A DNA stretch of 64,000 bases from Scenedesmus sp. PABB004. Its lineage: Eukaryota. Shown piece by piece: positions 1 to 64,000 of this stretch; positions within the stretch are counted from its first letter, which is position 1; each line of letters opens with the position of its first letter. A program made the translations under genes and the position numbers. Location of the stretch: NCBI GenBank assembly GCA_014905635.1, contig JABVCE010000008.1, positions 1,116,001-1,180,000 on the forward strand, given 5' to 3'. Below the pieces are notes generated by a model. The model was not told the DNA's origin. It did not search any database and was given only the letters and a program-made list of their open reading frames with translations.

Positions 1-704
1 CAGCGCGGCGCGCGGGACGCACTCGCTGTGGCTCGGGCGCTGCACGGTGGCACGCCTGACACACCCTCCCCCTCCCCCGCTCCGCGCGCCTGCCGCCGCC
101 GCCAGCCGGGGGCCGGGCGGGGCAGCTGGAGGCGGTGGTGCACCAGCACCTGCCCATCTTTCACACCGAGGCGTGCCTCTTCTGCAGGTGCGGCGGCGCT
201 CGCCGCGCGCCCCGCGGCGGCCGCTTGGGCCCGCACCCCTGCGCGGCGGGCGCGCCGACCCGCCCCGCCCCCGGCCGCGCCGCGCCCCGCGCGGCGCACA
301 GGTTCCTGTCTGACGGCAACAGCTACCTCGACTGCGGGCACCCCTGCGAGCGGCACAGCGTCGCGCTGCGCGACGGGGCGGGCGCGGACCACCTGGTGCT
401 CGCGGACCAGGGCTGCCGCAACACCGTGTTCAACGCCACGCCGCAGTCGGGCCTGTTTGAGATCCCCCGCCTCGCCGCCGCGGGGTTTGGCACGTTCCGG
501 CTCGAGCTCGTGGGCACGGAGCCGCCACAGCTCGTGGCCGCGCTGCTCGAGGCATACCGCGCGGTGCTGGTCGGCGAGGCGCGCCCCGGCGCCGCGTGGG
601 CCGAGGTGCGCGCCGCGTGCGGCGGGCGGCTCACGCCGGGCAGCCTCGAGGTGAGCGCGGAGCGCGCGGCGGGCAGCCTGCGCCCGACCGCGCGGCGGCG
701 GTGA
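1..704 (+). CDS. Peptidase U32 family / RlhA-like RNA hydroxylation protein, 3' part only (spliced; 5' end outside window)
   Basis: Exons ~126-188 and ~302-704 join to VHQHLPIFHTEACLFCR|FLSDGNSYLDCGHPCERHSVALRD...LADQGCRNTVFNA, the Cys-rich C-terminal region of long bacterial-type U32 proteins; TGA at 702-704. Confidence 0.7.
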
Positions 705-772
705 GGCGGCCGGCTGGTCGTGCTGCGCGCTGGGTCGGCATCGCTGTTACCGCGACCGCGACCGCGACCGCG

Positions 773-3103
773 TCACTTGGCGGGCGGCCAGATGCCGCGC
801 ACGTGGCCCGTGCCGTGCGTGAGCATGCGCACCGGCGCGACCGACAGCAGCGCGCCCCCGTCGGCGGCCGCGGTGAATGCCTGGCCCAGGCCCTCCAGGT
901 ACTCGCCCGCCGCCTTCTGCGCCGCCTCGAGGCTCTCCCCGCTGCTCACCTCCAGCAGCATGTCGACGGTGGCAGGGCCGATGCGCGTCGCCTCAGAGTT
1001 GATGACCGGCGACACCGACAGCACGCACCCGCGCGCGTCGCGCAGCACCGCGTACAGCGGCGCCGCCTTGGAGGGCCTGTCCTGGATGTATGAGAGGTAG
1101 CGCAGCATGCTCTTGTCGCCAGCAAAGTAGGCCGGCAGCTGCGCCGCGGTGATCGCCTGCCCCGGCGCAAACGCGGCCGCCGCGGCGGCCGCCGCCGCCG
1201 CGTCGGCCGCGTCGTCCGGCGGCGCCGCGTCCTTGTCGCGCGCGAGCGGCACAAAGCTGATGTCGCCTGGCGGCCGCGGAGCGCGGCAGGCGGGGGGCGT
1301 CGGCGGCCCCGGCGGCGCAAGCGGGCAGCCGGCCAGCGCGCGGTAGAACGAAGAGCACCGCAGCGCGGCGCGCACTGCGCACCCGGCGGCAGCGCCTCGT
1401 ACTGCAGCGGCAGCGCGAGCTTGGCCAGGTCGTGCGTGCCGATCGCGGCGACGGCGCGCTTGCCCGACGCCTCGTGGATGGACGTCTGCAGCGCGATCGC
1501 GGCGTCGAGCAGCCCCGCGTGCGCGGCAAAGTCGACGCCCCGCAGCACCGCGCACACGAGGTGCGGCCGCACGCCTGCGGCGCGCGGCGGCGGCGGCGGC
1601 GGCGTGGGCGGCGCGCGCGGCTGGCGGACTGGGCGCCCGCGCTCCCACCAGCGCGCACCTTTGACCTCTGCGTGCACGTGCACGTCCAGGCCCGCGTCCT
1701 TGTCCACCGGCTCCACCGTGTAGCGCCGCGCCGCCGCGGCGAGCTGCACGCGCGCGAGCGCCGCCGCCGCCGCCGCGGCCTCCTCCGCGGCGCTCGGCGG
1801 CGCGCCGTGCTTCTTGATGTGCGTCAGCGTGTTCTTCAGGCGGCCCTCCTTCAGCACCTGCACGGCGCCAGCGCCAGCGGCGGCGCGGGGCTCCCTGTGA
1901 GCTGCCGCGGCGCGCAGCAGCGCGACTCGCGGCGGCGTGGCCGCGGCGACGACGGCTCGCCTTGGTGAGCTTCTTGTCGTCAAACGGGTTTGGGTCGAGC
2001 AGCAGCGTCTTGATCTTGGGCGCCGCCGCGAGCTCCTGCGGCACGGCGCGCAGGCCGCAGTGCGTCGCCTGCAGCTCGCTGAGCTGGCTGAGGCGCGAGA
2101 TGCCGCTCGGCAGCGCGGTGACGCCGCCGTTGTGCGAGGCGATGAGCGTGGAGAGCTTGGGCAGGCGCGTTATGCACGCGGGCAGCGCCTGCCGGGCGCG
2201 GCGGGCGCGGCGGTGAGCCGGCGGCGCGGTGAGCCGGCAGCGCCCGGCCGGGCGCGCGGCGCGCGGCCGGCGGCGGTGGGCGGTCGGGCGCCGACCTGGA
2301 GCTGGTTGAATCCTACGTTAAGCGAGTGGAGCTCCGAGGCGGCGGCGAGGCTGTCGGGCAGGCTGGCGATCAGGTTCTTGCTGACGTTTAACGTGTGGAG
2401 GCGGGGCAGGCTGAATAGGCCGTCCGGGAGCTCCGTCAGCGCGTTGCCTGCGCGAGCGGGGCCGCGAGCAAGCGGGCGCGGCTCGGCCAGCAGTTGCGGC
2501 GGCGGCGGCGGCCCGCTCGCGCGCGGTCGCGGGCGCGCCGCGCCGGCTCACCCTCGAGCACGAGCGTGCGCAGCAGGGGCAGCTTGAACAGCCCCTCCGG
2601 CAGGCTGGTGAGGCCGTTGTTGGTTGCGAGCAGCTCTGCGGCACGCGCAGGCGCGCCGCGCGGCGGGGTTGCCGCCGCCGCGCACGCGGCGGGCGCGCCG
2701 GCTCCCGGCTGGCCGCTGCGCGGCCCGCCCAGCGCCGTGCGCCGCGCGGCGCGGCGCACCGTGCAGGTTGAGCAGCGCGCCGATGCTGGCCGGCAGCGCC
2801 TTGAGCAGGGGCGAGCCGGAGAGCTCGATGAAGGTGAACAGCGGCACGCCCTTGGCGTCGAGCGCCGTGCTGAGCGCCTCCGGCGGCGCGCTGGCGCCGT
2901 CCTCCTCCAGGCGCTTGTCCAGGGCCTTGCCGGTCAGCTGCGCGGCGGCGGGTGTGCCGGGTGCTGCGGTGGGGGCCGGCGGCGGCAGCTGCGGCGGCGG
3001 CAGCTCCAGCGGCAGCGGCAGCGGCAGCGGTGCCGGCGCAGTAGCGGCTCACCCGCAGCTCATGGCGGGAGCCGTCAATGGCCGCCTGGATCTCGGGCCA
3101 CAT
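773..3103 (-). CDS. LRRC47-like protein: N-terminal leucine-rich repeats plus PheRS-beta B3/B4-like domain (multi-exon)
   Basis: ATG 3103 (MWPEIQAAIDGSRHELR); LRR exons (LLATNNGLTSLPEGLFKLPLLRTLVLE; PQELAAAPKIKTLLLDPNPFDDKKL); B3/B4-like segment RPHLVCAVLRGVDF...LQTSIH...AAIGTHDLAKL...ISFVPL...LSVSPVINSEATRI. Confidence 0.75.
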
Positions 3104-3704
3104 CGCGCCCGCGTCCCGCGTCGGCGCGCGGGGCGGCTGCGGCGGCGGGTCGCGCGCGGATGATCGGCCGCTGAGAGCCGCGTCGTCGGCTGCGTTGCTG
3201 CGCGCACGGCGAGTGACGGCGCGTGTGAGGGCGCGCAGGGCGAGGGTGCGGAAAAGCAAGCGGGCGAGCGACGCAGACGAAAAGAAAGGGCGGGAGCGCA
3301 GCGCCGCCCGGGAGAACCGCCGGGCTCCGAAAAAAGCATGTTTTACAGCTCGTGCCGGCAGCGAGACAGGAAAATGTGCGGCCAGAGCACAGCATAGATA
3401 TCACCGGCGCGCGGCCGCAGCGATCGCTGCGGCGGCCACGCGCGGCGCATGCGTGTGCAGGCGCGCGGCGGCCGCGCGCCCCTGCATTGCTGCAGCCGGC
3501 GCCGCGCGCGCGACGCGTCCCGCCAAACTTTGGGCACACACAGACCACGACTTTGTGAATGGCAAACCCCGTCGCGCCTGCCTAGGAGAGGCCCCCAGAC
3601 TCACGAACGACCGACCGACCGACGCCAGCTTTCTGTCTGTCTACCTCGTTCCCACTGCCCAACTCTCGTCGGCCCAGCGCCGCTGCCGCCGCCGCTGGCG
3701 GCTC

Positions 3705-5404
3705 TCACTCGTGCGAGACGAGCAGCTGCAGCCGGCCGCCCGCGAAGCGCCGGCTCGCCGCGTCGGCGGCGGCGTGCACCGCCGCGGGCGCGACGTCCTT
3801 GCCGGCGCCAGCGGCGAGCGGCGGCGCGTAGTAGCCGTGCATGGTCGCCTCCGCAAACTCGCCGAAGCTCATGCCCGGGGACCAGTGCCCGCTGTCCAGG
3901 CAGAGCAGCGCGCCGAGCGCGTCCGCCCCGCGCGGCGCGTGCAGGCGCGCGGCCGTCTCCGGCTGCATGAACACGGCAAACGTGCTGCGCCCGACGCCGG
4001 GCGGCCCGGCCGCCGCGGCGCGCACGTAGTGCGGCGTCGCGCGCAGCAGGCCGCCGCTCTGGATGGCCATGACCTGCCCGACCTGGTACCCGATGTGCCC
4101 CGCCGGGATGGCCGCCTGCACGACCTCGCCGCCGCGGTCGCAGATGTAGAGCCCCGCACAAGGGTCGGGACACGGCACGACCGCGCCGCCGGCGGTGTAC
4201 ATCGCGCTGCACAGGCCTGGCGCCCGCCGCGGGGCGCGGGCGCGGGGCGGCGGCGCGCGTGAGCGCGCGCGCGGCGGCGCCGCGCGGGCAGCGCGCGCGG
4301 TCCGCGCGCGCATGGCAGGGCCGCGCCGCGGCCGCGCGCCGCGCACCCGTGAGCGCGCCGTGGTCGAGGTGCCAGCCGCACCAGTCCTCGTCGCCGCCCG
4401 CGCCGCCGCCCGCGCCGCCGGCCGCGGTGGCCGCGGGGAAGTAGTGCAGCAGGCGCGCCTTGTGGCAGCGGCTCGCGCGCAGCTCGCCCGCAAAGTCGAG
4501 CAGCGCCGCCTGCTCGGCGTCGAGCGGCGCGCCCGTCGCGTTGGCGAGCTGCGTGCGCACGTACTTGGCGCAGTGGTGCGCGAGCGCGAGGCCGACGTCG
4601 ACAATGAGGCGCCCGAGCGCCTTGACCGCGGGCTCGAGCCCCGGCAGGTCGCCCCGGGGCCAGACGTTGGCGCTGTAGTACGAGGGGTAGGCCGCCGCCT
4701 CGGCGGGGTCGACGTCCTCGTACGTGTCCTGCGAGCGGCGCCGCGCGCCGTGAGCGCGGGCCGTGGGCGCGGCGGCGCGCGGCGGCGCGCGGCGGCGCGC
4801 GGCGGCGCGCGGCGGCGCGGGCGGCGCGCGGGGGCTCTCGCGCGCAGGCGGTCGCGCACCCGCAGCGGGTTGGCGTAGAAGGAGCCCTTGTGCACGTCCT
4901 TGCGCCCGCTGCGCAGCGCCTCCTTGCCGTGCGACCAGCCGACGTTGTAGCTGCTCGCCGCGTGCTCGTGCGCCGCCTTGACGTGCTCCGGCAGCGCCTG
5001 CGCGGCGGCCGGCGCGCGCGCGGGCGTGGGTGGAGGGAGGAGAGCCTGCTGCTGCCGCTGGGCCCGGCAGCGGCCGCCGCCGCCGCCGCACCGCAAACTC
5101 GGCGGCGAGCGGCAGCAGCCGCTGCCGCAGCTCGGCAAACCCGGGCACGCCCGAGACCGTCAGGATGCCGAGGCCGTCGGGACCGAAGCCCTGTTCGCGG
5201 GGCGGGGCGGCCGCTCGGCACGGGCACGGGGCAGCGCGCGGGGGCGGCCGGGCAGCAGCAGATGCCGCAGACAGGGCCTCTGCCGCGCCCCGGCGTCCGC
5301 GCGTCCCGGACGCCCCTCACCTCGACCAGCTCGCGCGTGAGGTCGGCATCCGGGTCGACCACGCGCTCGTAGGGCAGCTCCACGACGCGGGCGCGCCGCG
5401 CCAT
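3705..5404 (-). CDS. 2-oxoglutarate/Fe(II)-dependent oxygenase (IPNS/DIOX-like), multi-exon
   Basis: Motifs SSYNVGWSHGKE, KGSFYANP, NVWP, KARLLHYF, WCGWHLDHG (HxD), GLLRATPHYV (distal His), RSTFAVFMQP. Confidence 0.88.
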
Positions 5405-5669
5405 CCGACTTCACCCGACGCTGCCGCCGCCCAGGCGCAGCCGCACGGTGCTACGGCGCAAGCAGGGGCGGGGCTGACACGTTCGCTGAGCCGGGGAGCG
5501 GCAGGCGTGGGCGGTGGCGGGTGTGAGGGGGCTGCTGCTCTTGGTTCGCGTGTCGTCTGGCGTGCTGGCGCCCGCCCCCACGAGACTGCTGCGTCGTCGG
5601 TGGTGCACAGCGGCAGCGCAGATCGGCAGGCGCGGGGGGAGTGGCGGCGGCGCGTCGAACGTTCAACCC

Positions 5670-5900
5670 TCAACCCTCGCCGCCGGCCCGCGGCTCCCGG
5701 GGCGCCAAGAAGGCGTGCAGGCTACTCTGCTTGCCGTCCCGTGGCGACACCACCACACCAGCCTTGGCCTTGCCGCCGCGCTTGGCCGGCGTGCCGGCGC
5801 GCTTGGCCGGCGGCGGCGCCGTGCGGGGCGGGCACTCCTGCTCCTGCTGCTGCGACTGCTCCTGCTCCTGCTGCTTCTCCTGCTGCTTCTCCTGCTGCTG

Positions 5901-5934
<34 letters not shown>

Positions 5935-7705
5935 TGCTGCTCCTGCTGCGGCGCCGGCTCCTCCTGAGCCGGCGCGGCGACAGGCGCCGCCTTGGCGGCC
6001 TTGGCGGGGGTGGCGTCCGCCGCGGGCTCCTCCTCGCGCGGGCGCTTGGCCGTGCTGCTGCTCCCGCCGCCGCCGCTGGCGCCGCCGCCGCCGCCGCCGG
6101 CGCCGCCGCCGCCGCCGGGCGCGGCGCGGCGCGGCGCGGCCTTGAACATCGCGGCGATGCTGCGCTGCGCGGGGTCGGCAAAGCGCTTGAGCGCTGCGCG
6201 CCACAGCGCGCAGTGCGCGCGCGGCGCGCCCGGCGGGGGCTCGGCGTCCAGCACGAGCGCGACTGGCGCGTGGTCGCTCCACTTGGGCGGCATGTCGCCC
6301 ACCACCTCGCACGACGCAACCGCCGGCAGCAGCGCCCGGGACACGAGCGCGTAGTCGATGCGCAGCCCCTGCGCCGCGGCCGGGCGGGCGGGCGGGGCCG
6401 TGGGCGGGCGCGCGCGCGCCGACGCGTGCGGGCGGCGGGCCGCCGCCGCCGCCGCCGCCGCCGCGGGCGTGGCGTGGCGTGGCGTGGCGGCGCGTCCGCG
6501 TGCAGCATCGGCGCGGCCGCGCACCACGTTGAACGCGCGCGCGCTCTTCTTCTCGTCCCACACGCTGAACACGTCGGCCGCGTCGGGGTGGCGCTCCCGC
6601 CACGCGTCGGCGAGGCCCCCCGCCGCCAGCAGCGACGCGAGCGCGGCGGGCTCGCGCGGGTCGTACAGGCCCTCCCACGCGATCGCGGCGTGCACGTCGC
6701 GGCGCTCGGCGGCGACGTTCAGGTCCCCCACGACGACGACCTGCGCCGCCGCCGCGCAGGCAGAACAAACCGTCAGCTGACTACGCCTGCGAGCCGCCGC
6801 CGCCGCCGCCGCCGCGCCGCCTGGCACGCGCGCCGCCTGGCACGCGCGCCGCCTGGCACGCGCGCCGCGGCCGCCGCGCCGTCACCTTGCGCCCCGCGGC
6901 GTGCAGGTCGTCGACCCTGGCGCGCAGCGCGGCCAGGAAGGCGAGCTTTGCGCCCAGGCGCGCGCGCGCGGGGCGGTCGCCCGCATTGGGGACGTAAACA
7001 TTCAGCAGCACGAAGCAGCCGTGGTCGGTCAGCACGCACCTGGCGCCCCCCAGCGGCGGCGGCGGCGGCGGGGAGCGGGCGGGCGAGAGCGGGTGGGCGG
7101 CGTGAGCGATGGGGGGGGCGGGCGGCGGGGGAGGGGGCAGCGCTGCCCGCGCGCCGCGCGGGCGCGGCGCGCGCCTGCCCTCGCGCTCGCAGCCGTCCGC
7201 CTCCAGCGGGTCCGCCTCCGCCGCGACCGGGGCGACGCGCTCGCGCGCCCACGTCGTCACGCCTGCGCCGCGCCGCGCGCGCGCCGGCGTCCGTGGCGGT
7301 GGCGCGGGCGCGGGCGCGGGCACGGCGCTGCGCCGCCGCGCGCCGGCCCGCAGCGAGCTGCGCCCGGCGCCGTGCCGTGCCGGGGCGGCGCACCGCTGTA
7401 CCCGGTCTTGCCCTCGCTGCACGCCCAGTACGACCGGTAGCCTGGCACGACCACGAGCTCCTTGGTCAGCTTGGCCGACGGCAGCTTGACCTCCTGCGCG
7501 GCGCCGCCGGCACGCCGTTGGCGGCGCGCGGCGGCGCGCCGCGCGGGCGCCGCGCCGCGCCGCACGCCGCGCCGCGCCGCGCCTGCAGGCAGACGATGTC
7601 AGCGTCGAGCACCGCGTCAAACCAGTGGGCCAGAGACTTGTGGCGAAGCTCCACATTGCGCAGCGTGGGCACGAGGCTGTTCACGTTCCAGCAGAAGATG
7701 CGCAT
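5670..7705 (-). CDS. Exonuclease III-family AP endonuclease (APE2/Xth-like) with low-complexity polyQ C-terminus
   Basis: MRIFCWNVNS, DIVCLQ|EVK, GYSG, LLNVYVPNAG, VVVGDLNVA, GLRIDYALVS, WSDHAPV are canonical EEP motifs. Confidence 0.9.
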
Positions 7706-8233
7706 CGCGCGTCGGCCGCCGGCGACGGCGCTGCTGCGGCCCCCTCGCCCGCTCGCCGCCCGGCGCTGCGCCGGCTACAGAAGGGGCGAGGGGAGAGGCG
7801 GGTACGTCTCTCGGCGCAGCAGCAGCGCGCGGCGGGCGATCCGCGCGGCGGCGGCAGCAGCGGCAGCGGCGGCAGCGCAGCGGCAGCGGCGCGTGCTGCT
7901 GTCGGCACCAGCGGGCGCACTGCGCGGGTTGGTGGTGGTGCGCGCTCACTGAGCATTTTCCAGACGGGACCCGGCGGCGGTTGAGCGTCCGTGAACCGCG
8001 GCGGCGGCGGTTGCGCTTCGCTGCCCGCACTGAACGCAGCCCCTCCCGTTCGCCCGCTCATCTCACCAGCTCTCACAGCTCACACGCGCGGCGCGGCGGG
8101 CAGCGGCAGCACCAGCGGCAGCCGGGGCCGCGAGCCAGGGCCAGGAGCGGCGGTTGCTCCCGCTGGCCGCGCCGCCACACGCGCACGACGCTCCAGCTGC
8201 TCGTGGAGCTCCGCCACAACTCTGAGCAGCAGC

Positions 8234-8816
8234 ATGCGCGCCGCCGGCGGCCGGGCGGCGCGCGCCGCCGCTGCCGTGCTGCTGGTCGCGGCTGCGGTCG
8301 GCGCGGCCGCCGCGGACGGCTGCGCCGTGACCTACGCCAGCAGTTCCAACCTCACCTGGAGGGGCCTGCCGCAGCCCCTGCTGCTCGGCGGCGTGGCGCA
8401 GGGCTGCGTCGCGGGCTGCCAGCCGCGCGGCAACGAGTGGTAAGTTGTCGTTGTCGCGCGGCTGGGCTGCCAGCAGCGCAGCACCCGGCGCTGCGCCCGG
8501 CGGCGCGCCTCCTGCTCACGCACGGCCGCGCGCGCGCGCCGGCCAGGGGTGCGGTGTGCGGCGCCGAGCCGGACGCGCTGGCGGTGATCAACGTCTGCGA
8601 GGCGTGGCAGCGCCCCGCGATCCTCGAGGTCGCGCTGCGCGTGAGCGGCGGCGCGGTGAACCGCTTCAGCCCCTGCGACCTCGTGTCCCAGCTCGGCAAC
8701 CGCACGCTCTGGCTCATCGGGTGCGCCGGGAGGAGTTCAACGGGGGGAGGGACGAGCAGCCCGGCCTGGCGGCAGGGGCCCGCGCGCGCAGCACCCCTGC
8801 TGGGCGACGCGCACAC

Positions 8817-8857
<41 letters not shown>

Positions 8858-10908
8858 CGGGCCGGGCGCGCAGCGACTCGCACACCAAGAACCTCTTCAG
8901 CGCGCTCCGCTGCTTCCTGTTCGACTTCTGGAGCCCGGAGCAGGGCGAGTGCGCGGCGAGCGCGGACGCCGCGCAGCAGGCGGCGCTCGAGCGCGCCGCC
9001 CTGCGCGGACACATCTACAACACGCCGCCGCGGTGCCTGCATCTTTTCAGCGGCGCGCGCGTCTGCCTGCTGCACAGCCCCATGGGCACCACGCTGCTCA
9101 CGGACGACCCGCAGGCGCGGCGCGCTGGCGGGGCCGGCCGCGGCGGCGGGGCATGCCCCAGCGCGCGCAAGCGCGCGCGCACGCGCGCGCGTGCCCACCG
9201 CCGCCCGGCCGCGCCGCCCGACTGCCCGCGCCCCGCAGGACCCCGGCACGCTGCAGCTGCTCCTCGGCGCCGCCGCGTCGCCGGAGGACGTCCTGGTGGT
9301 CAGCTTTGGGCGGTGGCACTCCAACAACTGCAACGGCGTCGACGCCGGGTTCGGGCCGGCGCTTGACCGCGTCGGCGCGTACCTCCAGTCCCAGCGCGCG
9401 ACCTTCCCGCACGCCTTCTTCGCGCCACCCGACCACGACCACACGCTCTGCACCGCCGGCGCCTTCAACGACTCGCTCCCGTACTGCCTGCCGGCGGCCG
9501 AGGGTGCGGGGCGTGGCGGGCAGAGCACGGCGCGCGCGGCGGGCAGCGCGTCGGGCCGCCGCGCGCCGACCGGCCCGCGCCCCGCCCGCCGCAGCCGGCA
9601 AGTCGCTGGCCGTCGGCGCCGAGCTGCACCGCCTCGCGCACGAGATCATGGCCAGCAAGTGCGCAGGCCGCCGGCTGCCGGCGCGCGCGGCGCGCCCCCC
9701 GCCTCCGCGCGCGCGTGCCGCCGACCGTGCGCGTGCCGACCGCGCCCCGCGACACCGCGCCGCACCGCAGGTACGGCGTGCCCGTCGTCGACTCGCACGC
9801 CGCGAGCGTGTTCCTGCACGACGGCCACGTGCAGCCGCGCCAGACGATCGCGGGCCGCGTCGACTGCCTCCACATGTGCCGCCCTGGTATGCCGGAGATT
9901 GACATCTGGTTCCTCTCGGCGGCGCTCGACGCGCACGGCCTGTCGGCCGGCGCGGCGCCCGCGCCCGCGCCCGCGCCCGCGCCCACGCCCGCGCGCGAGT
10001 GCGTGCGCCTGCCGGCGCAGAACTTCAAGCCCTTTGGCGCGCTCGCGCCGCAGCCGCCGGCGCCCGTGCTGGCGGACGCCGGCGCGGCGGGCAACACCAG
10101 CGCGGCGGGCAACGCCACCGGCGATGCGCCCAGGCAGCCCGGCGCGGCCGCCGCGCCTGGCGAGCCGCCCGCGGCCGCCGCAGCGCCGCCGGCCGGCGCC
10201 GGCGACGCGCCCAGCGTCGCCGCGGACACGGACCTGCTCCGCGGCGTGCCGCCGGCCAGCGTGTCGCCGCTGCTGGAGCTTGGCCCGCTGGCGGCCAGGC
10301 TGCTGGCGCCCGGCGCCGACCCGCTGTCTCAGTCACCGCTGGACCTTGCCACCGCGCTCTACCTCGACGCGCTGCAGCAGCGCGTCCGCGCAGAGCAGGC
10401 CGCCGCGGAGGAGGCGGAGGCCGCGGCGGCGGCGCCGGAGCCCTCGGCCGCGGAGCCTGCGGGCGTCGTCGGCGGCGCAAACGCCACTATTGCAGCGCCG
10501 GCGCCGCCTGCGCCTGAGTCGGCTGCAGTGAGCGCGCCGGCGGGCAGCTGCACCAACAGCACCGACGCCGCGGTCCAGCCAGCGGGCCCTGCGGCGTCGC
10601 CGTCCGAGCAGGCGGCGCCGGCAGCCGCGGAACCAGCAGCACCCGGTGCGCAGCCTGGCGAGCAGCTAGCTGCGCCTGGCGAGCGGCCGGCGGCGGCGGG
10701 CGCGGCTGGGACCGCGCAGCAGGGTGACCAGGGCGCGGCGGCAGCCGCTGCGGCAGCGGCCGCGACCCCTGCCGCAACGCGGCACGGCCGCGTTGCGGTT
10801 GCGGAGCCGTGGCGGGCGCGTGCGCGTGCTGCCAGGGCCCGCGCTGTGCCCAGCCGCGCGCCGTGGGAGGCGCAGGAGAGGCAGGGCGCCGTGGGGGATG
10901 CTGCCTAG
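8234..10908 (+). CDS. Secreted SGNH / trichome-birefringence-like (PC-esterase) O-acyltransferase/esterase with Ala/Pro-rich tail
   Basis: Signal-like N-terminus; NRTLWLIG|DSHTKN (GDS motif across an intron) and DCLHMCRPG (DxxH motif). Confidence 0.75.
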
Positions 10909-11194
10909 GCGGTCGCGACCGGCGCAGCGCGCAGGAAGGTGGTGGCGGCGGTGCCCGTCCCGGCGGCCCCTGACCAGCCGGCAGGCTGCGAGGGCTTGTG
11001 CAGGGACACTAGTGTCCAGTACTGATGCTGTAGATGCTGTTGATGCTGGCGCAGGGCCACGTCAAGTCACCAACACTGTAACTCAACACAGCGCGCGGCG
11101 CCCGGCGAGCTGCTCGGCAGCACGCTGCGCCTCTCTCTGGCTCTGCCTCTCCCTGCCTCTCTCCCTCGCTCTCTCCAGTCAGCATGCCGGCGGC

Positions 11195-12396
11195 TCACCC
11201 GGCGCCGCCGCCGGCAGCGTAGAGTCGGTGTTCGCGCGCGTACGCCGCGACCGCGTCGGGCACGAGCCAGCGCACCGGCTGCCCCGCTGCCAGCAGCTCG
11301 CGCGCCTTGGTGCTGCTCAGCTCGCTCGGCACCGGCTCCTCCACCAGGAGCACGTGCTCCCGGTGCGTGTGCAGCACGCTGCCGGGCTGGTCCAGCAGGC
11401 GCGCCGCGTCGGTGCCCGCGCGCGTCACGCACACCAGGCCGTGCTCCGCCAGGATCGCGTCCGGCTGCCGCCACAGCCCCGGCTCCGCGAGCGTGGCCAG
11501 CAGGTCGGCGCCACACAGCAGCATCACGCGCGGCACGGGCGGCGCGCGCGAGCCGCCGCTGTCGCCGGCGTGGCCGCTGCCCGCGGCCGCCGCCGCGGCG
11601 AGGCCGGCCGCGTGCACCGCCCCGAGCGACGCCTCCAGCGACGCCGCCACGTGCCGCAGCACCTGCGCGGGCGCCGTGCCGCACAGCGCGCGCGCGCTGG
11701 GCCGCCGCGCCGCCGGCGCGGGCGCGGGCCGCGGCGGCGCCGGCGCACCTCCAGCGTGCGCGTGTGGCCCGGCTGCCGCGCCTCCCAGGCGTCGACCATG
11801 ACGCCTGCCGTCTCCGCCGCGGCGAGGCGGCACATGGCCAGCCGGTGCTCCGCCGGCGCGAGGCCGTCTTTGCCGTACGCGTCTGCCACGGGCGACATGT
11901 AGCACCCCCAGACGTCATAGCCCCGCTGCCGGGACAGCGGCAGGCGGCGGTCGGGCGGCGGTCGGGCGGTGCGCGGCGCGGCGCCGGCCAGCGCGCGGCC
12001 GGCTGCCCTGGCGGCGCGCAGCGCCACCTGCGCCAGCGCCGCGACGGCGAGGTCAAACATTCGCAGGTGCGCGGCGGTGGGCGGGTTGAAGCTCCCGCAC
12101 GCGACGAGCACCGCCGGCGTGCGCGGCGGCGCCGCGGCGAGGTGGCAGGCCAGCTTGTCGGTGGGCAGCGCCTCCCCCGCGTCGGCGGCGTCCGCCGCTG
12201 CTGTGGCGGCGAGCCCGGCGGCGGCAGCGGCCGCCGCCGCCGCAGCGCCGAGAGCACCCAGCAGGCCGCCGGCGCCGGGCGCGCGCCTGCGGGCAGCGGG
12301 CAGCAGCGGCGGCCGGCGCTGCGGAGGCCTGCGCGGCGGAGGCGGCCGGGCCGGCAGGAGCAGGGCAGTCACCTGCTCTGCCGCTGCGACGCCCAT
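11195..12396 (-). CDS. NMNAT: Nicotinamide/nicotinate mononucleotide adenylyltransferase
   Basis: VLVACGSFNPPTAAHLRMF, YMSPVADAYGKDGL, VDAWE, VMLLCGADLL, ELSSTKAR. Start codon (MGVAAAEQ) is tentative. Confidence 0.9.
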
Positions 12397-12738
12397 GCAC
12401 GGCCCAGCGAGCCGCGCAGGAGCGGCTGCATCGCGCGGCGCCGCTGCTCGGGCGGCGCAGGGCGGTCGCGGGGATGTCGGAGCGCTGGGCTTGCGGGAGT
12501 ACGATGGACCGGTTGGCGTGCTGCTGGGGACTGCACGCATGACTTCGCCGCCCACTCGCTCGCCCGCCCGCTGACGCGCCCGCCCGCTCGGCTGCCCTGC
12601 CCAACGGCGGCCGATCGCGCCTGGCCCTGCCACAACGTCCGCTCGGTCCCCGCGTGGCAGCCGCATCACAGCCAAGCGCGAGCAGTCGACAGCGGCGGCC
12701 CCGCGCGGCGACGCTGCCGTGCGCTGCCGGCGCTGTCG

Positions 12739-13899
12739 ATGCAGGCGGCGGCCCCGCCGCGGCCGCCGCTGGCAGCTGCGGGGCCGGCGGGCCAGCTGCT
12801 GGTGCGGGACCCGCCGCCGGGCGGCGCGAGCGCCGGCGCGAGCCTGCGCGGCAGCACGAGCAGCGGCGACGTGCTCTGGCGCGCCGGCGACAGCTCGGGC
12901 TCGGACGGCGACGGCGAGCCGGTGCCGGTGGAGGCCCTGGTGCAGCAGCTGGTGTGCCTGCGCCCGTGCGCGTGCGAGCGGCGCAGGCGCTGCAGCCGCG
13001 CGAGGCGTGAGCCACGTCGGTGCCGCCGCTCGCAGGTGGCGACCGCCGACGACGCCGGCGCCGCCGCGGCGCTGCTCGACCAGCTGGCGCACCCGGCGGT
13101 CCCCGCGGGCATGGTGCTGCACTGCGACGCGTGGCCGGCGGCCGCGGCGGCGCTGCCCGCCTGGCTGCGCGGGCGGGGCGGGCCCGGCGTCGCGGCCGCA
13201 GCGCAGCGGCTCCTGGTCGAGCACCTCGCGCCGGAGCTGCTCGACTGCAGCCCCGACCCGCTCGCCGGCCTGCTCGCCGCGCTGCTGGCGCCTGAGCGCG
13301 CGGGCGGCGCCGGCGCGGAGCGCGCGGCGGCGTGCGACGCGGCGCCGTGGCCGGGCGACGTCGTGCAGCTCGTCCTCGTCGGCCTCCACCGCCTCGGCCG
13401 GCAGTGGCACTTCCTGGAGCCGCGGCACGCGGAGCAGCTGTGCGCCGCGCTCGCGGACGCGCTGGCCGCGGCGCTCGCGCGCCGCGGCCCGGGCGTGGCG
13501 CTGCTGGCGGAGCAGCTGCTGCTCGCAGAGCCGCGTCTCGGCTGGTGGCACCGCCTGTCCGCCAACGCCAAGAGCGGGCCGGGCCTGCGCGCCGCGGCGG
13601 CGCAGCGCGGGCTGCTCGCGCGCCTGGCGCGCCTCGCCGCCGCGGGGCCGCCCGCCGCACCGCCCGCGCCGCGCGACTGCCTCGCCGCGCACTGCCTCGC
13701 CGCGCTCGTGGGCGCGCCGTCGGGGCGCGCCGCGCTCGCCGCCGCCGACGCCGGCCTGCCGGCCGCGGCGGCGGCGTGGCTGGCGCGCTGGTCGGCTGGC
13801 GGGGGCGGCGGCGAGGGCGGCAGCGAGAGCGCGGCGGCGGCGGCGGCGGCCGCGGCCGCGGCGCTCGGGGCGGCGGCGGCGCAGGGCTCAGCCGGCTGA
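12739..13899 (+). CDS. Helical protein resembling part of broad-minded (BROMI/TBC1D32); short
   Basis: ATG 12739, probable intron ~12952-13035. Segments LLDQLAHPAVPAGMVLHCDAW, LHRLGRQWHFLEPRHAEQL and LLAEPRLGWWHRLSANAKS recall colinear BROMI blocks (from memory). Confidence 0.45.
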   Translation: MQAAAPPRPPLAAAGPAGQLLVRDPPPGGASAGASLRGSTSSGDVLWRAGDSSGSDGDGEPVPVEALVQQLVCLRPCACERRRRCSRARREPRRCRRSQVATADDAGAAAALLDQLAHPAVPAGMVLHCDAWPAAAAALPAWLRGRGGPGVAAAAQRLLVEHLAPELLDCSPDPLAGLLAALLAPERAGGAGAERAAACDAAPWPGDVVQLVLVGLHRLGRQWHFLEPRHAEQLCAALADALAAALARRGPGVALLAEQLLLAEPRLGWWHRLSANAKSGPGLRAAAAQRGLLARLARLAAAGPPAAPPAPRDCLAAHCLAALVGAPSGRAALAAADAGLPAAAAAWLARWSAGGGGGEGGSESAAAAAAAAAAALGAAAAQGSAG

Positions 13900-17196
<3,297 letters not shown>

Positions 17197-17330
17197 CGCG
17201 CGCGCGCGGCGCCTGCTTCGGCGCGCGCTGAGCGCGGCGCCGGCGGCGGCGCGTGTACACTTAACCTCAACTCAACTGCGAGGCTGCTGCCTCCGCCCCC
17301 GCCTGCGCGGCTGCTGCCTCCCCGCCCGCG

Positions 17331-18050
17331 TCAGCCCGCGCCCGCGCCCGCCTCGCCCGCCTCGCCCGCCTCGCCAGCGGTGAACGCGCGGATGCCAGAC
17401 GCGGCGTAGGCCGACTCCCAGTCCACGCCGTCGTACGCCCGCACGTCCACGCCCGCGACGGTCCCCGGGACGAGGCAGTGCACGGTCACGGCGACGCCGT
17501 CGGGGTTGGAGCGCGGGACGTAGTGCGAGCAGATGCCGCACGTGCTGCAGAACAGGTGCCGCGCCGTCTTGGTGCCAAACTGCGCGGGCGGCGGCGGCGG
17601 GCGCTGGGCTGGGCGCGGCGGGTCGCGGCTGGCGCCCGCGGACCCGCGCGCGCTGGCCGGGGCGCCGCCGCGCCTGGTAGCACGTCTGCGCGCCCTCCCC
17701 GGACAGCAGCCTGAAGCGGCTCGCGGGCACGATGAAGTGCGTGTTGCGCTTCATCGTACAGATCGAGCAGTTGCAGTCAATCGCCACAAGACGCGCCGGC
17801 GCCTCGACCTGCGGGGCAGGTCGAGGGCAGGCAGGCGGGCCAGCCGTCCTGTGCCCCCGCTGCCGCCGCTGACGCTGCCAGCCGCCGCGGCCGCCGCTGC
17901 CGCCGCAGCCACCGCAGCCGCCGCTGCCGCCGCAGCCTCCGGTGCCGCTGCCAGCCGCTGCGGCTTGCCGCTGCGCAGCCGCCGCCGCACCTCGAAGCGC
18001 ACGGCGCCGCAGTGGCACCCCCCGCGGTGCGTCACGCAGTCCTCCGACAT
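17331..18050 (-). CDS. GFA / CENP-V family zinc protein
   Basis: HRGGCHCGAVRFE, DCNCSIC, YQ|FGTKTARHLFCSTCGI, YVPRSNPDG; TGA at 17331-17333. Confidence 0.9.
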
Positions 18051-18410
18051 CGGAAGGAGGCGCTCGGCGCGCTGTCGAGCGCCGCTGCCGCTCGCTGCTG
18101 CCGCCGCTGCTACCGCTGCGCTGTCGCCGGGGCAGGTCGGGGGCTCCGAGCAGCAGTGGCGCGTGCTCGGGGGACGGGCGCGTGAGCAGCGTGTGCGGCG
18201 TGGCTGGCGGCGGCGCAGCGGGCTGCAAGGTCTGTCAAAAGCGTTTCAGCGCTCCAGGCCCCGCTTGCGCAGCGGGCCGCACAAGTGCGCCGGGCGTCTC
18301 ACAGCCCGGGTGACGCTCCCCGCCGAATGGGTTGAGTTGCCCGACCGACAAACGAGTGTACGCGTTGAGTTGACCAGCTAAATGCACCTTGACTTTCGGC
18401 ACCAACTGTC

Positions 18411-21400
18411 TCACAGGTCCGGCTGGCACTCGGCGCAGGCGCCGACTGCCTCGGCGTGGAAGGGGCTGAACATGCTCTCCAGCACGGGTCCCTGACCCGC
18501 AGGCCAGTTGTGGGCGAGCCGCACCTCGCGCCACGCGGCGGCGAGCGCGTCGGCGGGCGCGGACGCGGTCGCCGCCCCGCGCGTCGCCGCCGACGCGCGC
18601 TCCTTGGCCGCCGCGCGCGCGCGCCGCGCCGCCGCGGCGGCGAGCGCCTGGCGCTCCGTCTCGCGCATCGCGGGCGTGGGGCGCAGGAAGCGGCGCTTGA
18701 TCTCGGCGCGCGGCCGCGCCGCGCCCCGGCCGCGCCGGCGCCGGCGCCGGGTGGCAACTCGACGGGCACCAGGTCCAGCGCAGGCTCCGCCAGCACGACC
18801 CACCCGTCGTCGCGCGGCGCCTGCTGCGCCGCCGCGCCGCGGGGCGCCTTGGCGCCGCCCGGCTGGTGGGGCTGGCCGCCCGCCTTTGCAGGCGCCGCGG
18901 CCGCCTGGGGCACCAGGCGGGCGGCCCCGTCCATCGGCACCCACACCGGCCGGACCTGGCGCAGCGCGCTGGCCACCCACGCCGTCGAGTAGCTGTGGCC
19001 GCCGCCGCCGCCGGTGGGCCCGCCCGCAATCTCGGCGGGCTGCTCCCTGCCGCCCGCGGGGCGGCGGTGCACGTGCTGGCGGCGCTGCGCGCGCACGCGC
19101 CTGGGCTGCTGCGCGCCGGCGGCGGCGCCCGCCGGCGGCGACGCGCCGCCTGCCGCCCGCGGCGCGGCGCTCGGCGCGTGGCGCGCAGCCGCGGGCGCGT
19201 GTTTGCGGCCGGCGACCGTCTTGCCACCGGCCGCCTTGCCGGCGGCGCGGTGGGGGTGCTGCTGCCCCCGCTTGCCCTGGCCGGCGTGCTGGGGGTGCTG
19301 GGGGTGCAGGAAGATGCCGGCGCCGTCTGCGGGCCGCGGCTCGCCCACGACCGCGAGCGACGCGGGGCGGCCGGCCGGCGGCGCCGGCGGCGCGGCGGAC
19401 GCGGCGGACGCGAGCGGCTCGGGCGCCGCCCCGCCCGCCGCGCCGGCCGCGGGCGGCGGCAGGATGCTGACCACGGCGGTGCGCGTCAGCCGGATGTCGC
19501 CGAGGTTGACAAACACGGGCTTGCCCGGCGCGGTGGTGTTGACCAGCGTGAGGCACGCGTCCTGCTGCACGCCCGGCGCCGACTCGAGCGCCAGCACGCC
19601 GATGCGCTGGCCGGTCATCGCGGTCTGGGGGCGGTGGCGCGGCGTGGGCGGCGGCGCCGGCGGCGCAAGCGCGACGGCACGCGGCGCGCAGCGCGCCGCC
19701 GCGGCGCGGCGCGGCGCGCACCATGGCCGGCAGCGTCGCGGCGAGCGTCGCGGGCGCGGTGCCGGCGGCGATGTCGGTGAAGTTGCCGAGCGCAAAGGTG
19801 AAGCTCGCGGCCGCCTGGCTGGCATACAGCAGGATGGCCTCGTAGCTGCCGCCCTCCACCACCTGCACGCGGCATGCGGTGCGGCGCGGCGCGGCGCGGC
19901 GCGGCGCGGCGGGGCGCTCAGGCGCCGCCGGCGCCGCCGGCGCAGCCGCACGGCAGGCGCCGTCGCGCCGCCGCGCGGGCAGGCGCAGCCGGTGCCGCCG
20001 CGCCGCGCGCGCGCCGCGCGCCGCGCCGCGCCGCGCCTCGACGTTGAAGCAGAGCCGGTCGCCCGGCTCGCTGAACCCGGTCGCGCCGTTGGGCAGCAGG
20101 CGCACGCGGCCGGGCGTGCGGTCGTGCGCGCCGTCGGGCAGGAGGTTTGTGACGTTCCAGCCCTCAAAGCCCAGGTAGAAGCGCGGCTTGCGAAAGCTGT
20201 GCGGCTCCGCGAGCAGCGAGGCCCACCACTCGCGCGCGGCGGCGGCCGCGTGCGCGGCCACGGCGGCCGCCTCGGCGCCGGTAACCTCGTTGCAGGGCAG
20301 CTCGATGTGGTTGCCGTCGGCCAGCCTGCGCAGGGCGGGGCGCAGGGCGCAAGGCGGGGGCTCGCGGCTCTCTCTCTCTCCCCCTGGCGCGCGCGCGCCG
20401 AGGCATCCCGGGCCCCGGCGCCGCGCCGCCGCTGTGCCGCCGCGCCGCGCACCGGTAGACCTTGCCGGTGCGGCCGAGCCACTTGTAGTCGCCGAAGCGC
20501 ACGCCGATGCAGCGCTCAAAGCCGGACGTCGCGTTGCCGGGGTCGAGCCGCAGGTCGCGGTAGAAGCCTGCATACAGGTCGTTGCTCAGGCTGCCAGCGG
20601 CGTAGTCGGTCAGCGTCTGCGGCACGACCGGCTGCCTGCGCGGCGGCGCGCGGCGCGGCGGCGCGCGGCGCGTGAGCGGCCGGGTGCGGCGGGCGAGCGG
20701 CCGGGCGGCGGCTGCGCCGGCGTTGCGCGCTCGCGCGCGGCCGCGCCGGCGTCTCGCACCTGTTGGCGTCGAGCAGCGGCACGGTGTCGGGGTCCCAGCA
20801 GATGGGCGAGAGCGAGATGACCATCCGCTCGCGCTGCGCCGCCGTGGCGAGTGCGGCGCCGCGGCGCCCGCTCGCGGGCAGCGCGGCGGCGCCGTCGGCG
20901 CTCGCCGGGGCGCCGTCAGCGCTCGCCGTAGTGTTGGCGTTGACGAGGAGGAGGTTTTTGAAGCTGATGCCGGTGAAGGGCAGGTGCCCGGCGGCGCCCT
21001 CCGGCACGCCCGCCAGGTCGGCGACCGTGGGCAGGACGTCCACGACGTCCAGCAGCGTGCTGTCGACCACGCCCGCCGCCACGCCGGGGCCCTGCACCGC
21101 GAGGTAGTTCCTGCGTGGCGTTGACGCAGCAGGAGGGCGGGGCAGACAGCCGCAGGCGCCGCGGTGAGACAGGCGGCGCGGCGCGCGCGGCTTGGCCGAG
21201 CAGCCGCCGCACCTGATACCTCCCTCCTCCACGGCGCGCTTGTAGCCCTGCATGCCGCTGGGCATGCGCAGCTGCGCAGCCGCACCGGCGGCGGCGGGCG
21301 GCGGCGTGAGCCGGGCGGCGGCGTGAGCCGGGCGCGCGCGCGGCCGCGCGCGGGGCGCCGCCGCGCGCCCGGCGACTCACGTCCTTGCTGGGCAGCTCGC

Positions 21401-24258
21401 CGTTGAACAGCTCGGAGCCGTTGTCGCTGCGGCGCGGCGGGCGGCTGGTTGGGGCGCCGTGCCAGGGCTAGATGACCCTTACTCACACCCACCCACCCAC
21501 CCACACCCACCTACCCACCCGCCCACACCCACACACACATCTCCTCACCTCATGATCATGACGTAGGTGTCCTCCCGCAGCGGGCTGGCGTTGATGTAGT
21601 CAAACAGGCGCCCCAGCACGTCGTCCATGTACTCCAGCATCGCCCACACCTGCGCGGCGCGTGTGGCATAGCACAGCATCGCCGTTGCAGCCGCCCGCTC
21701 GCGTGCCCCGGGCGGCGGCGGCAGGCCCCCGCGCCCCCGGCCTCGGCCGCGCACCTCGATCGTCGAGACGGGCACCTCCTCTGACAGCAGGTGCATGTAC
21801 TTCTTGAGGTACGGCTCCGGCGCGGGGCGCTGCCACTTGGGGCCCTGCCCGGGGCGCATGAAGCCCCTGCGCGGCCGCGCGCGCGCACGTGCGGCGCTCA
21901 GCGCGCGGCGGCGCGGCGGCGGCACAGTCGCATGCAGCGCGCCACGCACTGGTGAATGGCGTTGGGCGCGTAGTAGAGGAAGAACGGCTCTGTGCTGCCG
22001 CCCGCAGCTGCCGCCGCGGCGGTTGCGTTGGCGCGGGCGTCGAGCCAGGCGAGCACCCTGTCCATGAGGTCCTGCTCCATCAGGCCCTCCGTCTGGACGT
22101 AGTAGCCTGCGCGTTTGCGCGTAGACAGCGGCGGCGCAGCGGCGGCGGTTGGAGCCACCGCCCCGCGCTGGCGCGTGCAACGCGTTGACCGCGTGGGCGG
22201 CGCGCGGCGTGGCGGCGTGTCACACGCTGCGCCCGCGCACCGTTGTGGCGCATGAGGTTGTCCATGTTGATGTAGAGCTCGGGGAACCAGCTCTCCTCAA
22301 AGCCCCTGCGCGCGCGCGGGCGTTGTTGGCGTGACGGTGCCAATGTCAAAGCGCGCGTCGCAGCGGCATGCTCGGCGCGGCCGCAGGCGCGGCACCGCAG
22401 GCGCGGGGGCGCTCACATGAACCAGGGCTCGTAGCCGAGCGTGCGGCCGTTGTGCCTGCAGGCAGGGCGCGCGCGCACGCGGGTGGGCGGCAAAGCTAGC
22501 GGCGCCGGCAGCCTGGTGCGCGCGTGTGTGGCGCGTTCGGCGCACCATTTCCCAAAGTGAGCGGTCGCGTAGCCATCGGCTGCCATGATGTGCCCAGCGG
22601 TCGCCTCGCCGCGGTTGATGTAGTCCATGCCGCCGTTGACTGCGGCGGCGGCGGCCGAGGCGCGCGGTGCGCAGCACAGCGCGGTCAGCCAAGCCGCCGC
22701 GGGCAGCCAAGCCGCCGCGGGCAGCCGCGCCGACGCGGCTGGGCGGGGCGGGCATCGGCGGCGGGCGCGGGTGCGGGTGCGGCGGGTGTGGCGCGCACCG
22801 AGCATGGTCCCGGTTCGCGCGTAGTCGCGGCCGGTGAGCAGCTCGGCGCGCGTGTGGCTGCACATGGGCGCGACGTAAAAGTTGTCAAACTGGGTCGCCC
22901 CGAGCAGGAAGGCGTCGAGGTTAGGCGTCTTCACGTGCGCCGCCGCCGCGAGCGAGCCCGGCGCGCGCGGGTGGTGCAGGCCGATGTCGTCCCACCCCTG
23001 CGTGCCGTGCAGGCGGTGCGTGTTGGTGTTGCCGGGCGGCGTTGCTGGGTGGTGGCCGGCTGGCTGCTGCTGCTGTGCTGAGCCTGCCGGACCCCACCTG
23101 GTCGTCTGTGAGGATCACGATGAAGTTGGGCCGCTTGCCCGCCGGCAGCAGAGGCACGGGCACGCCCTGCGGCACCGACTGCGGCAGCGCTGCGCGGCGT
23201 GCGCAGGGGCGGGCGGGCGGCGGTGGGCGCGGGGCCGACGCCGGCGCGGCGGGGCTGCGCACGCGTGCGCGGCGGGGCTGCGCGCGCGTGCGCGGCGGCC
23301 GGCGCTCACTGGGCGGCATGCAGCCAATGGCGGGGCCGTAGTTGGCCTTGGCGTCCGCCGGCGCGGCGCTGCCATCGTCGCTGGCGGCGCCGGCGGGCTC
23401 CGACACCGCGCCCGTGCTGGGCGCGGCGGGCTCGGCGCCGGCAGCCGGCTTCGTGGCCGGCTCGGCAGCACCAGCAGCCGGCGCGACGGGCTCGGCGGCG
23501 CCGGCAGCCGGCTGCGCGGCCGGCTCGGCAGCTCCAGCAGCGGGTGCAACAGGCTCGGCCGCGCCAGCGCTGGGCTCAGCGGGCTCGGCAGCGGCGCTGC
23601 CAGCAGTCAGGGCAGGGCTGGCGCCAGCGCTGGGCTCGGCCGGCATTGCGGCGCCAGTGGCCGGCACGACAGGCTCAGCAGCGCCAGCGCTGGGCTCGAC
23701 CGGCGTTGCGGCGGCGCCGGCGGCTGGCGCAGCAGGCTCGGCGGCGGAAGCACTGGGCGTGATGGCAGCGCCAGCAGTGCTGCTGCTCCCCGTGCCGGGA
23801 ACAGCAGCGGGCGCGCCGGCCGCCGGCGCTGCAGCTGCAGGGTCCGAGACGCGCGCGGCACCAGCTGCGGGCGTGCCGCTGGCTGCGGGCGTGCCGCTGG
23901 CACCGGCCGCGCCCGTCGAGTTGGTGGCAGCTGGAGCACCTGCAGGCGGCGGCGGTGGGGGAGAGGGACGTCGCGGTGGGCGCCGCCGGCGGGCCGCCGC
24001 CGAGCAGCGCCTCGCTCCTGCGCCCAACCTCGCCGCCGCGCGGCCAGGCAGCACGGCAGCGGGTCCAGAAATCGGAATGCTCAATTTATCCCTTCCGAGA
24101 TCAACCGCTGCAGCTGGGGACCCTCCCCCGCGCGGTGCCAGGGGCTGGTCGGCCATCAGGAAGAAACTGAAACGGCCGCGCGCACCTGCGACGTCCGCCA
24201 GCGCCACGCACGCCAGCGTGGTGAGTACGGCGAGCGCCAGGCAGCGCGGGCTGGCCAT
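18411..24258 (-). CDS. Secreted arylsulfatase-family (formylglycine-type) protein with N-terminal Ala/Pro/Glu repeats and long C-terminal extension
   Basis: Signal peptide MASPRCLALAVLTTLACVALA; RPNFIVILTDDQ|GWDDIG, TPNLD, CSHTRAELLTGR, TAHFGKW|HNG, PFFLYYAPNAIH, MLEYMDDVLGRL, DNG, DVLPTVADLAG. The 3' reading frame is ambiguous near 18725. Confidence 0.88.
23400..23760 (-). repeat. Coding tandem repeat (GAAEPVAPAA / AEPAA units) in the sulfatase N-terminal linker
   Basis: Repeated gcgccagcgctgggctc and gccggcagccggc units translating to AEPSAGAAEPVAPAAGAAEPAAQPAAGAAEPVAPAAG. Confidence 0.8.
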
Positions 24259-24729
24259 GGGGGCTCGAGGGGTGGCGGACCGGCGGGCGCGGCGCGGTGG
24301 GCTGCAGCTCCCCTCAGGCGCGGACCATGCTGCTGAGAGCGCGTGGCTGCCCGATATGTGGGGTTGGAACTGCACGGCGCAGGCCCAGAGCTGAGTGGGC
24401 GGTTGCGGAACGTGGACGCGCCGGAGGCGGCGCCGCGCGCCGCTCCGGCGCCGTCACGCCAACCGCCGGCGGCTGCGCGTCACGCTGCTGAAGGGTGTGC
24501 AAGCGCCCTGCGGTTACTCTCCTTCTAGGAGAGGCGCGCTGCAAACAAAACCGGGGCCGCGGCGCCGGCAATGTGCCTCCGCCGCGTGCACGCCCCTAGT
24601 ACCCGACCGGCCCGGCCCGGCCGGCCCCGCACGCTGCTCCCACCCAGCCGTCCCAGCCGTCGCGAGCGCGCGCCGCGCGACCGCTGCCGACGCCCCCCCC
24701 CCCCCCCCCCCCGCAGTGCCCCGCGCCGC

Positions 24730-27700
24730 TCACGCGGCGACCGCCGCGCGCTCCGCCGCGGCCTTGGGCGCCGCCGCGCCGCCGGCGAGGCGCGGCGCGG
24801 CGGCGAGCACCGCGCGCGCGCACTGCCGGCCCGAGAGCGTCGCGCCCTCCATGCTGTCGATGTAGTCCTGCTTGGTGTAGGAGCCGGCGAGGAAGAAGTT
24901 GGGCACGGGCGTGGCCTGGTCGGGCCTGAACGGGTCCATGCCCGGCGCCTCGCGGTAGAGGGACTGCCCGATCTTCACAATGCTGTGCCACGTCACGCTC
25001 AGTCCGCGCGCGCTCGGGAAGAGCTGCCGCACCTGCGCGCGCACGGCGGACGCCGCGGCCGGCGGCGGGCGGGCGGGGATGGGGGTTGAGCTGCGGCCCG
25101 CGGCCGCCGCGGCGGCGGCGCCGCGCAGGGCAGGGGCGGCGCGCGCGCCTGCTTGTCCGTCTCCGCCGCGATGGCCTCGTTGGTCCAGGGCATGTAGGGC
25201 GCGGCGGGCGTGATGACGCACTGCATGAGGCTGCCCTCTCCCTGCTTGAAGTACTCCACCGGGCTCGTGAGCGCGAGGTCGGCGAAGCAGCTGAAGTAGG
25301 TGTCGGCCGAGTACAGCAGGTTGTCCAGCCCCGCAGGCGCGCGCAGGTCCTTCACGCGCGCCGCGTCGCGCAGCTCCGTCACCCAGCCGTCGTAGCTGCG
25401 CGGACGCGGCGGCGCGGCGGCGCGGCGGCGGCGGTCGGCGTCAGGCGGGCGAGCCGGCAGCGCCCCGTGGGCGGCGCGCCCGTCCGGCCGCGGCGGCGGC
25501 GGCGGCGGCAACGGCGGCGGCGGCGGCGCTCCGCGCGGCGCGGCTGCGCGGCGCCGTCAGACTTAAAAAGCTCGTTTTGTGGCCCACACCGTGGATTCGG
25601 GCACAAGGAAAGGGTGTATCATCCCCCGGCGCGCGCCCGCCGCCCACGTGGGCGCGCACGCGGCGCGCCCCGCCCGTCGCCCTCTCCCCCGCCGCGCGCC
25701 GCGGCGCGCTCACCGCAGCTGCACAGTGATGACGGGAACGCCGACGAGCTTGTAGATGTTGTCAAACAGCGGGAAGCGCCGCCACGCGGGCGGCAGCAGG
25801 CGCTGCGCGCCGGGGACGTCGAGCGCGGCGACGTACGCGTCGGCGGTGACCACCGCGTTCTTGCCCGCCGAGCCGACGAGCAGGCCCGTCACGCGCGGCG
25901 CGCCGTCGGCGCCTGCCTCGTACAGCACCTCCCTGCGCGGGCGCGCGCGCGCGCGCGCGCGGGCGGGGCAGGCGCGCGGCGCGGGCGGGGCAGTGGGGCG
26001 TCGGCCGGCCGGGCGCGGGAGAGGGCGGAGGCGGGGCCGGCCCGCGGCGCGCGCGCGCAGGGGGGAGCGTGGGGCTCACTTGCAGCCCTGGCGGACGTGG
26101 ATGCGGCCGCCCTTGGCCTGCACGTAGTCGGTGATCGGCTTGAGCAGGCGCTCGGCGGGGCTGCCGTTGAGCATGCGCAGCGCGCTCGCGTCGGTCTTGG
26201 TCGCAAAGAACTGGAAGATGGTCAGCATGCACCGCGCGCTGATGTCCTTGCAGTCGAGGAAGCCCAGCGCGTACGCTGCGAGGAGAGGGAGGCGGCGGGA
26301 GGAGAGAGGGCGCGGAGCCAGGGGCCGCGGGGCACGGGTCGGCGCGTGCGGCGCGGCGGGCGGCGCGGGCAGGCGGCGACGGCGGGCGCGCGGGCGGCGG
26401 GCGCGCGGCGCACCGATGGGGTCCCACATGCGCTTGATACTCGCGTCGTTGCCGCCGTGCGACTTGAACCAGTCCTCGAAGCTCACGTTGTCGAGCGCGC
26501 GGATGTCCTGCATGCCGCCCTCGGGGTCAAACAGCGCGCGCACGATGGGGCTCGTGCCCAGCGCGAGGCTGTTGGCGACCTTGTCCGCCGGGCCGAGCTG
26601 CGGCGTCGTGAAGAACGCCTTCAGGCCTGGAGGGGGCAGGCGGGCGGGCGACACATGCGGCGGGCGGGCGGGCGCGTGTCGGCGCCCGGCTCGCGGGCGC
26701 GCGCGCCGCCGCCCCCCCCACCACCGCCCGCCGCCGCGCGCGCCCGCCGCCGCGCGCGCCCGCCGCGCGGCGCCGCCGCACCGTGGAAGGGCGCGCCTAT
26801 CTTGGTGTCGCCGAGGAAGAAGCGGAAGTCGAGCTCGCGCACGTCGCCGTCGTTGTTGCAAAACGTGTGCGTGTGGTCCTTAAGCAGCAGGTTCTCCAGC
26901 ACCCCGCACTTGGCCATGAGGCGGAAGAGGTTGAAGTAGCAGCCGAAGAAGACGTGCAGGCCCATCTGGTGGCGGTGGTGTTGGGTTGGCGCGCGGGGTG
27001 TGTTGGTGGCGCGCGGGGTGTGCGTGTATGATATTGATGCGCGCGGCGCAGGGAGTGTGCGTGGTGCGCGGCGCGGCGCCGCTCGCGGCCAGGCCCGCCC
27101 TGAGCGGCCGCCGCCGCGGCGCGCAGCGTGCTGCTGGCGGCAGGAGGCCGTGGGGGTCCACCGCCGCACCTCAATGTGGTTGCCGTCCTTGTCCGTGAAC
27201 GACGCGACCTTGCCGCCCACCCAGGGCCGGCCCTCGTAGATGTCGACCTCGTGCCTGGCCCCGCGGCGCGCGCGCACGGCGGCAGCGCGCGTCGGCCGGC
27301 GCGGCGGCGGCGCTGCGCGGGCCCCCTGCGCGGCGGAGCCTGTGGCGGCGGCGGCAGCAGCGGCGCCGGCGGGGCGGCGCGCGCACCCCTGGTCCAGCAG
27401 CTCCACCGCCGTCGACAGGCCCGCGAGGCCGCCGCCCACGATGGCAACCTTGAGCTTGGGCGCGCCCTGCGCCGCCGGGCAGCCACGGGGCGCGGCTGAG
27501 CGAGGCGCGCTCTCGCGCGGCCGGGCCGGGCGCGCGCCGCGCGGCGCGCGGCACGGCGCTGCGCGCGCCCGCACCGGCGCCGGCGGCCGCAGCTCCTTGG
27601 GGAAGAGCGACGGCAGCGGCGCGTCCTTGAGCCCCACGTCGCCGACGTTGCGGCTGTTCACGGGCGACGCCGGCGCCGCGACGGCGGCGACTGCGCGGGC

Positions 27701-28073
27701 AGCGGCGCGGCGCGGCGCAGCGGCGCGGCGGTGGGCCCCGGGCCGGCGCGGGCGTCGCTGCGGCTGAGCGGCACACGGAGCGCGCCAATGGGGCACGGCG
27801 CGAGACGTGCCCGGGCCGCGGGGGGCCAGGGGGCGCGAGCCATCGCGCGCGACAGCGCAGTCGGCGCTGGCGCGCGCCCCGCGGGCCCGGCGGCGCGCGC
27901 GCCCCAATTGGGGCCTCCCCGCGCCGTCCCAGGTCCAACCGGGACCCACCGCGCATCGCCCGGGCGCGCTGCGCGACGGCAGGCCGTGTGGTCGCGTGCG
28001 CCCGGCCCGCCAGCGGCCGCGCGGGGCCCGCGCACGCCCGCTGGCCCGCCTGGCGCTGCGCCAGCTGCTGCAT
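24730..28073 (-). CDS. ZDS: Zeta-carotene desaturase (plastid)
   Basis: [86 protein letters not shown]. Confidence 0.97.
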
Positions 28074-28460
28074 GGTGCTCGCGACGCTCGCCGGCGCAGG
28101 AGATTGCGTGCTGCTGCTGCTGCGCGTTGAGCTGCTCGCGCGCTGCGGCTGGCGCGGCTCACAACGCGGCGACGGGCGGTCAGAGGAGAGTGCGGGCAGC
28201 GGTGAGCGGCAGCCCAGGTCGTTCGCGGCTGTTCAGGTGCCTTGCGCCCTCCCGCTGCCGCCCCCGTCGTCGCCAGAGCGTCGCCGATCCAGCCGCGCAA
28301 TAGATCGGCCTGGCGGCAGCCCGCACGCCGCCGCTCGCCGCCGCTGCCCGCCGCTGCCCGCCGCTCGCCGCTGCTGCCCGCCGCTCGCCGCTGCCGCCCG
28401 CCGCTCGCCGCCGCCGCCGCCCCCGCGCTCGCCCGCCCTACCTCCGAGCGCGGCGGCGGG

Positions 28461-29252
28461 ATGGAGAACTACGTGCAGTTCAGCGGCGGCGCGAGCCCGC
28501 TGCCGAGCCGGCGCACGAGCTTCAAGCACGAGGCCGAGAGCGGCGACGGCGAGGGCAGCAGCGCGCCGTCGACGCCCGCGCACGCGCCGCCGCCGCCGCC
28601 GCCGCCGCCGCGCGGCTGGGTGGCCGGCGCGGCGGAGCGCCTGCTCGCGGCGCTGCGGGGGCCGCCGCCGGAGCCGCGCTTCGACAGCCAGTACTTAACA
28701 CTTATTCCTCTCTCTGACGCGCGGCTGCGGCCGCGGCGCACGCGGCTGATCGTGTCGAGCCTGCTGCTGCTCGCGGTCAGCGCGGTCGTGGGCGTCTTCC
28801 TCGCCGTCCCGCGCGGCGTGAGCGTCGGCACGATCGACGTCCACTCCACGCGCATGACCTTCAACGCGACCACGCTCACCTACAGGTGCGCGCCACTCTG
28901 CCGCGCCGCCGCCGCCGCCGCCGCCGCGCACCGCTACCCCTGGCTCCCCCTCCTCTCTGCCGCCGCCGCGGCGCGCGCCCGACGTGCACTCGGCGCGCCG
29001 CTGCCGTCGCCGCGCGGCGCCGTCTCTCGTGGCAGGATCATCCTGCAGGCGGACGTGCCCGTGTTCAATCCCAACTACCTCTCGGTGAGCGTGGCGGGCA
29101 ACGTGAGCGTGAGCTTCTTCACCGCCGAGGCGGGATGGACGGACGTCGGCCCCGTCAAGCTCGCGCCGCGCAGCGAGCCCTCGGTGCGGCGCGGCCCTGC
29201 CCGTCCCCCTCCCTCCCTCCCCCTCCCCCCCCCTCTCTCTCTCTCTCTTTCT

Positions 29253-29347
<95 letters not shown>

Positions 29348-29912
29348 GGCGCGGCGCTGCCGCGCAGGTGCTGGAGCTCAAGGTCGACGCGAGCAACCTG
29401 CCGCGCAAGTACACGGCCGTCGTGTACACGCACTGCTTCAACTTCCCACGCCGCCTCATCTTCTTCTTCGCCGGCGACTTCACGGCACGCACCGCGCCGC
29501 GCCGCGCCGCGCTCCACGCCGCGCCGCACGCCGCGCCGCTCGCCAGTGCCCGCGCCGCGCGCCAGCTCGCGCCCGCGGGGCGTCGGCGGCGGCGTTCACG
29601 CGTGCGCGCCCCCGCGCCCGTGCGCCGCGCACCGGTCAGGCGACCTACCTGGGCGTCACGAGCTCGCTGCCTAAGATCGACACCTATTTCATGCTCGACT
29701 GCAGCGGCGCCAAGCAGCTGCCCGGCCCAGCCACGGCCAGCAACGCGAGCGCCGGCGGCGCCGCGGCGCTGGCGCTCGAGGCGGGCGGCGCGCCGCTGGC
29801 ATACCGGGACTGGGAGCTGGACGTGCGGGAGCGCGTGCGGACGCACGGCAGCGGCGGCGGCGCGGTTGCTGCGCAGCGGCTGTGGCGGCAGCAGCGGCGG
29901 CAGCAGCGATGA
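28461..29912 (+). CDS. TMEM106-family type II membrane protein (LEA_2-like luminal domain)
   Basis: QYLTLIPLSDARLRPRRTRL followed by a TM helix ending FLAVPRGV, matching the TMEM106 LIPxSDxRLRPRRTKL...FPR pattern; downstream VFNPNYLSV. Confidence 0.75.
29233..29345 (+). repeat. (CT)n microsatellite inside an intron of the TMEM106-like gene
   Basis: Direct observation; near-perfect CT run, uninterrupted from ~29259. Confidence 0.97.
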
Positions 29913-30050
29913 TGACCCGGCGAGCGGCGCGGCGCGTCGCCTGGCGACGCCAGGCTGGCGTGCGCGCGAGGGCGGGGTGCGGGCAGCGGGGCGCTCGGTT
30001 GCAACGGCCGCCGCGCAAGCCTCGCGCGGGCCGCAGCCAGCCGGCCGCCG

Positions 30051-31426
30051 TCAGACGTCCAGGTCGTCGTCCGGGTCCTCGTCGCTGTCGGCCTCGCCCT
30101 CGCTGTCGCGCACGTACAGGATGTGCCCCAGCCGCCCCGCGCCGCCTGCGCCGGCGCCCGGGCCGTGGCCGCCCGCGGCGGGGGGCAGGTAGTCGCGCGC
30201 GTCGCCGCCCGCGTACGCCGCGCCCGCGCCCTGGTGCTGGTACGGCAGCCGCACGGCGGCCCGGGCGGCGCGCTCCTGCGCCGACACGTCCAGCCGCATG
30301 CTGCCGCCCAGCTGCTTGGCGAGCTCGGCCGCCGCGGTGCCGTGCGCCGCCGCCGCCGCCGCGCCGCCCGGCGTCTGCTGCCGCTGCGCCGCCGCTGTCG
30401 CCGCCGCGGCCTCGCGCACCGCCGCGAGCTGCCCCGCCGCTAGGGTGGTCTCGACCAGCTGCCGCGCGTCCAGCAGCGCGCCGTCGGGCGCGGCAAACGC
30501 CTCCACGCCGCCGCCGGGCAGCAGGCGGAACAGCTGCGCCTCCACTCGCAGCCGCCCCACACGCGCGCGCCGCGTGGAGGCCGTGAGCCGCCCGTGGCAG
30601 GGCCGCTTGTCTGCGGCCTTCGCGACCAGCTCCTGCAGCCCGCCCATCGGCGCCAGGGCCAGCGTCGTGCTGGCCAGCGACGTCAGCGCCGCGAGCGCCT
30701 GCGGCGCGTGCAGATCCTGCGTCGGGGCGGGGCGGGCGCGCAGGCATCGCCCGGCCCTGCGGCCGCAGCTTGCACGTGCGGTGCCCCCACTGGACAGGCC
30801 CCGCTGCGCCGGCGCGCCGCCGCACCTGGTGCAGCGAGAGCAGCACGCTCGACACGCACGGGTGCTCGCGCAGCGCGAGCAGGGCCTGCACCACCGGCAT
30901 GGTGTCGTGGCGCTGCAGCAGCATGCTCAGCCCCGCGACCGCCACGCAGGTGCCGCGCGCGTCGCCGGCGCCCGTCGCCGCCGCCCAGCCCGCCGCGTCG
31001 CTCGCCGCGAGCGCGCGCAGCGCCGCCAGGTCGGTCCAGGCCACCTGCTCCTCGCCAGCCGCCTCGCTGTCTGCCAGCCAGCCGGCGGGGTCGGAGAAGG
31101 CGTCGGTGACCCCGTGCGCGCCCGCCGCTGCCAGCGCCGACGGCGGCGTGTCCAGCGCGACGGCGTGCAGGCGCGAGGCCTGGGCGCGCCCGGCGTCAAT
31201 GGCAAACGCGGTATCGCACAGCACCTGCGGCGCGGGCGCTGCGGCTGGCCGCCGGCGCCGGGGCACGAGCGCGCGCCGCTGCTGCCGGCGCCGCGCGGCG
31301 CGGCGCGGGCACCTGCTCGAACACCGCGTGCCCGCCGACCGTCGTCGCGTCGTCCAGGATCAGCACCACCGCCGCCGCGCCGCCCTCGGCGCGGCCGTCG
31401 CGCAGGCAGCGCACCGCGGCGTCCAT
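30051..31426 (-). CDS. ELP5: Elongator complex subunit 5-like
   Basis: MDAAVRCLRDG start, DAFSDPAGW, VSSVLLSLH, SMRLDVSAQERAARAAVRLPYQHQG and terminal ILYVRDSEGEADSDEDPDDDLDV, typical of ELP5. Confidence 0.85.
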
Positions 31427-31581
31427 CGGCGGCGGCCGCCGCGCGCTCGCCGCCCGCGGCGGCGCTCGCTGCGTGCTGCTGAGGTGGCTGGCCGACTGTC
31501 GGAGCCCAGCTGCCGCGGCTGGGACACACACGCGCCACGAGGGCGTTACACCGAGGGCCCAGCGCGCGCTGCGCCCCGCGG

Positions 31582-32757
31582 TCACACGTCGAGCACGCGC
31601 CGCCCGCTGCGCTGCGTCGCCGGCTGCAACGGCGCGCCGTGCTGCGTGGCGGGCTGCTGGCGGCGCGCGGCCTGCTTCTGCAGCCGCAGCACGCGCCGGG
31701 AGGGCCGCAGGCTTGCCTCGCCGATGCGGTGCGACGCGCCGGCCATGGGGCACTCGGTCGACCCGCCCCCGCGCCGGATCGCGTCCCGAATCGCGGCGGC
31801 CTCGTACACAAACCCCACCTGGTCCTCCACCGGCTCCTCCAGGTCCAGCAGCTGCGCGACGCGCGGCGCGCGGCGGCCGGCGGTCGGCCGCTGCTCGCGC
31901 CCGCGCAGGCGCCGCACGGCACGGCACCGCGCGCCCGCGCGCCACTGCGTGCCCGCGGCCGCCGCACCGTGCGCATGGTGTAGGGGCACTTTTGGTTCTT
32001 CTCTGCGCCGCCCACGACCACCAGCTCCGCGTCGTCGTCCTCCTCCAGCGCGTCGCCGCCGCCCGCGCCGGCGTCGCCGGCGATGGCATCAAACTCCTCC
32101 ACGTCGCCGTCGCGCTCGGGGCGCCCCCTGCGGGGCGGCGCCGGCGGCGGGCCACGGCGTCTCGGAGCCGCGCCGCCGGCGCCGGAGCGCGCGCGCCGCG
32201 CGCGCCGCGCCCGCGCCCGCGCCGCACGTCGCGCCGGCGGCCGGTGTGCGCTGCTGCAGCGCCGCCGCAAAGTCGGTCTTCTCCAGCGACGGCTGGTAGC
32301 TCGCGGCCAGCGACGCGAGCGCGCCCTGGTGCGCGGCGACCTGCTGCTGCGCCTCCACCAGGCGCAGCAGCTGCTGCCGCAGGCCCTGGAGCTGCGGCGG
32401 CGGGCGGCGGCGGCCGGGCGGGCCTCGCCGCGGCTGCGCGGTACCGCGCAGCCCGCACCGGTGCGGGCTGCAGCCGACCGCGCCCCGCGAGCGCACCTTG
32501 GCGCTGTCTTGCTCGTCGGCGTACAGCTGCGCCGCCTCGATCACCGCGTCCTTGCAGGCCTTGATGCTCTGGCGGCGGCGCGCGCGGACGCGACCAGAGC
32601 GTCGGGCCGCCGCCCGCTGCGGGGGGCCGCTGAGCCACAGGGGCGGGGTCCTCGCCCGCACCTGCAGCATGACCACGTCGCGCTGCTGCATCGGCGCGAG
32701 GTGGCTCGTGAGCCCGCGCGCCGACAGGTGCGCCGCCGCGTCCGCCGCCTGGCTCAT
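31582..32757 (-). CDS. MMS21: NSE2/MMS21-like SMC5/6 SUMO ligase (coiled-coil plus SP-RING-like)
   Basis: Helical N-terminus, acidic EEDDDAELVVV, KCPYTMRT|LLDLEEPVEDQVGFVYEAAAI...ECPMAG. Confidence 0.7.
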
Positions 32758-33114
32758 GGCGGCAGTGCTGGGCGGCGCCTGCGATCCCGCACGGGAGCTG
32801 GCCAGGCGCTGCGGTGCTGTGGCGGCGGGCGGCGCCGCTCGGCTCTGGCGGCGCGCGAGCGCCCGCCCTGCAGCCGCTGCCGCCCAGGCGCGGCGCTCGG
32901 CCGTTCGACGGGCGGGCTGTGCGTGCGTCCCAGTCGGCGGCTGGCTGGGCGAGCAGGCGCTCGCCTACAGTCAAGCCGCGCCGCCGGCTTCAAACGGCGG
33001 GGCGCGCTGCTGCCGCGCGCGCTGCAGCGGCCGCTGCGGCGCGCGCACGCTGAGCGGGCAGCTGCTGGTGCTGCCGCTGGTGCTGCTGCCTGGGCGCTGC
33101 GGGTTGTGACTGGG
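32732..33114 (-). repeat. Copy A of an inverted duplication (NSE2 upstream region plus first codons)
   Basis: Reverse complement aligns with 40857-41179, with substitutions and indels. Confidence 0.9.
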
Positions 33115-33320
33115 GAGCACACGGGCGGTCGCGGCTTCCGCGCAGCGCGGCCCGCCGCCTGAGGCCTGAGCCGGGCGCCGCCGCCGGGTCAGGCCGTCTG
33201 CCGCCCGCCCACGCCGCACGTGCAGACCTGCCTCGGCTCCTGCTCCCTCGCTGCGCAGCCCGGTTTGCGGCTCTCGATCGACGGTGTCGCGCGCGCCGCC
33301 ACAGTGCCATCACTGTGCAA

Positions 33321-34742
33321 ATGCACGCCCTGCGGCACGCGGCGCCCGGCGCCGCCGCTTGCACGCAGCAACGCTGCCTGGCCGCGTGCCCAGGTGCGCC
33401 GGCGGCTGCCTCCTGCGCCGCGACGCCCCGATCTGGCCGCGAGCGCGCTGCTGCCGCTGCCGCCGCCGCTCCGCACCGCAGGGCTGCGCGTGGGACCGCG
33501 GCAGCAGCGCCATGGCAGCCGCCTGGTGGTCAGGAGCACCCAGGCGAGCGGGCGCGGGCGGGGGCGTGGCGCGGGCGGGGGCGTGGCGCGGGCTGCGCGT
33601 GCTGGCGCGCGGCGCCGCTGCCGCGAGCGACGCTGCTGGGCGCTGCCGCGTCGCAGGGCGCGGAGCTGCTGCGCCAGGCGCGGGTCAAGTACGCCGCCAA
33701 GGACATGATGGGCGCGCTGAAGCTGTATGAAGACGTGCTGGCAAAGGTGGGCCCACGGCGGTGGGCGACTGGGCGGCGCCGGCGCCTGCACCGGCCGCAG
33801 CAGCACACGCGGTCGCGCGCGCGCGCGCGCCGCAGGAGGACTCGACCACGCGCCAGCGGCAGGAGGCGCTCTACGCCAGCACGGCGGTGCACGCGGCGTT
33901 TGGGGACGTCGAGCTGGCGCAGATCACGCTGCGAGGTGGGCGGCGCCGGCGCCGGCGGCGCCGGCGACGCCGGCGGCATCTGCCGCGGCGGGGGCCGCGG
34001 GCAGGGCGCCACCGCGCCGCGGCCTGACAAAGCGCTGCCGTCCACCGCCGCGCCGCGCCGCCGCGGCCGCGGCGCAGAGGCCATCAAGCAGGGGCTGGAC
34101 TTCGAGCAGGCGCTGCAGGACCCAGACATGGTGGAGCTGGTCACGTCGCCGCAGGTCGGCGGCGCGCGCCGCCGCGGGCGGGCGGGGCGCTGGGGGAGGC
34201 AGCCGTGCGCGGGAGGAGAAGCAGCCGGGCGCGCCTCGCCCTGCCCAGCGGCGTGGCACCGCCAACGGCGCGCCACCGCGCCCCGCCGCGCGCAGGTGCT
34301 GATCCAGCTCAAGCGCTTCAACCAGTCGGCGCAGGCGGCGCTGACGGCGCGCAGCCGCGCAAAGGCCAAGGCGACGATCAGCGGCAGCAGACCCGGCGCC
34401 GGCGCGGGCGCGCGCACCAAGCCGGGCGGCGCGCCGCTGGGGCAGGACCTGGGCAGCATCCTGGGCACGCCGGACAGCGACACGGCCGCGATCGACACGA
34501 GCGTGGGAGGTGCGGGCTCGCCGGCGCGCGCGAGCCGCTGGGCGCAGCTGCTGCGAGCGCTGCTGTGAGCGCGGCCGCCGGCCGCTCGCCGCCGCGCGCG
34601 CTCACGGCCGCCGCCACGGCTCGGCTCGCGGCCGCCGCCCGCAGCGATCGTCCGGCGCGTGCTGCTGGTGCTGCTGGTGGGCGTGGGCCTGGGGACGGCG
34701 TTGTTCTTCGCCGGCCTGGAAACGCTCTTCCCGAAGTACTGA
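33321..34742 (+). CDS. Putative plastid TPR-like protein with C-terminal transmembrane anchor
   Basis: Transit-like N-terminus; GAELLRQARVKYAAKDMMGALKLYEDVL, ALYASTAVHAAFGDVELAQITLR, AIKQGLDFEQALQDPD; C-terminal VLLVLLVGVGLGTALFFAGLETLFPKY*. Confidence 0.65.
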
Positions 34743-35030
34743 CCGGACGGCGGGCGGCTGCGGCGGTGCTGTGTGGCGCTGTACAGCGCCAGACATGTGT
34801 GGCAGCGTGTGGCAGCGTGTGGCGGCGGGCGCGTTGCGCGGTTGTGTGCGTCGCCGCCGGCGGAGCGAGTAAATTAAACCCGGCGCACCCGTTTCGGCGC
34901 CCGCGCGTCGCGCGCCCCGCGCGCCGCGCATCGCAGCGCGGCATGATATTGACAGTGCTGCTGCAAGGAAGGAAGGCAGGCGCGCGGCACTCAGCGGGGG
35001 CGAAGGAGATCCCCCCGCGGCCGCCCAGGG

Positions 35031-37392
35031 TCAGCTGGGGATGCAGGAGCAGCTGCAGTTGCTCGCGCGCGGGAAGGGGTTGACCTCGCCGACCGCCGCG
35101 CAGAAGCTCGAGAGGCGCAGCAGCACGTCGCGCGTGCAGTCGGGGCTCGCCTGCGCCTCGTTCGCGCACTGCAGCCGCCCGACGCGGAACGACTCGGTCT
35201 GGTTCCACGTGGGGATGACGCCCCGGTTGGCCATGAGCCCGAGCGGGCTCGCTGAGGGGCAGCCCTTGGTGACGTAGACGTAGCCGTCCACGCTGCCGCC
35301 GCCGACGCCCCAGCTGTTCTTGAGCTGCCAGTACTCGGAGCCGTTGAAAAAGGTGAAGGGCTCGGCCGACCCCGGCGCGGGCGGGCCGGCGCGGACCTGC
35401 ACGTTGTACCCGACCGCGAGCAGCGCGTGGTTGGCGGAGCGCGAGCGCATGTTGCAGCCCAGGTAGCCGGCGCGGTAGCTCTGCAGCCACGCCGCGTCGA
35501 CCGAGACCTTGGCCGGCGTGCGGCTCAGCGCCTGGCCGAGCGCAAACTCGTTCGCCGGCACCCACGCCCAGCCGGTGATGCCGGTGCGCACGGGGTGGTA
35601 CTGCCCAACCGCGCACGTCCCGCCGGCGCCGCCCGGGGCGCGGCTGGTGGGGTAGGCGCCGTACGACGGCGCGACGTCCGACCCCACCGCCGCGACGCCG
35701 TTGCAGGCGAGGCCGTTGAGCACGACGTGCACGTCGCCGCCGCCGGCGCAGGTGCCGGCGGAGAAGCAGTCGGCGATCTGGGCCTCGGAGAGGTCGCGCG
35801 CGGTGCCGTTGTAGCCTTGCATCAGCATCGTGCTCTCCGCGAGCGCGGCCGCGACAAACGCGTAGCTGTCTGCGCACGCGCCCGACTGCGCGGCGACGCG
35901 GCTCACCGCGCCGGCGCGGAGCCAGTCGACCGAGCGGAAGGGCAGCACGCGCGCGTACGGGAACGGCACCTGCTTGGAGCACGGCCGCGCCGCCGCCGCG
36001 GCGAGCGCCTCGGGCGGCGTGCCCCGCCCGCCGGCGCCGCGCCGGCTGCCCCAGGCGCCGCGCCGGCGGCCCCGGGCGCCGCGCCGGCAGCCCCCGGCGC
36101 CGCGCCCGGCGTCTGCGCCAGCCGGCGCAGGCTGGCCCACAGCGGCGCGGCGAGCGCGCCCGGCAGCGCGCCGGCGTCGCCGCCGTCCACGCCGGGGGCG
36201 GCCCCGCCGCGCCAGGGCAGCAGCAGCCAGTCCCACGCCGCGCGCAGCCAGCGCAGCGGCCAGGCGCCCTGCGCCGCCGGCGCGGCCTGCAGCAGGTGGC
36301 GGCCGCCCAGGGGGGCACCGCCCATGTACTGCGGCGGCCGCGGCTGCGCGCCTTGGCTGCCACCGCCGCCGCCGCCGCCGCCACCGCTGCCTCTGCTGCC
36401 GCCGCTGCTGCCCACCCAGAAGGGCCCCGACGTCGAGCCCCCCGGCGGCGCGCCGCCGCCCGGAGGCGCGCCGCCGCCCGCGCCGCCCGGAGGCGCCGGG
36501 CCGCCGCCGCCGCCGCCGCCGGGGCCGCCGCCGCCGGGCCCGCCCGGCCCCGTGGCGTTGGCGCTCGCGTTTGCCGCCGCCGCTGCCTCGGCCGCCGCCG
36601 CCGCGTTGGCCGCCGCGAGCGCCGCCGCGCCGGGGCTGGCGAGCAGCTGCGGGCGGTCCGGCCAGACGGAGATCGACGCGTCGTCCTGCGCGTCGCCCGT
36701 CCAGCGCGCCAGGAACTCGTCCGCCGTGAGCATGGAGAAGCGGTTCAGGCCAAACTGGGGCGGAGCGGCGGCGGCGCCGGGCGGCGGCGGCGTCAGGCGG
36801 CGGCTGCGGCCGCAGAGAGAGAGGCCGGTGGCCACGCGGCTGCCGGCTGGCAAGGCGCGCGCGCTGGCTGCGCACCGCGACCTCCGCGCCCGCGATCGCG
36901 TTGAGCTGCGCCGCGCGCGCGAGGTTGGCATCAAACACCGCCCGCCGCGCGGCCGCCTCGGACGCCGAGGCAAAGGAGACGTTCCACTGCGCCACCCACG
37001 CCGCCCACGCCGCGCCGGGGTCGGCCGCCGCGGCCGCGGTCTTGTTCCTGCGCGGCGCAGCGCGCGCGGCGCGTGAGCCGCCGCCCGGGCGCGGGCCGCG
37101 GGCCGCGCGCCGCAGCACGCGCCGCCGCCCACCGCTCGGCCGCCACGGCGCGCAGGATGCGCTGCGTCTCGCTTGCGCGGTCCAGGTCCGAGAAGCCCGC
37201 CGGCCAGGTGCCGCCGTTGTCGACCCAGGGCTCGCCCAGCTGCAGCACGCGCCGCGCGCCGCCCGGCGCCGGCGCCGCTGCTGCCGCCAGCTCCCCCGGC
37301 GGCGGCGCGCCGGCCGCCGCCGGCCACGCCGCGGCGCCCAGCGCCAGCAGCGCGATCAGAAGCGGCGCCAGGCCGCGCGGCGCGGCCGCCAT
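35031..37392 (-). CDS. Secreted papain-like (C1A) protein with I29 prodomain; catalytic Cys replaced by Ser
   Basis: Signal peptide; ERFNIN-like EAAARRAVFDANLARAAQLN; FGLNRFSMLTADEF; SVDWLRAGAV, QSGACADSYAF, LSEAQIADC, NHALLAVGY, YWQLKNSWG. Frame break near 36022. Confidence 0.85.
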
Positions 37393-37635
37393 GGCCGCTA
37401 GGCGTCGCCGGGGCGCGCCGGCATGGGGGCCGGCTGCCAACGACGCCGACGCAGCGCGCGGAGCTCCCGCGGGGCCGGGATCGCGCTGGCTGAGCTGCTT
37501 TGGAATGTCTGACCGAGTGCGCGCGCAGCTCGCGGCCACGCAGCGCTCGCTGCTGCCACGCTGCTGCTGCCGCCTGCCACGCCTCGTACGGGACCGCCCG
37601 ATGGCGCGTTGAGTCACTGTGGAGCTGCGGGATGC

Positions 37636-37730
37636 CGGAAAAAGCGGCGCCGATGCTTCGCGAGCGCACCGGAGCGCGCTGGAAGTCGCGCGAATCATCG
37701 GCGAGCCAGGCCCCCTCCAGGGTACAAAAG
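37636..37730 (+). promoter_or_regulatory. Putative degenerate heat-shock elements and TATA-like box upstream of HSP70 (divergent promoter shared with the C1A gene)
   Basis: GAA/TTC units with ~10-bp spacing (cGGAAa, gcTTCg, tGGAAgtcgcgcGAAtcaTCg) and TACAAAA at ~37723, about 120 nt before the ATG. Confidence 0.4.
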
Positions 37731-37844
37731 CGCCCGCCCCCGCCCCCGTCGCCACTCTCGGCCCTCGCACGCACGCACGACAAGCACCTTGCGCACTCAC
37801 GCACGCGACGCACGCGGCCTACAGCGAGCAGCAACTTTCAACAC

Positions 37845-38664
37845 ATGGCGCGCGAGGGCCCCGCCATCGGCATCGACTTGGGGACCACATACTCGTGAGT
37901 TGCACGCCCCGCCGCGCGCTGCCGACGCCCGTGCGTGCAGCCGCGACGCCTGTGCGCCGCGGCGTGCAGCTGCGCGCTGCCCCGCTCCGGCGCCTTCTGC
38001 CGCCGCCGCTCACCGCTGCTCACCGCTGCCTCCGCCGGCCGCAGGTGCGTGGGCGTGTGGCAGAATGACCGCGTGGAGATCATCGCCAACGACCAGGGCA
38101 ACCGCACGACGCCCAGCTATGTCGCGTTCACAGACACTGAGCGCCTAATCGGCGACGCGGCCAAGAACCAGGTCGCCATGAACCCGCGCAACACGGTCTT
38201 TGACGCCAAGCGCATGGTGCGCGCGCGCGCCGAGGGAGCGGCGGCTGCGCAGGGGGCGCGCGCGCGCCGCCCGCCCGCGTCGCGCGCCGCCCGCGTCGCG
38301 CGCCGCCCGCGTCGCGCGCCGCCCGCATCGCGCGCCGCCCGCCCGCTCACCCCGCTCACCCCGCCCGCCGCGCGCGCAGATCGGCCGCCACTACAGCGAC
38401 CCGCTGCTCCAGGAGGACGCCAAGCACTGGCCCTTTGCGATCAAGGCCGCGCCCGGGGACAAGCCGGCAATCGAGGTGACGCACAAGAACGAGGCCAAGA
38501 CGTTCAGCCCCGAGGAGATCAGCTCCATGGTCCTCACCAAGATGCGGGACATCGCGCAGGCCTACGTCGGCCTTGACCGGCCCATCAAGAAGGCGGTCAT
38601 CACGGTGCCCGCCTACTTCAACGACTCGCAGCGCCAGGCGACCAAGGACGCGGGCGCGATCGCG

Positions 38665-38699
<35 letters not shown>

Positions 38700-40540
38700 C
38701 GCCGCCGCGATCGCGTACGGCCTCGACAAGAAGTCCGCGGGCGCGACCGGCGAGCGCAACGTGAGCAGCCGCGGCGCGCGGCGGGGGCGGCGGGCTGCGC
38801 GGGCGCGGGGCCGCGCGGGCGCGGGGCCGCGCGGGCGGGCTGCGCGGGCCAGCCGCTGACCCGCTCTGCGCTGTCGCCGCTGCCGCGCGCAGGTGCTGAT
38901 CTTTGACCTCGGCGGCGGCACGTTTGACGTGTCGCTGCTGTCGATCGACGACGGCATCTTTGAGGTCAAGGCCACCGCCGGCGACACGCACCTGGGCGGC
39001 GAGGACTTTGACAACCGCCTGGTCAACCACTTTGTGCAGGAGTTCAAGCGCAAGAACAAGAAGGACATCAGCGACAACCCGCGCTCCCTGCGCCGCCTGC
39101 GCACCGCGTGCGAGCGCGCGAAGCGCACGCTCTCGAGCGCGGCGCAGACGTCGATCGAGCTCGACTCCCTCTACGAGGGCATCGACTTTTACTCCACCAT
39201 CACGCGCGCGCGCTTCGAGGAGCTCTGCATGGACCTCTTCAGGTGCGTGCACGCGCGGCGCGGGGGGCGCTGCGCGCGGCGGGGCGCTGCGGGCGGGGCA
39301 CTGCTGCGCGCGCGCCGCCCGCCCGCCCGCCGCCCTCCGGCCGCGCGCGCTGACCCGCCCCACCCGGCCCGTCGCCGCTGTGCGCCGTGCGCTCGCAGGA
39401 AGTGCATGGACCCGGTGGAGAAGGTGCTGAAGGACGCCAAGATCGACAAGGCCGGCGTGCACGACGTCGTGCTTGTCGGCGGCTCGACGCGCATCCCCAA
39501 GGTGCAGGCGCTGCTGCAGGACTTCTTCAACGGCAAGGAGCTGTGCAAGTCGATCAACCCCGACGAGGCCGTCGCGTACGGCGCCGCCGTGCAGGCCGCG
39601 ATCCTGACGGGCGAGGGCGGCAGCAAGGTGCAGGACCTGCTGCTGCTGGACGTGACGCCGCTGAGCCTCGGCATCGAGACCGCGGGCGGCGTGATGACGG
39701 CGCTCATCCCGCGCAACACGACCATCCCGACCAAGAAGGAGCAGGTGTTCTCCACCTTTGCCGACAACCAGCCCGGCGTGCTCATCCAGGTCTACGAGGG
39801 CGAGCGCAAGATGACGCGCGACAACAACCTGCTCGGCAAGTTTGAGCTCTCCGGCATCCCCCCCGCGCCGCGCGGCGTGCCCCAGATCAGCGTCGTGTTT
39901 GACATCGACGCCAACGGCATCCTCAACGTCTCGGCCGAGGACAAGACGACCGGCAAGAGCAGCAAGATCACCATCACCAACGACAAGGGCCGCCTCAGCA
40001 AGGACGACATCGAGCGCATGGTCCAGGAGGTGCGCGGCCGCGCCGCCGCCGCCGCACCGCGGCTGCAGCTGCAGCAGCCGGGCCGGGCCGCCTGCGCCCG
40101 CCGGCCTGCGCCCGCCCTGCGCGCCCGCCCGGCCGCGCGCTCACGCGCCCACGCCCGCGCCCACGCCCGTGCCCCCGCAGGCTGAGAAGTTCAAGAGCGA
40201 GGACGAGGCGCAGGCGGCGCGCGTGGAGGCGAAGAACGGGCTGGAGAACTATGCGTACGGCCTGCGCAACTCGCTGCGCGATGACAAGGTCGGCGGGGCG
40301 CTCGCGCCCGACGACAAGGCCAAGGCCGAGGCCGCGATCGACGCGGCGCTCAAGTGGCTCGAGGCCAACCAGCTCGCCGACGTCGAGGAGTTCACGCACC
40401 AGCAGAAGGAGCTCGAGGGCGTGTGCGCGCCGATCATCGCGCGCCTCTACCAGGGCGGCGCCGCGCCCGGCGGCATGCCCGGCGCCGGCATGGGCGGCGG
40501 CGGCGCGGCGGGCGGCCCCTCGGTGGAGGAGGTCGACTGA
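37845..40540 (+). CDS. HSP70: Cytosolic heat shock protein 70
   Basis: [57 protein letters not shown], terminal GPSVEEVD. Confidence 0.99.
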
Positions 40541-40818
40541 GCGCCGCGCGCCGCCGCTTGGTGATGCGCGCACGGCGCGCGGGCTGCCCTCTGCGCCCTC
40601 CCGCCTGCGCGCGCGCTGCATGGTGCTGCCCCAGTCAGTCCGGGCGCCCGTGCACGTGCTTGTACAGTGGTGCTGTTGATGCTGCTGGCAGGACTGCCCA
40701 TTATTTGCTTCCAGCGTAGGGGGAGAGGGTTGGTGAGCGCGAGCGAGGGACAGCCGGCGGCGGCGGGGCCGCACGTCACTGCAAGACCGTGAACCCCAGG
40801 GGCCCCGCCGCCGCCGCG

Positions 40819-40823
40819 TGTAA
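40819..40823 (+). terminator. Chlorophyte-type polyadenylation signal TGTAA (HSP70 3' UTR); similar sites at 11077(+), 46396(+), 3343(-), 31546(-), 57735(-)
   Basis: TGTAA is rare in this GC-rich sequence and occurs downstream of stop codons on the correct strand. Confidence 0.6.
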
Positions 40824-40856
40824 CCGCACGACCGGTACCTGCGCCCTTGCCCTGAA

Positions 40857-41185
40857 CCCAGCCACAGCCCGCAGCGCACAGGCAGCAGCAGCAGCAGCAC
40901 CAGCAGCTGCCCGCTCAGCGAGCGCTGAGCGGCCGCTGCGGCGGGCTGGTCAGCAGGCGCCCCGAGCCAGCCCCCGCTGGCCGGGACGCACCCACAGCCC
41001 GCCCGTCGAGCGGCCGAGGCTGGGCGGCAGCGGCTGCAGGGCGGGCGCTCGCACGCCGCCAGAGCCGAGCCGCGGCGCCCGCCGCCACAGCGCCGCAGCG
41101 CCTGGCCAGCTCCCGCGCGGGAGCGCAGGCGCCGCCCGACACCGCCGCCCATGATGAGCCAGGCGGCGGACGCGGCGGCTGTCTT
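40857..41185 (+). pseudogene. Truncated inverted copy of the NSE2 5' region (copy B): upstream sequence plus MSQAADAAA then VLAP-stop
   Basis: atgagccaggcggcggacgcggcggc at 41154-41179 is identical to the NSE2 start; TAA follows at 41193-41195. Confidence 0.75.
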
Positions 41186-41662
41186 GGCGCCGTAAGCGGC
41201 CTCAGCAGGCCTCAAGCAGCCACCCGCACGAGCTCCCCGGTCGCGCGGCCGCCGCGCGCTCCGGCGGGCCGCCGCAGCCGCTCCCCCGCCGCCGCGCGGG
41301 CCGTGCCGGCGCGACCCGGCGCTGACGAGCCAGCACCAGGTCAGCAGCACTCGCCCCACGCGCGCACAGCACACCGCGCCCGCGCCGGCAGCGGCGGCAG
41401 CGCGTGCGCACGCGAGGTCGCGGCGCGCGCGGTCGCGCAGCAGCGCGGGGCGCGGTGCGCGGTGCGCGCGTGGGGCGAGTGCTCACCTCGTGCTGGCTCG
41501 TGAGCGCGGGTCGCGGCGAAAAGTGTTCCTGAACCCGTTGCTGACGGGGCCCCAAGCCATTGTTCCGCACACGCGGCGCCGCGCGCGCGCCCGCCACAAC
41601 CGGTCAGCCGGGCTAGCTGAGGCGCCGGAGAGCGGTCGCAGCCCGACCCATGAGCTAGCGAG

Positions 41663-44002
41663 ATGGCGTCGCTACACTGCACCCACGGCGCCCGCGCGCG
41701 GGCGCCGGCGGCCCCGCGCGCCGCGGCGCCGCGGCCAGGCGGCATGCTGAGCGGGCGGAGCGGGCGGCGGCGGCCGGTGGCGCCCGCGCGGGCGGGCGCC
41801 TGCGCCCAGGCCGCACCGCAGCTGGAGGGCGCCCGCGTGCGCCCGGAGCCTCCAATTGAGGCCAACTCCATCGTTGCCTTCGCCCCGGCGCACCGCCTGG
41901 ACGAGGTGCGCCCCCTGGGCGCGAGGTTGACCTGGGATGCCGCCCGAGCATGCGCGCCCCTAACAGTAGCGCGCCGTCGCCGCCGCAGCCGGAGGGCCCG
42001 CCCGCGATGCCGCTGTTCGTGGCGCTGTCGGACGAGCTCGTGGTGGCCTGTCAGAAGCAGCCAGAGGTGAGGCCGCGGGCGTGCGTGCTTGTGCGGCTGT
42101 GCGGGCCACACCGGCGTCCGGGGCGCCCGGGGGCGGCGTGCTGGGCCCTCACGGCCGGGGCGGCGGCGGGGCGCGCGCGCGGGCGGCGGCGCCGTGCCGG
42201 CGCGCCGCCGGCCGCTCAGCGCGGGCGCCGCCGCTGCTGCCGCCGCCCAGGTCGCGCGCGGCGGGCTCAAGGCGCTGCAGTGCCTGGGCGTGTGGGGCGT
42301 CGTGGTGGACGTCTGGTGGGGCGACGTCGAGCGCGAGCCGCGGCAGTACGACTGGGCCGCGCACGCGGCGGTGCTGCAGATGGCGCGCGAGGCGGGGCTG
42401 CGCGTCAAGGTCGCGTTCTGCTTCCACGCCGACGAGCAGCACAGCCTGCCGCCCTGGGTGCTCGCGGCGGGCAAGGCCGTCCCCGACATCTTCCCCACCG
42501 ACCGCGCGGGCGCGCGCAGCACAGAGTGCCTCTCCGTCGGCGTCGACCACGGTGCGCGCGCCGCGCCGCGCCGCCCCGCCGCGCCCCGCCGCGCCGCGCC
42601 GGCGCGTGCCCACACGCGCTGCTCGCCCCGCCGCGCCGCCGCGCAGTGCCAGCGCTGGCGGGGCGCACGCCGCTCGCCGCGTACGGGGAGTTCATCGCCG
42701 CGTTCCGCGATGCCTTGGCGCCGCTGCTGGGCAGCGTCGTGACGGACGCCGACGTCGGGCTCGGCCCGGGCGGCGAGCTGCGCTACCCGTCGACGCCCGC
42801 CGACGCGCGCTGGAACTTCCCAGGCATCGGCGAGTTTCAGGTGAGAGCGCCGCGCCGCCACGCCACGTCGCGCTCGGGCCCCCACGCCCCCGCGTGCCCG
42901 CGCCGCGCTCGCGCCGCCGCCCTCGCCCGCGCGCGCACGCCCTCGCCGCTCACCCCCTCGCCGCTCACCCCCTGCGCCCTCTCAACCCCCCATGTACACC
43001 TCAGTGCTACGACCGCTTCATGGTCGCGTCGCTCTCGGCGGCGGCGCAGCAGGTCGGGCAGCCGCACTGGGGCAACAGCGGCCCGCACGACGCGGGCGGC
43101 TACTGCCAGTGGCCCCACCAGACCGGCTTCTTCCACCACCAGGGCAGCTGGGACAGCGAGTACGGGCGCTTCTTCCTGCAGTGGTACTCCGCCAGCCTGC
43201 TCGCGCACGCCGACGCGCTGCTCGGCGCCGCGCGCGCGGCGCTGCGCGGCGCGGGCGTCACGCTGCACGCGCGCCTGCCGACCATCCACTGGTGGTACAA
43301 CCAGGCGGCGCACGCGGTGCGCGCGCCCGCCGCGCGCGGCACGCGTCCCCGCGGCCCGCGCGCGCGCCTGCGGCCCGCTGCGCCGCGCCGCTGACGCGCC
43401 GCCGCCCGCGCGTGCGCGCTTGTCGCTGCCGCTCCGCAGGCGGAGCTGACGGCGGGGCTGTACAACAGCGGCGGCCGCAACGGCTACCTGGCCTTCTGCC
43501 AGGTGCTGGCGCGGCACGGCGCGTCGCTCGTGCTCACGGGCGGCGAGATGCGGGACTGCGAGCAGCCGAGCTACGCGCTCGCGAGCCCCGAGAGCCTGCT
43601 CCTGCAGCTGCGCGCGACGGCGGCGAGCCAGCAGGTGCCGGTCTCGCTCGGCAACCTCTCGGCGCGCTTTGACGCCGACGCGCTCGCGGAGCTCGAGCGC
43701 AAGGGCTTTGAGCCGGGCGGGCACCGCGGCATCGACGTCGGCCCGGTGTCGGCCCTCGTGGTCAACGCCATGGGCGCGGCGATGTTTGAGCAGCCCAGCT
43801 GGCGCGACTTCAAGGACTGGGTCACCCGCCTGCGCGCGCGCAACGGCGCGCTCGCGTCAGAGCGCGGCGCGCGCGGCCGCCGCGGCGGCGCTGGCAGCGG
43901 CAGCAGCAGCAGCAGCGGCAGCAGCAGCAGCAGCGGCAGCGGCAGCAGCGCGGCTGCCGCACGCGCTGCGGCGGCCGCCGGCGGCGGCAGCAAGCAGCCC
44001 CC

Positions 44003-44042
<40 letters not shown>

Positions 44043-44075
44043 GAGGCAGAGCAGCGGCAGTCGGCGCTGGTGTGA
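41663..44075 (+). CDS. Beta-amylase family (GH14) protein, probably catalytically inactive (BAM9-like)
   Basis: VVVDVWWGDVE, YDWAAH, LPPWV, GLGPGGELRYPS, FPGIGEFQ|CYD, YGRFFLQWYS, IHWWY, AELTAGLYN. Lacks the CGGNVGD loop and the GENAL motif. Confidence 0.9.
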
Positions 44076-44493
44076 GCGCCCCGGCGCCCGCGCCGTCGCG
44101 CAGCCCGGGGCCGCCGGGCGCGCGCCGTGCACACACGGCCGCGCCCGGCGGCGGGCGCGGCGCGCGCGCGCAGCTGCAGCTTGCACCGCAAACCGTTTGT
44201 CAGGCGCGCGCGCCTCTCTGTGTGTGCGGGTCCCCGTGTGTGTTGCGGAGTTTTGGCGGGGGCCGCGGCGCTCGGCGCGGGGCAGCGGCCTCAGCCCCGC
44301 CGCCCGCGCGCCGAGCGCCGCGCGCCCCCTGATTTTGTTGCCGACGCCCACGTGCGTGTGCCGAGGCTCGCAGGGCGCGCGCGGTCGCGCGCGCGCGCTG
44401 CGTGGGGGATTGATTGCGCGCAAACCACTCTGTAGTGTTGCCGGCCGGCGCTGCAGGAGTTTTTGGGAGAGCGTTGATCGCCAATGCGCTGCT

Positions 44494-44543
44494 GACGACG
44501 ATGCTGATGACGACGATCGATGATGATGATCATGATGATGATG
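44494..44543 (+). repeat. Imperfect (GAT/GAC)n microsatellite, intergenic
   Basis: gacgacgatgctgatgacgacgatcgatgatgatgatcatgatgatgatg. Confidence 0.85.
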
Positions 44544-45496
44544 CGGACCGCGCGCGCCGTCCACCCGGCTGTCACACCACCGCGCGCACCAGTTTTTCGG
44601 CCCGCGTGGCGCGCGCGGGTGCAGCCGTTCGGCTGGCGGCGGGCGGCGGCGCAAATCAAGGCGGCAGGCGTTGGATTCGCTCCTCTCCCGCTGGGGGCAC
44701 GCTCGTTTTGGACCCGGGCGCTCGTGCTCGCCCGATTCTGCCCGCGTCGGCGCGTGACGGCCGACCGCGGGTGGCGCAAGACTTGAATGCTCGAGACTGC
44801 CTGCTGGCGCGCGCCGAGGCACACCTGTGTGCCCTGCCTCGCGTTTTGGGCGCGCCAGCGGCAGCGACGAGGGCGGCGGCGGCGGCGAGGGCGGCGACGG
44901 CCCCGGCGCGACCAATCAAGCGACCGCGCGCGTGCATCCGTGTCTGCACCTGCCTGCGCGACTTGCCAGCGGCGGCGCCGCAGGGCGCCGCCGCTGGGTC
45001 TCTGGGGCAGCCCCCCTGCCTGCTGCTGCTCCCTATTCTGTTCCGCCCGCCCGCCCGCAGCAGGCTGGGCGGTGGGCGGCTGCAGCGCGGCCGCGCGTCG
45101 CGCCCGGGCTCGACTTGCTTTGGCGCGCGCCGCTCGCAGGGCACGCGCCGTAGGGGGCGGGCGGCCAACCACCTGGAACGATCACGCGCCGGTCGGCGCG
45201 CGCGGGCACATCGCCCGGCGCGCCTGCGCCGGACGGTCTCGGCGCGCGCGCCATTGACGCGTGGAGGCATGGGGGTTGGGTGTGTGTGGGGGGGAGACGG
45301 CTGGGCGCGGGCGGCGGCGGCGACGAGCGCGCCCGCCGCCCACGCGCGGGGGGCGCGCGGCCTGGTCAAAGTGCTGCTGGCGCGCGCTCCGAGTGCTCTG
45401 TACTCTTTAGAGTGACGACGGCCGGCGCGGGCGCATTGTCTTGCGGCCGCATACTACTGCTTTGGTGTAAAAGAGGGATCTTTTCGCGATCTTCAG

Positions 45497-46335
45497 AGCA
45501 ACTCAGGCCGTCCTTTGACCAGAGCGGCGCGGCCGCGCCCGACGCCAAGTCCGCGAGCGAGGCGCTGGCCGAGGCGGAGACAGCGTACAATGCCGCCTGC
45601 CCGTCGGAGCCCGCTGCCGGCGCGGGCGCGCAGCCGCTGCGGCGCGCAGGGGCGGAGCGGAGCAGCGGCGCGCAGCCGCTGCTCGGCTCGCCGGCGGGCC
45701 GGCACCCCCCGGCGTCCGCGCCGCCGGCGCGCCGCGTGCGCCTGGCCTCCGCGCCGCCGCCGGCAGGGCCCGCTGCCGACGCGGGCGCGCAGCTGCCGCC
45801 CATGTCGCCGGCCGGCCTGCGGCCAGCCTCGGCCGCCGCCGCCGCCGGCGGGTCGCCCGCTCCGAGCCGCTTCAACCTCAACAACGTTGTCATCGGGCCG
45901 TCCTTCAAGGAGCAGCTGGAAAAGGCGCGCAGCGAGCGCGACGAGGCCAGGCGGCAGGCGGCAGAGCTGCAATGGCAGCTGAAGCTCAAGCGGGACTCAT
46001 CGCAGCAGTGCCAGTCTGAGCTGGAGCAGTGCCTGCGTGCGCAGCGGCAGCGCCTGGACGAGCTGGAGGAGCTCCTGCAAGAACGCGAGCAGGAGCTGCG
46101 CGAGCTCCTCGCTCTGTTGCAGCAGGGGCGGTGGGGCGATCTGCGGCGGCAGCTGGAGGTGGTAACCGGTGAGTCGACGGCGGAAGAGGCGGGTTGGCTG
46201 GCGGCGATGGCGGCGGAAGGCAGCAACAGAGGGTGTCATGCGGGCGGCGTTGCACAGCCGTCTCGGCGAGCGTGTGGAGCAGCAGCGGTGTGGCACGGGC
46301 CAGGCTGGGGAATGGCGGCGGCGCGCTGCTGCTGA
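45497..46335 (+). CDS. Hypothetical coiled-coil protein exon (start not resolved)
   Basis: Coding-like stretch FKEQLEKARSERDEARRQAAELQWQLKLK...LDELEELLQEREQELRELL after a cttcag acceptor; TGTAA at 46396-46400. Confidence 0.4.
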
Positions 46336-46668
46336 CGCTGTGTAGGCGCCCGCGTGGCGCGGTGCGCTGGCACTGTGCAGCGGCGGCAGTTCCCGTGTAA
46401 CCACTCCCAGCCACCCCCGGTGCCGGCGCTCCCAAAGTGATGCCCACGCGCGCGCCGTGCCCCCCGCGGCGCCGGCGGTGCGCCGACAGCTCCCACTGCT
46501 GGGGCGGTGAAGTTTGCACGCTGCGGCGCTGCGAACATCCTGCGTGCGTGAGCGCAGCCTGCGCTCACGCGGTTGAGCAGTGCGTGCCGAGAACGTCCGC
46601 ACAGCCAATCCGAGGCCACGCTGCAGGTCCCCCCGATCCGTTTGTGCCGCGCCTGGGCGGCCTGCCGG

Positions 46669-48466
46669 CTAGCCGCGCTGCGCGGTGTGGCCCAGCACCC
46701 TGGTCGGCGCGCGCGCCGCCGCCGCCGCCGCTGCAGCCTCGCGGCCGGGCGAGCCGTGCGCGGCGACATAGTCCTGCGAGAGCGGCGGCGGCGGTGGCAG
46801 CAGGGCCGCGCTCGCTCCGAGCGCGGCGCCCGGCGCGCGCGCACGGCCGTGGCGCAGCGCCCCGTGCGGCAGCGACCGCGACAGCGCACGTGCGCGCGAG
46901 CGCCACCCAGCCACGGCCAGCGGGCGCCCACCTGCAGCGCGGGCGCCACCACCATATCATCCACGACGTGCCACACCGTGCTCACCAGCCCGCTCGCGAG
47001 CTTGGCGGCCGCCTGCGGCGCGCCGCGGCGACGGCGGGCCAGCGGGCGGCGGGTCGCGCCAGCCGGCAGGGAGCCGCGCCGGGCGCGCAGCAAACCCGCA
47101 GCCCAGCCGCGGCCCCGCACGCCGGCCCACGCCCGTGCGCACGCCGCGCGCGCACCTGCGCCGCCGCGTGGCCGCGCGAGCGCCGCTCGAGCGGCTCGCG
47201 CAGCAGCGTGCCGACCGCCGCCGCGAGGCCGTCGCCGCCGCTCACGCGCCAGACGGCGGGCCCGTGCGGCGCATAGGGCAGGTGTGTCGCGGGCAGCGTG
47301 TAAACGCCGCGATAGCGCAGGTAGCTCACGCCCCCGCCTGGGCCGCGGCGCACAGGGCGCGCGAGTGGGCGCGTGTGGGCGCGCGTGAGCGCGTGTGGGC
47401 GCGTGCGGGCGCGTGTGAGCGCGCCGCGCGCGTGTGCTTGGGGGGGGGGAGGCAGCGCGGCGCGGCGAGCGGCCCACCTGCGCCGCCCGCGCCGCCGCCG
47501 TGCGCCGCGTCGCGGCGGCACTCTGCCGCGGTGGGCGTCGGCGTCTCGCTCGCGCTGTGGAAGCCGCCGGGCGTGCCGACGCCGCTGAGCCGGCCCCACG
47601 CGTCGACGCTGTGCTGCCCCTCCAGCAGCCGGTCGCCGCTCGCCGAGGCGCCGCCGCGGCTGGCGCGCCGGCCAAAGCGCGCCGCCGCGCCGCTGCTGCC
47701 GGCGCCGTGGTGGCCGGGGTCCCAGCTGCTGGCGGTGCTGTTGAAGAGCGGCGTGGCCGCGAGCGACGTGGCGGTGGACGTGGGGCTCAGGCCTGCGGCA
47801 GCAGCGGCGGCGGCGGCGGCGGCGACGGCGGCGGTGGCACGGGCCCTGGCCCCGGCGTGGTCCAGCTGCCGCGCCGCGAGCGCCCGCACGCGCGGCCAGT
47901 GCGCACCCGACGTGCTGCTCGGCGTCGCGCCACCACCCGCCAGCTCCAGCAGGTTTGCGCTGCTGCTGCCGTGGTACAGCCCAGCCCCGCCGCTGGGCCG
48001 CCCGTGGCCGCCGCCCTGCGCCGCGTGGTGCGGCTGGTGCTGGTGCTGCGGCGGCTGGGGCCGCTCGCTGTCGCCGCTCGTGGAGCGCTCGTGGCGCAGG
48101 TTGATTCGCCGCATGCCGGGCGGCGGCGGCGAGGGCGTGGCCGCCAGGTCCATGTAGTGGGTGGAGCGGGAAGGGTCGCCCAGCCGGCTCGTGCCCGCAG
48201 CGGCCGCGCCGCCGGCCCCGGCTGCCGGGCCGGGCGGCGTCGACGCGCCCCCCGCCAGGCCGAACAGCCCGCTGCTGCTGCTGGCCCCTGCGCCGGCGGC
48301 GGCCGCCGCCGCCCAGCCGCCTCCGGCGGCGGCGGGCAGCTCGCCGCTCTCGCCCGGCGCCGCCAGCACCGCGCCGCCAAATGTCGGCGCCCCTTCGCTG
48401 TGGGCGACGGGCGTGCAGCTGCAGCGCGCGCACACCGCCGCTGCGTTGAGCTGGCCCTGCAGCTCT

Positions 48467-48516
<50 letters not shown>

Positions 48517-51187
48517 AGCACCCCAGTCCTCCCAGCCGACGCTGCCGCGCTTGTCGATGCCGTCCACCGCCTCGCCCACCGGGCAGCAGTAGAGGTCCAC
48601 GCAGCCGCCGCCGCTGCCCGGGCCGGGCGCGGGCGCGCTGCACGCCTCGTCGCAGCACACCAGCTCGCTGATGGTCGGGCTGCGCCCCATGCAGCGCGCC
48701 GCGCCGCCGGCCTCCTCGCCGTCCGGCGCCGCGCCCGCCGCAGCAGCGACCTCGTGCACCACGCCCGCCCCGCCCGCTGCGCCGCCGGCCATGGGCTCGC
48801 CGCCGCTGCTGGCGCCACGCCAGCTGCCCGCCGCCGCCCGCCGGCTGCCGCCGCCCCAGCTCCTGCTCGCAGCGCCGCGCAGCGGGCCGGCGCCGCCGTC
48901 GCTGCCCGCGCCGTCCTGCGAGAAGCGCTCCGGCGGCGTGGGCCCGCCCGGCCGCAGCCAGCCGCCGCCGCCGCCGTCCGCGCCAGCCGAGGGCGCCGCC
49001 CCCGGCGGCTCAGCGGCGCCCGCGTGGCAGCTGCAGCCGCAGCCGCCGTCGCTGGCCTCGCCCGCGCCGCCGCCGTCGGCGGTCGTGCGCGCGCTGCCGG
49101 TGCGCCCGCCCCAGCTGCCGCAGCCGCAGCACAGCTGCTGGCTCAGCAGCTGCGCCGAGTTGAGCGCCGGCGGCGGCGCCCCGCAGTAGGGGCTCAGCGG
49201 CGAGCGCCCGCCAAACGTCTGCGCCGAGTCCTCGGGCGTCGGGTACGGCGTCGTCGGCGTGAGCGGGCAGCGCGGCGAGCCGGGGCCGCTGCGGGCCTGG
49301 CCGTCGGGCCAGCCGCCGCCGTCCACGCTGCTCGCGGCGCTGTGGCCCGCGGCGCCGCCGCGTGCCGCGGCGCGCGCGCCGCGCGCGCGCGGGTGCTGCG
49401 GCCGCGCCGGCCGCGCCCCGCCGTGCCCCGTGCGGCTGGGCAGCGCCGGCCCCCGCCCGCTGCCCGCGCTCGAAAAGCCCTCCAGGCCCTGGCTGGGCAG
49501 CGGCTCCGCCAGCGGCCCGCCGCCGCCGCTGCTGCTGGCGGGCGTGGCCGCGCCCGTGCCGGCAAACGGCGTGCTGCTGGCCGCCGACGGCGGCGGCGCG
49601 CCTGCGGGGCGGGCACGCGCGCGGGCGGGCGGGCGGGCGCGAGCGCCGCTCGGTCGGCGGGCGCTGCGCGCGGTGCAGCCGCCGCCGCCGTCGCAGCAGC
49701 AGCAGCCGCCACCCCGGAGCAGGCCGGGCCCAGCCTGCCCGCACGCTCACCGAGCGTGGGCGGGTCGTAGAGCTGGAATGAGCCGTCCGGCAGGCTCAGG
49801 CTCGGGCCGTCGAGCAGGTCGAGGCTGCGGTCCTCGCCCAGCACGCCCAGCACGCCCACGCTGGCCGCGTAGCTCGCCCACACGCTCGCCTGGCGCGCGG
49901 GCGCGGCGCCGCCGGGCGCCGCAGCCGCCGCCGCCGCCGCCGCGGGCGTGCTGGCGCCGCTGCCGGCCGCGGCGCCCGCGCTCGGCGCGGCCGCGGGCTC
50001 TGCGCCGGCGGCGCCGCCGGCCAGCGGGTGCGGGCGGTATCGCCCGCTGCCGCCGCCGTCCTGCGAGTGCTGGTACGCGGCCGGCGCGGTCGACGGGCGC
50101 GCGCCCGGCGCCAGCTGCCGCTGCAGCGCCGCGCCGCCGCCGCCCATGTCGCGCGACCCCATGCCCTGCAGCAGCGGCTGCGCCGCTGGCTCCAGCACGC
50201 CGCGCCAGTGGCTGCCGTCGCGGGGCGAGGGCTCCTCGCTGCCCTCGCCGCCCGCGGCGTCAAAGCCCGTCACGCCCGGCAGCGGGCCCACGTCCGCAGC
50301 TGCGCTGCTGTACGCGGCAAACGGATCCTCGAGCGGCCCACTGCTGTTCACCGCCGCCGCCGCCTCCTCGGCCGCCATCACCTGCGCGGAGCGGCGGCGC
50401 AGCGGCGCAGTCGGCCGCCGCGCGCTGGCCGCCGCGCAGCCCGCCCCCACGCCCAGCGCCGCGCACCGCCGCCTGGTTGAGCTCGTCCGCCATGGTGTTG
50501 AAGTGCCCCGCGTGCTCGCCCACGAGCACGGCGCAGCCCGCGACCGCCGCCTCGGCGAGGTTGTGCCCGCTGCAGCCCTCGATCAGGGAGGAGCCGATGA
50601 AGGCGATCTCAGACACGCCAAAGAGCAGCGGCAGGTCGGCGGGCACGTCCACGAGCAGCACGTCCACGCCCTTGAGCAGCGCGGCCGCCGCCTCGGCCGC
50701 CAAGGCCGCCGCCGCCGCGGCGGCCTTGGGGTCGGCCGCGGCCGCTGCGGCCGGCGGCGCGCCGGCCGCCACCAGCTCGCCCGCGCCCGCGGGCGGCGCG
50801 CCCGGCAGCGCGGCGCGGCCGCCGCGCGCGCCGGGCTTGGGCGGCGCGGGCGCGGCCACCGGCGCGGCCGCCGGCGCCGGCGTGGGCGCGGCCGCCGCGG
50901 TGGGCGCGAGCGTGTCCACGACCGCGGACCACAGCGCGACCCGCAGCGAGAGCTCCTCGCCCAGCAGCGCCGCGACCTCGGCGCACCGCCCCGGCGCGCG
51001 CGGGGCGAGCGCGGTGAGGAGCCCCGGCCACTCCCGCGCGAGCTTGGCGTGCGCGGCGCCCACCGCCTCCTCCTCGCCGGGGGCCGTGTGCGCCGCGACC
51101 CACAGCGGCCGCCCGCCAAGGGCGCGCCGCAGCGCCGCGATGCTGCGCGGCAGGTGGGCGGGCGCCGCGCGGCGCGGTCGGCGCCCT

Positions 51188-51218
<31 letters not shown>

Positions 51219-52714
51219 TGCCGCCGCCGCCGCCCCGCCGCCGCCGCCGCCGCCGCCGCCCGGCCGCCGCCGCCGCCGCCGCCGCCCGGCCGCCGCCGCC
51301 GCCGCCGCGCCCGACCGGCGCGCCCCGCCGCCGCCGCCGCCCGCCCGGCGCGCCCCGCCGCCGCCGCTCACCGCTGCGGGCGCGGGCGCCAGAGGTGCCA
51401 GACGCTCGTGCCGAGCGCTGCGGCGTACTTCAGGTCGCTGCACCACCCGGGCATCTGCGCCAACGTGGCGCCGAGGATGCGGAAGCGGCCGACGTCCTGC
51501 GCCCGGCGCGCGGCGCGGCGGGCGCGGCGGGCGGGCGGGCGGGCGGGCGGGCGGGCGGTCGGGCGGTGCCGCCGCCGCCGCCGCTGCCGCCGCTGCTGCC
51601 GCCGTGCGCGCAGCGGCTGCCGCTGCTCACGATGTCGCTCTGCGGGACGATGAGCGCAAACGAGCCCAGCATGCGCCCCAGCAGCGCGCGGCGCGGGCGG
51701 CTGTTGAACCACGCCAGGAAGGCGCGGCTGCTCATGCGCGCGTTCAGCAGCGCCAGCCGCACGCCCGCGGCGGCGCAGCACTCCACGAGCGCCGGCCACG
51801 CCGGCGACTCCTGCGGGCGCACGCGGCGTCGGCGCGGCCCGGCGGGCGCCGCCGCGCGGTGCGCGCGCCGCCTGGGGTGCCGAGGGGCAGAAGGCGCGGC
51901 TGCCCCGCGCGCGCGCACCATGAGGATGCAGGCCTGCGGCCGCCAGTGCGCGAGGAAGCGGCGCACGCACGGCCCGCTGTCCAGGGGCACATACTGCACC
52001 GTCACCCGCGGCGGCAGCGAGTTCTGCAGCAGCGACCGCGCCTCAGGCGTGCTCGTGGTCAGCAGCACATGCACGTGCTCGTTGTACTCCTGCGGGGCAG
52101 AGCAGCAGCGCGGCAGGGGAGCGGCGTCGACGACGCAGGCGCGGCGGCAGCCGGCGCCCGGCGCTCGGTGCAGCGGTGCGCCGCTGCGGCGAGCGGCTGC
52201 TGCTCCGCGCGCGCACCAGCAGGCAGCGGAAGATGACGGGCAGAGCGACCGCGCTCTCGCCTGTCGCGGGCCGCAGCGGCGGCAGCGGGTGAGCGCGCCG
52301 CGGCGGCGCGCGGCGCGGCCGCGCGGCGCGGACGCGAGGGCGCGCTCACCGATGCTGAGGGCGTGGAACCAGAGCACTGGGCCCTTGGGGCGCGGCCGCC
52401 GCGCGACGCCGAGCCGCTCCCACTGCGCCAGTGGCGCAGCAGCGGCGGCGGCGGGTGCGGCGGGTGTCGGCGGCGCCGCGGCGGCCGCGGGGCCCCGGCG
52501 CTGCGCGAGGCGCGGTGGCGGCCGCTCACTGCGTGCTGGGGCGCCTCCTGGCCGCTGAGGGCGGCGAGCGCGAGCTGGCCGGCCTGGAGCAAGCCCTGCG
52601 GGCGTGGCGCGCCCTCAGCGCCGTCCGCGCGAGCCGGGAGCGTTCCCGCGAGCCGCCCCCGCCCCGCACCACGCCGTTCGCCGCCAGGGAGGCCAGCGAC
52701 GCCAGGGCCGCCAT
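46669..52714 (-). CDS. KDTA: 3-deoxy-D-manno-octulosonic acid (Kdo) transferase-like (GT30) with very large internal insertion
   Basis: WERLG, LWFHALSIG|E, VLLTTST, QYVPLD, VRRFLAHWRP, ES.AWP, LLNARMS, DLKY, GHNLAEAAVAGCAVLVG, then after the insertion VWRVSGGDGLAAAVGTLLREP...LVSTVWHVV. Confidence 0.85.
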
Positions 52715-52943
52715 GCTCGGCCCTACGCCGGGGCCGCGGACGCACGGCTCATCGAATCAGGCTGCGTGGGGCCGCCCGGTCGCGTGTGGGCGAGCGGAGC
52801 GGGCGGGCGGAGGGCTGGGGCCGCATCGGGGCGCACGGCTGTACAAGCGCCGCCGCGGCGGTGCGCCCTCTCGGCGGGCTCGTGCGCGGGCGTGGTTGCA
52901 GCGAGACACCGGCGCGTCGGCAGTGTCGTTCCCGCCCCATCTC

Positions 52944-53695
52944 TCACGCCTCCTCCTCGCCGGCGGCGGCCTTGGCGCCCCCGCCGCTCGCCGCGGCCGC
53001 CTCGGCCTCGCGCGCCGCGGCCGCTTCCTGCTCCAGCTGCGCGCGAACGGCCGCAGCGGGCACCTTCTTGGGGACCACCTCTGCGCGCGGGCGGGCGGCG
53101 GTGTGAGAGCTGAGCGCGCACCCGTGAGCGGCGCGGGCGAGCGCCCGCCACGCGCCGCGCGGCTCCCACCTTGCAGGAAGACGCCCGCCTCCCAGGTGGC
53201 CGCCGCCGCGGCTGCGGTGCGGCGTGGGTGCGCGGGGCGGCGCTCGCGTGAGCGCCGGTCGCTGGCGCGCGCGCGCTGCAGCGCGGCCGCGCTGCCAGCA
53301 GGTCCACGCACCGACGTCCTTGTAGTCGAGCAGCGCGCGGCCCTTGCGGCCCTCGTCCCGCTGCAGCTCCGCGTGCGCGCGCGCCGCCAGGTCCTGCAGG
53401 AACAGCTCCTGCGCACGCAGCGACGCAGCGGCGCCGCGGTCGAGGTCGGCGGCGCGCGCCGCCCCCCGCCGCGGTCGCTGCCGCGCAAGCCGCGGCGGCG
53501 CACCGCCGCGCGCGCCACGAGGAAGTTGGACTCTGCAGAGATGGTCTTGACGTCCGCCGCCTCGCGCATCATCTTCTTGATGCGCGCCAGCGGCAGCACC
53601 AGGCCGTGCGGCTCCTTGCCGCCGCTCGCGCCCGCTGGCGAGGGCGCCGCGACGTCCCCCAGCTCAGCCTGCGCCGCTGCGTCCGGCTCCGCCAT
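52944..53695 (-). CDS. H2A-like histone-fold protein (NF-YC / DPB3-POLE4 / CHRAC family)
   Basis: LPLARIKKMMREAADVKTISAESNFLVARAA|ELFLQDLA...LDYKDV...FLQ|EVVPKK. Confidence 0.85.
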
Positions 53696-54306
53696 CGGTG
53701 GTCGTCGGGCCGCGCCTGCTGCCAGAGGGCCTGTTGCCAGAGGGGGGGAGGGCCTGTTCGAGCTGGATGGGCCTGCTGCCAGAGGGCCTGTTCGAGCTTT
53801 GATGGCTTTCGAGTTCGAGCGCCGCAAGCTGCCCCCGCGCCCTGCCCGCGTGCCGCCGGGGTTTGAACGTTCGGGACGGTGGCAGGAGCACGCAGGCGCC
53901 GGGGCCGCGAGGCGCTGCTGCGGCGGCGCGGGCGCGAGGCACTGCTGCTCGGTCTGCGCCGGCTGGGCCGCACGGGGGGAGCACGAAGGAGCGCGGGGCG
54001 TGGCCGACTGTCTGAGGGCGTTGCCGTACACGCTCAACCCCCCGCAGGACCGCAGCGCAAGCCGCCGCGGCTCAAAGCGCGCCGTCCGTTCGATCGCCGC
54101 TCGCTGCGCGCCGCCAGCGCGGGTGCAGTTGCGCCGCAGCGCTTGCCGTGCGCACCCCAAAAAGAACGCGGCCCGCCAAGAAAACGGCCCCCCGCCACAG
54201 CTGCGCAGTGCTCGGCACACCGCCGGCAGCCGCGGAGGGCGGCGGCCGGGGCCGCCCGGGACGCGGATGTCAGTGCAGTCCTTGTTCTTTGTTCGCCCGA
54301 GCCCCA

Positions 54307-54986
54307 TCACTGCTGCTGCCACGCGCCGCCCGATGGTGCAGGGGTCGTGTTGATGGCGCAGCTGCTCGCCGCGGCCGTCCCCCGCAGCGCCTCCTCGAGG
54401 TGGCGCTGCAGCCGGTCCGCGGTCACGCGCGGCTGCGGGCGCGGCAGCACCACCTGGCGGCGGCGCGCCGGCGGCGGCGGGGTCGGCAACGCGGCCGGGG
54501 GTCGGCGCGGCGCCGCGCGGGCCGCGTGCTGCTGCCGCCCGCGCGCCGCACCTCGTTGCCCTGCTCGTCGACGACCGCCAGCACCGGCACCGCCAGGTGC
54601 ATCGCGTCCTGCCACGCCGCGTTGGTGGCGATGTCGCGCACCTCCAGCGTCGCGCCCGAGAGGAAGCAGGGCACGAACTCGGCGCGGTCGATCAGCCCGC
54701 GCACCTTGTCCTGCGGCGGCACGGCCGTCCGCGGTCAGCGCGGCGCACGGCGCCAGCGCAGGGGCGGCGCGCGGCGCCAGCGTGCCTTGAGGCCGTCGCA
54801 GAGAGGACAGTCGGGCTTGGTGTAGAGCACGAACGAGTGGCTGCCGCCGCTGCTGCTGCGGGCAGCGAGCGCCGCCGCCCGGCGCGGCGGCCCCCGGCCG
54901 GTGGCGCGCGCCACAGGGGCGCACGCCCCCGCGCCAGCGGCGCGCAGCGGGGCGGCCGGGCCCGCCCGGCGCGCCGCCGCCGCCAT
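54307..54986 (-). CDS. Glutaredoxin-like protein (DUF836), probably plastid-targeted
   Basis: VLYTKPDCPLCDGLK|DK, LEVRDI.TN..W, VPVL, LPRPQPR. Confidence 0.85.
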
Positions 54987-55259
54987 GCGGCCGGCAGCAG
55001 CGGAGGCAGTTGGCGCTGCGCGGCGGCCCGCTCGCGGCGCGTGGCGCTTGCCGCGTGGCGCTGAGGGCGGCGGCTAATTCCGATTGTGGCGCACGGGCCA
55101 GGACGAGGGGCGTGGGGCCGGTTGTTTTCTCCCCCAACGCGCCGGTGAAGCGCAGCAGCGGCGCAAGCAGCGCACGGCACTGCCCCCCCCCCGTTCCCCC
55201 CTGCAGCAGCCACAGTCGCAGCGGCAGCAGCACGGCAGCGGGCAGCAGCGGCGGCGGCG

Positions 55260-55898
55260 ATGCAGCGCGGTGCGCGAGCGCCCGCGAGCGCCGCGCCGCG
55301 CGCGCCCGCTGCCGCTTGCCCCCTCCCGTGCTCACACGTGGCACTGCCGCCGGCTGCCCGCACCGCAGACCGTGGAGTGCGCTGGGGCGGCGGCCGCTTC
55401 GGTGCGCGCGCGGAGCAGCGCGGCAGCGCTCCGCTTGCTGGCAGCGCGCTCCCGCTGCTGCGGCGCCCCGCGCCCCGCGCCCGAGCCGCGCGCCTGCGCG
55501 CCGCCGCAGGCGGCGAGCCGGCCGACCACAGCGGCGGCTACGCCGCGGGGCCGGGCCCGGGCAGCCAGCAGCAGGCGGCGCACAGCGGCAGCGGCGGCGA
55601 CAAGGCGCCGCGCGGCGGCGCGCCAAAGCGGCACGAGCGCGCCAACGACTACTGCCAGCACTACGTCGACACGGGGCAGCGCCCCCAGAACTTCCTGCGA
55701 GGCGCGCGCCGCGCGCGCCGCGCGCGCGCCGCGCGCGCCGCGCCGGGCGCGGCCGCCGGCCGGCCGCGGCGCAACGCTCACGCCGCGGCCCGACACCGCG
55801 CCGCGCCGCGGCGTCAGACTCTGAGCTGGAGGACCGCTACGCCGACTACCCCCACCTGCAGCGCCTCGCCGCCCTCAAGGACAAGCAGGCGGGGCCGC

Positions 55899-55931
<33 letters not shown>

Positions 55932-57558
55932 GCCGCCGCCACGCACGCGCCGCCGACCGCGCCGCCGCGCCGCCGCAGGTGCGCGCCCACACGACGCCGC
56001 CGTACGCGCTGCGCGCCGACCTGCGCAAGCTGCAGCTCAGCAAGGAGGTCTTTGGCACCAAGTGCGGCCCGCCGCCGCCGCCGCCCACGCTGGCCTGTGC
56101 CGTCGGCGCGGGCGCGGGGGCGCGCGCCCAGCGCGCGCCGCCTCGTCCAACCACGCCCTGCTCCCCCCGACCACAGGTTTGACGTCGTTCTGATCGACCC
56201 GCCGTGGGAGGAGTACGCGCGGCGCGCGCCGGGGCTCGTCGCCGACCCCGAGGTCTGGACCTGGCAGGAGATTCAGGCGCTCAACGTGGGCGCCATCGCC
56301 GACGTGCCCAGTGCCGTCTTCCTGTGAGCCCACGCGCACACAGGGGCCAGGCGGGGTCCGGCGGGCCGGCGCGGCCCGGGGGCGCGCGCGGGCGGGCGCG
56401 GGCGCAGCCTGGCGTCCGGCGGCGGGCGGCCGGCGACCGGCCTGCCGGTCGTCGCCGCCGCCGCGCCCGCAGGTGGTGCGGCAGCGCAGAGGGCCTCGAC
56501 GCGGGGCGGCACTGCCTGCGGCGGTGCGCCGCGCCGCGCGCGCGCGCGCCCCCCCCCCCGCGCCACTGGCGGGCAGCGCGGCCGCGGGGGCGGGGGCCGC
56601 GCCCCGGGGCGCCGCGGCGGCCTCACGCGCCCGCGGCGGCGCCGCGGCGGCGCAGGTGGGGCTTCCGGCGCGTGGAGGACATCTGCTGGGTGAAGACCAA
56701 CAAGGACGCCAAGGCCCGCACCTACCTCAACAGCCAGGAGCCGGGCAGCATGCTCGTGCACACCAAGGCGCGCCGCGCACCGCCCCGGGGCGGAATCGCG
56801 CGGGGCGCGGCCGCCGCGGGGCGGGCGCGCGCGGGACGTGCGGCGCCGCGCGACGGCCGCGCCGCGCCGCGCCGCGGCAGGAGCACTGCCTGGTGGGCCT
56901 GCGCGGCGCGGTGAAGCGCGAGGTCGACGGGCACATCCTGCACGCCAACTGCGACGTCGACGTCATCGTCAGCGAGGAGCCGCCGCTGGGCAGCACGGAG
57001 AAGCCGGACGAGCTGTACGGCATCATCGAGCGCTTCGTCAACGGACGGCGAGCAGCGGCGCGGCGCGGGGCGGCGGCGCGGGGGCAGCGGCGGCGGGCGC
57101 GCGGGAGGTGCGCGCGGGGCGTGGGGCGCGCGCTGACGGCCACGCGCGCGTGCGGGCGCGCGGGCGCGCGCGCAGGCGGCGGCTGGAGCTGTTTGGCGAG
57201 GACCACAACGTGCGCGAGGGCTGGGTCACGGTCGGGCGCGGCATCAGCCAGACCACGTTCAAGAAGCAGGCGCGCCCGCCGCCGCCGCCGCGGCGGCCGC
57301 GCGGCCGCTCTCCACCCCCGCGCCCGCGCCCACGCCCACGCCCACACCTGCCCGCGCCCGCCTATGCCTCCCCCTTGCTGGGCACAGGTGTACGCGGGCC
57401 ACTTCCGCAGCGAGGGCGGCGTGCCGTACGACGAGCACCGCGGCGCCAAGCCCCCGCCCGGCGCGCCGGTGCTGGTGCCGAGCACCGCCGAGATCGAGGC
57501 GCTGCGCCTGCGGCTGTCCAACCCGCACAACGACGCGGGGCGCTTCCGCGCGCGGTAG
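55260..57558 (+). CDS. METTL14: MT-A70 family m6A methyltransferase subunit METTL14/MTB
   Basis: NDYCQHYVDTGQRPQNFLR, FDVVLIDPPWEEY, FL|WCG, WGFRRVEDICWVKTN, HTK|EHCLVG, HANCDVDVI, STEKP, RRLELFGEDHNVREGW. Confidence 0.93.
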
Positions 57559-57757
57559 TGCGGGGCGCGCCCGCGCGCGCGGCCGGGCGCGCCGGCGGAC
57601 GCTGCGTGCGCGGGTGGTCGGGGCGCCCGGGAGGCACGGCGGCGGGACGGCGGGCGGCTGCGTTTGCAGTTGCGGGCGGCGCGGAGGACCGGCAATCGCC
57701 CGTTGACCGCGTGTTGACCGCGTCGACCATGACCTTACATAATATAGCAAGCAGCAC

Positions 57758-57833
57758 AGGCAGGCAGGCAGGCAAGCAGGCAGGCAGGCAGGCAGGCAAG
57801 CAGGACAAGCACGGGCAGGACAAGCACGCAGGC
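57758..57833 (+). repeat. (GGCA)n-type microsatellite between convergent genes
   Basis: aggcaggcaggcaggcaagcaggcaggcaggcaggcaggcaagcagg. Confidence 0.85.
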
Positions 57834-58156
57834 AGCGAGGGATGACCGGATCAGATCAGCGGGAGGGGCAGGCGTGTGGGGCCGCGCGCTCCCTTCAGCA
57901 GGGGCAGCTGCAGCGGGGGGAAGCAAAGCAGGGCGGCGTGGATTCGCAAGTTCTCGCCAGCGCGGGCCGGCTCCCTAGCGCGGCGCATCGCGGTCAGCCA
58001 CAGCAGGAAACACACACGCACGCCGTCCCGTTTGCGGCAGTCACACACACAGATCCCGGCGCACACATGGGGTGGGGTTCGAGCGAGGGTTGTGCCGCCC
58101 GGCCCGGCTGCGGGCCGGGCGAGGCGGCGGGCCGCCGCCACAAAATGGTCCGCCGG

Positions 58157-61100
58157 TCAGGTCCAGGCGATGCGGGCGCTGCCCGACATGACCGCGACGC
58201 CGCCCTTGGCGCCCTGCGCGCGCGCGTCCCCGGTGTAGGCCTGCACGACCGACCGCGCGCCGGCGACGCCGCGCAGGCGCGGCGGCACCGTCACGCGCAG
58301 CGAGCCGTCGGCAGACGTCGTGAACGGGCCCAGAGTGGCCGTCGCGGCGTCGGCGCCGCCGCCAGAGGTGGTGATCGTCACGTACACGCCCGCGCCGCCC
58401 ACGGGCGCGCCCTGGCGGCTGAGCGCGAGCGCGAGGCGCACGCGCGCGCCCGCACGCACGCGGCGCGGCGCGGCGGTGAACACGAGCAGGTCGAGGCGCT
58501 CGCGCTCGAGCTCGGCGCGCGCCGACGACGCGGCGGTCAGGCTGTCGCCGCCGGCGCCCTCGGCGAGCGCCGCGAGCAGCAGGGAGGACTGGGCCGACGT
58601 CGTCGCGGGCGCGGGCTTGCAGGCCCACCACCTGCGCGCGCGGGCGGGCGGGCGCAGCGCGAGCTCGGCCGCGCTCGGCGGCTGCGCGGGCACGCGCAGG
58701 CCAGCGCAGCAGCCCCCTGCCGCCGCGAGCGCGCTCACCACTCGCCGTCGCGCAGGCAGGCGCTGCCGGACGCGCAGCAGTGGTTGGCCCAGGGCGTGTC
58801 GGTGCAGGTGCCGGCGGCTGGCGGGCACTTGCTCGAGCGGCCGCCGCACTGGGCCCAGTTTGCAACCGCGTTGGCGCAGGCGGGCGGCGCCGGCGGCGGA
58901 GGCGACACAGGCTTGGGCGCACACATCCACCTGCACACGGGCGGGCGGCGAGGCGGGTGTGGGGCGTGGGGCCCGGACCCCGGCCCGGCTCGGCAGTGGC
59001 GGCGGCGCGGCGGCGCCCGACGCACGCACCACCACTGGCTGTCGCGCTTGCACTCGTAGCCGTCGCCGCAGCAGTAGCCCTGCCAAGGAGCGCGCGGCGG
59101 GCGTGGTCAGCCGAGGCCCGCAGCGCGGCGTGGCGCGGCGCGGCAGCGAGCGCCCACCGGCCACTGGCTGTCGGTGCAGGTGGGGACGTTGGTCGGGCAG
59201 GCGTCCACGCGGCCGCCGCAGCGGCCCCACGGCCCCACGCTCGCGACGCAGGTTCCAGGCGGCGGCGGCGTCACGACCGGGCGCGGCGACGGTGACGGCG
59301 GCACGGGCGCGGGGCTCTGCGTGGGGCGGCGGTGCCGCAGGCGCGTGTGGGCGGTGGGCCACGCTCGCCAGCAGCCATCGCGGCGTGCGCGCGCCCCCTC
59401 ACCGGCGACGGCCGCGGCACGGGGGCAGGCGACGGCGTGGCGGGCGGCGCGGGGGTCGGCGACGCGGGCGGCGCGGCGGTGCCCGGCTTGCAGGCCCACC
59501 ACCAGGGGTTCTCCTTGACGCAGACGTTGCCGGACGTGCAGCAGTGGTTGGGCCAGGCCGCGTCGGAGCAGGTGCCCGCGGCCGGGGGCACGCGCTGTCC
59601 TGGCCTGCGCGGCTCGGCGGCGCTGCCCGTCAGAGGGCTGTCGCAGCGGGGCGGCCGCAGGCGCCGGGCAGCGGCCGCGCGCGCCGCGCCGGCCACGCAC
59701 CGCCGCACTTGGACCACGGCGCGATCGTGACGGCGCAGGTGCCCGGCGGCGCCGGGCTGGCGGCGGGCGGGGCGGGGCCGGGGCTCGCGGCCGGCGGCGG
59801 GGGCGAGGGCGAGGCGGCCGGCGGCGGCGGCGGCGTGGGGCCGCCGGGGCCTGCGAGGTGCAGGGTGCGGTCAGGCGGGCGTGTGCGAGCGTGGGCCGGG
59901 CGGCGGCGCGCGCGCCGCGGCCGCAGCAGCCTGCCGCGTCCCCGCGCGCGCACGCGCGTCTCACCCGCGCCGCAGGCCGCGAGGTCGCCCGCGGCGAGCA
60001 TCGCCGCGAGGCCGGCGGCCGCGCCGGTGAGGCCGGCGTTGTAGTCGACGGCGACCTCGCTCTGCTTGTAGTCGTTTCGAATGTCCGGGTACACGTCCGA
60101 CTGGTCTGCGCGGCGGCACACACACACACACAGCGGGGTTGACCAACGGGGCGCAGCGCGTTCCATTGTGTGCACATGCGGGCGTGAGCGCGCGCGGGCG
60201 TCAGCGCGCAGGCAGCTGGACAGAGGGTGGGCGGCGGCGCGGGGCACGCACCCGGGCCGCCGACGAGGCCGCCGAGCAGCGTGATCTGCGCCGGGTTGCT
60301 GGACATGAAGTTGGGCTGGTCGCAGCACCCGCCCGGGCCCGTGCCTGCAGTGGGGAGAGGGAGGTGGGTGTGAGCCGGGCGGCGACGCGCGGGCGCGCGC
60401 GGGCGCGCGGCGGCGCTGCGGCGCCGCCGTACCCGACTCGCCGGCGCAGCACGTGCCGCCGTTGCGCAGCGCGCAGGGCGGCGTGTAGGTCGCCGCGCAC
60501 GCGCTCTGGCGGTGGTGCGGGCGCTGCGGCCAGTTGGGGCCGTAGCCGATCACGTAGCTGCGGTCGCTACCGCTGCTGCCGAGCATGTACCGCATCTGCC
60601 GCCGCGCCCAGCACGCGTGCGTCGCCTTGGACGCGGGCGCCGACGACTTGGCGAGCAGCACCGCGAGCCACACCGCGTTGGCCGTGTTGCGCAGCGTGCC
60701 CCACTCGCTGTACCAGGCGAGGCCCTTGGGCGTGTAGCAGACGGTCGAGTAGGGCGACGCGGGGCAGCGGGACGCCGTATTCTGCCACTTGGCCAGCACA
60801 AAGCCCTCGAGCCACGTGCGCGCGGCCGACGACACGCCCAGCCCCGGCACCGCCGCGAGCACCGCCGCCGCGCCCGGCAGCGCGCTGTCCCAGTCAAAGC
60901 TGCGGCGGCGCGGGGCGGCGCGGCGCGCTGTCAGGGGCGGCGGGCGCCTCGCGCACGGCCCCAGCGCGGTGGCGGCCAGCCGGGCTCGCCGCCTGGCCTG
61001 CCAGCGGCGCCGTCCCGGTCTCTCACCCGAAGCTGTACTGCAGGCTGGACGCGCTCGCGGTGCCCCACCAGGTCTCGGCGGTGGGGCAGTACGCCGGGCT

Positions 61101-63253
61101 GTGCCGGCACATGAGCGCGGCCGCCCACGCGACGTGCGCGAGCCAGCCGTTTGAGGCGTAGGTGGAGTAGGCCATGCGGATGCCGGGGATGACGTAACTG
61201 GCGGCGGCGGCAGGGCGAGGCAGGCGAGGAGCAGCGCGGGCGGGGGCGCCAGCAGATGATCGAGGCCCAGCCAGCCGCGCGGGGGGCGGGCGCGGACGGC
61301 GCGCGCGGGCGCGGCGCCGCCGCCGCAGCAGAGCCGGGGCCGCTCCTCACTTCTTGCGGTGCGCGGGCTCGACGGCAAAGCCAAACGCCTGCTCCGCGCG
61401 CTTGAAGAGCGCGGCCGCGCCGGTCTCGTTGCCCGCGGCGCGCAGCACGCCCGCGGCGGCGGCAAACGCGGCCGCGTACTCGCCGGCCACGTCGGCGCCG
61501 CCGGTGGTCGAGTTGACGAGGTACACCGGCCGCGGCGTGGGGTTTTGCTCGGGGCGGCCGAACCAGTCGTGGTCGGCGTCGTTGGAGACCTGGCCGACGA
61601 AGACGTTGCCCGCGGGGGCGTCGCTCGCGGCCACGTGCGCGCGCGCGAGCCAGTCGGCCGCCCAGCTGACCGTGCTGACCAGGTGCTCCCACTCGCCAAA
61701 CGCGACGTAGGTGTCGCGGAACTCGAGCCCCGACAGCGCGACGTTGGCGAGCGCCCAGGCCATGGGGTGGGGGCACTTGATCTGGTCGCCCGCGTCGTAC
61801 CAGCCGCCCGCGAGGTTGCGCCCGATCGCCGCGCCGTCGGTGAGGTGCGCGTCCTTGCGGTACCCGACCTGCCCCTGCGCGCCGGGGGTGCCGTAGCGCA
61901 GCCGGTTCCACGCCGGCAGCGCGCCGCTCTGCTGGGCCTCGTAGAAGAGCAGCGACTGGCCCAGCACGCGCGCGTAGCTGTCGTCGGCGTCGCTCGGCGG
62001 CTGGCGCGCCCGCGGTGGGCGGGGGGGGGGGGGCGGCCGTGGGGCGGCGGCGGGTGTGGAGCGGGCGCGAGGGGCGCTCGCGGGCACGGCGCGCGCCGGC
62101 GCGCGGCGGGCGGCGCGGCTCACCGGCGGCGTGGGCGCGGGCGCGGGGCTCGCGGGCGGCGGTGGCGGCGGGTCGCTCGGCGCGCCGCCGCCGCCGCCGC
62201 CGCCGCCGCTTGCGGGCGTGATGCGGACGTCGGCGCAGTTGCTGAAGACCTCGAGCCGCGCGTTGTTGGTGGGGCTGCAGAACCCGGGGGTGCTGCCGTA
62301 CACGACGTTGCGGCCCGACGCGTAGCCGCCGCACAGCGCGGGGTCGCAGCCGGGCACGATGCACGACTGCATCGCCTCGTAGCGCCACTGCAGCACGCAG
62401 CCCGCGTCGCACGACAGCCCCGCGGGCAGGCGGTACGCCGCCGTCCAGTTGGCCGCGTCGCTCATCAGCCACGTGTCGCGCTGCCCGTTGTCGACCCTGC
62501 GCCGTGCGGCGGCGGCGCGGCGCGCGGCGTGTGAGCCGGCCGGCGCCGCGGACGGCGGGGCCGGCGCGGCGAGCCCCCCGGGCACTCGCGCGGGCTGGCG
62601 GCGGGGCGGCCGCGCGGTGCCGGCCCGGTCCGCGCCGTGTGAGGTAGTTGGTGCCGAAGCAGGCCTCGTCGAGCGGCGCGGTGCGGGGGCAGACGCGGTA
62701 ATAGAAGCGGCCGCCGTGGTTGCTCGTCAGCACGACGCCCAGCGTCACGGTGCCGCCCGCGGCGTACGTGGCTGCGCGCGGCGACGGCGGAGACAGGCAG
62801 GGGCCGGGGGCGCGCGCGCGGGGGGTGTGAGGCAGGGGGAGGTGGGGGGAGGTGGTACCGCACGCGCGCCGCGACGCGCGCCGCGACGCGCGCCGCGGTG
62901 GCGCCGCGGGCGGCGCGCCTTGGATGGGGCTGGGGGAGGCGACGAAGTTGGTGGTCATGCCCTGGAAGGGGTCGCCGCAGGGGCCTGGGCGAGCCAGGGG
63001 GGCGCGGGGGGCCCCGGGCGAGCGCAGAGAGTGGCGTCACTCAAATCGAGCAGCGCGCGCGTTGGGCCCGCGCCCGCAAAAAGGCTCCACGCGAGCCCGC
63101 ACCGGCTCCGTTGCCGGACATGTGGTTCCAGAAGCGCTGCTGCGTGTTTTCGTAGTAGTTGCGCGACGGCGGCACCGCCAAGAAGCCGTGGCCGGCGGCG
63201 GGCGCCACCAGGGCCGCCGCCGCCAGCGCGGTGAGCAGCAGCGCACGCGCCAT
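58157..63253 (-). CDS. Secreted multidomain enzyme: AA15-like LPMO + Pro linker + GH9 endoglucanase + three CBM1-like modules + Ig-like C-terminal domain
   Basis: Signal MARALLLTALAAAALVAPAAG followed by H1-GFLAVPPSRN; CGDP, LTSNHGGRF, CVLQWRY, EVFSNCADV; GH9 SLLFYEAQ, GGWYDAGD, RPHHR, DYKQSEVAVDYNA; W.xCGG...CC...C....WW..C repeats. Confidence 0.9.
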
Positions 63254-63315
63254 GCGTGTGTGCAGCTCCGGGGCTGCGGAGGGGCGCGCGCGGCCGCCGG
63301 GTGAGGGGGACCAAC

Positions 63316-63508
63316 CCGACTAGTGAGGCCGGGCGCGCGTTGGGCGGCAGGCCGCCCCCGCGCCGGCGAAGCGTGCCGGGTGCGAGGAAGAGTGCCGATT
63401 AGTCCGGTGCGCGAGTGCGGGCGGCCCTGGTGGCCAGTTAGTTCGGTGTTTGAGCAAATCACGTGGAGACTAATCGGTTCAAAAGCCCCGGGCTGATCAC
63501 GTGGAGAC
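63316..63508. promoter_or_regulatory. Motif cluster upstream of the LPMO-GH9 gene: two G-box-containing 13-mers and CCGAYTAGT repeats
   Basis: ATCACGTGGAGAC at 63458-63470 and 63496-63508; CCGATTAGTC at 63395-63404 with its reverse complement at 63468-63477; CCGACTAGT at 63316-63324. Confidence 0.55.
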
Positions 63509-63862
63509 CAGAAAAAGCTGTGCGCTGACCTTTTTCGCGACCTTCGCGCCCGCTGCGGCGGCCCGCCGAGCGCCGGCGGCGGCTGCGGCGTCACCGCCGC
63601 GCTCGCACCGTTCGCACAACTGCCTGCGTCACCATCCGCGCCCGGGCCGCTCTCTCACGCACGCAACTCGCCCGCCGCTATCGTACAGGCCGGCCGCCAG
63701 CGCGCGCGCGCACGCTCGGCAGCCCGCGCCCTCCCGCGCGCTCGGCGAGCCGCCCCGCCCGCTGCCTGCCTGCCTGCACGGCCCTGCCCTGCCGCCCCGC
63801 CCGCCGCCCCGCCACCGCCGCCGTCGCCGCCTGCCCCCGCGCCCGCCGCCGCCCTGCTGCCG

Positions 63863-64000
63863 TCAGGCGAAGAGGAAGCGCAGGTCGTCCTCGGTGAGCC
63901 GGCCGAGCGCCTCGGCGTCGCGGCCGACGGTGCCGTCAAACACGGCCTGCTTCTTCTCCTGCAGCTTGAGGATGCGCTCCTCGATCGTCCCACTGATCAC
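63863..64000 (-). CDS. C-terminus of a RAD16/RAD5-like SNF2 helicase (partial)
   Basis: VISGTIEERILKLQEKKQAVFDGTVGRDAEALGRLTEDDLRFLFA*. Confidence 0.85.
   Translation of the reverse strand: MISGTIEERILKLQEKKQAVFDGTVGRDAEALGRLTEDDLRFLFA

Follow-up and report, generated by a model that had tools for sequence, protein, structure and literature searches.

The 64-kb stretch of DNA analysed here (hereafter, the window) carries on its minus strand an intron-bearing gene (37392-35031). Its product starts with a hydrophobic leader, followed by the cathepsin propeptide inhibitor domain (I29), a linker of Gly, Ala and Pro, a domain with the papain fold and a tail rich in Cys (Table 1). The initial annotation had placed the gene at 35031..37392, and direct reading of the start ATG (37392) and of the stop codon (35031-35033) agrees with that span. 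A tblastn search identified only one copy of a gene of this family within the window. The G+C content is about 72-88% across the region and all six frames carry long open frames, so ORF length alone proves little; open frames also carry little weight because 97.5% of the third positions are G or C.

Table 1. Features of the gene and of its catalytic site, in window coordinates.
Feature	Position	Strand	Basis
Exon 1: ATG, hydrophobic leader (probable signal peptide), N-terminal region	37133..37392	-	Reading; end inferred from GT donor and frame continuity
Intron 1 (inferred), 85 nt, GTGGGC...CAG	37048..37132	-	Needed to connect the frames of exons 1 and 2
Exon 2: first two thirds of the cathepsin propeptide inhibitor domain I29	36882..37047	-	Pfam PF08246
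Intron 2 (inferred), 127 nt, GTCGCG...CAG	36755..36881	-	Connects ...AIAGAE to FGLNRFSMLTADEF
Exon 3: end of I29, then Gly/Ala/Pro-rich low-complexity linker	36141..36754	-	3' end uncertain
Candidate intron 3, 95 nt, GTGGGC...CAG	36046..36140	-	One of 22 frame-restoring GT-AG candidates
21-nt tandem repeat with 3.5 copies, read in the linker frame as a GAAPGAA-type heptad	36033..36106	.	Tandem Repeats Finder, 92% matches, score 120
Peptidase_C1 domain with family-specific N-terminal piece CSKQVPFPY	35259..35990	-	Pfam, PDB phmmer, AF2, Foldseek
Gln codon CAG, 7 residues before Ser (canonical oxyanion-hole Gln: 6 before)	35886-35888	-	Reading and alignment
Ser codon AGC at the catalytic Cys25 position	35865-35867	-	HMMER alignments to solved C1A proteases
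Tyr codon TAC, aligned to the following Trp of C1A proteases	35862-35864	-	HMMER alignments
His codon CAC (SANHA), papain His159 position	35427-35429	-	Alignment; His in 26/27 family rows
Asn codon AAC (KNSWG), papain Asn175 position	35316-35318	-	Alignment; Asn in 24/27 family rows
Cys-rich C-terminal tail, family-specific, 6 Cys, ending NCSCSCIPS, and stop codon	35031..35258	-	Family alignment

The 5' exons encode the features expected of a protease precursor. The leader has a mean Kyte-Doolittle hydrophobicity of 2.45 (residues 7-20), and the N-terminal region of exon 1 had no Pfam match. Exon 2 alone matched I29 (PF08246) with an E value of 9.5e-5 and 23.1 bits (gathering cut-off, 24.4) over profile positions 1-36 of 59, and exon 3 opens with FGLNRFSMLTADEF, which reads as the usual end of this domain. 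Together, the two pieces place an I29 propeptide upstream of the C1 domain and, with the hydrophobic leader, agree with the secretion proposed in the initial annotation. Using residues 8-123 of a relative (P0002) as a tblastn query, we also matched positions 36757-36347 in the frame of exon 3. The linker that follows is about 205 residues long and consists of Gly, Ala and Pro. The FG(V/I)N.FS.LT.EEF piece also opens the relatives P0002 and P0018, and both share the FG.N.FS.LT.EEF...TGD.Q.D start and a long low-complexity linker, so we regard the linker as a family trait.

The linker and the C1 exon lie in reading frames offset by one base, both of them open where the two meet. The change may reflect a third intron or an indel in the tandem repeat or in a G run near 36023. 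The donor hexamer of the candidate third intron is identical to that of intron 1, and splicing it would give a protein of 684 residues that carries 8 N-x-S/T sites and whose 14 Cys all fall within the mature part. Transcription is hinted at by a 259-nt contig from an oligo-dT library of a biofilm metagenome, which matches positions 35140-35397 over 258 bases with 1 mismatch. This evidence comes from a single run (share 0.07), and the contig is no more than a hint of expression because DNA carry-over remains possible. The remaining RNA pieces in the run were 34-44-base matches to GC-rich repeats, and the run gave no usable splice junction, the candidate joints having sides of 20-23 bases; stretches without coverage are uninformative.

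The 3' part of the gene (minus strand, 35990-35031) is a stop-free stretch of 319 residues (P0001), containing ...VAAQSGACADSYAFVAA..., that we assigned to the papain family. It matched Pfam Peptidase_C1 (PF00112, clan CA) with an E value of 2e-22 and 80.8 bits against a cut-off of 20.7, and no second Pfam domain was found beside it in the 319 residues. Among solved structures, the best sequence matches (PDB phmmer) were dionain-1 (1.3e-16) and stem bromelain (4e-16). An AF2 model built from 121 aligned sequences (pLDDT 79.6, pTM 0.81) was confident in the domain and scored under 50 at residues 272-285 and 295-319. Foldseek neighbours of the model were plant papain-like proteases, papain and cathepsins L, K and S, and included the inactive Cys-to-Ser form of a C1A enzyme (cathepsin K C25S structure). 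The best neighbour was dionain-1 (5a24), with a target-normalised TM of 0.83, a probability of 1.00 and 30% identity. The papain fold of the initial annotation is therefore borne out by sequence and model, and the protein is a papain-type (C1A) protein, probably secreted, that is built like a cathepsin precursor.

The Cys-rich tail is kept in every full-length relative and sets the family apart. None of the 144 outside matches in the profile search covered it, and none reached the last 40 profile positions. Searches of the ESM Atlas with the tail and with the whole protein returned generic Peptidase_C1 clusters only. A granulin-type C-terminal domain, known from some plant proteases, was considered and rejected, as the tail shows by eye no paired-Cys pattern.

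At its catalytic site the window protein reads ...QSGACADSYAF..., with Ser in the place of the catalytic Cys25. Direct reading and HMMER alignments to solved C1A proteases both support the assignment of this AGC codon in the initial annotation, and the His and Asn that it listed as retained aligned within SANHA and KNSWG. Its retained oxyanion-hole Gln is present but displaced, standing seven rather than six residues before Ser. In the family alignment this Gln lies one column off the site where 139 of 141 outside C1A sequences carry Gln; HMMER placed it on the canonical Gln, followed by an insertion of one residue. The family profile alignment holds 29 family rows, 22 of them spanning the Ser site (the window and 16 database clusters at 90% identity, the remainder being cluster members), and 144 outside C1A rows, 3 of them gapped at the site. 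The catalytic position is Ser in all 22 family rows, as against Cys (134), Ser (4), Gly (2) and Tyr (1) in the outside rows. A sequencing error at this codon, already doubted in the initial annotation, is ruled out by the orthologues, all of which have Ser. Conservation of the Ser-Tyr pair proved partial, for Ser is invariant and Tyr follows it in 2 of 22 rows (window and P0017), the other 20 having Phe; Trp occupies this position in 126 outside rows. The orthologues thus carry S-F or S-Y, never C-W, and a refutation by C-W orthologues fails. By eye, the NCBI hypothetical protein P0022 (Scenedesmus sp. NREL 46B-D3) reads NCSNSFAF; the profile alignment dropped this region because the P0022 model retains an intron.

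The residues around the site vary in how strictly they are kept. The canonical Gln, six residues before Ser, is found in 17 of 22 family rows versus 139 of 141 outside rows. The window protein, P0002 and P0003 have Ser in its place, and P0018 and P0019 have Pro; a Gln one residue earlier is present in the window protein, P0018 and P0019. His is kept in 26 of 27 family rows (Thr in P0007) versus 139 of 142 outside rows, and Asn in 24 of 27 versus all 134 ungapped outside rows, the exceptions being P0007 (Thr), P0013 (Gly) and P0030 (Glu). The sequence of P0030 appears garbled around the Asn site. The Trp that follows is kept in 25 of 27 family rows, the Cys22-equivalent in 22 of 22, and the cleft-forming C-x-x-G-G region is broadly retained.

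Database searches outlined a small family. A word-indexed search returned P0002 (570 aa, 63% identity to the window protein), 15 further clusters at 50-66% identity and two N-terminal halves. The same search also gave one ordinary C1A protein with CGSCWAF. In a profile search of 1.84 billion representatives, five clusters matched at E<=1e-30 (P0003, P0004, P0010, P0007 and P0030), past which the scores fell from 178 to 123 bits and into ordinary C1A proteins. In a metagenome scan, one locus (L001) belonged to the family and 11 others were ordinary C1A loci. Two sources carry names, Enallax costatus (EukProt, P0003), whose header ('ORF type:complete') reads like a transcript ORF call, and Scenedesmus sp., so that the taxonomic range of the family rests on two named records. 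Both are Scenedesmaceae, which fits the green-algal origin suggested at the outset.

In a FastTree phylogeny of 123 rows and 248 columns, restricted to rows with at least 200 filled columns, all 19 family rows grouped in one clade. Its SH-like support was 100, a value that in FastTree is less dependable than support from a full likelihood search. The stem of the family has a length of 0.69, and the median inner branch is 0.107. The family thus separates from the other C1A proteins in this tree. On these alignments and this tree, we describe it as a narrow, old clade of green-algal C1A proteins that is Ser-type throughout. Because the members form one clade and all carry Ser, Cys was probably replaced once, in the family ancestor, and the data support a change independent of that in sponges.

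The family is also under purifying selection overall. The orthologue DNA compared was that of L001 (1223 nt), the sister of the window in the tree, whose product equals P0007 over the last 246 residues. The window and L001 products are identical at 214 of 314 aligned residues, with a dN of 0.295 and a dS of 1.42 (near saturation). The resulting ratio of about 0.2 points to overall purifying selection on the family, and the window's C1 domain and tail keep the many invariant columns of the family alignment. The Ser codon is AGC in both genes. L001, however, has ACC at the His position and ACG at the Asn position, and an in-frame TGA at the conserved Cys81, where P0007 has Cys. The P0007/L001 lineage has thus lost His and Asn while keeping the rest of the protein, a loss that counts once because both records are identical over the 246 residues. 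As one of the two records carries an in-frame stop, the lineage may be a decaying copy, and its loss may not prove that catalysis is dispensable.

We favour, with a probability of roughly 0.6, a conserved, probably non-proteolytic, ligand-binding pseudo-protease family of Scenedesmus-type green algae. The pseudo-protease half of the initial annotation is thus its best-supported part, because Gln, Asn and, in one lineage, His are held less strictly than in active enzymes and because SERA5 provides a precedent. In this model the protein would be made as a cathepsin-like precursor (leader, I29 propeptide, long linker and C1 domain) with a Cys-rich tail of its own. After the ancestral replacement of Cys by Ser, the cutting of proteins would most likely have been lost, and the papain-like cleft, probably retained, would bind a peptide or other ligand. 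The mature protein would then serve a binding or structural role in the secretory pathway, the wall or the vacuole, and its maturation would depend on other proteases. That the role is non-enzymatic we infer from the drift of Gln, Asn and His among the relatives.

The strict conservation of the site nevertheless leaves room for an active enzyme, since a dead site might have drifted more. With Ser invariant and His so well kept, Ser-His chemistry may persist, and the protein could be a hydrolase or transferase (esterase, amidase or acyl-transferase) with a Ser-His-Asn triad on a papain scaffold, acting on a wall or secreted substrate rather than on proteins generally. The near-complete retention of Asn, of the following Trp and of the Cys22-equivalent, the broadly retained cleft region and a propeptide kept as in zymogens all agree with such an activity. 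If true, it would be the first natural serine hydrolase on a papain scaffold with a defined wall substrate. We consider it unlikely, given that 5 of 22 rows, the window included, either lack the oxyanion-hole Gln or have it displaced, that the sister lineage lacks both His and Asn, that Cys-to-Ser versions of C1A enzymes such as cathepsin K C25S are used as inactive forms, and that SERA5 with its Ser had no detectable activity (PMC4671257). Furthermore, the invariance of Ser need not reflect chemistry. In the papain fold, the N terminus of the central helix is also a structurally suitable place for Ser. A distinctly less probable explanation is that this copy was recently broken or misassembled, with a one-base indel, real or spurious, instead of an intron behind the frame change between the linker and the C1 domain. 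The one-base difference falls near the G run and the 21-nt repeat, the linker-frame LRRLAQ resembles the R.LQQ that precedes CSKQ in orthologues, no GT donor lies between LRRLAQ and the C1 exon, and open frames are weak evidence at such third-position GC. Against these points stand the 22 GT-AG candidates that restore the frame, one of them sharing the donor hexamer of intron 1 and similar in length, the invariant columns retained in the C1 domain and tail, and the RNA-library contig, which matches 258 bases of the last exon with one difference.

The silicatein-like character proposed in the initial annotation found little support. Silicateins carry a cluster of hydroxy amino acids (Ser) shortly before His. 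We judged this tract absent here rather than weakly echoed by RSRSANH, as the window reads CNMRSRSANH and the family consensus (GCNVxSSxANH) has one or two Ser. Likewise, the Cys-rich tail and long linker of the algal family are absent from silicatein. The likeness stops at the replacement of Cys-His-Asn by Ser-His-Asn, the silicatein triad being S26/H165/N185 in excerpts from its description (PMC11740617), and at the S-Y-A-F of the window, a motif that it shares with a cathepsin L/silicatein chimera (2vhs) and that is S-F in most family members. With the window motif segment as a query, silicatein alpha (6zq3) ranked 28th with an E value of 0.02, no closer than any other C1A protein. While silicatein is reported in one excerpt to be approximately 45% identical to cathepsin (PMC3820600), the window protein is 23-24% identical to cathepsin L chains in fold alignments, and its nearest relatives are green-algal. 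Hence, the sequences do not support a specific kinship of the algal family to sponge silicatein.

One rival reading is a convergent silicatein analogue that would aid the deposition or templating of silica in the wall of the alga. Pediastrum belongs to the Sphaeropleales, the order to which we take the named relatives (Enallax and Scenedesmus) to belong as well. Scenedesmus-type walls are not known to contain silica. An excerpt on the Pediastrum wall describes it as 'reinforced by silica' (PMC10598416), and the Cys-to-Ser change with His and Asn kept and the S-Y shared with 2vhs would fit a silica role. The occurrence of Tyr in two rows only, the missing Ser-rich tract and the rank of 6zq3 count against it. 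So does the disputed role of the silicatein triad itself, mutants of which retain activity according to an excerpt (PMC11740617). In a 2014 in-silico survey, the plant and algal silicatein homologues were cathepsins only (PMC4163427). Our literature search for a link between such a protein and algal silica found none. We therefore treat a silica role for the window protein as unsupported and rate the convergent analogue as the least probable of the readings. The bolder version, in which an independent green-algal counterpart of silicatein would help to build the silica-reinforced, decay-resistant walls reported for Sphaeropleales such as Pediastrum, is also very improbable; if true, a cathepsin would have been recruited to biosilica a second time, by convergence.

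Literature searches found no description of this Ser-type algal family, and the one NCBI family record is annotated as a 'hypothetical protein'. The family is an independent branch of Ser-type proteins within the papain family, hitherto undescribed and with a tail of its own. A few papain-fold lineages with a Cys-to-Ser change are known (sponge silicatein and Plasmodium SERA5) and their function is still argued; the algal family adds a further independent case. The family is compact and conserved, with an invariant Ser, a propeptide still in place and a family-specific tail rich in disulfides, and it occurs in green algae that are easy to grow. It lends itself to asking whether Ser-type papain-fold proteins bind ligands or act as slow enzymes, and how the architecture of a zymogen is put to new use once self-activation is lost. 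In annotation, the genes of this family should not carry a cysteine protease label.

Among known systems, plant papain-like proteases and cathepsin L (C1A; dionain-1, 5a24; stem bromelain, 6u7d/6yce) share the fold and the I29 propeptide. Six Cys of the window protein could be mapped by eye to the three classical C1A disulfides, all present under what we take to be the papain numbering. The window protein differs from the plant enzymes in the Ser that replaces the catalytic Cys, in the displaced Gln and in an identity of about 30%, and adds to their plan the CSKQVPFPY piece, a linker of approximately 200 residues that separates the propeptide from the domain, and a Cys-rich tail of 75 residues. 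SERA5 of Plasmodium similarly has a natural Ser at the Cys site, in a papain-like domain of a secreted protein with extra flanking regions. In its published study, SERA5 had no detectable protease activity and became active only after Ser was changed to Cys, whereas a Ser-to-Ala change had no phenotype and peptide binding was kept, consistent with a non-enzymatic role (PMC4671257). The organism, the flanks and the biology differ, however, and the likeness is one of principle only. Four further C1A homologues of the Ser type in the protein library (P0044, P0051, P0057 and P0155) resemble the algal family in that Ser occupies the catalytic position and Gln, His and Asn are largely conserved, but retain C-x-x-S-W and lack the algal Cys-rich tail. 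P0044 and P0155 form their own clade apart from the algal family in the FastTree phylogeny. The Cys-to-Ser change has thus arisen more than once in the papain family.

The closest relative of the papain-like gene was a 1,223-nt metagenome DNA locus (L001), which carries threonine at both the catalytic His and the Asn positions and an in-frame TGA where the other family members have an invariant Cys. P0007, a database protein of the same lineage, is identical to L001 over its last 246 residues and has Cys at the site of the TGA; two more residue differences separate the two sequences just upstream of this site. L001 and P0007 may be separate alleles or gene copies, and one of the pair may be in decay. 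The two genes also differ in base composition: G+C at third codon positions reaches 97.5% in the coding stretch 35031-35990 of the papain-like gene vs 63% in its orthologue L001. A third-position G+C bias of this size leaves few stops in any frame, and the papain-like locus is covered by six overlapping open frames of 100–790 codons.

Upstream, the ATG of the papain-like gene lies about 450 bases from the start of an intron-bearing HSP70 gene (Pfam HSP70 match, E = 1.6e-23). The two genes are transcribed in opposite directions and have a divergent upstream region in common. The downstream neighbor is arranged tail to tail with the papain-like gene and ends in a short hydrophobic C-terminal stretch (...VLLVLLVGVGLGTALFFAGLETLFPKY) followed by a stop, which looks like a C-terminal membrane anchor. 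The only match from an upstream piece of this neighbor was to BTAD, at a sub-threshold E of 0.0021.

Coordinates of the features at and around the papain-like locus and of its closest relative
Feature	Sequence	Positions	Strand
Papain-like gene, coding stretch with C1 domain and tail	window	35031-35990	-
HSP70 gene	window	37847-38216 and onward	+
Pfam HSP70 match	window	38046-38216	+
Downstream neighbor, end	window	34569-34742	+
L001	VFQS010103705.1	1-1223	

Six library matches (P0033, P0039, P0040, P0041, P0048 and P0056) were placed, with weak support, as the sister group of the Ser-type family. These proteins, an unusual C1A subgroup, keep the catalytic Cys but replace the following Trp with Ala, Val or Pro.

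Follow-up and report, generated by a model that had tools for sequence, protein, structure and literature searches.

Does a single gene of the green alga Scenedesmus sp. PABB004 encode both an oxidative and a hydrolytic polysaccharide-degrading enzyme, and if so, what would its product attack? The question is raised by positions 58157-63253 on the minus strand of a 64,000-nucleotide stretch of this genome (hereafter the window), where a first-pass annotation had read an LPMO joined to a GH9 domain. Our hand-built model of this region is a single gene of about 15 exons, with one open frame of 1156 codons and ordinary splice sites. Its deposited form, celF (P0001, 1166 aa), agrees with our model everywhere but in module 1, and by tblastn every piece of celF maps to this region and to no other place in the window. 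The product consists of a signal peptide, an LPMO, a Pro/Gly linker, a complete GH9 domain, three Cys-rich modules and a 150-aa tail (Table 1); all coordinates previously given for these features were correct on the minus strand.

Table 1. Features of celF, in window coordinates
Feature	Position	Strand	Basis or remark
Exons 1-5	63253-63103, 62984-62919, 62771-62636, 62496-62124, 62000-61351	-	hand model
Exons 6-10	61197-61027, 60899-60433, 60344-60252, 60105-59965, 59850-59701	-	hand model
Exons 11-15	59599-59403, 59316-59158, 59079-59030, 58930-58739, 58631-58157	-	hand model
ATG	at 63253	-	
Signal peptide, 21 residues, hydrophobic, ends A-A-G	63191..63253	-	read from sequence
AA15-like LPMO domain, precursor residues 22-213, four exons	62211..63190	-	Pfam, PDB, AF2, conservation
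His1 codon (precursor His22)	63190-63188	-	directly 3' of leader
GC-AG intron, 147 nt, within LPMO domain	62772..62918	-	splice same in P0001
Second His (precursor His91, mature His70), in ..TSNHGG..	62718-62716	-	
GC-AG intron, 139 nt, within LPMO domain	62497..62635	-	splice same in P0001
Axial Phe (mature Phe181), in ..E-V-F-S-N-C-A-D..	62246-62244	-	
Gly/Pro/Ala/Ser linker, LPMO to GH9	61980..62210	-	no in-frame stop
Probable in-frame stop-free intron, 123 nt, GTGAGC..CAG ends	62123-62001	-	absent from P0001 coding
GH9 catalytic domain, residues about 250-739, five exons	59996..61979	-	Pfam, PDB
DAGD, residues 311-314	61796-61785	-	
HHR, residues 644-646	60517-60509	-	
Catalytic Glu, residue 719	60058-60056	-	
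Cys-rich module 1, CBM1-like, 6 Cys as assembled	59478..59743	-	Pfam sub-threshold
Cys-rich module 2, 8 Cys, W-x2-CGG ... WWW-x-C, three exons	58909..59256	-	
Cys-rich module 3, 8 Cys	58607..58881	-	Pfam and PDB sub-threshold
C-terminal region, about 150 residues	58160..58606	-	low-complexity stretch, then strand-rich segment
Stop codon	58159-58157	-	
TGTAA, candidate polyadenylation signal	57735..57739	-	418 nt past celF stop

The claim that LPMO and GH9 share one polypeptide agrees with P0001, itself a single protein, and with the open frame, which runs from EVFSNCADV into GH9 (ORF 61347-62726). Neither an in-frame stop nor a Met was found in the linker, and the GH9 half has neither a Met of its own nor a second leader. 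As read from the sequence, the two domains are parts of a single polypeptide behind one signal peptide. The linker had been described as running in frame without a stop; the open frame and the fusion stood, but the linker probably holds a 123-nt intron, which P0001 removes and which, if read through, would be Arg-rich and unlike the linker on either side. The fusion stands with or without it. Could two genes, one for an LPMO and one for a GH9, nevertheless have been wrongly joined across an open GC-rich spacer, or the transcript normally be processed into two products? At 78% G+C chance gives long open frames, and P0001 is an automatic prediction. Against this, an LPMO gene would need a stop of its own and the GH9 half a start and leader, and a Micractinium protein (P0015, described below) has the same domain order. 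UGUAA is the polyadenylation signal in green algae, as known from Chlamydomonas. Between 63600 and 57300 the minus strand carries a single TGTAA, the one downstream of the stop codon (about 0.4 would be expected by chance in 6.3 kb, as estimated from base composition), and none lies between the two halves. We consider a pair of genes or products extremely unlikely.

The N-terminal domain had been called an AA15-like LPMO with His1 and a second His, and this was borne out. Pfam LPMO_10 matched the isolated domain at 37.7 bits (4.4e-9; cut-off 23), and the sole LPMO match in a PDB sequence search was 5MSZ (3.8e-8), the AA15 founder TdAA15A of Thermobia domestica. An AF2 model (pLDDT 93.2, pTM 0.89) again retrieved 5MSZ as the top Foldseek match (E 9.8e-12, TMq 0.68), followed by AA13 (E 3.4e-6) and then by AA10, AA11 and AA9 LPMOs. 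The sequence and the modelled fold both place the domain nearer AA15 than other LPMO families. It shares with TdAA15A the His1, the second His, a C-terminal ..E-x-aromatic-x-N-C-A-D.. strand and a disulfide-rich beta-sandwich. However, identity is only about 23%, and TdAA15A is a single-domain protein whereas the celF product is multi-modular. The axial residue also differs, being Tyr in TdAA15A and Phe in celF, as does the residue two positions ahead of the second His, Ala in TdAA15A and Ser in celF.

Residue conservation was counted over 85 near-full relative domains. In the His1 column 67 of them have His and the remaining 18 are gapped, so that every relative untruncated at this point has the residue; in 64 of these 67 it lies at residue 13-55. 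In celF, His1 directly follows the leader, as previously proposed, and would be exposed by signal-peptide cleavage. The second His is conserved in 83/85 domains and the axial column is Phe in 79/85 and Tyr in 2/85, while two residues before the second His 54/85 relatives have Ala in place of the celF Ser. Both CVLQWRY and EVFSNCADV are found in the domain, and the junctions of its two GC-AG introns (..PIQ/ATY.. for the 147-nt and ..LTR/VDNGQ.. for the 139-nt intron) align without gaps to P0013, an algal relative described below. The second His aligns with that of ..APHIG.. in 5MSZ, which is the brace His91 of TdAA15A (PMC5823890).

The downstream domain is a complete GH9, as had been read from its motifs. 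Pfam PF00759 matched residues 251-731 at 1.7e-96, covering profile positions 1-443 of 444; together with the LPMO_10 and 5MSZ E-values, this puts both domain matches far beyond chance. The PDB matches listed were endoglucanases, glucanases or cellulases (1.7e-64 to 6e-32), the best being the animal-type endoglucanases 8IHW/3WC3 and 1KS8 (1.7e-64 to 4.3e-61). The DAGD, the HHR and the Glu of ..EVA.DYNAG.., motifs in which we take the catalytic residues of the family to sit, all align to 8IHW. By this analogy, celF GH9 is predicted to be an endo-beta-1,4-glucanase. It departs from the animal-type enzymes in that DAGD is followed by Gln rather than His, and HHR by a Cys-rich insertion. Volvocine algae, too, have GH9 cellulases of modular build, in which Pro/Ser linkers occur together with novel Cys-rich modules (PMC6032398); unlike celF, neither these nor the animal-type GH9s contain an LPMO.

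Three Cys-rich modules follow GH9, as first described, but their likeness to CBM1 is weak and below the Pfam cut-off. CBM1 modules are small, with four Cys in some 36 residues; those of celF are ~55 residues each and richer in Cys. Pfam CBM_1 scored 14.9 bits (E 0.025) on the second half of module 1 and 9.9 bits (E 0.94) on module 3, against a cut-off of 20.6, and of the 29 positions in the model only the final 15 are matched. PDB matches to the modules were confined to the C-terminus of cellobiose dehydrogenase (4QI4, E 3.5; 4QI6, E 7.2; both sub-threshold), presumably its C-terminal CBM1. On Pfam score, length and Cys count, these modules fall short of CBM1. The same type of module also lies C-terminal to an LPMO in P0027. 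Separately, the 150-residue C-terminal region, absent from the first-pass annotation, matched neither Pfam nor PDB sequences; the leads from an atlas search, to Ig-like or CarboxypepD_reg clusters, all stayed below 0.9, and a single-sequence AF2 model (pLDDT 43.9) was too poor for use.

Module 1 is irregular as assembled because a C5 run at 59588-59584 shifts the frame, leaving the expected ..C-PPAAG-TC.. out of frame. This run breaks the pattern seen in module 3, and in either gene model module 1 stays open only through an unusual splice. If the frameshift is real, the gene may be decaying or partly non-functional, or the LPMO may be kept only as a binding module, with which the Ser two residues before the second His would also fit. 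Yet a one-base homopolymer assembly error explains module 1 equally well, the brace residues and GH9 catalytic motifs are all intact, and so is the long, ordinarily spliced frame. Decay seems to us very unlikely.

What might such a protein do? We think it rather probable that this one nuclear gene yields a single secreted, multi-modular and bicatalytic enzyme, whose LPMO and GH9 act together on cellulose-type wall glucan. By family analogy, the exposed His1, His70 and the axial Phe181 (mature numbering) would form an AA15-type copper histidine brace, and the LPMO would make oxidative nicks in the surface chains of a crystalline wall polymer with beta-1,4 linkages. The flexible Pro/Gly/Ala/Ser linker would keep the GH9, a putative inverting endo-beta-1,4-glucanase with Asp311/Asp314 as base pair and Glu719 as acid, beside the LPMO, so that it could hydrolyse the chains loosened by the oxidase, and the three tandem modules may hold the enzyme on insoluble substrate. 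As substrate we consider a cellulose-type glucan most likely, such as that of the alga's own inner wall layer, and as role, wall turnover or daughter-cell release. Consistent with this, TdAA15A and a GH9 endoglucanase acted in synergy in vitro (PMC5823890). The wall of S. obliquus has an inner cellulose layer and its sporangial walls are shed via autolysis, and celI, a different PABB004 protein with a GH9 signature, was matched in maternal wall material (PMC11839794).

The least certain step of this mechanism is the substrate of the LPMO half. In naming cellulose as the target, the first-pass annotation went by inference, and the LPMO proteins nearest to celF carry GH18, CBM18, CBM14 or LysM as fusion partners. 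Such partners (GH18, CBM14, CBM18 or LysM) occur in 23/92 scanned relatives, GH18 itself in 5/92, and a Pfam cellulose-binding module in 0/92. In a quick tree, the celF LPMO is sister to the GH18-fused P0013 and P0014 (SH-aLRT 97), to which it is 57-63% identical. The chitin modules in these 23 relatives and the GH18 fusions of the sister clade weaken the case for cellulose as the target. The same gene and architecture could carry a chitin- or chitosan-directed oxidase acting on a chitin-containing or mixed wall, perhaps that of a parasitic fungus, aphelid or oomycete, or else on some chitin-like constituent of the algal wall, with GH9 cutting glucan or a glucosamine-rich polymer alongside. 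Besides these relatives, the CBM14 of P0015, the other LPMO-GH9 protein, fits such a target. So does the axial residue, which is Phe in chitin-specific TdAA15B, as in celF, and Tyr in cellulose-active TdAA15A (PMC5823890), and chitin-active AA15s in the literature consulted come from the crayfish-plague oomycete and insects. On the other side, the GH9 matches listed in PDB are endoglucanases or cellulases only, and the appended modules gave only sub-threshold CBM1-type matches and no chitin-module match. Axial Phe also occurs in cellulose-active AA10s. Scenedesmus walls, moreover, are described as cellulosic (PMC11839794). We regard a chitin-directed oxidase as unlikely, though a serious contender, and favor cellulose-type wall glucan.

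The relatives also bear on how the architecture arose. The paper that founded AA15 mentions AA15-GH18 fusions in Chlorophyta (PMC5823890); these are represented here by P0013 (LPMO-GH18-CBM18) and P0014 (Scenedesmus sp. NREL 46B-D3). Like celF, they have an N-terminal LPMO, a Pro/Ser linker and a glycoside hydrolase downstream; where celF has GH9 and CBM1-like modules, they have a GH18 chitinase and a CBM18 of the hevein type. P0015 of Micractinium tetrahymenae (879 aa) has the order leader, LPMO, Pro-rich linker, GH9, with both catalytic domains complete, and ends in a CBM14, a chitin-binding domain. Its LPMO is 34% and its GH9 32% identical to those of celF, and in the quick tree its LPMO clusters with Chlorella-type CBM14 proteins, apart from celF. 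P0015 seems to have arisen separately. We tentatively suggest, as a possibility short of an expectation, that green algae arrived at a self-contained enzyme combining oxidase and cellulase on at least two independent occasions. Within Scenedesmaceae, an LPMO-GH18-CBM18 clade would have swapped its downstream half for GH9 and CBM1-like modules, turning a chitin-type oxidase toward the cellulosic wall of the alga itself, and in Chlorellaceae a different AA15 lineage would have gained GH9 and a terminal CBM14. If so, this would point to recurrent selection for an oxidase-next-to-hydrolase design in wall-bearing phototrophs and supply natural systems in which to study intramolecular LPMO-GH synergy and the determinants of AA15 substrate choice.

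The architecture had been presented as one not known to be characterized. It is not new: the protein is already deposited, and its architecture class is already catalogued in the survey of Tamburrini et al. 2021, with AA15 LPMOs "harboring GH9 or GH18 domains" (PMC8615602). The part of that article concerning AA15-GH9 is one sentence carrying no organism, accession or biochemistry, and GH9, Scenedesmus, Chlorella and Micractinium have 0 occurrences in one of its supplements. The remark on characterization agrees with a 2023 review, which in its treatment of bicatalytic LPMOs gives Jd1381 of Jonesia denitrificans (AA10-CBM5-GH18) as the sole one characterized (PMC10154629). Jd1381 resembles celF in being a natural fusion of an LPMO, at the N-terminus, with a binding module and a glycoside hydrolase; unlike celF, it is bacterial, has an AA10 rather than an AA15 and carries a chitinolytic GH18. 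Full-length Jd1381 performed better than its separate parts (PMC10154629).

With a hand-built gene model, made from the minus-strand reading of 57900-63500, the LPMO-GH9 gene comprises 15 exons and encodes 1156 residues, running from an ATG at 63253 to the stop codon at 58159-58157, with CAG as the acceptor of every intron. The largest exon, used as a query, retrieved the deposited protein 'celF [Scenedesmus sp. PABB004]' (1166 aa, 100% identical; hereafter P0001). The model behind P0001 matches ours, two GC-AG introns of the LPMO part included, and differs only in the splicing of the first Cys-rich module. Exon junctions at both GC-AG introns align without gaps to a relative that is 57% identical, and the extreme G+C of the genome may be the cause of the GC donors. 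Since G+C is 71-83% across the whole window, open frames by themselves say little. No second copy of the gene was found within the window by tblastn.

Positions of features in and around the LPMO-GH9 gene (window coordinates)
Feature	Position	Strand	Remark
His1	63190-63188	minus	after a 21-residue leader
GC-donor introns	62918-62772 and 62635-62497	minus	two of the gene's 14 introns
Second brace His	62718-62716	minus	
Intron-like linker segment	62123-62001	minus	123 nt
GH9 DAGD motif	61796-61785	minus	
GH9 HHR motif	60517-60509	minus	
Cys-rich insertion in GH9	60517-60253	minus	P0001 residues ~650-690, across an exon junction
GH9 catalytic Glu	60058-60056	minus	
Module 1	59709-59599 (irregular stretch)	minus	
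Natural acceptor in module 1	59604	minus	
C5 run	59588-59584	minus	
TGTAA	57739-57735	minus	418 nt past the stop
MT-A70 (N6-adenosine methyltransferase)	~55149-57555	plus	exon-like frames; convergent with the LPMO-GH9 gene
Kdo-transferase-like (Glycos_transf_N, 9.7e-28)	51433-52614	minus	farther from the LPMO-GH9 gene

The first-pass annotation had described a fused enzyme, an observation that is real and was read correctly, with both histidines and the GH9 motifs exactly where it had placed them. It had also described the linker as running in frame throughout. The frame is indeed open from ..EVFSNCADV.. into GH9, but the linker holds an intron-like segment with GTGAGC..CAG ends, which is removed in P0001. 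We rejected an all-coding read-through of this segment: the 41 residues it would add are Arg-rich, compared with flanks of Pro/Ala/Ser/Gly, and the splice ends are canonical. The LPMO and GH9 halves share one frame whether the segment is spliced or retained. No in-frame stop terminates the LPMO half before GH9, the sequence offers neither a Met nor a leader for the GH9 half, no TGTAA lies between the halves, and the same LPMO-GH9 order occurs in P0015, an LPMO-GH9-CBM14 protein of Micractinium tetrahymenae; together, these features argue for a single gene. The sole TGTAA on the minus strand in 6.3 kb lies downstream of the gene, where the sequence is locally richer in AT; it is a likely polyadenylation signal.

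The LPMO domain is easily overlooked. A Pfam scan of the whole 1166-aa P0001, with E up to 10, does not report LPMO_10, and this is why the record is named merely as a cellulase; the domain alone (P0001 residues 22-213) clears the cut-off of 23 with 37.7 bits. The lesson for annotation is that the LPMO half can be invisible in a whole-protein Pfam scan, and that the name 'celF' conceals it. By sequence, the sole LPMO match in the PDB is the Thermobia AA15 structure 5MSZ (3.8e-8), with the second His aligned to that of the structure. A whole-library HMMER search brought up 801 relatives (E up to 0.001). An AF2 model of the domain, from an alignment with 35 of them, reached a pLDDT of 93.2 and a pTM of 0.89, and Foldseek ranked 5MSZ first (E 9.8e-12, TMq 0.68), followed by AA13, AA10, AA11 and AA9 LPMOs. 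Across 85 proteins covering at least 80% of the domain, the His1 column holds His (67) or a gap (18) and no further residue type; of those 67, 64 have the aligned His within residues 13-55, the position expected from a signal peptide preceding His1. The second His is kept in 83/85; at the axial position, 79 carry Phe and 2 carry Tyr. On the Pfam score, the 5MSZ matches in sequence and fold, the Foldseek ranking and residue conservation, the first-pass annotation's AA15-like reading therefore stands.

The GH9 Pfam match (1.7e-96) covers the whole model, and among solved structures the closest matches are endoglucanases (8IHW/3WC3, 1.7e-64; 1KS8, 4.3e-61). The catalytic motifs (DAGD, HHR and ..EVA.DYNAG..) all align to solved endoglucanases. 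Right after HHR lies a Cys-rich insertion that is missing in the earthworm enzyme and in the Micractinium P0015.

GH9 is followed by three repeats of ~55 residues each, with the pattern C-x6-W-x2-CGG...C...C-x-D-x2-W...CC-x2-G-x2-C...WWW-x-C and, in modules 2 and 3, eight Cys each. The three repeats that the first-pass annotation had called CBM1-like are there, but their CBM1 membership falls below the cut-off: Pfam CBM_1 reaches just the last 15 residues of the modules (14.9 and 9.9 bits against 20.6), and the sole PDB match, to the C-terminal module of cellobiose dehydrogenase, is weak (E 3.5). We thus term them CBM1-like and keep them outside CBM1. An atlas search with modules 2-3 gave no usable match. 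The same module type follows the LPMO in another relative, P0027, and a study of GH9 cellulases from volvocine algae presents Pro/Ser linkers and novel Cys-rich modules as the norm among green algae (PMC6032398). Module 1 does not share the register of modules 2 and 3. With its natural acceptor the frame breaks at a run of five C, where one added C would recreate the ..C-PPAAG-TC.. of module 3; P0001 and the hand model rescue the frame by different splices, each at the cost of at least one conserved Cys. This irregularity may reflect a homopolymer error in the assembly or a real frameshift. The last 150 residues have no Pfam family, no meaningful PDB sequence match and atlas leads all <0.9; their single-sequence AF2 model, with a pLDDT of 43.9, was unusable.

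For the Thermobia AA15 enzymes, the paper that founded the family associates the cellulose activity of TdAA15A with an axial Tyr and the chitin specificity of TdAA15B with an axial Phe (PMC5823890). P0001 has Phe, like TdAA15B and unlike TdAA15A. We scanned 92 relatives with Pfam (86 of 150 listed representatives plus 6 from word-index searches; the 64 omitted were mostly short fragments): 23 carry chitin-type modules (GH18 in 5; CBM14, CBM18 or LysM in the remainder) and no Pfam cellulose-binding module occurs in any of the 92. A quick maximum-likelihood tree was built from 85 LPMO domains, with SH-aLRT support only; in it, the P0001 domain is sister to those of two GH18-fused algal proteins, P0013 and P0014 (SH-aLRT 97). 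The axial Phe and the modules of the relatives make a chitin-type oxidase half a serious rival, one that may hold for this domain; the hydrolase half and the appended modules of P0001, however, point to cellulose, which we rate as the more likely target of the whole enzyme.

GH9 was found in one of the 92 relatives, P0015; none of 15 further proteins read (9 short and 6 others) shows a GH9 start after the LPMO, and several show GH18 or CBM14-like sequence. The LPMO of P0015 groups with a CBM14 protein of Chlorella variabilis (SH-aLRT 95) in the tree's other half, and the GH9 label requires two changes on this tree. The GH9 domains of P0001 and P0015 share 32% identity, and the first half of the P0001 domain is 39-43% identical to actinobacterial and 38% to Edaphochlamys enzymes; P0015 is thus no closer to P0001 than these are. 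A metagenome scan with the junction exon gave six loci, where tblastn matches were confined to the GH9 part in all six and the LPMO part was found at none.

In 88 stop-to-stop frames scanned with Pfam, covering 43.4-57.9 kb and the window end, no other carbohydrate-degrading gene (GH, LPMO or CBM) came to light; the single carbohydrate-related match was the Kdo-transferase-like glycosyltransferase, and the neighbours are unrelated to the LPMO-GH9 gene. The wall of S. obliquus has an inner cellulose layer beneath an algaenan sheath, mother walls are shed via autolysis, and a different PABB004 protein with a GH9 signature was matched in shed wall material (PMC11839794). A role in wall turnover would be consistent with this setting. 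For the sporangial wall autolysis and long-reported cellulase activity of Scenedesmus, P0001 offers a concrete candidate, with relevance to easier breaking of the tough walls of production strains.

AA15 has been reported in Chlorophyta, as have fusions of AA15 to CBM1, CBM14, GH18 or GH19 (PMC5823890), and PMC8615602 mentions AA15 proteins that contain GH9 or GH18 hydrolase domains. According to a 2023 review (PMC10154629), the only characterised bicatalytic LPMO is Jd1381 (AA10-CBM5-GH18). Jd1381 is bacterial and chitinolytic, whereas P0001 is a eukaryotic AA15-GH9 with its own binding modules, known from sequence. No characterised green-algal AA15 or LPMO-GH9 fusion appeared in the literature searched, most subscription journals lying outside it. 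The first-pass annotation did not know the architecture as characterised, and we found no characterisation, but the AA15-GH9 class had already been catalogued; we conclude that P0001 is a new, uncharacterised member of this class. Enzymatic biomass conversion depends centrally on LPMO-hydrolase synergy, and an AA15-GH9 fusion with binding modules is a ready construct for asking whether tethering both chemistries helps on cellulose.

Several deposited relatives have unusual models. That of P0014 (Scenedesmus sp. NREL 46B-D3) starts within the LPMO, with no leader or His1, and has Leu at the second brace position; either the model is truncated or the copy is inactive. In P0165 (Chlorella variabilis) and P0166 (Micractinium sp.) the LPMO begins at residue 228 or 267, after an ELP6-like N-terminus, and each probably represents two adjacent genes merged by annotation. 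The same LPMO family is joined to alginate-lyase, fasciclin, ricin-type lectin and TIR domains in the set P0064, P0061, P0033 and P0088.
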